A stretch of 62,966 nucleotides of DNA, counting the filler, from Salisapilia sapeloensis CBS 127946 (Eukaryota; Protista; Oomycota), in the NCBI GenBank assembly GCA_023334545.1. It is 9 parts of 9 records of this genome, joined end to end, with 100 filler letters (N's around TTAATTAATTAA, not from the genome) between each part and the next. Parts side by side here need not be neighbours in the genome. Positions count along the whole stretch, not along the records: positions 25,798 to 34,134 come from JAADVB010000494.1; 8 more parts are not named here. The stretch is one strand, 5' to 3'. The notes under the pieces are model-generated. The model was not told where the DNA came from, did not search any database, and was given only the letters and a program-made list of their open reading frames with translations. Position 1 is the first letter of the stretch. Each line of letters opens with the position of its first letter. Positions 1-62,966 of this stretch are shown here, piece after piece. A program made the translations under genes and the position numbers.

Positions 1-522
1 GGGAGCCGGGGCATTGTTTCCGGGACAAAAGTAAAGGTCAAAGTCCGTACCCTGGGAGCACGTGTGGGTCTTCGTATCGTCCTTAGGAAACTGGTACGCG
101 TCATCACAGCCATCAAACATGCACGTGAGGGTCTTGCAACGGTGACCATCTTCCGTCGATGGCACGATCTGCATGGGCTTGTTGAAGCCGACACCTCCGG
201 TCAAATCTTTGCAGGCTTGGAGACTGTCGCAATACTCAGGGCCGGACTTGGGGCCAGTCGGGATCGTACTAATGTCTACCCAAGCTTTGCCTCCTGCCAT
301 CGTGAACTCGGCCAGTGTCGCCTGCGGGTTCTCTCCCCACCGGAAGCACTGTGCGCCACTGTTCACTTGCTGTTCAGACTGGCCACCGGACGGGATGGTC
401 GTCTGCTCCATTGATGGCGTGCGGTACAGCGTCATCTCTTCATCGCACTTGTTGTGGACGGTCACTTTGAACCCAGAGGCGAGGCCGGCGAGGGCCGCGA
501 CAAGGCAGAGTTGAACTTTCAT
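1..522 (-). CDS. Secreted thaumatin-like (OPEL-like N-terminal domain) protein, 3' part outside window
   Basis: Not in the ORF track because it runs off the window edge. My translation from ATG 522: MKVQLCLVAALAGLASG (signal peptide) FKVTVHNKCDEE...TLAEFTMAGGKAWVDISTIP...GFNKPMQIVP...CKTLTCMFDGCDDAYQFPKDDTKTHTCSQGTDFDLYFCPGNNAPAP. The NxC start, the DAYxFPxDD motif and the terminal FCP are thaumatin-like. Confidence 0.8.
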   Translation of the reverse strand, partial: MKVQLCLVAALAGLASGFKVTVHNKCDEEMTLYRTPSMEQTTIPSGGQSEQQVNSGAQCFRWGENPQATLAEFTMAGGKAWVDISTIPTGPKSGPEYCDSLQACKDLTGGVGFNKPMQIVPSTEDGHRCKTLTCMFDGCDDAYQFPKDDTKTHTCSQGTDFDLYFCPGNNAPAP

Positions 523-1250
523 GGTAATCTAACGGGAGGGAGGGCGATGTCTCTCGGCGGTCAGAGTAGGAAATGAAGGGCGGAAGCGCAGCATAGGCGT
601 TCGAGTCGGAGCGTAGCATCGTTACCTCACTTGCGATTCGTATGCGGGAAGGAACTGCGAGTCCCTTCTCTTTACCGTTGCAATGTGACGACACGAAAGA
701 CAGCTTTTCATGCTGCAGTTTGTATGGACCTCCTATCTGTTGCCTCAATCAACGGCGTGAGTGCTTTTCACCTCACCTAGAAGCGTGTCTATCGAGGTTC
801 ACCTCTGTCCTGTCGTCACAAAGGTTCAACCCTGGAGCATACTTGAGCGTGGCATCTACTAAATGTTCAACTCTCGTCGGTTTCGGCACGAAATGACACG
901 GAAACCGCTTGGCACTTGACATGCGTGCGCAAGCGGATAGGAAACCGATAGACTGCGAAGGATAGAAAAGATCGATCTGTCAGCATACATGCAAATCAAG
1001 ATTGCTTTCTACTGGCTTGAATAGAGATTGTAATACGCCCACATGACGTGGATCAGACTGACGTATCCATCTTTGGATGTATCGATTAAGTCAACCTATA
1101 TCGCAGCGTCACCCTTCCTGCATCGAACATGTCTACACATTAATTCAACACTTAAGGTTCTACACGTGCTCATGTTACTTTGGTATTCCTACTGCCAACA
1201 AGCTTTGTTTCCCTATCTCCTACGCTTAGGCCTAGTGCCCCGATGATCGC

Positions 1251-4200
1251 TCATGCGCCTGGCAGGTCGTAAAAGTTGCTCAACACACTGCGTTGGCTTT
1301 CTTTCGTCTCTTTCTCTAAAAGTGATCTAGCCGTTTCTTGTAGCGTTTTATGCACTTCTGGCGCAGTCGGCCGATCCTCGATCCGTGGTGCCAGGCACCG
1401 TAAGACCATATCTCCGATCGCCATCGGACACTGGGACGACATACGTACCGACTGGTAGAAACTGCTGCTCTCTCTCATGGAAACCTGTGGCAGCGTTGCG
1501 TGCGAGTCCAGTTCATACAAAATCACGCCCAAAGCATACACGTCACTCTCTCTTCCCGACGTAGACCAGAATGACGATAACGCTCGACCCTCCCGATTTG
1601 CACTCAGTGGCAAGGACGGCAAGTCGTCCAAACTCGGAATAGCAGACGACGGCTCCGACGATAGGAACGACGGACTCGTCTCCAACCTGGCTGATGCAAA
1701 ACCAGTGACCTTTGCTCGCATGCTCGACGTAATCAACACCTTTTGTGAAGTAAGTGCACCGTGGATCACTGGAGGGTCCAAGCGATGAAGATACGCCAAA
1801 GCTTCAGAGATGTCCTGTGCTACTTGCAGAGCAAACCCATACGCACTCCATCGGTCTGTATCTGGCGCGGCACGTGCATTTAGTAGCGATCTTAGGTCCC
1901 CTTTGGATGCCCACTCCATCGCAGAGTACATGTCCACTGCATTGCTCGGGTCGTATGCGATGCCGATGCAAGAGATGATGCAAGGATGCTTGAGTCTAGC
2001 TAGCATATGCAGCTCATGCGTGAACCTACGAATCCTCTGACTACCATTCGGGACGTTCGACCGTAGCCGCTTGATAGCGGCACGCTGACCAATGTACTTG
2101 CCTCGGTACACGGAGGTTGTACGACCTTTGGCGACTGGACTACCTTTCATCGTGATCGTTTCGAAAGGCACTACGAGCTGCCTGCACTCTGTATCTCGCC
2201 ACATTGCCTCCAGTTTCTCCATTTGCTCCGTCTTCAGCGTGACTGGTGGAGGCAGCGTTTTCATCGTGTTATCACTGTAACAACTTTCCTCCCATTCACC
2301 AGACTCATCGTACTCTGGTAAGAGCTCCGTATCCTGGCTGCGTTTCCGACGACGTTGCTTATAAAAGACAACAACAACTAGCACAAGTATGATGACTCCT
2401 ATCGTCCCTGCCACTGCAGCGTAGACAGTTGAGGAAGAGTCCTCGCCACAATCGTCATCGTTCATGGCAGGCCCAATGAGGTCTCCGCCCAGTTCACTCT
2501 TGCTACGGATGCACACCTTGTAGTTGAAAGGCAGTGTACGTGGCTTATCACATGAAGAGGAATCCAGGGCCTGAGGGTTCAAGTACAGTGCATTTAGCGA
2601 CGATAAAAAGTCAGCCTCGTTGTTCGTCAGGCGGACGGCTGACGTGAAAGGGTTGTTGCGCAGGTCTAGCTTGCTCAGGTTTCCGAGTTGGAATACCTCA
2701 GGTGGGATCTTGTCGAATGCGTTGTGGCTCATGTTTAAAAACTTTAGTGTCGAAGCAACTTCCGTGAAGGCAGCATGAAGTGACTTGATCGCGTTCCTGC
2801 TCACATCGAGATGAGTCAACGGCATGTTATTGAGTTGAGGTAGCGTCTTGATACTGCAGTTGCTCGCTTCGAGCACCTCCAGCGTCTTTGAGGTGGCAAT
2901 CGGAGAGAGACTTGCGATCGGATTGAACGAAACTTCCAACTGCCGGACTTTAGCCATATCCGGTGTCAGTTCCGACAGCCCATTGTTGGTAATTGCCAGC
3001 ACTTCCAGGCTCTTTGGTAGGTTAAATTCCGACAAGGACGTGATCTCATTGTCGTGAGCACGTAAATCTTGTAGTTTGTCCATCTTAGAAACTACTTTCG
3101 GCAGGCTGGATACGTCAGTACTGGAAATATCCAACAAACGTAGGTTGGGAGGCAGAATCTCGCTCGTGCCGATCCAATTGTGCGATGCGTCGAGCTCCTC
3201 AATGTCTTGGAGGGTTTCCCAAGACGAAAAGTTTAAATAGCACCTGGAAATATTCAGTTTGCGAATAGAAGGTGGTAAGTTGTCCGCCACGAGGTCGCTA
3301 AGCGCGTTACCAGCAACTGAAAGTGCCTCTAGTTTTTCTAACTGAGAAAAATCTGGCAGTTGAGAGATTTCAGCGTCACTTATCGAGAGACTCTCAAGAG
3401 ATAGAGGAAAGTCAGATCCTTCTGTCGTACTAAGCGAGTTGCTGCTGATATCCAATTCCTTCAGAAGGGTCATTCTACGAATCCTAGTTGGAACTTGGTG
3501 TAGATTGCAATTTGAAAGTTCGATCGACCGTGCATTTGGTAGATCCAGTGATTCTTCATCCAGTAGGTTTTGGTTCAGAGCTAGAGTTTCTAGCTCTGAA
3601 GGAAGATTGCGTAGAAGCTGCCTCATATTGGTGTTCACGAGACGTAGCTTTAATAGATTCGAACCGTCCGTCATCTCCTTCCACCCGGATAAATCCACGT
3701 TTACCAGCTCGAGTTTTTCAAGCGATCCAAACTGGGAGATCAATCCGTCTCCAATACCAATATGAATAGAATTTCCGTCCATCGGACCGATGACCGCACT
3801 GTAATACAAAAAGTTAGCACTTTCAATCGTTCCTCGAAAGCTATGACGAAATGCTTACAATGAATTTAAGTCGTCTGGTAGTTGCATGCTTTCAAAGTCA
3901 TCGATACTTCCTGACGTTATAAACGAAGAGCCTGACTCCTTTTGCGTGTCGATCATGACTGCTGGAGAGTCATTGATCCTTTCCTGCCATTCAATCCGCC
4001 ACGAAGATGTTCCGTGTACCGGGACACACTCGTAGGTACATGATTTGCCTTCTATACAAGTCTTCCTGTCTTCCCATCCACAGCTCTTAAGCTCATCACG
4101 ATAGACACAGAGAGAAGTTCTTGCATTGGATTGGTCATGCTGACAAACGTCATTACAAGACGTTGATATGGCATTCGGGACGGGTTGCCAAGCGTTCGAA

Positions 4201-4322
4201 ATGCCAGCGATACTCTCACCGGTGCAAATAGCATCGGCCGATATGACGTCAATGTCTTGACTATTGGAAAGAGGTAAACTGCCGTAGAGCAGCGTTGCTC
4301 CAAGGATCACAAGAGGTGTCAT
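1251..4322 (-). CDS. LRR receptor-like kinase (pseudokinase), 2 exons: 4322-3859 and 3798-1251, about 1003 aa
   Basis: Signal peptide MTPLVILGATLLYGSLPLSNS, Cys-rich N-region, many LxxLxLxxN repeats, TM helix VYAAVAGTIGVIILVLVVVVFY followed by KQRRRK, then a kinase fold. The 60-nt intron 3858-3799 (GTAAGC...GCTAAC...TACAG) joins ORFs 3855..4448 and 1251..3809 in frame. Confidence 0.9.
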
Positions 4323-6143
4323 GTTTGAACTCTTCCAGCAATTTGAGAACTTGCCTAATTGTTTTCCCACTCTGCCGCTGATTGCACATTCCCTGCCAAG
4401 GCCATTGTCAATTGAATCAAAAGCGTGATAGCGAAGGTTCAACTCCACAAACTCATCGAAGGTATGTACTTCCCAGCCACGTATTCATGTGGCAGCTGGG
4501 AACCTTCTGACATGGATATGTATCGTGAGTATGTGTTTAAATCAAGTAAAGTGCAGTCTATGAAAGTTGAAGACGACACAAGCAGCGAAAGTGATACCGC
4601 TAATTTTTTAAAGGTTGACACAGGACAAATGCTGGCGTTGCGGTGCTTGGCGTCTATGCTCTTCCTGGGATATTTATTCATCAGCTATAATGACAAGGTG
4701 ACAACTTTAGACGTCTACCAGTCAATTATCAGATTTTGCAATGAATGACTTTTTCATTCAGTTGATCGAGTAATCGACAAAATGTGAGTACCTAAGCAAA
4801 CTTCTGACAGAATACGAAGTTCTCGACATGATGTGAGTACGACATCTTTATGTAAAGAGTACGCATCTAGGCACGCAAGGAAAACATTTTAACTCCTGTT
4901 TTGCTCGTGAGCCCCAGTAGATGCGCTTACCAGTCATGAAGCACGTACTCACATTGGTTCTCCTATTCCACTTTTTGTCGGAAGTTTGCTTATAAGCTCA
5001 CATTTTGTCGATTTCGATTAGCTGATCTTCATCACAGCCTAGTAGCGCTGACGTAGAAAAACATCACTGGTAATTAGTCTGGACACGGTTAACCTATAAT
5101 TAGATCGTGGTCACCTCATGACGTCTCCCGGACCGACTATTAATCGGAAGACGTGCAAACTAACTTTCGATCTTATGAAAAGATATGCAGAAAAGGATGA
5201 ATTGACCGATCTTTACGAAAAAATCAAGTTCTGATAGATACAATTTCGTGCGATCGAAGGATCAAAGACTTAGCACTGTATGTTAATGAATCACCAGTGT
5301 TAAATTATTAGTCTCAGCGTAGTCACACTAAGAAAGCAACCGTTTACATCTTTGTCCTCTTGATGGATACTGGTTCAACTAAACAAGCTCAAGTGCATAC
5401 ACGAATATAACTCATTGCATTTATCCCCCAAATTGCATGACAAAAATGTGCTTGAACCTCATAGCTTTCATATTTCAATCCTTCGTGAGCAATTTGACGC
5501 CTAAAAGAAGCTGTGTAAAATGCATATCTACACGGCGGATCCACGGTAGCAACGTGAATTTCGAGCACAGGTATTTGCAATGCCATGGGTCTAGTTTTGA
5601 CCTTCAGTTATGGGAGTTTATCGTGTGGCTAGTTCGGGCTAATCATTGGATGTAGCTAGATATGCTTTTCCAGCGAGTAATTTGAGCATGTAAAAAGTCA
5701 AAATGATGATTTACAATAGTCGTGCCCACTTGAGATCTCACAGAACAACATTTGCAGATAGAGAGTTTCTCGCATTACTGGTGAAGAAAGTGAATAGCCC
5801 GCTGTACAAGATTTTAATATGAATAAGTTACTATCGTGAATTGTGGGCATATAGAGTAAATTGCTATAAGCTCGAGGTTACCACTCTATTTATAAGAACA
5901 CGCAGACATGGAAAGCATGCCACTCACCCATAATAGTATGAATGAGCTTGGATGCCAATACTCCTTTACTCTGGTGCCTATCACATTAGATGTGAGCTGG
6001 TGTCCAGATCCTCGTGGGCGACGGGTGTCGAGTTAGCCGAACGGGAGAGCTGGAGCGCGAGTGTGGATCGAGGTGGATTGGTGGGGCATTCCTACAGTGC
6101 AAGGTCAGGAAAAGAAAGAGGTGGACTAGAAAAAAGAGAGCTT

Positions 6144-7533
6144 CTACCGGATCGACGCAGACATTGGGCGGTCTCGGGCTTTCACGTCGCTCGGGTCAAA
6201 GTCGTAGACATCAATGATGCGGATCGCAGCGTCTGCGCCAGCGACGACCAGTTTGTTCGCGTCGGGAGAAAAGTCGAGCGAGAAGACGCCGCGAGTCAGC
6301 CCAGCCACGGTCCCGATCAGCTAGTGGACAAACGGTCATCAATCGACTGCACCATGATGCACAATGGATAGTAGAGACGTACACGGTCGCTCTTCGAGTG
6401 GTTGAACACTTTGGCTTCGTTGGTCCCGCTGCCTCCCGCCGCGATCAGCTCCTCTTCGCCCGACTTGCTGAACTGAGCCGAGTAGAGGAAGCACGACTCG
6501 GCTTTGATCGAGCTCTGCGTCCACGGCACGACGGACAATCGATCGCCCGTGCCAAAATCCCAGATCTATCTCACTCGTGAGCTACTGTGAAAAACACCCA
6601 CGACAAGCAGTGCACCTCGAGAGGGTTCTCAGCTCGCCAAGAGCCTGTCAGAATCTGGTTCTTGTCGTTGATGTCGACAGCGTCGCCGGCGATGTGCGGA
6701 CCGTAGATGCCTCGGACGGACTGGCCGAGACGCAAGTCCCATATCTGGAGCGTATTATCCCATCCGCCGGAGATTAAGATGTTCTCGTCCTGCGGGTGGA
6801 ACTTGACCGAGAAGACGCGGTTCGAGTGTCCTCCCGTCAGCGTCCCCACTCTATGCGTCAGGTGAGAGAGTATACAAGCGACGGAGAATGGAAAGAGGTA
6901 CCCGCCACTCAGACAGCTCACTTCAGCTTTGGTCGCTTCGTCATACACTCGGACCTGTCAGAAGACAAGCGTCAGGTTACTGATAGCATACCATACCCGA
7001 AAAACAGACTCACAGCATAGTCCTTGCCGGCCGTGGCGAACATGGCTCCGTCGAAGCGATAGTCCAACGCATAGAGCTGGTTCCGACTGTCCTCGATCGA
7101 GTTCAGGCACTTCTGCGACGTCAGATGCCAGTGGTCGACGGATCCGCCCGAGTCTATCTGCCAAGTTACCACACGAATACTTTTCTTTCAGCTACTACTA
7201 CTCACTCGTAGCGAGGAGCACATTCTTCGTCCTCGAGCTGCTGGACGTCGGACGGAAGCGGATTCCGGTGCACGGCATGCCGAACCCCCACGAATGGGTC
7301 TGGTTCACCAATGTGTAGGCCAGCCGGCCGTCATGGACGTTGAATACCCGAATGGCTCCGTCGCCGCATCCCGTCGCAAGGTACCGACCGTCAGGCGAGA
7401 ACCGAGTGCAGAAGACCTCTGCGGCGCAGTCGCTGCAGTGGCAAAGGTGTCAGTGCAAGAGGTGTACACACGAGTGCTTTGTCTACCTGATCGTGACGTT
7501 CGGAGCGAGACGCTTGTTCTTGCCCTCTTCCAT
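6144..7533 (-). CDS. WD40-repeat protein, multi-exon
   Basis: Splicing at GT-AG sites joins several track ORFs: MEEGKNKRLAPNVTIS/DCAAEVFCTRFSPDGRYLATGCGDGAIRVFN...GHSNRVFSVKFHPQDENILISGGWDNTLQIWDLR...GVFSLDFSPDANKLVVAGADAAIRIIDV...SASIR*. The WD repeats are canonical. Confidence 0.85.
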
Positions 7534-8000
7534 GACCTCGGTGTATGCTGTGTGGTGCAAAGTGCGTCTGGGCTATACGTAGTAGTCGACGGAGAGGACG
7601 AAGGAAAGCAATGCTGGCTGAGGTCCGAGTCTCCGAACAGTCGTACCAAGTGTCCGTTGAAACGCTGGTCGACTCCAGGCATGGGTGTCTAAATTTGTAT
7701 TCCGATCTCCGTACTGGCACAGCCTGGTCGAGAAGCTTATTCCGGACATTGGTTCGCGAGCGAGTCGTGCGATGCATAAAGAGAAATGTATTTGATGTTT
7801 ACTGTGACTGATATGGACGGCTACTGAGTGGGAGGTACTCGCTGCTCCTGCTATCAGATCTCAGTCTTCTTATGAAGGAAACGCACAGACCGAGCTCAAT
7901 GACAGCTCTGGCCAACGCTAGGACCGCTTGGTCGTCGGATAGTCTGCACCACTATGATTTGCCAGACTCCCTTTGCCCCGACGATCTCTTGTTGCACGGG

Positions 8001-8760
8001 TCAATATTGCACCCCTAGCTTGACGTACGCAGATGCTCTCTTGCGGAGCATAGGAGGCACAGGCAGAATTTCCTCGATCTCATAGTTCTGCAGCGAGTAT
8101 ACCTTCCTGTCTTCGGAGACCGCTCCGCCAGCCACCTCGACCATGCCTCGGACTTGGCCAACGTACGCGACGGTGCAATCGCCTACCTGATGCCCCTTCA
8201 AGCCTAGTGTAACTCGCTCCAGAATCCTTCTTTCGAAGGCGGGCTCCACTGGAACCGTCTTGTTGATGGCTTCGGGCAGACGAAAGGCTCCTCTATTGAC
8301 GACTTGGATGTCTTCACCCTCACAGCTGCCACTTGCGTTCATGTGAATGCCGGTACCGCCTACTGACTCCGCTTCGAGACATTCAATGACGGCTGCATCA
8401 TCGCAGGCGACCGCAATATCCCCGAGCCTTTCGACTCTAGTAGCAGGTCGCGAGCTACCACGCGATCAGCGTAGATGGAGATTGCTCCGCTACCTGTGAA
8501 ACATAGCTTCATCGTGCCATCATCCACGTCAAGCACGAGAGTGATGATAACAATACACTCGCTTCCGATAACACGCACGAAGAGAGATTAGGAAGTCAGC
8601 TTTCTCGTCTAGTACAGCTGAATACTGTTGCTTCACACAGTCGTGACATTGACTCCCAGATCGCTCGCGTTGGGCGCCATGCCAAACAACAAACTGCTTC
8701 CAATCTAAAGCATCCGGCCATAGTGCCTGGTGTGGACGTCGGTGAGAGCGTGGTCGGCAA
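8001..8760 (-). pseudogene. Degenerate GIN/DUF2807-domain paralog
   Basis: The translation SLFVRVIGSEC...LCFTGSGAISIYADRVVARDLLLESKGSG/DIAVACDDAAVIECLEAESVGGTGIHMNASGSCEGEDIQVV aligns colinearly with the intact gene at 10135 (LDVVVSGSAD...LNTSGNADVSVFAEKMSVSTLRIQSSGAADTVV...LLTSGRCARESIRV). It has a frameshift at the C4 run 8420-8423 and in-frame stops just upstream of 8578. The 5' limit is approximate. Confidence 0.7.
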
Positions 8761-10134
8761 TCGCATCAATCTCTTCTATGGTGTCATGTGAGCCATTATA
8801 CTACTTAAGAGATATGCTCGACGTTCACGAGTATTATGTATGACTCTTTAGGGTGTACACCTGCAGGAGCTGCTCCGAGTTTATGGAAGGATGCACTTAT
8901 GCAGCAACATCTTGTAGGATAGATGTCGTGTAAGGTGAAGACGAATACAGCGGCAGTGACTCCGAATCACTGGAGAAAGTCACTACGGTACACGAAGACT
9001 TTACTGGAAAGAGCCTCTAACCCGATCGAGCATCCGTGGTGGAGGTCACGGGCGACGAGATCTAGAGAGGCGCCGCTGCCTCCAAGATCTGCCCGATAGT
9101 GGCAACGAAGCGATTCACATCTATCAATCCTTCGGAGATACACATGAACTACATCGGTTTAACGCAGTCCGAAGAACCAGGAGATCGTCGTGCACCATCA
9201 CGGCAGACAGATGAAGACTCCCACTCTACGTTCGCACTGCTCTTGGACCACGCCCAGAGACGAGATTCGGCAGACGCTAAGCCATCGCATGCTAGGACGG
9301 AGGATACGAAACTGGCGTGCGCATGTATTATTTTTCGAGATCACCAGTCACTTGTTGAGGCCCAAGTTGAAACGTTACCGAACAAGAATCTATCGTTCCG
9401 AGAGCGCGATGGCGCGATGGATCCATTAACACAGATATGGACATCGCAGATGAGTAAGCGTGAGCGAAGGTGAAGGCGTACAAGTGATCGAAGTTCCAGT
9501 CTTTTCATTGATTCAGGCAGCGTCTCCTGCTGAATCCGGTCGCCACCGACGAAACTGAAGCTTGCGGTCTTCGTAGGTAAAAAGAAAGTGAATTGAAATG
9601 AATACCTTCCTACTCTGCTTGTGTCTCTGCTTGTCTTCTTTCCTGCATATCCTGGTGTCAGTCGGGAGCTTCAACGTAGTTAGTCTACTCCAGGATCCCA
9701 GTCAAGTCAGCTACAGTCAAGTCATAGGAAGTAGAACGAGAGGTCTGGAGAGTTCGGCCCAACTGTCACAGTCACGAACTTCCAGCTTACCATGGATAAA
9801 CTGCCATGGGCTTCCTGGTCGTGGTAACCCAGGAGTCAGAACAACTAGCAAAAGACATCTGAGTAGTCGGGCGCGGTAGCTAGTTAGCTCACATTGGCCT
9901 TTCAACCTTTCAAAGAAGTTTTTCATCACCTAGTTATATTTCATGCCTATCCTTACGACTAGCTACCGGCACCTGCGGGAAGCGCATCAAAAGATCGATG
10001 ACAAGCATGCACCTACATTCTGAATGGAAGCCTACGCGAATGTTTGCGGAAGCGTCACGGCGGGATGCTCCCTGTGTGCAGATCAAGTTACTTTCCAAGC
10101 TGCGCCCGATCCTCCACACTGATAGCCCAGCGCC

Positions 10135-11410
10135 ATGTACGTGACTCTCGTCTCGCTCCTCCTGATAATGTGCTCGACGACAGCATCCGCGTCTCGGATT
10201 GAGTCGGAGAAGACCGCTTCGTCCGTCGAGCACGCGGCCTTCGCCAAGACTTTTAGTATCCGCGACATTCCCCATCTCTACGGCTTGGATGTAGGAAGCC
10301 TCCTGACTGCCTACGTGACGTATGACCCGGACATGTCGGATGACGCAGCGGCCAAGCTACGGTTCTCCAGCGACTCGGCGATGCTCCTGGACGCTTTCAC
10401 AGTCACCAGCGTCTCCGATGAGCGTCCTAGCGTCCGGGTGTCGGAGAAGCCGCAGTCGGAGCTCCGGAAGCTGGCGGACGATCGCGATGAGATCAAAGGA
10501 CGCCTCTTGCTTGAAGTCTTCCTCCGCGATCCACACCACTTGGTCGACGTCCGAGCTTCCGGGGCTGCCTCCGTCTACGTCGACAGAGATGTGATCGGGA
10601 CAAAGGGTACGGCCGAGAGCGTGTATCTGCATTCGAGCGGATCGGGGGATCTTCTTGTGCGAGAGTCGGACCCGATCGAGCTGAAGGAGCTGGATGTGGT
10701 GGTGAGCGGCAGTGCTGACGTCCAGCTGGAGGCACCTGGCATGACTGTCGAGAGAGCGCTGCGATTGAATACCAGTGGCAACGCAGACGTGTCCGTCTTT
10801 GCAGAGAAAATGAGTGTCTCGACGCTGCGGATCCAGAGCTCTGGGGCGGCTGACACGGTCGTGCAGAGCCAAGACCTGGTCACAGAGGAACTGGACGTGA
10901 AGGTCTCTGGGTCGAGCGATGTCACTCTGCTGACGAGCGGAAGGTGCGCGCGTGAAAGCATTCGTGTCAGCGGCACGGGCGATGTCAAGACGCAGGCGAT
11001 CGAGTGCGAGAGCGCCAACGTGGCTGTCGGCGGAATAGCGAGTGTGTCCGTGCAAGTGTCCGGTACGCTGGAGGTGTCCATTTCTGGAATGAGCGACATC
11101 TACTACGAGAAGCAGACGCCAGAGACGATCATCGACCACTCCTCCAAGTCTCTCCTTGGTTCTTCGTCGGCGCAGTACAAAGAGTACTCTGGCGTAGACA
11201 TGGTGAGTTCGAAGCCGTGGCCGGAAAAGGATGCCCGCTATGTGAGCGTCCACGTCGACAGGAGTTGGATGTGGCGCGTGCCCTCTATGAGCAGCCAGGT
11301 CAAGCACGAAGACGATAGCGGCTTCTCTGTCGCCGTATACTCCTACGCACTGGGATTCGTCGCCGTCGCAGCTGCATGCGTACTGCTCGTCAAGATGCTC
11401 ATGTCTGGAC
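10135..11410 (+). CDS. Secreted, C-terminally membrane-anchored GIN/DUF2807 (auto-transporter adhesin head-like) repeat protein; 3' end is on the next contig
   Basis: Signal peptide, repeated (S/T)GS(G/A)D(V/L)xL beta-helix units and a C-terminal TM helix (VYSYALGFVAVAAACVLLVKMLM). The last codons are recoverable from the 141-bp overlap at 16216-16356. Confidence 0.8.
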
Positions 11411-11510
11411 NNNNNNNNNNNNNNNNNNNNNNNNNNNNNNNNNNNNNNNNNNNNTTAATTAATTAANNNNNNNNNNNNNNNNNNNNNNNNNNNNNNNNNN
11501 NNNNNNNNNN
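11411..11510. other. Artificial contig linker (44 N + TTAATTAATTAA + 44 N); also at 16357-16456, 19488-19587, 25698-25797, 34135-34234, 48955-49054, 50454-50553, 60956-61055
   Basis: The same 100-bp structure occurs eight times, and TTAATTAATTAA places stops in all six frames. Confidence 0.98.
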
Positions 11511-11859
11511 TCTTGCAATCGCTTGTGCATCGCCTCCATCGATTGTATTTCGCGAAGTGGTCCCTCAAAGGCAGGTACACGGTCAAAAGCGCCAACAAGC
11601 AGCGTCAAGTGCCCCATATCGACTGTCCACCTTTGTCTGTGATTTCGAGCTGTTCGTGTCGCAGTTTCTTGTCAGGAACGAGCTCAAGTCTCACAATAGT
11701 AGGAATATTTACAGTCGGACCAAAAAAGGATCGCATAAAAAGGCCAGGTTTCCAGGTCATGTGGAGGTGGGAAGATATTTGTATCTAATTTTAGCGTAAC
11801 CTAGTTTGCTGTACTTGCTGCGTTTAAATGTTTTACTACAATGATACTTCTCGAAACGG

Positions 11860-20972: not shown

Positions 20973-23276
20973 TTACAGCGAAGCGCGCACCTCCTTGGTG
21001 GCGTCCACCATGTTGCGCAGCGCCGCGATCGTCTCCGGCCACTTGCGCGTCTTAAGACCGCAGTCTGGGTTCACCACCACCTGCTTGGCCGGAAGCAGGT
21101 TCAAGAAGCTCTGCAGCTTCTTGACAATGTCCTCCTTCGGAGGCACCACCGGCGAGTGGATATCGTACGTGCCCGGACCAAGGTCGCGGTTGTAGTTGAT
21201 CGCCTTGAACTCGCGGATCGTCTCGTCGCCGGAGCGAGCGTTCTCGATCGAGTTGCAGTCCGCATCGATGTCGTCGATCGAGTGCATGCAGTCCGCGAAC
21301 TCGCAGTAGCACATGTGCGTGTGGATCGCCGTCTCGTTGCGGGCCACCGCCGTCGACAGACGGAACGCCTTCACGGCCCAGTCCAGGTACACGTCCTTCT
21401 TCGACGTCTTCAGCGGCATGCCCTCGCGGAGAGCAGGCTCGTCCATCTGGATGATCTGGCACTTGGCAGCCTCCAGGTCCGCCACCTCGTCACGCAGGCA
21501 CAGAGCCAGCTGGTACGCCTGGTCCTTGCGGCTCAAGTCCTGACGCGGGAACGACCAGTTCAGGATCGTCACCGGACCCGTCAGCATGCCCTTCACAGGC
21601 TTCGACGTGAAGCCCTGCGCAACCACGAACTCGCGCACAGTCATGTCGCGAGGACGCACCAGGTCCGCGAAGATGATCGGCGGACGCACGCAGCGAGAGC
21701 CGTAGCTCTGCACCCAGCCGTTCTGCGTAAACGCAAAGCCCTGCAGCTTCTCCGCAAAGTACTCGACCATGTCCGTGCGCTCCGGCTCGCCGTGCACAAG
21801 AATGTCCAGACCGAGCGCCTCCTGGATACCGATGTTGAACGCGATCTGCTCGTCAATCTTGGCTTGGTAGTGCTCGAGCGAAATGTCGCCGGCCTTGAGC
21901 TTGCGGCGGAGAGCCCGGATCTGGGCCGTCTGCGGGAACGAACCGATCGACGTCGTCGGCAGGATCGGAAGACCCTTCAACTGCTCCGGACGACGCTCCG
22001 CGAACGGAGACGGACGGTTGAAGTCCGCGTCCTGCACGCCAGCCATGCGGCTCTGCACGTCGCTCTTCGCAGGGTGCTTCTGGTAGTACAAGTCCCACAG
22101 CTTCTTCGTCTCGTCAAGAGCGGACGCGGCGGCAGACTCGCCCTGGATCGCGATCTGCTTCACGAGCTCGAGCTCCGCCAGCTTCTCGTACGCAAAGCTC
22201 AGCACGCCCAAAAGACCCTCCGTCTCGCCTTCGTTCAGAGACTTCTCGCACTCCGTCGTGTACGGAACGTGCTGCAGCGAGGACGACGTCTGGATCGTCA
22301 CCGAGGCACCAGAGGCCTTCGACACCACGCTCTTGATGTCCTCCACCAGCTTGCTCACCTTGACCGGGTTGATCTTCCAGATGCTGCGGCCGTCGATCAG
22401 GCCGGCACCGAGACGCTTGTTGGCCGGGAAGCCGACCTTCTGGAGAAGCTCCAGGCTGTCTCCGCGAGTAAAGTCCATGGACAGAGCGTCCACGTTCGAC
22501 TCGGAGAACCACTGGAACACCTGCTCGTCGACGCTCTCAAAGTACGTCGCGATGTTCAGGCTCAGCTTCTCGTGCTGGACGGCGCCCTTCTCGCTCTTGG
22601 AGCCGTACACCTTCGGCAGGTGGGACACCAGAGAAGAAGCCTGCGCGCCCACCAGAGACGGCTCGTGCACCTGCACCTCCTTGACACCGAGCTTGGAAAG
22701 CTCCTCCAAAAGCTCCGAGTAGAGCGGCAAGAGCTTCTCGAGCATCGACTCGAGCGTCGTGCCGTCATACTTGGACAGACTCAAGTACGTGAGCGGACCG
22801 ATGACCACCGGCACAGCCTTCTCGGCACCAACCACGGACACCGCGCGCTTGATCTGCGCCAGGTACGAGGAAAAGTTGGCCTTAGGGCTCGTCTGGGCGT
22901 TCAGCTCAGGGACCTCGTAGTGGTAGTTCGTGTCGAACCACTTGGTCATGTCGAGCGCCGGGATGCCGTCGACGCCACGGGCCATGGCAAAGTACTGCGC
23001 CAGACCGTCGAGCTTGGCGAAACGCTCCGGAGCGCAGCCGAGGTAGAACGTCCAGTCGAGGATGTGGTCGTAGAAGGAGAACATGCCGACGGCGATGCGG
23101 TCCACACCGGCGTCCAGCTGCTTCTTCCAGTTGGCCTCCTCGACTCCGTTGGCCACCTTGCGCAGCTCCTCTTCCGAGATACGGCTGCGCCAGTACTTTT
23201 CAAGGGCGAACTTGAGCTCACGGTTCGGGCCCATGCGAGGGAAGCCGAGGGTGCCGCTGTCGACGTTGAGGCTCAT
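20973..23276 (-). CDS. metE: Cobalamin-independent methionine synthase (5-methyltetrahydropteroyltriglutamate-homocysteine methyltransferase), about 767 aa
   Basis: N-terminus MSLNVDSGTLGFPRMGPNRELKFALEKYW; motifs DMTKWFDTNYHYEVPE, LPTTSIGSFPQT, HGEPERTDMVEYF, GWVQSYGSRCVRPP; Zn-binding HTHMC and VNPDCGLKTR. The true start is most likely ATG 23276, not 23396. Confidence 0.97.
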   Translation of the reverse strand: MSLNVDSGTLGFPRMGPNRELKFALEKYWRSRISEEELRKVANGVEEANWKKQLDAGVDRIAVGMFSFYDHILDWTFYLGCAPERFAKLDGLAQYFAMARGVDGIPALDMTKWFDTNYHYEVPELNAQTSPKANFSSYLAQIKRAVSVVGAEKAVPVVIGPLTYLSLSKYDGTTLESMLEKLLPLYSELLEELSKLGVKEVQVHEPSLVGAQASSLVSHLPKVYGSKSEKGAVQHEKLSLNIATYFESVDEQVFQWFSESNVDALSMDFTRGDSLELLQKVGFPANKRLGAGLIDGRSIWKINPVKVSKLVEDIKSVVSKASGASVTIQTSSSLQHVPYTTECEKSLNEGETEGLLGVLSFAYEKLAELELVKQIAIQGESAAASALDETKKLWDLYYQKHPAKSDVQSRMAGVQDADFNRPSPFAERRPEQLKGLPILPTTSIGSFPQTAQIRALRRKLKAGDISLEHYQAKIDEQIAFNIGIQEALGLDILVHGEPERTDMVEYFAEKLQGFAFTQNGWVQSYGSRCVRPPIIFADLVRPRDMTVREFVVAQGFTSKPVKGMLTGPVTILNWSFPRQDLSRKDQAYQLALCLRDEVADLEAAKCQIIQMDEPALREGMPLKTSKKDVYLDWAVKAFRLSTAVARNETAIHTHMCYCEFADCMHSIDDIDADCNSIENARSGDETIREFKAINYNRDLGPGTYDIHSPVVPPKEDIVKKLQSFLNLLPAKQVVVNPDCGLKTRKWPETIAALRNMVDATKEVRASL

Positions 23277-23344
23277 GGTCGTCTTCTGTCTTTTCCGAGA
23301 TGGAGGGATGGTAGGCTCTTCTTCGACTTTGTGCTCTTTCAAGC

Positions 23345-23360
23345 CAAAAGTGGAATGGAT
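23345..23360 (-). promoter_or_regulatory. Probable Inr/FPR element upstream of metE
   Basis: The minus strand reads ATCCATTCCACTTTTG, a near match to the oomycete CATTYBNNNWTTY core, about 70 bp upstream of ATG 23276. Confidence 0.4.
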
Positions 23361-25797
23361 GGTAGCGGAAGACCTCGACGCGTCTGGATGGCGCAAGCAG
23401 ATCGCGGATCAAGAGCACATTCCTGTCTTGGCCGAGATTGGCTCGAACCCTTGGCACATTCCTATCGACACGTGGATTGGGTAGAAGTAGTTCACACCGA
23501 AACGAATTGGTCGAAAATGTAGAAAATTAACCTATCACAGACGCAGAAAAGGGGCGGCTGGTTCCTGAACACGCCAAATCCACCGTCAAACACGCCATTT
23601 TGGCTCTTGAAGTTGATACCACTCACACGCCGAGTTGATGCCATTTTCCCTTCAACTTCATATCAGCTAGACGAACATTTGCTTCCCACTCGATCTAAAG
23701 CGGTAAGTCTACTGACAAGTAGCTTCCGTGTATTTGGTCTTGTGGGAAGGCCATCTTTTATGCCTGTTACGTGCATCTCACGCAGCTACTAGAAACGTCG
23801 CAGTAACGGATTGAATTGTCCTCAGCCGTTTGAATACCGCCATCTACCCTAAACATTGACAACCTTTGGATCCTCGGGTCGATAGTAACCGTGCGAGTGC
23901 TGCCAGTACATCACAGACATGTTTCTTGCGATCGGCTAGACTATCGACGACAGTAGGACTCGACAACGACGCTGGCACTGTGGGAGGCACTGCTTTTCTT
24001 GGGTATACTTGCTGCTCTAACTTGACCACGCATACACACGAGTCTAAAGCACTGACTGCTGCGTATATATTCCATTTTGGCTCTGGCGGCGAAACGGTCG
24101 AGGTCACTGGTTTCTTGGGTGTGTTCTCCTCGTCACTGCAAAGCATGTGAGTTTGATACCGAGATTATGGTCATCTTTCCTCCTTTTGACTAGATGCAAA
24201 GCCTTTACGGAAGCTGTGCCAAACAAGTTGATGGATTGAACAGCCAAGTTTCCAACGTGCCCCGTAGCCATAGTGCCTACGCAATCCCCGGCTCTCCCTC
24301 CTGTGCGATGGAGAAATGCTCGAGCTACATTGACGGCTGGAAGGACGCGAGCATTACTGGTCGGTCAAGTGTTTTATGAGATATTATGGTTGCCAGTTTG
24401 CTCAACAGAGAGAGAATATGTCTACCCTCCGCAGGAAACGGTGCCACTTCGATATATAAAGCTCTGTTAACCTGAGCAGCGTAAGTGAGCAGTACTGACA
24501 ATTGTCAGCTTCGTAACTAACACAGAGGTCACCAATATCGTCATTTATGTAAGTTGACAAGGTGGCTCTGGCATCGACACGTTCATCAACCTGGATCTCG
24601 TTCCCTTACGGACTAGTCCCTGTAGTCTATTTACAATTTCCTGTCTAATGGCACATCAATACACCTTGGATGCCTATCTACTGCTCTTTGTATGGAATTT
24701 TGGAGTGCGGGAAGTGCAGAAAGCATCCCTGGTCTCGATGATTTGTGCCATGAATGCAGAAGCTGCATGCTTCCATGAAGTGGTACCAGCGAGAGTTAGA
24801 CGCATCAGTATCTATAAAATTGATGGGTCTAGCTCCAGCCTTCCGCACTTCGTATGAGGAAAACCCGGTTGCGAGTGATGAGAATGGTCTCACTATTAGG
24901 ATTTCCAAATCCATGAGAGTCCCAAATAGCTATAAACTCTCTGGTGACCAAAATGTGAACCTGAACTACTACGATGATCAGACATCTCAGGCCGGACACC
25001 CATTAATCAATCATTCATTTCCAATAATAAGCCATCTCCAGAGGTGATTGATCTTATTTGAAGCTGAGCCAAGTAAGGAGGGGAAACGGCCATCAGCACA
25101 AGAATATACGAGGTGAATTTACGTAGATTTGAAACCCCATTTTCTGTTTGAAGTACTGTGTTTTACTAAATACTAATATATGAAATAAAACTAAGATTTA
25201 ATAGTTAATATTTTATAAATGCTGCAAAGTCGCTGGATCAGGTGCTAGAGTCAGAGTAGTTTGGTGTGCTGGTGGCTACCCTAGTAGAACGTGGGTCTGT
25301 TGCTTGGCCAAAAGAAGCAGTTATTCTTTTCGTATGGGAAATCGACTCGCTTTTCTATTCTCGATACGGATCTTACTTTATCGTGTTCGCGCTGGGAGCA
25401 TACCAAGCAGCGCGCAATACAAGCAGGCAGAATTTTGGTATTATCGACGCGTGGGTACCTACACTCGGCATATCCTTCTAGGTGAATGCCCATGCCGTTT
25501 CTAACACACCTGCGGTAGAATTTCGTTTACTAGGAACCAATTTCAGATGTGTGGATCCACTTATGTTTTACTTTTACGGTCTTGTGATAGAAAAATTCGA
25601 GGTGAGGAGGAGAAATGGAGGAGGTAGTGGATGTAAAAGGTCAACGGAATTGCGTATAAGCAGACAGACAGAATTACGTCACAAAAAATTGTGCGTANNN
25701 NNNNNNNNNNNNNNNNNNNNNNNNNNNNNNNNNNNNNNNNNTTAATTAATTAANNNNNNNNNNNNNNNNNNNNNNNNNNNNNNNNNNNNNNNNNNNN

Positions 25798-26270
25798 CAC
25801 CTAGTTTTCGCTCGAAAGTTGATAGTAGAGACGACTGTGTCCTAGATAAGTTGCTAGATGGAAGATGCAGAAGTGGATTTGGAGCGTTCGGGACTGAAGA
25901 AGGGTTCATTCCTCAAAAGACCCAGAGTTTAGCAGTTGCTCGAACGGTGGAGGAGATTCACCACACGTACCAAGTAGAAGGCAACACGCAAGTGCTAAAC
26001 AGTCGCAGCTTTTTCTTTTACTGGTGTCATGCCGAAAAGCAAAAGCTTGTCGACATCCGAGAGAAATTAAAAGATCAATCCAATGAACAGAAGCATAGAT
26101 ACTGGTCGGAACTGAGGTTAGTCGTCGACCGAGCCATGTGTGAGGACTGCAAGGCTTTTGCGACGTCGTTAGCCACTCACGATAAATGCTGCATTCGGAT
26201 ACAGGATACAGAAGTCCTTAGGGTTTTTCAAGCTGACGGACAAGTAGAGAGTTTTGCGCTGACAAGATAA
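25798..26270 (+). CDS. SsdA-like (BaDTF2/DYW-related) zinc-dependent ssDNA cytosine deaminase domain; C-terminal part of a 5'-truncated gene
   Basis: The frame is open from the contig edge (first full codon 25800). Motifs SGFG...EGF...VEEIHH...FYWCHAEKQ...VVDRAMCEDCKAF..LA...IQDTEVLRVFQADGQVE follow the order I recall for Pseudomonas syringae SsdA (SGWG...EEIGH...HAEKQ...GVSKPMCTDC...VADPKAIRIFKTDGSVE). The HxE and CxxC ligands are intact. Confidence 0.8.
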
Positions 26271-26300
26271 CAAGTACAACAAACTTTATTTCTGGCGATA

Positions 26301-27396
26301 TTAAATTTCTTGAAAGGTCCGCGTCTCAAAGAGATGGAGAGTGAGTGCGGAGAGGAAGGCTGGGAACGAGTCGCAGGCTGTTAGATAAGTGAATACTCGG
26401 TCGTCAATCTGCTTGCTAAAGTCCGTGTCGAGAAGGTGGAGGCTGCCGTCTCTGTCCTTGCGTATCACCAGTTCGTCTTCATTCGGGTTCTCTGCGTACA
26501 TCGATCGAAGGCGTAAGAGTTCACTCCGACTTCCGGTGGTCTGCAGATCCAGCTTGTAACCCATGAGGAAAGCAACAGCTTCTCTGTAGTCTTTTGCTTG
26601 GCGCTGAAAGACCTCTTTAATGCGTTTGTTGAGTATCTGAAGTCCCTCCACACTCTCGTAGTCCGTCTGAGTAGACATCTTTGGAGCTTTGCTCGAGTGT
26701 CGAGAGTCTGTTTCCTTCTTCCGAAAGGCTTCGCTCGTGGGATTGACCTTTAGGTGAAGGATTTTGGTCGTCGCCGTGTTATAGTAGCCTTGTCCAAGTC
26801 GTTTTTCCAGCTCTGCTACTCTGCTTTCGGATCTGGTCAAGTGCTCTTCTAGTTGCTTGGCCTTTTGCTGACTCTCTTCTAGATCTTCCTGGAGACGATA
26901 TACGACTGATGAGTCTTTTGCTTCGTCACTTTGTCGTTGGGAATCAAGACTAGCGACCATGTCTTCTGATGACTTGATTGTGGCTTCAAGCTTGTCTAAG
27001 TGGGTGGCCTCGTCTGAAGTCAGTTTATAAGATAAAGCGAGTGACTGGACATCTTTCGTCAGTTGCTTTAGGGCAGCATGGACTGCTGTATTATTGGTCG
27101 CTTTCTAACAAACTGGTCACAAAGATGATCTGGATTGTACTACCAATACTAAATGACGTACCTCTCCTGATAGGGACGTCTCAATTCGCTGCCTTTTGAT
27201 ACCTGCCGTATTCTGCTTCTTTGGTGTGCGTACTACCTCGTTGCTGTCAGGCGTGGCGAAATCGAATACAGTATAGTCGATTGGATAGCTCACATTGCTT
27301 GTTTTCAGTCTCTAGCTCTTTGACACGACGCTCGAGTACCTTGACGTATTCTGGTGTGGGTTTTGACGCCGCCATCGACTCTTCAATACTCGCCAT
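26301..27396 (-). CDS. MAD1: Short MAD1-like spindle checkpoint protein, 3 exons (27396-27294, 27232-27162, 27104-26301), about 325 aa
   Basis: MAD2-interaction motif TKILHLKVNP, KRIKEVF (RLK-like), and C-terminal domain YREAVAFLMGYKLD...LRLRSMYAE...SFPAFLSALTLHLF. Both introns have GT-AG ends and keep the frame. Confidence 0.85.
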
Positions 27397-27711
27397 TTTT
27401 ATCGTGCTAGTGCAGTCTATCGCAACGACTTTCCTATCCTAGTGCCAATCCCTATACAGATGAAAACCAGATGAGCTACATGAGCACCATGCAACTGCTA
27501 TTGGAGTTATTCGACATACCTCAAAGAATACTGAGCTGAAACTGTACGCGTCGTGTGGAAAAGTAGATAAAGGTAGCTTGCTGACACTCTTGATTGACAA
27601 GCGTGTATTTGGGCGGGAAGAGTGCGCATTTACTCAGGATCACTTGAGAAGAGTAAGACCATACTGAGCGTCAATGTAAAACAGTCTACAAAGGCCTCGT
27701 AAAGTGACAAA

Positions 27712-29260
27712 ATGGATCCGAGGTATCCAGCTCCTAGTCTTATCAGCATCTTGTATGGCTGCCAATGTGGCAAAAAGGCACCTCTAAGCAAGCTATTCTT
27801 TAGCGAAGACCAGCGTGAGGTACTGTGTAGGCGTCCAACGTGCAGTCTACAGGAGTTGGAGTCATACTACTGTCCCCATCGATTGACAAACCTCCCATCG
27901 AAAGAGGCCGAGAGCTATCAGAATAGATCCAGCCGGACCTTTTGCTGCCCAGACTGTGATACCGTACTACAGACTGCGATGCATGATTTGAAGCAAAAGT
28001 ATTTTTTGTTTTGCCCTCACTGTCGATGGGATTCCTTGCAAGTGGATCTGCTGGAAGAAGACCAGGACACGTTACTCATGAGTGCGCTCCTGAGAGAAAG
28101 AGAGAGTGAAAAAGAAGATGTGTTTGAGGTTCTAGAGTCTTATCATTCGTCCGCGATAAATGGTGGAGCTCCCGAGCGTCGCTCTTCCGTCAGAAAATCG
28201 AGCGGAGGTCAGCATCGGTCATCTACGGCTTCCGGTCGACCCTATTCCAAACGAACAAGCAGCGTGGAGCTGAAAAATGGTCCGAGGAGCTCAAACAGCA
28301 GCAAAAGGAGCACCAGATGAGATCGTCTCGGTCGAATCGGATGGAGCAGATGGGTACGTGGAAAGTGGAGGACGCGATGAAAGAAGAACGAGACAAGGAG
28401 GAACGGCTTATCCAAGAGCGAAGTCGGAGTCACTGGCCATCCCTACTCCATTTGCTTACGTCGACTGGATCTTCACCGCCTTTCAACGTCATGGACGACG
28501 TTACTTCAACAGCCAAGCAACACGCCACAGATGAGGTCAGTACGTTGCGACAGAGGCTGACGCATCCTGTCGTCCAGTCATGAGACACGAAGCAGCTATT
28601 GCCTTCCCGACCTCTGTTAAGAGTCAAACGGACGTGGAGAAGGGTAAAAGCAATGGAGAAAGGATCAGCTGGAATACTGGTGAAACCGCAGATCAATCCA
28701 ATGACAGGAGACAGCTCACTGCCTGGTCAGCTGAGTTGGTTTAAGAAAGCGAGTCTCTCCAGTCACCACCTTCCTGTCTTCACATTCAAGCAGCTAACGC
28801 ACCGACGTGATGATAAGGTCATAGAGCTCCGTTTGATGGTGGAAAATCTGACGGACGAAAACGTATAGATGACGATCCGAACGAATGCAAATTGTACGGG
28901 CTCTGAACTTTCGAACGTCGATGAGACTACGCCAATCGTCATTGGAGCTTACGAAGATCCGAATCTCGCCGGATCCTTCAATGCGCAGGACGTCTTGGAA
29001 GCAATAAATGGCATGGCAGTCGGGTCAACTGGTGACTAGGTGGAACTGGAGCTCGAGATAGGCCTATTTGCTAAGCAAGCAGCAAGTTGAGAGCTAATTG
29101 TTGATGTCTTCGATTATAGATACAAGACGACAAAATATTGTCGTATATCTGCTGCAGCCTTGCCGCGGACGCAGAAGAGTTCGAGCAGGACAAGGAGCAA
29201 GTCGTCGACATCTCAGTGATCACGCTTCCAATAGAAATAATTATCCAATTGCAAATGAAG
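27712..29260 (+). pseudogene. DCTN4: Dynactin subunit 4 (p62) pseudogene
   Basis: p62 motifs YYCPxxLxNLPSKEA...CPDC...CPHCRWDS and STLRQRLTHP...LLRVKRTWR...GILVKPQINP. It has a frameshift near the A5 run 28273-28277 and in-frame stops at 28581 (TGA), 28866 (TAG), 29037 (TAG) and 29088 (TGA). The 3' limit is approximate. Confidence 0.8.
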
Positions 29261-29664
29261 TGTGAACAGTACATGTTGCTGAGTCCATTGCTATGCACTA
29301 AAGGATACCTAGGCTTTTGGTAGAACAGGCAAAATATGCACGCTGCTCTGGTTGTTGTACTTGTTCATATATTTTAAAACTCGCATCACGCCTTTGTTTC
29401 CGTGAAGATGCTTTTATTCCAGTGATGATAGTAGATCATCATTTTCAAACTCTTACAATTTAACTAGCATTCGAAAGCTTGATAGATGACTAGAGTGACG
29501 ATACAACGCAACAACTATACTTCAACTCCGACGCATTGATAAAAATTAATCGACTCCAAATGTTCAATGTTGAAAACTGATTCATAAGTAAGAGTTAAAT
29601 ATATTATTGTATACAATGTAGTAAAGTAACGTAACAATTAATAATTCAAAACACAAACATAGAG

Positions 29665-32200
29665 TTGATAAATGGCGTATATTACTCGCAACCTAGCCAT
29701 GCCTCGACTTCTGGATCACATGAAGGGCCGATCCTTTTCTGGATTTGCTGTTTGCGAAGCTCAACGGAAATAAAGTCACTAATGCATGAAATTACCATTG
29801 AGCGACTGTTGAATCAAATTGACGGTGATGTATCTGTGTCAATGGAGCATTTCTTGTACATCACACCTCCACAAGCGTTTGTGCTATCCTCGTCTGGGAC
29901 AAAATCGACTTCCTCTCTAAGATCTAGCGATACTTGACACACTACAGCATCATCTCGATGAAATAATGCTAATGTCCTCGAATCTGCCCTAGTGGCATTA
30001 AAAGGCAAGCATGTCGCTGCCGAATATCCGGTGAGCGTATTAACTTGACAATATGTATGTTTTAAATTGCATTCCCCAAGAAACCCATTGCAGCAAAGGG
30101 GAGTCGGATATACAATCGTGAGTTGATTTAAATCGATTCCCGCCGCAAAGTTGGGAATGGAACGTAGTTTTGGCGTGTGCACGATCAGAAGCGTCTTCAA
30201 TTTGTGTAAAGTATCGAAAGATGGCAGAGTTGTAAGCGAGTCAAACTAAGCAACTGTAAGTGTCCGAAGATTGACAAGTCCATCAAAAGCGGGTAACTTT
30301 TCGAGACGAGGATGTACACCGAGATGAAGAAAGACGAGGCGATGCTTGTTGCTGAAAAAGTTTTCAGGAGTTCGAACCAAATTTGTGCCTTCGACTTTGC
30401 CCTCGATATGCCTGTACTTGAAAGTTTAGCAAAGTAGATTGACAATTTGTAATAAATTCTACGTACAATATTTCAAGGTTGGCAAGCGCATTGGCCCAGT
30501 CAGGTATCTCCATTAGTCCAGTGTACATCAGGTATCTACATGCCATCAAAAATATGTTCGTGAAAGGATGCACAAATAGCTATCTATCTTTACGTACATT
30601 TGCTGCAGATTTGTACAGGCAGCCATCCCTTTTGGCAATTTTTTCACACTTCGATTGACAATTTTAATAATCTGTAAATCTCCCGACTCTGTTAGCGCTT
30701 TTAATGTCTCTGTAGTGTCATTGGGTCGCAGCCATTCTTCATAACTTTTGGGTGCTATTTCAACATCGACGAATCCAAGCAAGGACAGTCCTCAGTCACT
30801 TGCCAGCGATAGGCAAACATGATGCACTCCGGGTACTGCAAGCAGCTTTAGATAATCGTACTGCCTCCATAGGAATAACAACTGCAAGAGCAGCACATGC
30901 TAGGAATAAAACTGCGACTATCCGAGGCACCTCTATCTGTTTACGATTTGTGCTTGCGAGGGCCATCGGTTGGAAACTAGTCTTCGTACTGCTCGCTTCA
31001 TATATCAAAGCCTCCGTAATATTAATGAGATGATAGGATGAAGAAAGGTGCAGAGCTATTTGCACTACAAAGTCTGAAAATCCACGAATGCAAAGGGCAT
31101 TAAAACTGACCAGAAATTGCGTAGTTTGTATGGGGTCCGCTGCTAGCCGAGTTAAACGGCCGTAATAGCCTCGTGGAATAATCTCATTGTTTAAAGTAAG
31201 CATATCAAGATCCAGTACTAATCGAGAGTAGCAAAAGAAGAGGGCAGTCATTGGAAACCCGATGGCAACCATCGAGTCGAAGCTATAATAATTGAACGTG
31301 ATGAGAAGCCAATTTACAATCAAGTCAAAGAGATACGTACACGAGTCCGACTACAGCTTCAGCGAAAGACGATATGCGTCGCCCACACAATATCAGACCA
31401 GCATATGAGATAGAATTACAAAATATTAACGCTCCACAAGCGTACATAAGTTCTAGCTAGCCTGATTCCGTGAGCCGATAGAGCGCTGTGGCCTATAATG
31501 TAATGTCAAACACTTCCTGGCTAATGTTCTAACGAAACACTTTAATCTTCTGCGGCATCGAAACATATACGATGAACATTTAAAACACCAGTGCATACCC
31601 ACTAACGGCGATAATGTCCCTCGTGATCTAAAACATTGTTGACAGGGCGGAGTAGGAATGATGCTTTTCGAAAGAAAGCCTTCTTCCGAACAATTCGATG
31701 CTGCTGCTTAAAGCTCGAGTTGGTTGCACTCCGGAAGATCAGCAACACAAAAACTTTGGCATACAGCAATGTAACCACGACTAGACTGATAACCATCATT
31801 ATAGTATGTCCTAACTCTGGCTTTTCAATTAACCAAAATTCTCCATCGTCATAATTCACTGTACCCGTTAATAAGTTAGCGGTCTCATTCGGATACAGGT
31901 TCAAGGCGATGAGCCACATCACCCAAACGATGGAAATAATGGTAAGAGTTAATAGTGGTGGCCATAGAGTCCGAAGACACCAATGAAAGTAAAGTTTGTT
32001 TGTCGGATGACGATAGTTTGACTCGTTGCATGTTGAGTCATATTCGAATTTGGTCCACGAATTGCCGGTAAAGGTGCAACTGCAGATCGCTTTATGGTGA
32101 AAGAATCATCTTTCGAGTTATCTGTGTCTGCTGGAACATCGGAAGCAGTATGCCCATTTAAAGTCTTTATTCGTTTTGCATCTTCTTCCATCGCCATATT
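29665..32200 (-). pseudogene. Oomycete multi-TM + C-terminal LRR protein pseudogene
   Basis: Family motifs WLIALNLYPNETANLLTGTVNYDDGEFWLI, PECIMFAYRW...CPCLGFVD and LPDWANALANLEILYVE are spread across frames. Frameshifts occur near 31960 and 30835, with in-frame TAGs at 31531-29, 31495-93 and 31459-57. Limits are approximate. Confidence 0.8.
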
Positions 32201-32528
32201 ACCTTCGTCGTAGGTAGCCATGCTGCAATATGTACTACTCGTGTGCAGCGATCCTAGATATTCTATTTGTGCCACGCAAAAATGTTAGAAAGGGTCTAGG
32301 TAGGTAAGGACGAATGAATCAACCTTGCTGTACTTTGCTAGGAATTCGCTGAAACCTGGCGAGATGATTAATCTTGAAAACTTCGATCCTTTCTTGAGCG
32401 TTGCTGAAGTCGATTCAATGAGTTCTCATTACCAGACTATATGATCGCTATTCTGGTGCAGGCTATTTATAGGTCATACAGAGTAGCGCTCGAAAATAGT
32501 ACCAATACAATATATTGTATATTGAATA

Positions 32529-32766
32529 GGGCGTGTCCAACTTGTCAAAATCGCAAAATATAATAAGGTGTCTACTTGCCAAATAATCGGACATAACTCC
32601 TAGAAAATCAGAAGTTTTATCTCGAGCGCAAATGGATCAGTCAGTCTCCAAATAAGATGAAGCACCTCCGGAGGCGGTTTGATTTATTCTGAAAATAAGA
32701 TCAGTAGAGTCGAAAGATAAGAATCTTATTTAAGTGAGGCACTTTTTTGCTAGGTTTGACACCCCC
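32529..32766. mobile_element. Candidate MITE (about 238 bp) with imperfect terminal inverted repeats and TA flanks
   Basis: AATAGGGCGTGTCCAACTT (32525-43) matches the reverse complement of 32752-70 (AATAGGGGGTGTCAAACCT) at 16/19. TA lies immediately outside both GGG/CCC ends, and the interior is AT-rich and non-coding. Confidence 0.4.
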
Positions 32767-34234
32767 TATTGCAATTCTTGGTGTTGGTTCTACAATGAAA
32801 TAGTGCTAGTTATCATGCAAGTTGAAGTAGTAAAGATCTATCCAGTGCTATTTTAATGTTCATTATACATTCACTAGTGCTAAAAGCTTCACACTAGAGC
32901 AAGTGACCAAGGAGTTCGCCAAGTTGGGAAACAACATATAAAGCGTGAAATTTAATCTAATCTTAATAGGCAAAGTATTTAGGTGAAGACATATTCAGGC
33001 ATACGATCTTTACCATGTCCAAGGCTGGCATATCTTCACCCGAAAACATTTCCATCATTTGATTTCAGCGCTACGATATTCAAAGAAAGCTTTGAGTTTC
33101 CAGCTGATGAAAATTCCGTCGCCAGTCGGTTTCACCGTTGTCGATTTTCGACGCCAGGCTGAAGAGAATAGAGTAGGAAGGGTAGCTGGTTGATATCTAT
33201 AACTTTATGATACATGTATGTATGTAAGAGTTGTGGTAAGAAGCATTTTTTGCTTAGGCGATATTACGAGGTAGCCCACCCTGACTCATATTCGAATGAA
33301 TAAATTCAGCGGGGACATTTAGCTTTGAGGTTGAAACAAGTACCATGACACTAATAACGTGATGGTCTATGGTGCTCGAGACGCAAGTAATGATAAGTTA
33401 GCTGAACTACAGAGCTCTCAAAAAGTGTTGGACAGAAGCGAAGCGGACAGAACTTACCTTTGAATTTGAAGAGCAATGGATTCATGACCTGCGGTGACTG
33501 CCATTATGCTTCGCACGAATATTTCAGATTTGAAATACGCGTCCTTTTCGTGGCGACGTAGGCTCTTCAGAGAAGATTTAAAGTCGAAAAACAGGTATTC
33601 ACCGCACTACAGTAAAATGATGTCCTGTGTCTGGTCATGGACTACAGAGCGTGTGTCTTCGATTCGGCAGTAACTCATTTTCGTAATAAAGCCAATTTCA
33701 TGTATTTCCTCCGTCCCTATCAATTTTATCTCTCGTCGACGCGCGGCCTGATTTCACTAATGAATCCTCCCATCCCATCGGCAGAGTCTCAGAAACAGCG
33801 TATACCTTCATTTTGGTGGATCATTCACTCGCCTCCCCGTTACATACCGACATTACTTGCTCGATCTCCTGTGCTCGTACACTGGCACCCTCCAGCTTGC
33901 GACGAGACAAGACACGCTCTGTTTCCAGTCTCAGACGCGTCGTCTCCACCTCAAACTGCAGCTTCTTGCACTCCAAACGGTGCCTCGTTTCCCCCATTCG
34001 CAAACGCTTCCGCTCTTGACTCTCGCCTTCCTCACTGCTTTGAGATTCGCCATGTGTAGAAGAAAGTGGGGCAAGCTCGGCACGCCACGACACTGAACGA
34101 CCATCTGCACGACCACTTAAGAGGTAAGGTACTCNNNNNNNNNNNNNNNNNNNNNNNNNNNNNNNNNNNNNNNNNNNNTTAATTAATTAANNNNNNNNNN
34201 NNNNNNNNNNNNNNNNNNNNNNNNNNNNNNNNNN

Positions 34235-34393
34235 GAAACCGAAAACAAAGTCCAAAAGTGCATCTACGACGGGTTTGCGAATGGCGTGGCAGTCATCGCA
34301 GCCATCAGCAGCAAGCATGACCCCACCGAGGCTGCCAAGATACTCAGACAACAAGTTCTGGAAGCAAAGAATGCAGTAAACTCGAAAGAATAG
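34235..34393 (+). CDS. thiE: C-terminal fragment of a thiamine-phosphate synthase (ThiE/TenI-like), copy 1
   Basis: Translation ETENKVQKCIYDGFANGVAVIAAISSKHDPTEAAKILRQQVLEAKNAVNSKE*. The GxxGVAVIxAI...DPxxAA motif is the last strand/helix of the ThiE barrel. Confidence 0.7.
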   Translation, partial: ETENKVQKCIYDGFANGVAVIAAISSKHDPTEAAKILRQQVLEAKNAVNSKE

Positions 34394-35550
34394 TCTGATT
34401 GTGCTGACGAACGCAAAGCTATTACCGGAATATGCACTTGAGTATCACAGCAAGCGCTTTCATACTTGCGAAAATGTAGGAAACTGAAGTGACCGCCATC
34501 AGGATCACGTTTGGATGCTTGACATACTCAACATCGCGTACGAATGGATGCCAGCTCCGTTAAGCATGGGGTTTGCAATGATGTGGCGGGCTCATTTCGA
34601 GTACTCAAGTTGATTGGCCACAACGCAACGGAAGACCGTAGAAGTACATATTACACTTGCCTGTTGATATCAAGTCCAATTATAGCAAGATGCATACCGC
34701 GCGATGGAGTGTTAATGAGGAGTTTGTGAAATGATTGGAATAATAGGGAGATAGATGTCATCCACCATGAGATGAAGCAATGTTCGTGTCTGATGCGTAC
34801 ATGCGAATGTATTCGCGTACCAAAGTTCGCCTTCCTTTTCTGCTTGGTTCAGGACCGTTGCATGGCACTCGCTTTAGCAAAATGAAACCCAAAGAGTGCA
34901 AAGTATATTCCACTGTTTCGGTATCTGTAAATTGCAATAGTCTATCTCTGAAAACTCTTCGCTCTGGAGTTTGTCGTCAATCAATTCAGACGACTGCATG
35001 AAGAGCAGTACATCCGGAATTGTACACCCAACATATTGTTTGGTGGAAACTTGGTCTTTTAATTTGCATTCATCGATGCTAGATTTCCATATTCTAAATG
35101 TCACTTGTTTCTCCTGAATGAGACCACGAATTTAGCACCATTGACACTGATCGTCAGGACAATTTCGATTTACGAGTGACACGATTCTCTCGTAGCGACT
35201 ACTTCTAAGCGCTACCGAGAGCATTCATACCAAGTTTTACTTTCGCAATATATTCAAATCTAGCGTAATATTTCATCATGTTCGGCTAAATTAAGGACAA
35301 TGCCCACTGCACTTCCATCCGCATGCCTTTGCGTAACTTATCTTTATTCCCTAACGCTAGAACTTCCCATAAAGAGCTCCGGTCGAGCTGATTATGTACG
35401 AGTCACGAAGACGACATCCCTTCCACAACTCCAATAGCACTCCGTATCTGCTGTTTGTATGTTTTGTTTGAAACGACCGAACGAGTCGTTTTGCATCCCG
35501 CCAAAACCATATCAAAACCAACACAATATCGTCATCCTTTCTAGTTCATT

Positions 35551-38500
35551 ATGACTCGGAGACGAAAGCCTGACGGTCAGTACAGTCCAAAAGAACACTC
35601 GTCGTCTCCAGCCTCAGTCTCAGACGTCTCGAACGACCCGTACGCTGCTTCAGAGGAACCAGAGGAGCAAACACCTTCTCTACCCTGGCGTCCGTCCGAC
35701 GCCACGCACAGTGACGGCAGTGACCCATTCAACCTGCCAATCATCCAAGGCACGTTCTCAGAGGCCAGGAATAGCCTCGACGCTACAGAGTCACCTGAAA
35801 GACAGTCCTTCTCCAGCGTAGAGTTCGTCGACGCAGGTATGACATGCCTCCGTGCCCTACGCATGCTCCTACAGCCATCACCAGTCCTACTACGATGCAC
35901 ATAAATCTAACAAAGCATGCTGTATTCTCATTAGGCACGTACCTCCGTAGACTGGACTCGAGTGCAACTGCCGGACTGAACCAAGTGGACGATTCAGCGT
36001 GGTTGGAAGGCGAAGAGAGTCCATCGGAGACGGAGAGTAGACACAGTGACATATTCGGCACACCTTTTGCCGACTTTGACTTTGCCACCACCAATTCTAC
36101 TTCTCAAGTACGTTGGTAGTCATCATGGAATATGGCTTGGTGGATAACTTTTCCTATTATGACAGGTCGAGATGGAAGAAAGACACGGTATGGAGGAAGA
36201 GACGCTCGAGAGAGATGGACCACAGGAACGTCGTGATAGCTCCCAGCTAGAACAATCCTTTGCAAGTTCGAGACAGGTATTTTTATCGTCATGTCTCTTT
36301 TAAAGCTCTGCTGACACCAAGCGTCCATATAGGCTAGTATGTCGTCATCTAGATCGAGTGACACCATCCAATACGACTTTGATCGAGGTGTTGTGGCTGC
36401 CTCATCATCTGCCTATATCCGTCGTAGCAACGCAAACAGCAATAATCGTCCGCCACCGGTCTTTACAGACACATCGGGAGCACGCACGTCGTTCGTGGAC
36501 ACCACGCAGCACTCTATGAATTCGTCCGACGACCAATGGGAGGCTAATCAAGAGCAACTCCTTCATGAAATGCTCATCGCCGACGAAGCAGATCGAGAGA
36601 TGCTCACAGACTTGCGCATGCACTTGGACGCTTTAGTCAGTCGCAAGCATTCCAACGACAACAATGATACTCATGACGAAGACGTCGGTTCAGCTGGTGC
36701 TTCTATCCTGAACAACTTCGATCGTCAAGTCGCAGCGACTGGCGGCATGTCCAAGACGACGGAGAGCTTTGGAGACGAGTCGCTTTTACCGGAAGAGAAT
36801 CTCGTACCCACTGCACAGTCGAATGAAACTGGAAATAACGCGTATGCAGATGCTCAGGAGCTAGATGCAATTAATGAGATGGAGCAGTCAGGTATTAGCA
36901 CCCAGCTCGCTCTGAATGACGGAGACGACGCAGAGAGTTTAGAGGAGGCGAATAGTGCCTGGCTACATGCTTCGTATGGGTCTAGCGTCCAGATTGACGA
37001 CGCGAGGGAGCGCCGATATGAAGCTTACGAGGAGAAGAGCGTATGGCCAGCGGAACAGACACCAAGGCGACCAAGTCGGACGTCATATGCGTCTCCAGAG
37101 TCTTTCCACAGTGCTCGGCGTTTCCACTGCAGTTCAATTGATGTTTTGAATAAGTTTGAAGAAGACATGAGCGAAGGTATAGGGCGTGAGACCAAGTTGA
37201 GTGTGGAAGAGTTAAGTAGTGACCATGTGAGCACACCGAGTAAATCTCGAGTCCGGTCAGAGCAGGATGTAAGAGACGACCGTGTCGTTGGAAACCACTT
37301 TCGCCATCGTGGACGAACAGCGTCGTCACCTACTGGTTGCGGGGAGCGTAAACGGGAGAAACATCGGTTGAACTACTTTGAAGCAGACGAACGTTCAGAA
37401 AGGTCAGACGATAAGCCAAGAGAAGAAAACGATGCAAAGGAAGAAGCCGAGGATAATGAACAAGTGGAGAAGAGTACATCGGAGAATGCGGATGAGCGAT
37501 CACAGGGGCGTGCATATGCAGATATAGCGACGTCTCCTGTGGAAGCAGAACATGTGGAAGCAGGAACTTCACCTGTAAAGGGAGGAGAGTGTGTGGAGAG
37601 CTCTACGTCTCCAATTGATTTCGGAAAGCAAGCACGAGTGGAGTATGCAGAGGCATCCACTTCTCCTGTGGGCAAGGATGACGATAAGGATACCCTTGCT
37701 GCACGTAAGAGTGACGATGAGTCTTCTGTATCACAGGGTAGGATGGATACTCTAGACCAAAGTAGTGAGTCATCTGCAGCTCTACGTACCCTTCATAATC
37801 ATGTTGCTCGTCGAAAGTCAAAAGGAGGAAGAGATACGAGGAACAAGACAAACTTAGTGGATGCAGGAAATTCTCCAGATAAGGGCAGAGCTTCTCAGTC
37901 GGCGCGAAAGGAGCAGGTGGAAACAGCAACTTCTCCTGTTCGTATAAAACCCGACGAACGTGTGGTGGAACGAGTGCATTCGTCGACGTCTCCTGACAAA
38001 GGTTTGATGGAAAGACACCAAACAGAGACAGGGACTTCCCCCATAAAAATGGCGTCTGAAGAATTTTACAAGCATCAAGCAGACTCGAATGGAATGCCAG
38101 AAGACTCTCCAAGGCGTAATAAACAGCAAGAGTCTCCCAGACGTACCAAGCAGCAAGAGTCTCCGATGCGTTCTGAGCATACGGAGTCTTCTAGGCATAC
38201 GAAGCAGGAAGAATCTCCGAGGCGTACGGAGCATGGTGAGTCTTCTCATTCTCTTATCGGTATCCGAAGTAGGGTCCATCGTCAGCATCAGTTGGAAGAG
38301 AGGGGTACAGGTACGGACGACACTGACGTTGTGGATGTATCCACATCTCCCATGGAAGACAAAGGCAACTATCTTCGACCACAGGAAGCAAGAGCAGAGG
38401 CTACTCAGACTAGTGACGTCGAGACTCCTACAGTGTCTGTAAAAGACGCTACAACCAGCACACCACGCCATCGACAGTCTCAAACATCCTTCTCTTCTGA

Positions 38501-40007
38501 TGACCACGTCCCTACGTCAAGGGAAGTCCAGACAGACTACCAATCACAGACAGACGGTGCGTCATCTCCTGGTCCAAGAAGTGCAGTCCAATCGACACCT
38601 GCGTCAAGCTATACGACGACCTTTGTCACTTTGTCTACGAAGTCTACTGGGAAAGCAGCGAAGACGCAACCACTTTTGTCCACCATCTCCTCTTCACCTC
38701 AAGAAGTCCGCATCAACTCCACTCTCCAGCCAGCCTCACCATCACCAACCAAGACATCCGATTCGAATCAGATGGAGGTCGATGCATCCACTCCTGTCTA
38801 TCGAAAGAGAGGTCGGAAAAACGTGAAGCGCATGACGACTGCCGATCTACTTGCTCACACACCTCAACGACCGTCGACGAGTCAAGAAGCGCAGAAGGAC
38901 GATGTGATGACCATGCCATCCAACATGGCTCGTAGGTGCCGGCGATTCGTATGCGCAGAAGGCGACACGATGACTCAGCAGATTGTTTTCTCAAATGCAG
39001 GCAGCTACACTCGTAGAGTATGTGCGGCGCTGCTGCCTCTTAGTGGAGGTTGCCACCAGTTCTCTTTGCATCCAGCAGTGCTAGATCTAGAAGCCCATAG
39101 CTCTGCCTCCTTCCACGTTACTTTCCATGCTAGTCGCTTAGGTGCAGTTGCAGGTGTATTCCAGTTTCGTGTCGTCGGAATGGACTCTCTGTCTAGTCCA
39201 AACGAACTCTTGTTCGAAGCGAGTGTGCGTGGTCGGAAGAAGATAGAACGACCGATGGAAGTGGATGAAGTCGGACAAACGAACCAAGAAGCCGTCGAAG
39301 TCTCACACACGTACCTACACTTTGGACAGGATCAGTTGTATACGAAAGACGATGCGAGGCACATTCGACGTGGAAATATTCGAGTGAGGAATAACTTGGA
39401 GAAGGAGGTGGACATCCAAGTGTCCAATGCGCATGAACACTTGTCGGTGAGACCTACCAAGTCTAGTGTCGCGCCTGGAGAGGAAGTGAAAGTGAGGGTT
39501 TTACCCATCTCTAAACCTTTTCCGGCGAAGCGTCAGCAAAAGTGGAGCGGAACGTTTACGTTGAAAGTAGGGGAGGAGGAAAAGAGGATCAGTGTCGAGA
39601 TGGATGAACGTGTCTTTCAACATCTGCCGACGCTGCAGGAGGTGGCGAGGAAGAGACAAGTGGTAGACCAGCAGAGTAACGCGTTCTACTACACCAAGCG
39701 GCGTAGTCGGAAAGGTCTGTACTTCCATGCGAGGGCGGTGGAGTTTGGTGCGTGCCAGGTTGGAGACAGCTCCACGGTCCCTGTGTACGTTTGCAATGGG
39801 TCGAGTAAACCCATGACTGTCTTTCTGAGGGAACTACAAGATCCCTTTCGATGTAACTATCGGACGACGACGATTTTGCCGCAGAAGTTTATTCGAGTGC
39901 CCGTGGTGTGCACACCGAAGGAGGAAGGCAAGGTGTCCATGCAAATGTCAGTATACTCGACGAACGACCAAGCTAGTATCACACTCGTTGCGAACGGAGT
40001 AGCATAG
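35551..40007 (+). CDS. CEP192: CEP192/SPD-2-like centrosomal protein with C-terminal ASH/Ig-like domains; 4 exons (35551-35836, 35935-36107, 36166-36276, 36333-40007)
   Basis: A long disordered S/E-rich region precedes three Ig-like domains. The last (GLYFHARAVEFGACQVGDSSTVPVYVCN...PFRCNYRTTTILPQKFIRVPVVCTPKEEG...ITLVANGV) resembles the terminal CEP192 domain. All three introns have GT-AG ends and keep the frame. Confidence 0.6.
38104..38250 (+). repeat. 27-bp coding minisatellite (about 5.5 copies of E/D-S-P-R-R-T-K-Q-Q)
   Basis: Translation DSPRRNKQQ ESPRRTKQQ ESPMRSEHT ESSRHTKQE ESPRRTEHG ESS. Confidence 0.85.
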
Positions 40008-41440
40008 TTTTCTTTACTTTTGCTCAAGTCGGAATCGAATTAAGATATCGCGTATCCACATCTTGTTCATGAACTCGTGTCATCATGTTGAAACTGATGC
40101 AAGCAACTCGGAAACAATATGAAAGATACTTGACACGAACTATTGCTCGGATGTTTGAAATCAACGCTAGGGATGCCACATGCATCTATTGGCATTCAAG
40201 ATGTAGCATTTGTAGAACGGAGCGTCCAGTCGGTAGCCCGTACGAGAAGCAACCCAGGCCATTAGTACGGAGCGCTATTTACGTTTAGATTACCGGTAAT
40301 GTAACTCATCTGGGTCATGCGATAGGAAAATTTTCAAAAACGCTTTGAAACAAAAAAGATAAGTCAAATTTCTAGTCACCGAGACATCACATGGTGATCC
40401 GCCAAATCGTCCTTGAATGATTTCCAACCAATATGAAAACTGCTCTGTAGGAGGGTCTGTAAGGACTCCAACGAGTTAATTTGAAGGTAGTCAGCTCTTT
40501 CGCACAAAAATGGGAGCAAGAAACCCGTCAATCGAGGGGGCGTAAATCTTTTCAAAGAAATCAAGTGTATCGTATGCACGTTGAAAGCGATGCCGACGTT
40601 GGTGCTGGGACGATCGTCAAACGCAGGGTTCCTAGAGCCGATGAGACCAACTCCGTACGATCCTATATGGCGTGCTAGTCCATCTGTTCACTTCGTGGAC
40701 ACGACAAGATATATCGCGCAGACGTGAGGGAAAAGAAAGTCAATTTCCGACGTCGTAGCAGCGATCGGCTCTTTCAATCAAATAGTAAACTTCTATTCTA
40801 CAAGGATAGAGTCTATCACGTCAAGCTTTGGCGAGCCTAACGTTTAGTCCGATCCTTGAGCAACACTCATCACCGCTTAGCTCACTTTCATATGACTGTT
40901 GAGAGGCAAGTCCACCCACCAGGAGACGTCGAATCAAGTTAGGTGCAGATCGCGCCAGACTGCTAGTTTGTCATTTCCCGCCAGAACTGAAGATGTAGCT
41001 ATACAAAACACAAGTCATTAGTTTGAAGAAGATACTTCAAGCAGTCTGATAATACTGATACTTTCGCTAGCAGGTTCAGACTAGATGGGCCTTTGATAAA
41101 GCTCCGTAGAAAAGTGCAAAAACTATGCAATTGGAAGGCAGAAGACGAAACTATAGGTACATGAAGTCATTATATGAGTCTCGTGTCATTGCAAGCTATG
41201 CACTGATGTCGTGCACTTGTCGGTACCATAAGCTCTGGTGTTGCCACAACTGATACAGATGAAGATAGTGCTTTGGCCGCTACGTACTTGCGAACATTCC
41301 ATACCATCTCCCTCTGTCCCAAGTAAGATGACATAAAGTCAAACGAAGTGAAACAAAGAAGCCGATCGATACAGCACGCAAGTGACATCCATCTCCTATC
41401 GTCCAGATCGAAATTTGCGCCTTCGTGCTGTCTTAATCCT

Positions 41441-42994
41441 ATGACGATTCAGTGGACGGCAGACACATATGAAGGCTCTTCCCTTTCGGAGACGAAGAAA
41501 GCTGATTACAAGCGCGTCGTGAGGACACTGCTCCATGACGCGCTCCAATATTATCAAAAGTTTGATTCTTCCGCGCCTCGGGAAATGGACAGCAAACGTT
41601 GGAAAGTTATCGATTCATTCAATGACATGACCGTCTATCGTGAGCGGAATCCGACCCGACATGTGGTGAAAGACGTGTGCAATGGCAGTGCTGGATGGCA
41701 AATGCCTTGTGTCATTGTCGGTACTGGGACGCTTGCGCATAATATGGAAGACATCTTATACGGTGTCGCGGGTGGCGATGAGGCAGCATTCTTGCAGAGT
41801 GTCGGCTACTCGGGACAACTTGCATCGAACAGTCAAATCATATCGACGATTGAAACGCCAACGCTAGAGCACCCGTATCGTACTACAGTTCTCGAATGGA
41901 GTTCTGGCTGTCCAAGCCCAGCACTACGAGGCGTCGCCAAAGACAGAGATTGCGTTTACATTCGAGCGAACGGAATCTATCAAGTGGGTGAAGGTGAGCG
42001 CATCGGGTACAACTTTATACATTCAGTTGACTTGCCGTCCACTTGTCCACTTCAAGGACAAGGCATCATACGAGGTCGCGTTTCGTCTTGTATTCTGTTC
42101 AAACAGGTCGCGGACCAATCCGTTGAAGTGTTCATCACAGGCTACTACGAAGTTATCGGAAGCAACTATCCCGAATCGGTCGCCGCCATGATTGCTTCCT
42201 ATCCGCTCACAATTGCCTGGACATCAGGGCAATGTGCGAAGGGAAAGAAGCTCTCGTGGCTTCTTCAGAGAAAAGAATTAGATAAGAATGACGTCGTGGG
42301 GTTGATTGGTATCAGCGACGTTGAAGATAAATCGAACTGTCGAACCTGCAACAAGCGGTTTGGTCCGATGCGCAAAGCTTATCCCTGCACTCTGTGTGAA
42401 TCGTCCGTCTGTGGGAAGTGTATTCTACCGATGGAAGTACTCGATGTCATTCCCAAGCTAAAGCTAGCAAAGAAGAAGGTTCGCCTCTGCCCCAATTGCG
42501 ACCACTTTATTAGCCAAGTTAATCCGTACAAAGTCGCCCAACAAGAAATTCGAGCTGGACGGTATGAAGAAGGCGAAATGTCCACCATTTTAAATTCATC
42601 CAGGGTCTCTCAGCTCATGGAAGGGCCAAGTGCTTTGCTGGACAAGGATACCTATGCAGGTGAAGTCTACGAACTCGGGCCGGAAGAACTTGATACCTCA
42701 GCTCAATCTTCAGTTGAGGCCTTTGCCCGGCTGACATCGTCCAGTGATGGCGTTGAGATGTACAAATACAGAAGACCATCAGACGGGGGCTGTCTCGAAC
42801 GAGGCACTGAAGAAGACGAATACGTTGGTTCAGAAAATCTGATTGCAAACGTGTGGAGGGAAAATATTTCGAATCTTCATTTGAATTACCAAGAGCGCGA
42901 CCGGCAGCTAGCATGGCTAAAGATGACCGAGCTGCGACTACGACAGGACGAATCCGTCGCTCTGGCATTAAAGCTAGAGGAAGGCAACGCGTAA
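41441..42994 (+). CDS. START-like + degenerate FYVE domain protein (oomycete-expanded family)
   Basis: START-like region WKVIDSFNDMTVYRER...GTGTLAHNMEDILYGV...RDCVYIRANG...GYNFIHSVDLP...GIIRGRVS, followed by CRTCNKRFG...CTLCESSVCGKC...LCPNC. The likely start is ATG 41441. Confidence 0.85.
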   Translation: MTIQWTADTYEGSSLSETKKADYKRVVRTLLHDALQYYQKFDSSAPREMDSKRWKVIDSFNDMTVYRERNPTRHVVKDVCNGSAGWQMPCVIVGTGTLAHNMEDILYGVAGGDEAAFLQSVGYSGQLASNSQIISTIETPTLEHPYRTTVLEWSSGCPSPALRGVAKDRDCVYIRANGIYQVGEGERIGYNFIHSVDLPSTCPLQGQGIIRGRVSSCILFKQVADQSVEVFITGYYEVIGSNYPESVAAMIASYPLTIAWTSGQCAKGKKLSWLLQRKELDKNDVVGLIGISDVEDKSNCRTCNKRFGPMRKAYPCTLCESSVCGKCILPMEVLDVIPKLKLAKKKVRLCPNCDHFISQVNPYKVAQQEIRAGRYEEGEMSTILNSSRVSQLMEGPSALLDKDTYAGEVYELGPEELDTSAQSSVEAFARLTSSSDGVEMYKYRRPSDGGCLERGTEEDEYVGSENLIANVWRENISNLHLNYQERDRQLAWLKMTELRLRQDESVALALKLEEGNA

Positions 42995-44505
42995 ATTATG
43001 GAGTTGGTTTCAATAGATATTATCGTTCATGGATACAGGCTCGATAAAAGTTTCATCTGTGGTGATTTACTAGTCAACTTGTTGCCAGTCGATCGAGATG
43101 AAATGTTATACCTACCGAAGTGGTTGCCACTGATAAGCATGCACTTTGAGTGGTCGGTATTTTTCCTTCTAGACTTATCTGGTTCGTTCCTTATCTCTAC
43201 TACGATTCAATCTCCATCAACCGAACCTTGTCGAGCACTCATCATCGGAGTGTTCTATAGCAAACCTGACATACCATATGCCATCTTTATACCATGAGAA
43301 GGATAACCAACTTACGATAAATTGTAAAGTACCAGTGCAACGTAGAAGCTGTAAACATCCATCCAATCAAAGGTGATATCGTCACAGAACTTTGTGAATG
43401 AGACCAAATATCCAACTAGTATCTGCATGAAGATGTCGCCATTGTAGCTATCCTTAGAAAATATCCACATGTGCATGCAAAAGAGAAATTGGGAAACGGT
43501 GGTACATACGAGACATAGCACTAATATGAATACAGACCGCACTCCATATCCAGATTACCATTGATGTAACTTATTTAGATTCCGTGATAGATAGAAAGCT
43601 GCGCATTCGTAGAATCCGAAAATGTTCAACGTGAGCCATATTTGCTTTACACGTGCCGAGATGAAGCGTGAATATTGTCACTAGATCAGATTGTAAGGAC
43701 TGGTATCTCAAGCTCTGCTGATACAACGCATATAGTTCTATAGTTCTTTATAGTCCGTTGTTCATAGTTTAGTCGAAAAGAGAGGAAGTACATGCCGGAA
43801 ATGAACAAGATCCTATCTTTCTTGCTCAAGTGTAGAAATTGCTTCTTTGGGTTGGACAACAAAGGTATAGCGTATTAGAGTAGAAACCAGCTCATCGAAC
43901 TGCTCCGAGTTTAGCAACAATTTAAGCGACTAAGCTCTCCCTAACAGCATAACGTTATTCTCTCCCATTGACTATTCAGACATGAAGTGCGCTGACGTGT
44001 GAATTGTGCGTTAATCTGAGAACGAATGCCGCAATGCAGTTCCATTTAGTCAAGTATACCTTACGGATTTGATCGTATAATTTAATTAGGTGCGTGTATT
44101 GCTCTTAATAGAAATGAACCGAAGCCGTTCGAGTCGTGTGATCAAATGCAAACCCCGATGGAAGAACTACGATCCATGGACAGAGAAGATAGGAAAAGCA
44201 TTATCAATTATAAAGTAGTGTTGAAATGAAGATGCTATAAATCTTGGTTGCTTCACTTTCAATCACTCACTTGGTAATCTACACTCGTCCTAGCCAATAT
44301 TCTATCCTCCATTTGCAAGCTGCTAGTTCCTGAACTATTTCCCTCTTTAAATCATATGCATATCAAGTGGAAACTTGGCCTCACTCCGGTACTTGTATCT
44401 TGACGACACCTCCTTTGATTGGAAAATAATACATTTCAAATACCATCGAATCAACGGTAAGCGGCGCAAGATAAAAGGTATTGCCTATCTCACGCTTGGA
44501 CGGCC

Positions 44506-46391
44506 ATGGCGATCGGCAGGGAGAAGAGGACGAGTGTGAACAAGTTCAAGTCCAATGGCAAAGTCGAACCAGAAAGCCTCGATGAAGAGTTTGCCGATAC
44601 GTACTTTGGACTGATGCAGCTCTACAAGCTACTCGAGGTGCATCATCAAGACCAGCCACTCTTTTTAGCTCGAACGCTCGAGTATCGTCGTGAATGGAGT
44701 CGCACTCAGGCCAAATCGAATGACAAGAAGAAGCCAGCATATACATCGATTTGTGCCGAGGCAAAGTTCCAACATGTACGAGTGGACGGCATTCAACAGA
44801 GTGGCATCGTACTCCACATGACAGCCATGGAGCTAGTTGGGTCTGATCGATACAAGCCTGTGGCAGTGTGCACCGTCAAGTGTAATTGCATCTCTATCTA
44901 GCTAGTCATGAAGTGTGTTTAACGGTCGATTCTAGTGCCGACAGCGAAACCACTGATCTTGGCTCGGACACTACTCCAGCCACAATCGAAAAAGTATGTC
45001 TTCCTACTTCAGTTGGCCGCCATTGATAGCACCATGAAGACCTCTGTTTCATTCGTTCGTGTTTCATCTCCCTCCGTCTCGAAAGACAATATGCTTCATG
45101 CCAAAGTCCACAACCAGCCTCCACTCTACAGCACTCTTCTTTCCATCAATTGCGCCCGGCTTCGATCCACCACGTACCATCTCAAACTAACGTCTCTCCA
45201 ATCGAGCGGGACAGAACCGACGCTACACTTTGCTTTGAGTTGGGATCTCCCCCGACAGCAGCAAAGGAATCGTCTGTCGTCCATCATCCAGTCCAAGTTC
45301 GGCGACCCGACCGCGGCGGAGAAAGAGCTCAAGCCGCCACGTCCGACGTCCACGCCTCTAGCGTTACAGTCTCACAAGTCGGATAGTAAAAAGACAGAAG
45401 TGTGGTTCCACTACCTGTACCACAAGATGCTGCGTCAGGTGAGTGAGAAGGGTGTGGACATGAGCTGCCCTTTGTGCAACCTCTTCTGCGGTACCCTACG
45501 TGGTCTCACGTACCACCTGATTGCCTCTCACAGTCGTCTCAACTTTCAGATCTCGATGAGATCGGATGACATCCCGAACATATATGTCATGAGGCAAAGA
45601 GAGCTGCCGAATGTGCCGACGACGAGCGCAGAGCCATGGGAGCTCGAGTTCCGAGGAGACAAGAGTTCGGCTCAGAGCGAGCAGCCTCAGCTCCATTTGA
45701 CAAATCGAAAGTATGCGCATCTCGTTGGTGCTCGACGACGAGTGCAAGAGGTGGAGGGTATGAGCGAGTATGAAGAGATGGCCGAGCTGGAAGATAAGCC
45801 AGAAGTAGTGGAGGCTCTGCGTCAGCGCCAGTACTTCCATTCTCGCACAGGTGCGGTGGTTCTCCCGAGTGAGAAAGATTATGACAGTGACGATGATGTG
45901 GACGAAGAGTGGTTGGTCCAACAGAGCGAAAAGGTACGATGGATAGTATGTTGTTCATAAGCTCCAGCTGACAGAAAAGATAGCTGCTGGATGAGTTTGA
46001 AGACGTGACGTTGGAAGAGAAAGCGTTCATGAAGCGCTGGAATCGTCACTTGCATCAGAACAAGTAAAACTATCACTAGTAGTGCATGAACGAGGTCTCT
46101 AATGTGCGTATAGGATCATGGGTGACTTTATGGTCGCGTCTTCGTGTCGATTATTTGCCAAGGAGAATGCCCACTGGTACGCTCTTCTTTTTTTGCCGAT
46201 AGAACTTTTATAATGATGGTTTCCGACGCATTTGTGATAGGCTCAAGGAGCACAACTTGCGGGACAACTTCCTCCTGCACCTGCTCAATTTATTCGACAA
46301 CTCTGTTATCAACAACCGTACAATCCTGGACTGCATGCTCATCGTCGACAACATTGATGTACTTGCACTCTCTTGCTTACCTCATAGATAG
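44506..46391 (+). CDS. SUZ12: Polycomb PRC2 subunit SUZ12/EMF2-like (C2H2 finger + VEFS box), multi-exon
   Basis: C2H2 finger CPLCNLFCGTLRGLTYHLIASHSRLNF. VEFS box after splicing: RQYFHSRTG...DSDDDVDEEWL/LLDEFEDVTLEEKAFMKRWNRHL/IMGDFMVASSCRLFA/LRDNFLLHLLNLFDNSVI. Confidence 0.9.
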
Positions 46392-46532
46392 CGTACTGAA
46401 TGCTGTGATAGGAGCTACCGAATGGCAGAAGCGCCACCGACTGAGTCGTCTCTAGTGAACAGTACAAGGAGATCGTTGAATGAGGAATGTATATGCATGT
46501 TGCTTTTTCAACGCTATTTGTTCGTCTATAGC

Positions 46533-46917
46533 TTAGCTAGATTTATCCTCTTCTTTATGGTGCTGACAGTGCGCATGCTTGAGCTCTCGTCGACGCTGGC
46601 GACGTTTCTTGCTCTCTTCATCCGAATCGTCCTCTCCACTTTCGCTCGAGCTCTCGCCAAACTCTCGCTTCTTATGGAAGATGCAGCAACCTGGTAATAC
46701 AGTTAGCTTGACATCCAACAAATAGGAGGTATGATAGTAGCTGCCTACTTTTGGACTTTTTGCGACCGAGATGCTCATTGTCCACGACGTTCGAGTCGAA
46801 CGTCACGTGCGGTCGTGGCTGGAGACGAACATTATACGACTCAGAGGCTTGCTCTTGCTGGTTCTCCGTCGATACTTGAGAACTCGGCGGCGGTGCTTGG
46901 CGATTCAAAGTACTCAT
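46533..46917 (-). CDS. PPP1R11: Protein phosphatase 1 inhibitor-3 (PPP1R11/Ypi1), 2 exons
   Basis: RPHVTFDSNVVDNEHLGRKKSK/SCCIFHK is the family signature. The intron runs GTAGGC...GCTAAC...CCAG. Confidence 0.92.
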
Positions 46918-48146
46918 TCGCGTCTGCTTCGAATTGGTTTCTTATGTCGATCGTGGCTTCGACTGAGACGACCGACAACACAAAACCTACCAACGGTAAA
47001 GTATACAAATAAAAGGACAAAGCAGTCATTTTTGTGGTGGTCGAAAAAAGATCTTTAAAAGTCGGACACTATGCAGAACTGGAGATGCATGCGCTTGAGG
47101 TTTGTATCGCCTACGACGGTATCCGCAAACAACATACCGTTTACATGTATGACCATTGACTGTGTGTTATAAGAACATATTCAATAATTGGCAGCGTACA
47201 TCTTGCACTATACCTTCGAGCACGTGCACCGTCGGTACGATATACCCTTCGGATTTGATCGTTAGAACGTAGCATCGAATGACATCTTTTGGGATACCAA
47301 ATCCTCCTCTGGAATAGAGAAAATCGAGAGTAGATAGAGGGGATGCTGGTAGTTTTGTCTTGGATGTGATGATCACCGCCATGGTTCCACTCAAACCATG
47401 TCCTGTAAGAACGACTTAACTACTGTTGCTGTCATAGCAGTATTTTCACTTTCATGAGCAAGTTTGCATAGACGGGAAGAGGCATCAATGCTGTCACGTT
47501 CTGCAATGAAGGCAAATTGACGATCGTTTGCACCGGTGGTACTTTAGAAAACGCACAGTGGTGATTAACGTTCACATGACAACAACTCCGGAGTAAAAAT
47601 CTTCCAGAACTTCTATAATATCTTCACTATAGCAAACGGCTATCAGACTCATCTCTATAGTGCTATAACGAATGTCGAAGCATATCAACGAGTCTTCACC
47701 AGGAAAGTTTTGATCTACTACGCTCCAATCAGGAATAGAAGACCCGTTATAGCGCTTCTCAAGCTACTTGCAGCCGTGTTTACGGGCTCTTAAGGCATGC
47801 AGTACATACGAATAGAGCAGATTCTACGAAGGTAAATAGAAATAGGAAGTAGCAAATACGGGGCGTGCCAAGAGATCCGCAGTAAGGGAGTGAAGAGCGT
47901 CACCATCAAAATCGCAAAGGACAAATTAAGCAGTCCAAAGCACACGACCAAAGACAAGCAGCCTAAGCAGAGCTGAAGTAGCATTTATTGATATGCCCTC
48001 GCTTCCTGTATATCTTGCAACTTGGGATGTTCCAACTAAAGGCCGACCATCAAGATCGAAACTATGCAATGGAAAGTTCGTTAATTATCCAGAAGCATTG
48101 TAAATTACATGCGCACGAAGATTAGCCACAATTTCCCAAGACGAAT

Positions 48147-48770
48147 ATGCGCCTTGTATCAGCCTTTACGCGTTCGGTAGCTCAGTCTAGAGCATGCTCG
48201 CCCCTCTTTCGATACTACTCGAGAAATGTCGACAGCCAAGTGCAAAAGCTTAAAACTGACGAAGCGTATCAACAACTAACGAAGGAGAATGGCTCGAAAT
48301 CGATTGTGTACTTCACAGCCTCGTGGTGTCCGCCATGCAAGAAGATTTCTCCAATCTTTGACGAACTCAGGTAATACACTAGTGCCAAGTGCACTTTATA
48401 TCGAGCTGAACATGGATACTGAATGATGTCAATACAGCACAAAGTATGACAATATTTCTTTTGCCAAGCTGGATGTAGACGAATTGGATGCCACTACGTC
48501 CAAGGCAGGCGTTCGAGTAAGATTATATTAACACATTGCACAATGGGCAATGCTTTCAGGCTTCATTCTATACTCACTTTAAAGCCATAGTCGATGCCAA
48601 CCTTCCTCAGCTTTCACAATGGCAATTGGCTTCGACAACTCTCGGTACAACATTGAAATGGATAGCAACTCGTCCACAATTGCTAACATCAACGCTGCTA
48701 TTAATAGTTCGCTGGTGAAGATGAAGCCCTATTACGCGATTATGTCCAGAAGCTAAGCGACACAGAATAA
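48147..48770 (+). CDS. Thioredoxin with probable mitochondrial presequence, multi-exon
   Basis: Arg/Ser-rich N-terminus, then YFTASWCPPCKKISPIFDEL/...FAKLDVDEL...GVR/SMPTF.../FAGEDEALLRDYVQKLSDTE*. Confidence 0.85.
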
Positions 48771-48798
48771 AACCAACAGAAAAGGCTTCTAATGTGAC

Positions 48799-48954
48799 TC
48801 ATCTCTGCTTGTATGCATTCTTTGCTTCCAGAACTTGTTGTCTGAGTATCTTGGCAGCCTCGGTGGGGTCATGCTTGCTGCTGATGGCTGCGATGACTGC
48901 CACGCCATTCGCAAACCCGTCGTAGATGCACTTTTGGACTTTGTTTTCGGTTTC
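48799..48954 (-). CDS. thiE: C-terminal fragment of thiamine-phosphate synthase, copy 2 (ends ...EAKNAYKQR*)
   Basis: Identical to copy 1 over 141 bp, with different last codons and a TGA at 48801-48799. Confidence 0.7.
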   Translation of the reverse strand, partial: ETENKVQKCIYDGFANGVAVIAAISSKHDPTEAAKILRQQVLEAKNAYKQR

Positions 48955-49054
48955 NNNNNNNNNNNNNNNNNNNNNNNNNNNNNNNNNNNNNNNNNNNNTT
49001 AATTAATTAANNNNNNNNNNNNNNNNNNNNNNNNNNNNNNNNNNNNNNNNNNNN

Positions 49055-50453
49055 CCTAGTGGAAAAGGGTGCGGATGTGAATGCTTCTACAAATAATGGA
49101 GGGACTCCCCTCATTGTAGCAACTCAGGAAGGTCAGTTGGATGTAGTTCGTTTCCTAGTAGAAGCTGGTGCGAATGCAAATGCTTCTGATGCGGACGGAC
49201 GGACTCCCCTCATTGTAGCAACTCAGGACAGTCACTTGGATGTGATTCGTTTCCTAGTAGAAGCTGGTGCGAATGTGAATGCGGTTAACACGAACGGAGA
49301 GACATCACTCTATATGGCCTCTTACAACAGTCACTTAGATGTGGTTCGTTTCCTACTGGATGCGGGTGCGGATGCGAATGCTTCTGATACGGATGGATGG
49401 ACTCCTCTCGGTCTAGCAGCTCAGAACGGTCACTTGGATGTGGTTCGCGTCCTATTGGATGCGGGTGCCGATGTGAATGCTTCTGCAAATAATGGAGGGA
49501 CTCCTCTCATTCCAGCAGCTTTTAAAGGTCACATGGATATGGTTCGGTTTTTAGTCAATAAGGGTGCGGATGTGAATACTTCTATGAATAATGGACGAAC
49601 TCCTCTCATTCTAGCGGCTCAGGAAGGTCACTTGGATGTGGTTCGTTTCCTAGTCGATATGGCTGCGGATATAGAATGTTGTGACTTCAGCGGTAAGACG
49701 GCGTTGTCGCACTTAATTTCACTTGGAGAATATCCCGCAGCAAGGCACCTTTTGTTTTCCGGTGCACGAGTTATCCAGGAGAATCAGCAAGTCGAATTTA
49801 GTGAGGTGGAAAAGTTCGTACAGTTTGCTATTAAAAACGGAGATAAGAAACTCGTGCAAATTTTGCTGGAAGAAAGTTTCTGCTCAGAACCGTCGACTGA
49901 GCAACGGGGAAGTCTTTTCTGCCATGCTACCCGAGGTGGCAACCTTGAGATAATAGACCTTTTGCTTAAGTATTGCCCGTCGCTAGAGAAGATCAACAAG
50001 TTTCTTTTGCTGCATTTGTGCAAGGATGATAGGATTGGCGGGCGACTTCTTCAGCACGGCTACCACTATGCAGAACGAGATGAAGATGGCCGCGATGCAC
50101 TCATTCATCATGCACGAAAGGGAAATGTTACTATGGTGCAACTATTGCTAGAATCTAGTGCTCCAGTTAACAACATCGACTGGCGAGGACACACAGCGCT
50201 CCATCTCTGTCGGGGTATGAAAATTGCAGAACTACTTGTAGATACTGGCGCGTCATTGAATGCTCGTGATGATCAAGGAAATACGCCATTGCTTTCCCTT
50301 AGCGGCGGTCAAACTACAGATACTGATGCTGCACACTTACACGAAGAAATTCCTCGGATTGTACATTTCTTACTGGAAAAAGGTGCGAACATGTCAGCAC
50401 GGAATAACGAAGGACAGACCGCGCTATTAAGGGTCATGACTTTACGCCCTCCA
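49055..50453 (+). CDS. Ankyrin-repeat protein, open at both contig ends
   Basis: At least six near-identical 33-aa repeats (GxTPLIxAxQxGHLDVVRFLVxAGADxNA), followed by divergent repeats; no stop codon on the contig. Confidence 0.9.
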
Positions 50454-50553
50454 NNNNNNNNNNNNNNNNNNNNNNNNNNNNNNNNNNNNNNNNNNNNTTA
50501 ATTAATTAANNNNNNNNNNNNNNNNNNNNNNNNNNNNNNNNNNNNNNNNNNNN

Positions 50554-50709
50554 AAGGTGTCAGCGAGAGATCTTGTACAATTCGTGCCATTCAGCAAGTA
50601 CCGAGACGATCCGACACGTCTAGCGAAGGAGGCGTTGGCGGAGATTCCTGCTCAGGTATCTCAGTACTTCAAGATCAAGAACATTCAGCCAAGGATTATT
50701 CGTGGCTAG
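50554..50709 (+). CDS. Copine (C2-vWA) C-terminal fragment
   Basis: Translation KVSARDLVQFVPFSKYRDDPTRLAKEALAEIPAQVSQYFKIKNIQPRIIRG*. RDxVQFVPF...LAEIP is the copine signature. Absent from the ORF track. Confidence 0.9.
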   Translation, partial: KVSARDLVQFVPFSKYRDDPTRLAKEALAEIPAQVSQYFKIKNIQPRIIRG

Positions 50710-51793
50710 TGGACGTTGACGGTCATAACGGTTCCGCGTGGGTTCTCATCTTCGATAAGTGCTATGTTTCGAGAGCATTTTGCGAAATCCACATTTTTCA
50801 TTTTAATTGTGTTGCGTTAAGTTTTTTCTCTTCTCAAGGCAGCATATTACTTAGTGGTATTGCTGTTGGAGAGTGCTAGTGTCCAAATAAGGCAATTATG
50901 AAACGGTTTCTTACTTTGATACATTATAACATTACGCTATGCTTGCTCAATACGGATATTATGTAGACTTGAAATTGAGTGCTTTCCCATGATTATAGAG
51001 TACTTTCATGCTTAGAACTATTCAATGGGGGAATCAAAGTATAAAGATCGCGCAGAAGTGATTAGTAGTCTGTACCTATGATTACCTTCACCGGGCTACA
51101 GAATTGTCGGACCTTCCAGATTATCAACATCCAATATGTCCAGATCAGTTACCTTCGGAGGTAGCTGATGAAAAATATAAAAATCAGACGACCAAAACAT
51201 CAGTGCTCAAGACATGAACTCATAAGACAATTTTCGGCAACTTTGACACCCCTATTGCTCAGGATAGGAAGACCTGTAGATTTCCATTGCTCTTTCTTTT
51301 TCATTTTGGATATCCTGTAGCCAGTAGTGTTTAACGGAAATGATAAATTCGCAGGAGTAAATGATATATGAATGGTTTGAAGGTTAAGATTTTTGCGTAC
51401 TCTGTCGCAAGTGCTCCGAGAAAACTTAGCGATAGTAGCCATATCTAAAGTTCACACATACCTGCACGATTTTATCAATTCGTTGAAGTACGATTCTAGC
51501 GACGCCATGTTTATAATAATATAAATTGATCGACGAGTTTTATACTTAATACCCTCTTTATAATAATAAATCAATTTAAAAAGGTAGAACAGGATATATT
51601 CAACGATCGGTCTCGCGATACCAACTTCTTGGCGGACTTCTTGGCGATTGCCAGCCGAAAAGCCTGACTTACAAGCCATTCTATTCATACTTGGTCCTAA
51701 GTTCAAACGCCTCCTGCTACACTCGGTTTCTCGGTGCAATTTCAATTCAGCCACGAGCAAATCCAAAGAAAAGAGAAAGAATTCGCATAAATC

Positions 51794-52704
51794 ATGCTGA
51801 AAGGAACAGACGAGCGTGCAGCTCTCTTAGGCCAGTCTGCACACCATAAGCGCGACTCGAACCGCTTCGCGCTTGTAGTTGCCATTAACGTTGTACTACT
51901 CCTCGGTCTTGCGTACACTGTGTATGTGTCACAGCAAACATTGGCACTGATCGAATCACAAGATAGTGCAACTACAAGACTTGCGCAATATACTGCCGCA
52001 TTGGACAAACCACCACCCACATTGCCATTCACAAGCAATAGCGACGTTAAGAGTGATGCCAAAGTATTAGTAGTATATGCCAATGGGCCACACTTGGATA
52101 AGCTGACTAATGCGGTCGTGGAAGGCATATCCTCGGTCCTGGTCAACAAGTCTGATGTCCGTACTCGACCTGTTTCGAATGCATCATTCACAGAAGACGT
52201 TCTATGGGCTGATGCAGTTATACTAGGTAGTCATGTGATTAACGCCAACGTCGAACCCAAGGTCCATGATCGGTTTAATCTGTATTTCGCTCTATGGAAA
52301 CTGACGTACTATTAACGAAGTAGATGACTGAGTTCCTCAAGACCTGGTCTCTGCAAGCAGACTTAAGCCACAAGATCGGTGCTGTGTTCGTGACTGGCGG
52401 AGGCATTTCTGCTGGAGAAGAGTTGACGATGGTGAATTTGCTGCACTCGATGATGATCTTTCGCATGATCATCGTGGGCGGCGAAAAGTGGACGAGTGCA
52501 TTTGGAGCGTCGGCAGTTGTTGCGGAGGGGCCTTTCAAGTCGTGGCAATCGGATGAGGAGGATCATCTATCATCGCTTGTGTGTCATCCTAGCGATCCGA
52601 ATGATATCTCTGACATATTCCGAAGTAAGGCGATTGGACTGGGTAAACGTGTGGCTTCCCTGGCTTCCTTGCTACACGAACATGTTGCCAAGGCCCACTT
52701 ATAA
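51794..52704 (+). CDS. Membrane-anchored flavodoxin-like/WrbA-family oxidoreductase, 2 exons
   Basis: N-terminal TM helix (FALVVAINVVLLLGLAYTVYV), then KVLVVY...WADAVILGS...KIGAVFVTGGGISAGEE...SMMIFRMIIVGG...FGAS. An intron (GTCCAT...CTGAC...TAG) joins EPK to MTEF in frame. Confidence 0.8.
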
Positions 52705-52797
52705 ACGCGGTTGCGTAAAAGCACGTTTTACTAAGCTCTAAAGTTTTATCATTGTTAAAGTATCCGCAAATCCATCAAGTTGGCGCATGCAACTGTT

Positions 52798-53691
52798 CTA
52801 AGCACTCGATGTGCTTTTTTCGTATTGACTGAGGTATCTAGTGGATGTCTCAAACGTCCAGAAAGTAATGGCAGCACCTGGAACACCTCGAGAGAACGCA
52901 GCTTGCCACCCTCGGAACAAATGGGATACGCCGTGCTGTCGGACAAGGCGAGAGGCGGTTTGGATGGTACCTCCACGGGCCTTGGCGTCAGTCTCGACTT
53001 GGATGAGCGATTTGATGGTATCGAACGGGAGCGCAATGGACCAAAAGCTGATTCCCCCCGCAGCCCCAGACAGGAGCAGCACACTCGTGTCTCCGAATGC
53101 TTCTGTGCTACCGAGATGAGCTTTTGCAGATTCGTATCCTAGAAAGTAGCATGCAACGCCTAGCGAATCGCGCAATATAGTTGTGATGACACCTCTCCAT
53201 AGCGACAGCACACCTTCGGTCTTGACCACTTTAGCAAGACAGTCTATCGCCCCACCATATTTCCGACTGGCGTTAGTCTCGTCGAACTGGACTTGCAGTC
53301 GATTGCGCACGAGTTCGACAGGTGTCACGAGGAAGGAGTTGACTGCGCCAGCAATCGCGCCGCCGATCAAGGAGACGCTCGAAGGCGTTAGGTGGGAATA
53401 AAAGGGCATAGTAGGAAGAACATCCGTGCGTAGTGCGGAGGAAGTGGTGAAGATGACGGACTTGTAGACTGCCTGGCTAAAAAATGGCGGCAAGAACCCT
53501 TTATAAAGGCCAGCGACGGACTCTTGCCGGATCGTCCGTGATGCGCAATGGACGAACCCCCGGAATCGAGATGGCGACGTCTGAAGTCTCGTACGGATCG
53601 TATCGAAGGGATGACAGACGACCACACTTGCCATGCCTGACACAGAGCCCGCGAGCACCGAGCGCGTCCATGGCGAGATGCGGATGTCCAT
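52798..53691 (-). CDS. Mitochondrial carrier (SLC25), carnitine/ornithine-carrier-like
   Basis: Three PxD/ExxK/R signatures (HPFDTIRTRLQ, TPVELVRNRLQ, LPFDTIKSLIQ); 297 aa. Confidence 0.95.
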   Translation of the reverse strand: MDIRISPWTRSVLAGSVSGMASVVVCHPFDTIRTRLQTSPSRFRGFVHCASRTIRQESVAGLYKGFLPPFFSQAVYKSVIFTTSSALRTDVLPTMPFYSHLTPSSVSLIGGAIAGAVNSFLVTPVELVRNRLQVQFDETNASRKYGGAIDCLAKVVKTEGVLSLWRGVITTILRDSLGVACYFLGYESAKAHLGSTEAFGDTSVLLLSGAAGGISFWSIALPFDTIKSLIQVETDAKARGGTIQTASRLVRQHGVSHLFRGWQAAFSRGVPGAAITFWTFETSTRYLSQYEKSTSSA

Positions 53692-53754
53692 TCTTGTTCG
53701 GCGAAGACGTTGTCGTGTGTTCGTTAAACACTATTTTAGCACACGACCAGAAAC

Positions 53755-54287
53755 ATGGGCAAGTGGACTCCGTTCGCCGCAGCGCTGCTGATGGCTGTCT
53801 TGGCTCTCTCTTGGCCGTACATTGAAGACCAACTGCGGGCAAGTGGCATGGGATGTCCGTGGCCGTTCAGCCAGCTAAAGTACCTTTCCGCCCCGGTGGA
53901 ACAACCGATACAGGCTGAGACGAGTGACCTCGCCAAGTTCACGGCGGAGGATCTGCTCAAGTATGACGGAAGTGACGAGGATCTGCCAATTCTACTATCC
54001 ATTGGCGGCAAAGTACGACAACTGCATCTTCATTTGTAAGGTGTGATTCTAAGCGATTGTTTATACAGGTGGTGGACGTGACGTCGGGAAAGCGATTCTA
54101 CGGGAAGAAGGGTCCTTACAAGCAGTTCGCTGGTCAAGTTTGCACTCGAGCGCTTGCGTTGGGCTCCCTTAGCGCTGAAGACGTGAGCGACGACACGAGC
54201 GACTTCACGCCGGAACAAAAGAAAGAATTAGACGAAATCAAAGCATTCTACTACGACAAGTACCCTGTGGTCGGTCAGCTCATCTAA
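53755..54287 (+). CDS. Cytochrome b5-like heme/steroid-binding protein (MAPR/neudesin-like), 2 exons
   Basis: FTAEDLLKYDGSDEDLPILLSIGGK/VVDVTSGKRFYGKKGPYKQFAG...YYDKYPVVGQL with an N-terminal hydrophobic helix. The intron runs GTACGA...TACAG. Confidence 0.92.
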
Positions 54288-54357
54288 GGAATACAAAAAC
54301 ATGGCACCGACGCCTTGGCTCACAATCGTTTAAGCTACGCAGCCACTTTGATATGGT

Positions 54358-57300
54358 TCACTCTAGCTCGTACGAGTATAATACTTCTTGCCCAAGTTCC
54401 TTGCGACAAACTTTCGCGACGTCCGTGCAAAGTGCTCGAAACCTCCCATTGGATTGTCGCGTCGGTGCTGCCGCAAGCAACATCCAAAGCTGAAAGACAT
54501 GCTCTCGGTCTTCTGTGGGTAGATGAATCAAGCCTAGCTCATCCCCTCTCGTCACGACCGCTTGGCGGAGTGTCATCACGAAGGATTCAAGCGCGTTGTA
54601 AGATTCGAGTAACGCGAAGAAGAGTCGTGCGACGACGTCCAGGAGCATGCTTGGGCTTTTAACGGACACAGCCGACAGAACTATATCGATCCAGCGTGCA
54701 CCTTGGTCTGCTGCGACGACACATTCGTCAATTTGAGTCATGAAAGCTGCGAGCTTTCCTTCCCGCTCGCTCACAAAGTAGGTGAGAAACGTCACAACGG
54801 AAGTGGTCGACAGTCTTTCCTGGTTGCCAACGCACATTAATCCCAAGTCAATGGCTGTCTGCAGGTCTGACGATGCAAAGACGGCTCTGGGACAGAACAA
54901 GAGGCATCTGTAGAGAAAGTCGTAGTAGCACCGCAATAGCTCAGGCGAATCCTCGAGGGATCTTCCGTAAAAGTGCTGGAACGCCGTTTGGCTTAAACCA
55001 TGGATGAGTGAGCCAATTGTCTGTTCCATGTCGCTATGGTCATTAGTTAGCTTCCCGAAGACGTCCACCAGCGTGCTAGCACATTCAACAGGAGCAATAT
55101 AATGGAAGTGGCCGAAGACATGTACGATCTGAGGCGCAATCACCGGTAGTTGGCTCGACAGACTCTGTCGCAAAGTACGAAAGCACCAGCTATAGAGCTG
55201 GAAGAGCGCATCGACGACATCTGCGGTGTCCGTGAGCTTCTGGGAAATTGGTTCCAGCAACGGCCACATCGATTGCACGGCCAACAAGGTGACATTGGTG
55301 CCCCCGGCGATATCCGACGGAGCGTCCAGGAAACGGATGACCGTCCCAAGCACTCGGAGCTCGTTCGTGACAAGGATGTCTGCACCTTCAGTCCGTGCAA
55401 TCTGTCCGTCGAGCACTTGCTGTATGCGGTCGATCGAGATGGCCAGTACGTTTTGTAAGATGATGGAGCAGTTGGGGGATACTGCAGCTACACGAATGAG
55501 ACCTTCGACAACAAGCATACGGCTTGCAGAAATTCGACTTTCTAGACCAAAGTGACGCAAGGTGCTTGTGAGCATCTCTGGATTCATTTTAGATGTTGCA
55601 TCCGAGCATTTGGTTACGACATGCATGAAACTCTTTGCAGCTGCATACTGACTTTTTTCGTACGTCATTGCTCGGTCTAGATACTCTAAGACAGAAGTGA
55701 TGACATCCACGGCTTTAGACGAGGTCACGAGGGTCTTTAACCACGCACTAAGCTGCCCCAGGAGTGCAGATGTTGTTGACAGCAGCAGCGCATTGTCAAC
55801 GCGCCAATTCATGACGGCAGTCAGCACTTGGGTCACTAGCACCTCAAGCGGCTCGCCTTGTTGGCAGCTCTCTAACCGAGAGCACACCTCCTTTCCTGTG
55901 GCGCACAAGGCGAAAACAGCCGACTCGGTGGCAGACCAGCTTCGACCGACACTTGAGTTCACAACATCCAAAATATATTGGACATACTTTTCCTTGAGCA
56001 GCGCAAATATGCTAAAGAGAACATCCTGAAGACCAGACGCTTCGCTTCGATACGCTTCCAAGTCGTCGACATCCATGTCATCCATCTGGCCTGCGTCCTC
56101 TGGATACGAGCACTGGCGTAGAAGGACGTAGAGCAGTCTGGTAAAGGCATCTTCTCTGTAGAAAACGTGTCTGTCGGCAACGGGCCCTTCTTGCGCCGAA
56201 AGCCAAAAGTCCAGCGTTAAGGACGCAATTCGACGACGAGGCTGGGCTGACAACGACAGCATGATGTTTCCGAGACCGACACTGAGTGATTCTGGCGCTG
56301 ACCCCTCAACGACCCATTCGACGAAGCAATCTGTGAATTCGGTGATGAGGCTTGTGAGTGCGTGCATCACTTCTTCGTCGTCGGTATTTATGGCTGTCTC
56401 ACAGGCAGGCGTAAGCTGCAATAGGCGCTCTGCAACGAACACTTGTGCGTCCTCTTGATGGAGCGACGGAGGGTACTCGCTAACAGAGAACATTGCAGTT
56501 AGTGCATTTGCCACGAGAGGGAGCTGATGCGCATTTGGATCACGCATCCAGTCAAGCAACGCAGAAAGTAGGTCCTGCTGGTCCGTGAAGATCGTCCCAA
56601 GAGACAGAGCCGATCGCGAGACCCACGTTTCAAGGCAGAGCAAAGCTTCAGTACGTAGCTCGACCGACAGATCGCCAGTCTGTAGTGCGCGTGATATGAT
56701 CGAAATAATATCTAGACTGCAAGACCTCAGGTACATTTCGTTGGTTTCGCGAGTGGCGTACGGCATGTCGCATTCGTCAAGCTGCTCATACAGATGTCTT
56801 GAAAAGGACAAGAAGAACAAGACCTTCGTGTCAGCTCCTGTCTGTGCATTAACCCGAGCTAGATGAAGCTGCGTCTTACACTTGTCAATCGACGATAATG
56901 ACATTGCTGCCAGCATGGACGTCGCTATGCGAAAGAGCGTCGTATCAAAGGGTCGTGTCCCACTTTCCATTGCAGCAAGAAAGGAGCCTACTGCAGCATA
57001 GATGGACTCTGCTCTATCGTCAGACACTTTTATCCATTCCTTCCGGATCTATTTCACGTACATCATTTCCCATACTGTTTAAAGGGTTATGTCCACCATG
57101 CAAAAACTGCCACACCTTTTTGTGAAGTATATTGGCTGCGAAGAAAACGACTTGAGGCTGTAGATTTAATGACGTGTCACTGAGTAGATGAGATGCAATT
57201 TCCCACGATTCCTATCTTTGCGTTAAACGCATGACGGAAATGAAGTAAATGAGATAGAAGGCATCGACGCCACTGCAAAACACATAAGCGCTCTTCGTAC

Positions 57301-57493
57301 CTCTGAACTCGCAAAAGCGACCAGGTATTCATTAATTTCCCGCTGCCGAACGGTATCGGGCGTCTACGGATAGCAAATAAGCTACTATCGCGGTATTGGG
57401 AGATAATATTACGAAAAGTGAAGTCTAGACAGGGAGACGTACGCTAGTGTATAGAGCTTGAATAGCACTCAAGACAGTGTCGAGAGAATTCAT
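54358..57493 (-). CDS. Importin-beta family karyopherin (transportin-3/importin-13-like), 4 exons
   Basis: Three short upstream exons give MNSLDTVLSAIQALYTS/...REINEYLVAFASSE/ESWEIASHLL...FFAANILHKK/IRKEW, joining the 889-aa HEAT-repeat ORF (e.g. SLTLDFW, WSATESAVFAL). Confidence 0.85.
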
Positions 57494-59401
57494 CGGGGAG
57501 GTCGATTATGGCACAAACGGACGCACCAGTGCCGCGGTCTCCTGTTCCACTAATCTGGTCTTGTGATGTCCAAAAATGACGTATATTTAGTGAGCTCTAT
57601 TCTGCAACTCTTGTTTTCGGAGCCTGCCGGTGATAGATCGATCCATCGTTTGCTTTTGTAGATGGCTCGCCCTTTACTACATCAGGCGATAAAACGTCCG
57701 GTGAAAGCGTTTTCCAAGGTTCATTTAAAAGAGTTTTGGTCAGGGGTAATTGCAAAAGTAGTTTCGGAAAGGACGTTGAAGATACCTGTACGTGCGTTTA
57801 TCTTGTGTCGACTCCAAGCAAAGGTGCGTTCAGTACCAAGTAAAACGTTCATTTGATGTTCATCAACAACTCGGTCATTTAGACGAAAGAAGAGACTTTC
57901 GTTGTGTGTAGGATCGACTGCCGGAATAAATGAGACCATCTGTAGATAGGATGTGAAAGGCGATGGTCGTCCAGAATCTTGTATCTAAAACCATTCGGAA
58001 ACCCAGAAAACCCAATCATGTATTCGTAAAGTATACAATTGTTAAAAAGAGCATGCCGAAGTAGCATGTCCATCCAGTAAGCTAGCGGAGGCGATTGCAA
58101 AAGTATACGAGTATAAATGTAACATATTTGTAAAGAACATTTAATCGGAAGTGCGGGCACGGCAAGATGAAATTAGTTAAAGTCAAGATCTAGTTTTTTG
58201 AAGAAACATCTACTCTTGCTGGCGTTAAAATATAGGTATTGCAGGTGAATGACCTTCAAAGGCATGTTTATTATATTTTAAAAGACCGTACAGAATTCAA
58301 TCCTACAGTACATGTTCGTCCAGCGTAGTACGCATTGCTCAGTGTCAGACGCGCGACCTATCTTACTATATTGAGCACACTACCACATGCACTTGCACGT
58401 AAAAGCAAACGCAAACGCACGGATTGAATTAAAGCGAAATTCCAGGAAACTCATGTTAACGCTGTTTAGAACTATAGGTTTTTTGTGCGATAAGCACGGT
58501 CTATTTCATAGCATTATTACCTAGGTCTAGATGAATATGAATGTCAATAGCCAAAGAAGAGCTTCTGGAGACAGAAAGTTCTCGGAACAGGAGAAAGCCA
58601 GACGTTAGCTTGCTTGAAGTGGTTCGGGTGGACCTAAAGGGCCGAACTTGTACCATTGGCGCGTATTCTCCGGTAAGTGAGTCATTATGTTTGCAATTTC
58701 GCATCGGGAAGTCATTCCATACTTTTAGAAACTACGTTGAGTGTCTACTGCGATATTAACGGCCTGGTAGGCCATCTTATTGAATGCTCGTAGATGATAC
58801 AACTGTACGTTACTTCGTATAATTATGCACAATCATTTGGTAGCAGAGTTGTTTTATTGCCTTAATCTCCCGACAAGACAAAGCCTGAATTCATGTGATG
58901 GTAAAGACCACATTACATCCCAGTCTACATAAGCATAGAAATTATGAACAGAAAACGTTTATATTTTGTCTTGCAAAATAAATCAGGTCTATGATGTCCA
59001 ACGCCGCACATGCAAACAGTATGCTTTGTTGTTGATTTCGTGAAGATGAAGTTCATAGCTTATTTAGGGCGAATGTTGTGTTGGTTATTGAGAATTTTAT
59101 ATACTTCTGGATGAACTACCTACTTCACAAAGTTTCCAAAAGATGTGTTCCGCATCCAACGTCTTCAACGATGACCGATGTTTGACTTTCTTACCTAAAA
59201 GAGTTGCTCCACTTCACAAATATATAGTAATATCTAACTTGGCATCTCTACTTCATCGAAATGATAATCTTGCCGCTCAATAAGACGTAAAAGATATTAC
59301 ATGATACGGTTGGCACTATGAAGATTAGCAATTGACGTACAGAGAGAACGAGTTTTAAATTGTAAAAAATATATGTATTAAATGAAAAACAATGAATTGA
59401 C

Positions 59402-60955
59402 CTAGGCATGTGCTTCGAGTATAGCTCGCATCCAAGTATCTGCCGCAGCGCAGATGTAAAGGTAGCTAGAGTCGTACTTGAAGGTACCTTTCACACACGG
59501 CGAACCAGCTGATGGAGAACTCGAACTGCCGTCCAGAACGAGATCACCTCCAGTGGTAATAAGCGATGGGGAAGACAAAGTCAAAGAAGTTGCCCCTGAA
59601 TGCACGATAGAAGCTGCATCTGCGGTGAGTTCGATGCTTCCTGACGAAATAATTTGGCCAGTCGAAGCTGTGACGTAAAATACGTTCGTCGATCCATCAG
59701 AAGTCAAACGCAAGTCTTGTGAATCCACGTGCAAACTTCCCCCACTCACTGTCGTAGATGTTCCTGTCAATGAAAGGGTCGTCGCTGAAGTCAGCTCCAT
59801 CGACGACGTGGTAGATGTAAGTGAGACGGCTGCACTACTTCCACTCAGTGTACTGCTCGAGACCGCAAGCAAGTTGGTATTCGCAGCAGATTGCACGTAT
59901 ACGCTACCTTCCGTAAAACCTGAACCAATTTGAAGGTTTACAGATCCACCAGATCCAGTACTCCCGTCACCATTACCAGCTTGAATGTTGATGTCACCTC
60001 CTGAAGCGACTCCATCGCCAGCTTTGAGAGATAAAACCCCACCGCCACCGCTAGACGCAGTAGTTGTACCCGCCTGCAAAGAAAGTATTCCACCATCTCC
60101 ACTGTCACCAGAGCCCACTGCCAACGCTAAATTGCCACCGCTTCCACCTGTAGATGCTCCAGTCCTAATGTCAATGGCACCACTGTCTGCACTCGATGAA
60201 GAGTCTGTTGTCATGCTCACTAGTCCACTCGAGTATGAAGATGCACCAGCACCAGATGTAATGATAAGGTCACCTCCAGCAGCTCCATTGCTTTGTCCAC
60301 CAAGAACTTGGACTTGCCCACCTGATGCACTTCCACCACTTCCACCGGCGATAGAAACAAGCCCTCCAGAAGTAGATCCATCACCGCCGTACACACTCGA
60401 TGTACCGCCTGTACCACCGGATGTAGTACCAGCAACGATGGCGATTTCTCCTCCATTTGCTGCATCTCCAGATCCAACATTAAGCGTAATATCTCCTCCT
60501 TTTCCACTAGACGCTCCACCCGTCGATACCAATATCGCTCCGCTACTTCCAGAGGTCGAAACGCCCGAAGAAATCTGCACCACTCCACTTTCGAGCGTAT
60601 TCGAAGACGAGGTTGCTAACGTTAACCTACCACTAGAGCCCGACGTGCTAGCTCCACTCACTAAATCAACAGATCCACCGACACCACCTGATGCAGCCCC
60701 ACCAGCAACTAAAGTCGTACCTCCAACTTCTCCTAAACCGGACACAAGAGACATACCTCCACCTGTACCTCCTGACGAATCTCCCCCCATGAGAGCCACA
60801 CTACCGCCACTGCCGCTCGTACCGTCCGTCGTCGAACCAGCCGTCACGTTTACCGCTCCGCCAGACCCAGTGTCGCCACTGCCCACCGACACAGAAATGT
60901 CGCCGCCAGCACCGCCCGTCGATGCGCCAGACGTCAGGCCGATCGATCCACTCGA
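59402..60955 (-). CDS. Gly/Ser-rich repetitive fibre-like protein, C-terminal 518 codons (5' truncated)
   Basis: The frame is open to the contig edge. Units of about 14-15 aa (GGxhxhxAG) lead to the C-terminal motif PSAGSPCVKGTFKYDSSYLYICAAADTWMRAILEAHA*. Confidence 0.85.
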   Translation of the reverse strand, partial: SSGSIGLTSGASTGGAGGDISVSVGSGDTGSGGAVNVTAGSTTDGTSGSGGSVALMGGDSSGGTGGGMSLVSGLGEVGGTTLVAGGAASGGVGGSVDLVSGASTSGSSGRLTLATSSSNTLESGVVQISSGVSTSGSSGAILVSTGGASSGKGGDITLNVGSGDAANGGEIAIVAGTTSGGTGGTSSVYGGDGSTSGGLVSIAGGSGGSASGGQVQVLGGQSNGAAGGDLIITSGAGASSYSSGLVSMTTDSSSSADSGAIDIRTGASTGGSGGNLALAVGSGDSGDGGILSLQAGTTTASSGGGGVLSLKAGDGVASGGDINIQAGNGDGSTGSGGSVNLQIGSGFTEGSVYVQSAANTNLLAVSSSTLSGSSAAVSLTSTTSSMELTSATTLSLTGTSTTVSGGSLHVDSQDLRLTSDGSTNVFYVTASTGQIISSGSIELTADAASIVHSGATSLTLSSPSLITTGGDLVLDGSSSSPSAGSPCVKGTFKYDSSYLYICAAADTWMRAILEAHA

Positions 60956-61055
60956 NNNNNNNNNNNNNNNNNNNNNNNNNNNNNNNNNNNNNNNNNNNNT
61001 TAATTAATTAANNNNNNNNNNNNNNNNNNNNNNNNNNNNNNNNNNNNNNNNNNNN

Positions 61056-61168
61056 AAATGCCGTATCGCTTCATGTACAAGTATCATTGCGATGCGCTTG
61101 CAATCAGCCTTCTTCTCATCCGAGAGAGCGAAGCCTTCGTACGCGTCTGCTGTTCACTGCATTATCAA
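61056..61168 (-). pseudogene. 5' end of a START-FYVE family paralog with a nonsense codon
   Basis: L/M-I-M-Q-*-TADAYEGFALSDEKKADCKRIAMILVHEAIRH aligns with MTIQWTADTYEGSSLSETKKADYKRVVRTLLHDALQY at 41441. The Trp codon is replaced by TGA at 61156-61154. Confidence 0.75.
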
Positions 61169-62966
61169 GGTTTTACAGATAGCTCAAGCGTGCAAATTTG
61201 GGAATGACACGAAGGAGCGCTACTTATTAATTAGGTGGAGACCATACAACGGGAAACATTTCTGGCGTGCTCGGCAGATTACCCTCTGTCGCGTTTGGCT
61301 TGGCTTGCGCGAGATGGGGAACATAGCTGGAAGAGAAAAGTGGTCAATGTTGCTGAAATTCGTAAGTTTGTGAAGGTTCAATCGCAATTCTATTCTCTAT
61401 CTGCGAAATGAACGCCTATGCAAGCGATATCCGCTCTTGTTCCTATGAAGATAGCGTTGTTTGAGTTGATTATTCTACTTTGCATTTTTGTGACAAAGAG
61501 GTATATGTTTTATTCTACTTTACATCTACCTTCAAGATCTAACAAAACTGAGTTCAACTGATTAAAAGAACATAAATATGACGTCAGTCAAATGCAGAAA
61601 TAGCAGGATAGAAGGTGCGATAAATGATTGCACTAGGTGACGAGCAAACGTCCTACCATGCCAATCACTTGATACTCTCTTGGTCTCTGATTGCAGCCAC
61701 TTTTGCAGTTTTCGAGGTTAGTAAAAACGCTTCTCATCTTCCTTGTAGTGACTGCTGATAATAGTAGACCCAGACGTCGAGTATACGATTTACATCATGC
61801 CGGTCACTGCGCGCTCTCCTCTTCAATTGCGACCGTCTTTGTAACTTTCGAGGGAAATGAAGTCGAGGCAAAATGACAAAATGGGAGTAAATAGTGGTAT
61901 CTTGATCTAGGTTACTGGTAATGTAGCTTTTTCAGATCCAGTGGAAATCTAAAGCTTCCACTTCCAGACTCCAGAGAGCTTAATATAAGTACTCTTTGTC
62001 ACAAAAAAGAAAATCTAAAGCCAGAGCACTTCGGGCACTCACGGAATTCGAAGTGAGAAAGCATGTACTGAAAGCACATCAAAAAGCAATGTTAAGGATA
62101 GTGCTAGATAGTCCCTCAAGCGCATGATGAAAATGCGAATGGGATCGAAGACCTACCCGTACATGTGGCGAGGTGCTTGGTATGCTTCAAACTGAGCAAT
62201 CTAATCAAAATCTACATCAATTACAGAAAATCGAGTGGCTCCTCACTGCAATAAAACATTTCATTTTTACGACACAAAACTTGTGCTCCATTAGGCTGTA
62301 CACCAGCATGTCGAAGTGTTGTGATTTGAGATCGGGTCCTTGGAAATGGCAATTGGTATAAACACAGGATAACTCACCTTTATCTTTGGTTGCCGAGAAG
62401 AAGAGGCCGTCCACGTAGATAACACGCATCGGCTCTTGACATGAAGTCACTCAGTATTCTCGCTTTGCTGTGTTAATGCCACTTTCGGCTTAGGAAGTAA
62501 GGCACATAGATGTCAAGTTACTTATGATGTCTAATGTCCGTCCCGAGCATACGCTAGTCGCATGCTCGCCTACAGGCCCAGCCGTGCCCCCAAAGGTCTT
62601 GACCTATGGTCTATACGTAGACTAAATTCTATGTGTCCGTAAGCTCCATCCAACGCCCAATTTTTGACATCATGTGGTACACTTTCGGCTTAAGCATTGA
62701 ACAATCGACGATTAATTTAAAATAGTCTGACAGCACCCCACCGCTCGTTGTCAGATTAAAATTCTACTTCTGCTTCTGTGGCTATATTTTAATTTTTGTC
62801 CGAGGTATGTTACAATACCTACCACGACGTACTTGGCACACGACAGGGGGTAATCTGCCGAGCACGCCAGAAATGTTTCCCGTTGTATGGTCTCCACCTA
62901 ATTAATAAGTAGCGCTCCTTCGTGTCATTCCCAAATTTGCACGCTTGAGCTATCTGTAAAACCTTG
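61166..62966. repeat. Long inverted repeat: 61166-61291 versus 62841-62966 (one mismatch), right arm cut by the window edge
   Basis: Direct comparison gives 119 bp of perfect identity, one mismatch, then 6 further matches. Confidence 0.95.

What the first reader, a model, noticed from the sequence alone, without database searches (positions are those of the whole stretch)
25798..26270. SsdA-type ssDNA cytosine deaminase toxin domain in an oomycete nuclear gene
Seen: a 5'-open ORF with SGFG, CHAEKQ, VVDRAMCEDC and RVFQADGQVE in the expected order, with all Zn ligands and the catalytic Glu present. Known: this pattern is that of the P. syringae interbacterial toxin SsdA (BaDTF2, DYW-related), a mutagenic ssDNA deaminase that has been adapted for base editing; the alignment is from memory. 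Inference: this is a bacterial polymorphic-toxin warhead domesticated by a eukaryote, possibly as a host- or competitor-directed effector, a cell-death/immune executor or an endogenous mutator. It has an insert of roughly 15-20 aa after HAEKQ relative to SsdA as I recall it.
Basis: partly seen in the sequence, partly recalled or inferred. Interest (0 to 1): 0.9.

Follow-up and report, generated by a model that had tools for sequence, protein, structure and literature searches.

The report
Conserved oomycete SsdA-like cytosine deaminase gene
The window holds the last two-thirds of an intact oomycete nuclear gene for a zinc cytosine deaminase related to the bacterial toxin SsdA; the family was reported in 2011, looks like a conserved in-house enzyme rather than a secreted weapon, and its target is still unknown.

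Summary
Window 25800-26270 (+) is a 5'-cut ORF of 156 codons with SGFG, CHAEKQ, VVDRAMCEDC and RVFQADGQVE in that order. It passes Pfam SsdA_C (36.9 bits, cut-off 27). Its C-terminal half matches SsdA in the PDB by sequence. Its AlphaFold model (pLDDT 87.7) has SsdA as best structural match (E 1e-6), followed by plant DYW domains. The H-to-C spacing is 37 residues against 21 in SsdA, so the insert is 16 residues.

About 50 relatives were found. Every named one is an oomycete, from Saprolegnia to Phytophthora and Albugo, mostly one per species, about 200-310 aa, with invariant catalytic residues. None has a signal-peptide-like N-terminus, an accessory domain or a neighbouring immunity gene. That pattern fits an old, vertically inherited intracellular enzyme, not an effector. 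No close bacterial relative turned up.

The family is not new. Iyer et al. (2011) reported oomycete DYW-like deaminases as a transfer from bacteria, and UniRef already names these proteins SsdA-like. The window copy is at most 62% identical to any known member, so it comes from an unsampled lineage.

The most likely function is endogenous C-to-U deamination of a single-stranded polynucleotide; the substrate is unknown. Interest is modest.

The parts
25800..26270 (+). C-terminal 156 codons plus stop of the SsdA-like deaminase gene. The 5' end is cut by the edge of the piece; judging by orthologues, about 80-90 N-terminal residues lie outside it.
   Evidence: Translation; Pfam SsdA_C 36.9 bits; homologues to E 1.6e-44; alignment A1 shows the orthologues' N-terminal region has no counterpart in the window; AlphaFold pLDDT 87.7 with Foldseek top hit SsdA.
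25872..25883 (+). SGFG loop (aa 25-28), the counterpart of SsdA's 'SGW motif' Ser300-Gly301-Trp302, which holds the nucleotides 3' of the target cytosine.
   Evidence: Invariant in 58 and 55 sequences. It aligns with the SGWG of 7jtu_A in the profile alignment, though that stretch scores low on its own. The role of the motif in SsdA is from PMC12494967.
25998..26042 (+). NSRSFFFYWCHAEKQ block (aa 67-81). It holds conserved Arg69 and an aromatic run ahead of the catalytic helix, the zinc ligand His77, the catalytic Glu79 and Lys80 (the HxEK signature).
   Evidence: Columns are 93-100% conserved. SsdA reads SHAEKQ at the aligned place. HxEK and a basic residue in the insert before helix 2 are listed as DYW-like synapomorphies by Iyer 2011.
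26043..26120 (+). Remainder of helix 2 plus the family-specific 16-residue insert relative to SsdA (loop and helix aa 95-104, with nearly invariant Trp102).
   Evidence: Spacing His77-Cys114 = 37 against 21 in SsdA. Model helices 78-89 and 95-104. Trp102 is 95% conserved while the rest of the insert is poorly conserved, mean share 0.37.
26121..26150 (+). VVDRAMCEDC (aa 108-117): strand 3 and the start of helix 3, with zinc ligands Cys114 and Cys117. [quoted passage not shown]
   Evidence: HMMER alignment to 7jtu_A and 9c63_A. Cys114, Asp116 and Cys117 are invariant and Arg111 is 98% conserved. The role of Lys364 is from PMC12494967.
26151..26267 (+). Helix 3 and the C-terminal beta-hairpin (strands aa 132-135, 139-143, 149-153), including Asp136 at the end of strand 4.
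   Evidence: Aligned residue by residue to SsdA 127-161 (7jtu_A numbering), E 1e-4. DSSP of the model. 'D at the end of Str-4' is a clade signature in Iyer 2011.
26301..26960 (-). Neighbour: last exon of a MAD1-like mitotic checkpoint gene, convergent with the deaminase gene. Its stop codon lies 30 nt from the deaminase stop. This marks the context as eukaryotic.
   Evidence: Pfam PF05557 MAD, E 2.6e-33, profile positions 559-660 of 661; ORF list; frame reading.
27712..28320 (+). Neighbour: first coding block of a dynactin p62-like gene.
   Evidence: Pfam PF05502 Dynactin_p62, E 6.4e-9, profile positions 1-122.

Best explanation
This is the 3' two-thirds of a mostly single-copy nuclear gene found throughout the oomycetes. 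It encodes a small stand-alone protein, about 200-310 aa in orthologues, whose whole length forms one deaminase-fold unit of the DYW-like / SsdA (BaDTF2-related) clade. Shown: the fold; the zinc site His77/Cys114/Cys117 with catalytic Glu79; the SsdA-type SG-aromatic loop; the basic residue aligned with SsdA's phosphate contact; strong conservation from Saprolegniales to Peronosporales; and the absence of secretion signals, delivery domains, accessory domains and immunity genes. Inferred: the enzyme works inside the oomycete cell. It hydrolytically deaminates cytosine to uracil in a single-stranded polynucleotide that is bent over the active site as in SsdA. The family-specific additions would tune or restrain substrate choice: an N-terminal helical extension, a linker plus helix before the SGFG loop, and a 16-residue helix after HAEKQ. 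A mostly single-copy, slowly evolving gene points to a fixed cellular target, such as a defined RNA or a defined ssDNA situation, rather than an arms-race weapon. Whether the target is RNA or ssDNA is open. The gene was most likely acquired from a bacterial toxin lineage before the oomycete radiation, as Iyer et al. 2011 proposed.
For: Identity: Pfam SsdA_C above its gathering score. The PDB sequence search hits only SsdA significantly. The AlphaFold model of the window fragment has pLDDT 87.7 and pTM 0.84; its Foldseek top three hits are SsdA chains (E 1e-6, TM 0.55, 23-24% identity). Plant DYW domains follow at E 0.0075-0.065, and the next hit is at E 0.37. The full-length P. sojae orthologue folds as one compact unit (pLDDT 90.7, pTM 0.88) and covers SsdA better (TM 0.60 by target length). 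Activity-competent: Ser25, Gly26, Phe27, Gly28, Gln39, Glu79, Gln81, Cys114, Asp116 and Cys117 are invariant, and His77 is 98% conserved, across 55-58 sequences. The window keeps 36 of the 39 columns that are at least 90% conserved. Endogenous rather than secreted: named hits are oomycetes only and mostly one per species. The conserved region starts at a median of residue 14. The most hydrophobic 9-residue stretch in the first 40 residues is mostly at or below 1.5 on the Kyte-Doolittle scale. No other Pfam domain occurs in any member. Native context: MAD1-like and dynactin-like neighbours, and GC/GC3 of 0.46/0.47 against 0.49-0.50/0.52-0.54 for the neighbours. Old acquisition: an exhaustive phmmer search of 1.84 billion representatives gave only 23 hits, and none of those whose source or genomic context was checked looks bacterial. 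A scan of 185,579 bacterial and archaeal genomes found no relative. Literature.
Against: No activity, substrate, expression or localisation data exist for any member in the searchable literature. No C-to-U editing is reported for oomycetes. An unrestrained SsdA-like ssDNA deaminase would be mutagenic to its own cell, and no inhibitor partner is evident. The protein has no separate nucleic-acid-targeting module such as the PPR tracts of plant DYW proteins. Trp of the SGW motif is Phe here. The equivalents of SsdA's key aromatic residues His332 and Tyr334 could not be assigned, because no residue-level structural alignment was available. The window copy lacks its N-terminal third because of the piece's edge, so whether this particular copy is complete is unknown.
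Confidence: 0.6

Rival explanations
1. A secreted or host-translocated toxin or effector: the oomycete delivers the deaminase into plant, animal or microbial cells to mutate or kill them.
For: The nearest characterised relative, SsdA, is a type VI-delivered interbacterial toxin. Many oomycetes are pathogens.
Against: Orthologues show no signal-peptide-like hydrophobic leader, and there is no room for one because the conserved fold begins at about residue 14. They carry no RxLR-type or delivery domain. The gene is mostly single-copy and about 50% identical across saprotrophs, animal pathogens and plant pathogens, which is unlike fast-evolving expanded effector families. The window's own N-terminus is missing, so this copy cannot be checked directly.
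Confidence: 0.05
2. A metabolic deaminase acting on a free base, nucleoside, nucleotide or other small molecule (salvage or secondary metabolism). It would have evolved from a nucleic-acid deaminase scaffold.
For: The gene has a housekeeping-like pattern: mostly single copy, slow evolution and no nucleic-acid-targeting module. The deaminase superfamily has switched between free-nucleotide and polynucleotide substrates (Iyer 2011).
Against: All significant structural and sequence neighbours act on polynucleotides: SsdA on ssDNA and DYW domains on RNA. Nucleotide and tRNA deaminases appear only at E above 0.5. The SG-aromatic loop and Arg111, which aligns with SsdA Lys364, contact flanking nucleotides and phosphates in SsdA, and both are conserved.
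Confidence: 0.15
3. A catalytically dead relic or pseudoenzyme kept for a structural or binding role.
For: No activity has ever been shown. Some eukaryotic deaminase-fold proteins are inactive (Iyer 2011 Table 1).
Against: His, Glu and both Cys are invariant or nearly so in 55-58 sequences that are otherwise only about 28-29% identical per column on average. The ORF has no stop or frameshift.
Confidence: 0.05
4. Bacterial contamination or a chimeric contig start.
For: The gene sits at the very edge of the piece and its best characterised relative is bacterial.
Against: Its stop codon is 30 nt from a MAD1-like gene on the same DNA. Its composition matches the neighbours. Orthologues lie on megabase oomycete scaffolds, for example 13.4 Mb in P. 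sojae and 5.1 Mb in P. infestans, next to eukaryotic genes. No bacterial genome encodes a near relative.
Confidence: 0.01

Closest known systems
SsdA of Pseudomonas syringae (BaDTF2; PDB 7JTU, 9C63, 9C64)
   Same: It is the best structural and sequence match. Both have the C-terminal-hairpin deaminase fold and the HAEKQ catalytic helix. Both have an MCxDC zinc motif with the same 39-40 residues from the second Cys to the C-terminus. Both have an SG-aromatic-G loop, a basic residue three positions before the first zinc Cys, and Asp at the end of strand 4.
   Different: Identity is only 23-24%. The protein is eukaryotic and stands alone, with no T6SS or PAAR-type delivery region and no SsdAI-type immunity neighbour. 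Trp302 is replaced by Phe. There are three insertions: a linker plus helix before SGFG, about 6 residues before HAE, and 16 residues after HAEKQ. There is also a conserved N-terminal helical extension of about 50 residues. Its substrate is unknown.
[quoted passage not shown] PITG_03529, PHYSODRAFT_471773, SPRG_03691, AlNc14C37G3265)
   Same: This is the same orthologous family. Identity over the shared region is 42-65%, the motifs are the same and the conserved columns are shared.
   Different: The window copy is no closer than 62% to any member (52% to Albugo laibachii). In a neighbour-joining tree it branches at the base of the Peronosporales/Pythiales group, so it comes from a lineage not represented in the protein collections. 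I could not confirm from the 2011 paper's main text which P. infestans gene it used.
Plant and protist PPR-DYW RNA-editing deaminase domains (Pfam PF14432; PDB 7O4E/F, 7W86, 9KFX)
   Same: They belong to the same clade of the deaminase superfamily, share the HxE(K) and CxxC core, and are the second-best structural matches.
   Different: The window protein has no PF14432 hit, no C-terminal DYW tripeptide, no second metal site (His pair plus C-terminal CxC), and no PPR or other targeting repeats. Foldseek E-values are 3-4 orders of magnitude weaker than for SsdA.

Membership tests
Pfam PF24120 SsdA_C | Whole-protein score at or above the curated gathering score (27 bits) | tested here: met
   36.9 bits, E 5.6e-9, aa 23-82 on profile positions 2-55 of 56. 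Orthologues score 31-51 bits.
DYW-like clade of the deaminase superfamily (Iyer et al. 2011, Table 1) | HxEK motif in helix 2 and CxxC at helix 3 (zinc site plus catalytic Glu) | tested here: met
   H77-A-E79-K80 and C114-E-D-C117. These are invariant or nearly invariant in the family. The definition is quoted.
DYW-like clade of the deaminase superfamily (Iyer et al. 2011, Table 1) | [quoted passage not shown] | tested here: met
   The loop at aa 53-77 in the model holds Arg69, which is 96% conserved. The residue-to-residue match to SsdA Arg336 could not be verified.
DYW-like clade of the deaminase superfamily (Iyer et al. 2011, Table 1) | Asp at the end of strand 4 | tested here: met
   Asp136 follows model strand 132-135, aligns with the Asp of SsdA in the HMMER alignment, and is 93% conserved.
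DYW-like clade of the deaminase superfamily (Iyer et al. 2011, Table 1) | [quoted passage not shown] | tested here: inconclusive
   This part lies outside the piece. Orthologues have a conserved Lys/Arg just before their first strand (P. sojae strand 62-67).
BaDTF2 (bacterial deaminase toxin family 2, de Moraes et al. 2021) | Bacterial polymorphic toxin: deaminase at the C-terminus of a protein with delivery or secretion modules | tested here: not met
   The context and all named homologues are eukaryotic. Full-length orthologues are about 200-310 aa with no other domain. The window's own N-terminus is cut.
BaDTF2 (bacterial deaminase toxin family 2, de Moraes et al. 2021) | Adjacent cognate immunity gene (SsdAI / Imm5-type) | tested here: not met
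   The downstream neighbour is a MAD1-like gene. In P. infestans and locus L003 the upstream neighbour is lysine-ketoglutarate reductase/saccharopine dehydrogenase.
BaDTF2 (bacterial deaminase toxin family 2, de Moraes et al. 2021) | Highly conserved SGW motif (Ser300-Gly301-Trp302 in SsdA) | tested here: inconclusive
   The window and all 55-58 relatives have S-G-F: Ser and Gly are kept, and the aromatic residue is kept but as Phe, not Trp. The motif is defined in PMC12494967.
BaDTF2 (bacterial deaminase toxin family 2, de Moraes et al. 2021) | ssDNA-specific cytosine deaminase activity | not testable with these tools
   No activity data for any oomycete member were found.
Classical DYW domain (Pfam PF14432, PPR-DYW editing factors) | PF14432 match, C-terminal DYW tripeptide, second metal site (two His plus C-terminal CxC), and an upstream PPR tract | tested here: not met
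   The window has no PF14432 hit at E up to 1. The C-terminus ends ...SFALTR with no conserved CxC. Orthologues have no PPR.
Oomycete secreted or translocated effectors (signal peptide with or without RxLR or CRN motifs) | N-terminal signal peptide followed by a translocation motif | tested here: not met
   This was tested on orthologues only, because the window is cut. The conserved fold begins at a median of residue 14, and the maximal 9-residue hydropathy in the first 40 residues is mostly at or below 1.5. This was a simple scan, not a trained predictor.

The most novel reading that the evidence does not exclude
Oomycetes may possess a so far unrecognised, lineage-wide programmed C-to-U editing activity carried out by this stand-alone SsdA-like enzyme. 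It could act on a defined RNA or on transiently single-stranded DNA. Substrate choice would be built into the family-specific N-terminal extension and inserts rather than into separate targeting repeats. Divergent relatives on eukaryote-like metagenome contigs (L002, L004) hint that the system may extend beyond the sampled oomycetes.
Probability: 0.3. Interest if true: 0.65.

Novelty: new member of a known kind. Interest (0 to 1): 0.3.

Why it matters
The SsdA/DYW clade supplies both plant organellar RNA editors and compact base-editing enzymes. A mostly single-copy member conserved across a whole group of major crop and animal pathogens therefore probably has a real cellular role. That role has gone unstudied for 15 years after its in-silico discovery. 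Finding its substrate would show whether a toxin-derived deaminase became an RNA editor or a DNA-level enzyme a further independent time in eukaryotes. The window itself adds only one more orthologue, from an unsampled lineage.

Tried and rejected
(1) Exact look-up of the window's partial protein in public assemblies found nothing on record.

(2) The organism could not be named. A search with the MAD1-like ORF returned only a 34% identical fish fragment, because of the length filter. Albugo was my guess from GC content and tree position, but the A. laibachii orthologue is only 52% identical, so I rejected it.

(3) Synteny with P. infestans downstream of the gene is absent. Upstream synteny (LKR/SDH) exists between two other oomycete loci but cannot be checked in the cut window.

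(4) A sequence-only alignment of the N-terminal half (aa 16-100) to PDB chains gave no hit at E up to 10. As a result, the equivalents of SsdA His332, Tyr334 and Arg336 could not be mapped. Foldseek output gives no residue alignment.

(5) A scan of bacterial and archaeal genomes for the WCHAEKQ block gave 42 pattern matches but no confirmed relative. The metagenome scan gave one locus at 33% identity.

(6) The search for accessory-domain fusions as functional hints found none. The 810-aa Pythium insidiosum protein with an alpha/beta-hydrolase is probably a merged gene model.

(7) NCBIfam gave no meaningful hit.

(8) The intron in the P. infestans gene model cannot serve as evidence of eukaryotic gene structure. 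It is in frame inside the variable linker, so it is weak evidence.

(9) Scans for tRNA genes, tandem repeats and Rfam families found nothing in the piece.

(10) Literature searches for locus tags, oomycete C-to-U editing, and DYW-like or SsdA-like oomycete work returned only Iyer et al. 2011.

Full report
**1. What is in the sequence**

The piece is window 25798-34134. It has no N, and GC runs from 0.36 to 0.52. From 25800 the + strand reads 156 codons without a stop, ending at TAA 26268-26270. The frame is open to the left edge, so the gene is cut by the edge of the piece, not broken.

- SGFG, aa 25-28
- CHAEKQ, aa 76-81
- VVDRAMCEDC, aa 108-117
- RVFQADGQVE, aa 141-150

**2. Is it an SsdA-type deaminase?**

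Yes, by four independent lines of evidence.

- The N-terminal half (aa 23-82) matches Pfam PF24120 SsdA_C at 36.9 bits, above the curated cut-off of 27.
- The C-terminal half (aa 107-152) matches the SsdA chains 7jtu_A and 9c63_A by plain phmmer, E 1e-4. The MCxDC motif, the Asp after strand 4 and the final hairpin all line up. A family profile improves this to E 6e-6 and also picks up plant DYW structures weakly (7w86 at E 0.028, 7o4e at E 0.19).
- An AlphaFold model of the window fragment, built on 58 sequences, is confident (pLDDT 87.7, pTM 0.84). Its three best Foldseek matches in the PDB are SsdA chains (E 1e-6 to 9e-6, TM 0.55, 23-24% identity). Plant DYW domains follow at E 0.0075-0.065, and the next hit is at E 0.37.
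- A divergent family member aligns its CHAEKQ directly on SsdA's SHAEKQ.

That did not occur. ADAT2 and T4 dCMP deaminase appear only at E above 0.5.

**3. Anatomy relative to SsdA**

The SsdA-ssDNA structure paper gives these residues (PMC12494967):
- zinc ligands His346, Cys367 and Cys370
- catalytic Glu348
- the 'SGW motif' Ser300-Gly301-Trp302, which holds the +1 and +2 nucleotides
- an aromatic cluster (His332, Tyr334, Tyr342, Phe343) ahead of the catalytic helix

The window compares as follows:
- His77, Glu79, Cys114 and Cys117 are present.
- The loop reads S-G-F, with Phe in place of Trp.
- Arg111 aligns with Lys364.
- An aromatic run (Phe71-Trp75) lies just before His77.

The spacings are:

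| Interval | Window | SsdA | Difference |
|---|---|---|---|
| Ser to His | 52 | 46 | +6 |
| His to first Cys | 37 | 21 | +16 |
| Second Cys to C-terminus | 39 | 40 | -1 |

In the model it is a loop plus helix 95-104 and contains a 95% conserved Trp102.

The full-length P. sojae orthologue folds as one compact unit (pLDDT 90.7, pTM 0.88). It has N-terminal helices (14-46), a first beta-strand (62-67), a variable linker and a helix before the SGFG loop. It covers SsdA slightly better than the fragment does (TM 0.60 by target length). The window therefore lacks about 80-90 residues, including the first strand of the fold. I have not tried to supply them.

**4. Relatives and distribution**

The word-indexed search found 47 homologues, E 1.6e-44 to 2e-20, of 150-271 aa. 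A profile search added more, including Albugo laibachii AlNc14C37G3265.

Every named hit is an oomycete. The genera include Phytophthora, Nothophytophthora, Peronospora, Bremia, Plasmopara, Globisporangium, Pythium, Lagenidium, Albugo, Achlya, Saprolegnia and Aphanomyces. Nearly every species appears once; P. cactorum and P. capsici appear twice, the second entries being a shorter model and a low-coverage hit.

The exhaustive phmmer run over 1.84 billion cluster representatives found only 23 proteins at E up to 0.001. The family is therefore narrow. None of the hits whose source or genomic context was checked looks bacterial.

A pattern scan of 185,579 bacterial and archaeal genomes found no relative.

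A few unnamed divergent members sit on contigs with eukaryote-type neighbours:
- P0060 is next to a CYFIP/FragX_IP gene.
- P0069 is next to a cyclic-nucleotide-binding ion channel gene.

The family may therefore reach somewhat beyond the sampled oomycetes.

Conservation is strong. Ten columns are invariant and about 30 more are at least 90% conserved in 55-58 sequences, whose mean column identity is only 28-29%. The window copy keeps 36 of the 39 columns that are at least 90% conserved; the three departures are Ile for Leu, Gln for Leu and Thr for Pro.

No member has an additional Pfam domain.

**5. Context and origin of the window**

Thirty nucleotides after the stop, the other strand carries the end of a MAD1-like gene (PF05557, E 2.6e-33). 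A dynactin p62-like gene follows (PF05502, E 6.4e-9).

GC and GC3 of the deaminase ORF are 0.46 and 0.47. The neighbours have 0.49-0.50 and 0.52-0.54, so the values are close. Contamination or a chimera is therefore very unlikely.

The organism is not identified. The best identity is 62% (P. sojae), and Albugo laibachii is only 52%. In a neighbour-joining tree the window branches after the Saprolegniales, at the base of the Peronosporales/Pythiales assemblage. 'Oomycete' is well supported; the lineage appears unsampled in the protein collections.

**6. How it most likely works**

Shown:
- an intact zinc deaminase active site of the SsdA type
- conserved counterparts of SsdA residues that hold the flanking nucleotides and the phosphate
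- a stand-alone, mostly single-copy, slowly evolving gene
- no hydrophobic leader in orthologues: the conserved fold starts at a median of residue 14, and maximal 9-residue hydropathy is mostly at or below 1.5

Inferred:
- The protein acts inside the oomycete cell and converts cytosine to uracil in a single-stranded polynucleotide.
- The family-specific extension and inserts shape or limit substrate access.

The conservation pattern favours a fixed endogenous target over an arms-race role. I cannot decide between RNA and ssDNA. SsdA prefers ssDNA, while the plant relatives edit RNA.

Rival explanations:

| Rival | Confidence | Main argument against |
|---|---|---|
| Secreted effector | about 0.05 | no leader, no expansion, same gene in saprotrophs and pathogens |
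| Small-molecule or nucleotide deaminase | about 0.15 | conserved polynucleotide-contact residues and polynucleotide-acting neighbours; not excluded |
| Pseudoenzyme | about 0.05 | invariant catalytic residues |
| Contamination or chimera | about 0.01 | eukaryotic neighbours 30 nt away and matching composition |

**7. Comparison with what is known, and novelty**

Iyer, Zhang, Rogozin and Aravind (2011) listed oomycetes in the phyletic range of the 'DYW-like' clade. [quoted passage not shown]

De Moraes et al. (2021) renamed the bacterial toxin members BaDTF2. UniRef now names the oomycete proteins after Pfam SsdA_C.

I found no paper with functional data on any oomycete member.

The window protein passes the membership tests for PF24120. 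It also passes those for the DYW-like clade, except for one feature that lies outside the piece. It fails the defining contextual features of BaDTF2 (bacterial host, delivery modules, immunity neighbour) and those of classical DYW domains (PF14432, DYW tail, second metal site, PPR).

The finding is a new member, from an unsampled lineage, of a kind already described in silico.

**8. Verdict**

Interest is modest (0.3). The identification is right but not new, and the exciting effector reading is the least supported one.

The open and testable question is what a toxin-derived, pan-oomycete cytosine deaminase does in its own cell.

The gene is described as it stands, cut at the edge of the piece.

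Noticed in passing
window 26271-27400 (-): A MAD1-like checkpoint gene is convergent with the deaminase gene, with only 30 nt between the two stop codons, so the 3' UTRs must overlap or be minimal. Its earlier coding blocks lie in other frames up to about 27400, which suggests a short (roughly 330-350 aa) multi-exon MAD1.
   Followed up: partly
window 27712-29036 (+): The dynactin p62-like gene continues past 28320 in other frames, through a Ser/Arg/Lys-rich low-complexity stretch. These may be introns or frame changes; I did not model them.
   Followed up: no
window 29817-32284 (-): A string of ORF pieces in three frames has leucine-rich-repeat-like and hydrophobic segments but no Pfam hit at E up to 0.01. 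It could be a multi-intron LRR membrane-protein gene or a decayed one. Next to it, 29300-29800 is an AT-rich dip (GC 0.36).
   Followed up: partly
window 33548-34134: The right end of the piece has higher GC (0.49) and strongly negative GC skew (-0.24). Overlapping ORFs of 60-140 aa on both strands have no family match.
   Followed up: no
L001:4490-8756 and L003:4478-8921: In P. infestans and in an unnamed oomycete Logan contig, the deaminase gene is divergently paired with the bifunctional lysine-ketoglutarate reductase/saccharopine dehydrogenase gene. This is conserved micro-synteny. It cannot be checked in the window because the piece ends inside the deaminase gene.
   Followed up: partly
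L001:8001-8756: The P. infestans model PITG_03529 gives 225 aa, but tblastn runs uninterrupted over 251 codons. The annotated intron is therefore in frame and falls in the family's variable linker, so the gene model may be wrong.
   Followed up: partly
L002:6001-7722 (P0069) and L004:973-1701 (P0060): Divergent family members (34-40% identity) lie on metagenome contigs with eukaryote-type neighbours: a cNMP-binding ion channel and a sulfatase for P0069, and CYFIP/FragX_IP for P0060. The organisms are unknown and may not be classical oomycetes. P0069 is 573 aa and has no recognisable extra domain.
   Followed up: partly
P0055 (Pythium insidiosum KAJ0394092.1, 810 aa): The SsdA_C region is joined to a C-terminal alpha/beta-hydrolase domain. 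It is the only such architecture seen, so it is probably a merged gene model rather than a true fusion.
   Followed up: no
window 25962-25964 and 26025-26027 (His55, Cys76): Two further residues, His55 (98% conserved) and Cys76 (96%), are nearly invariant in the family but are not zinc ligands of the catalytic site. SsdA has Ser where the window has Cys76. Whether they form an extra metal or redox site is unknown.
   Followed up: no
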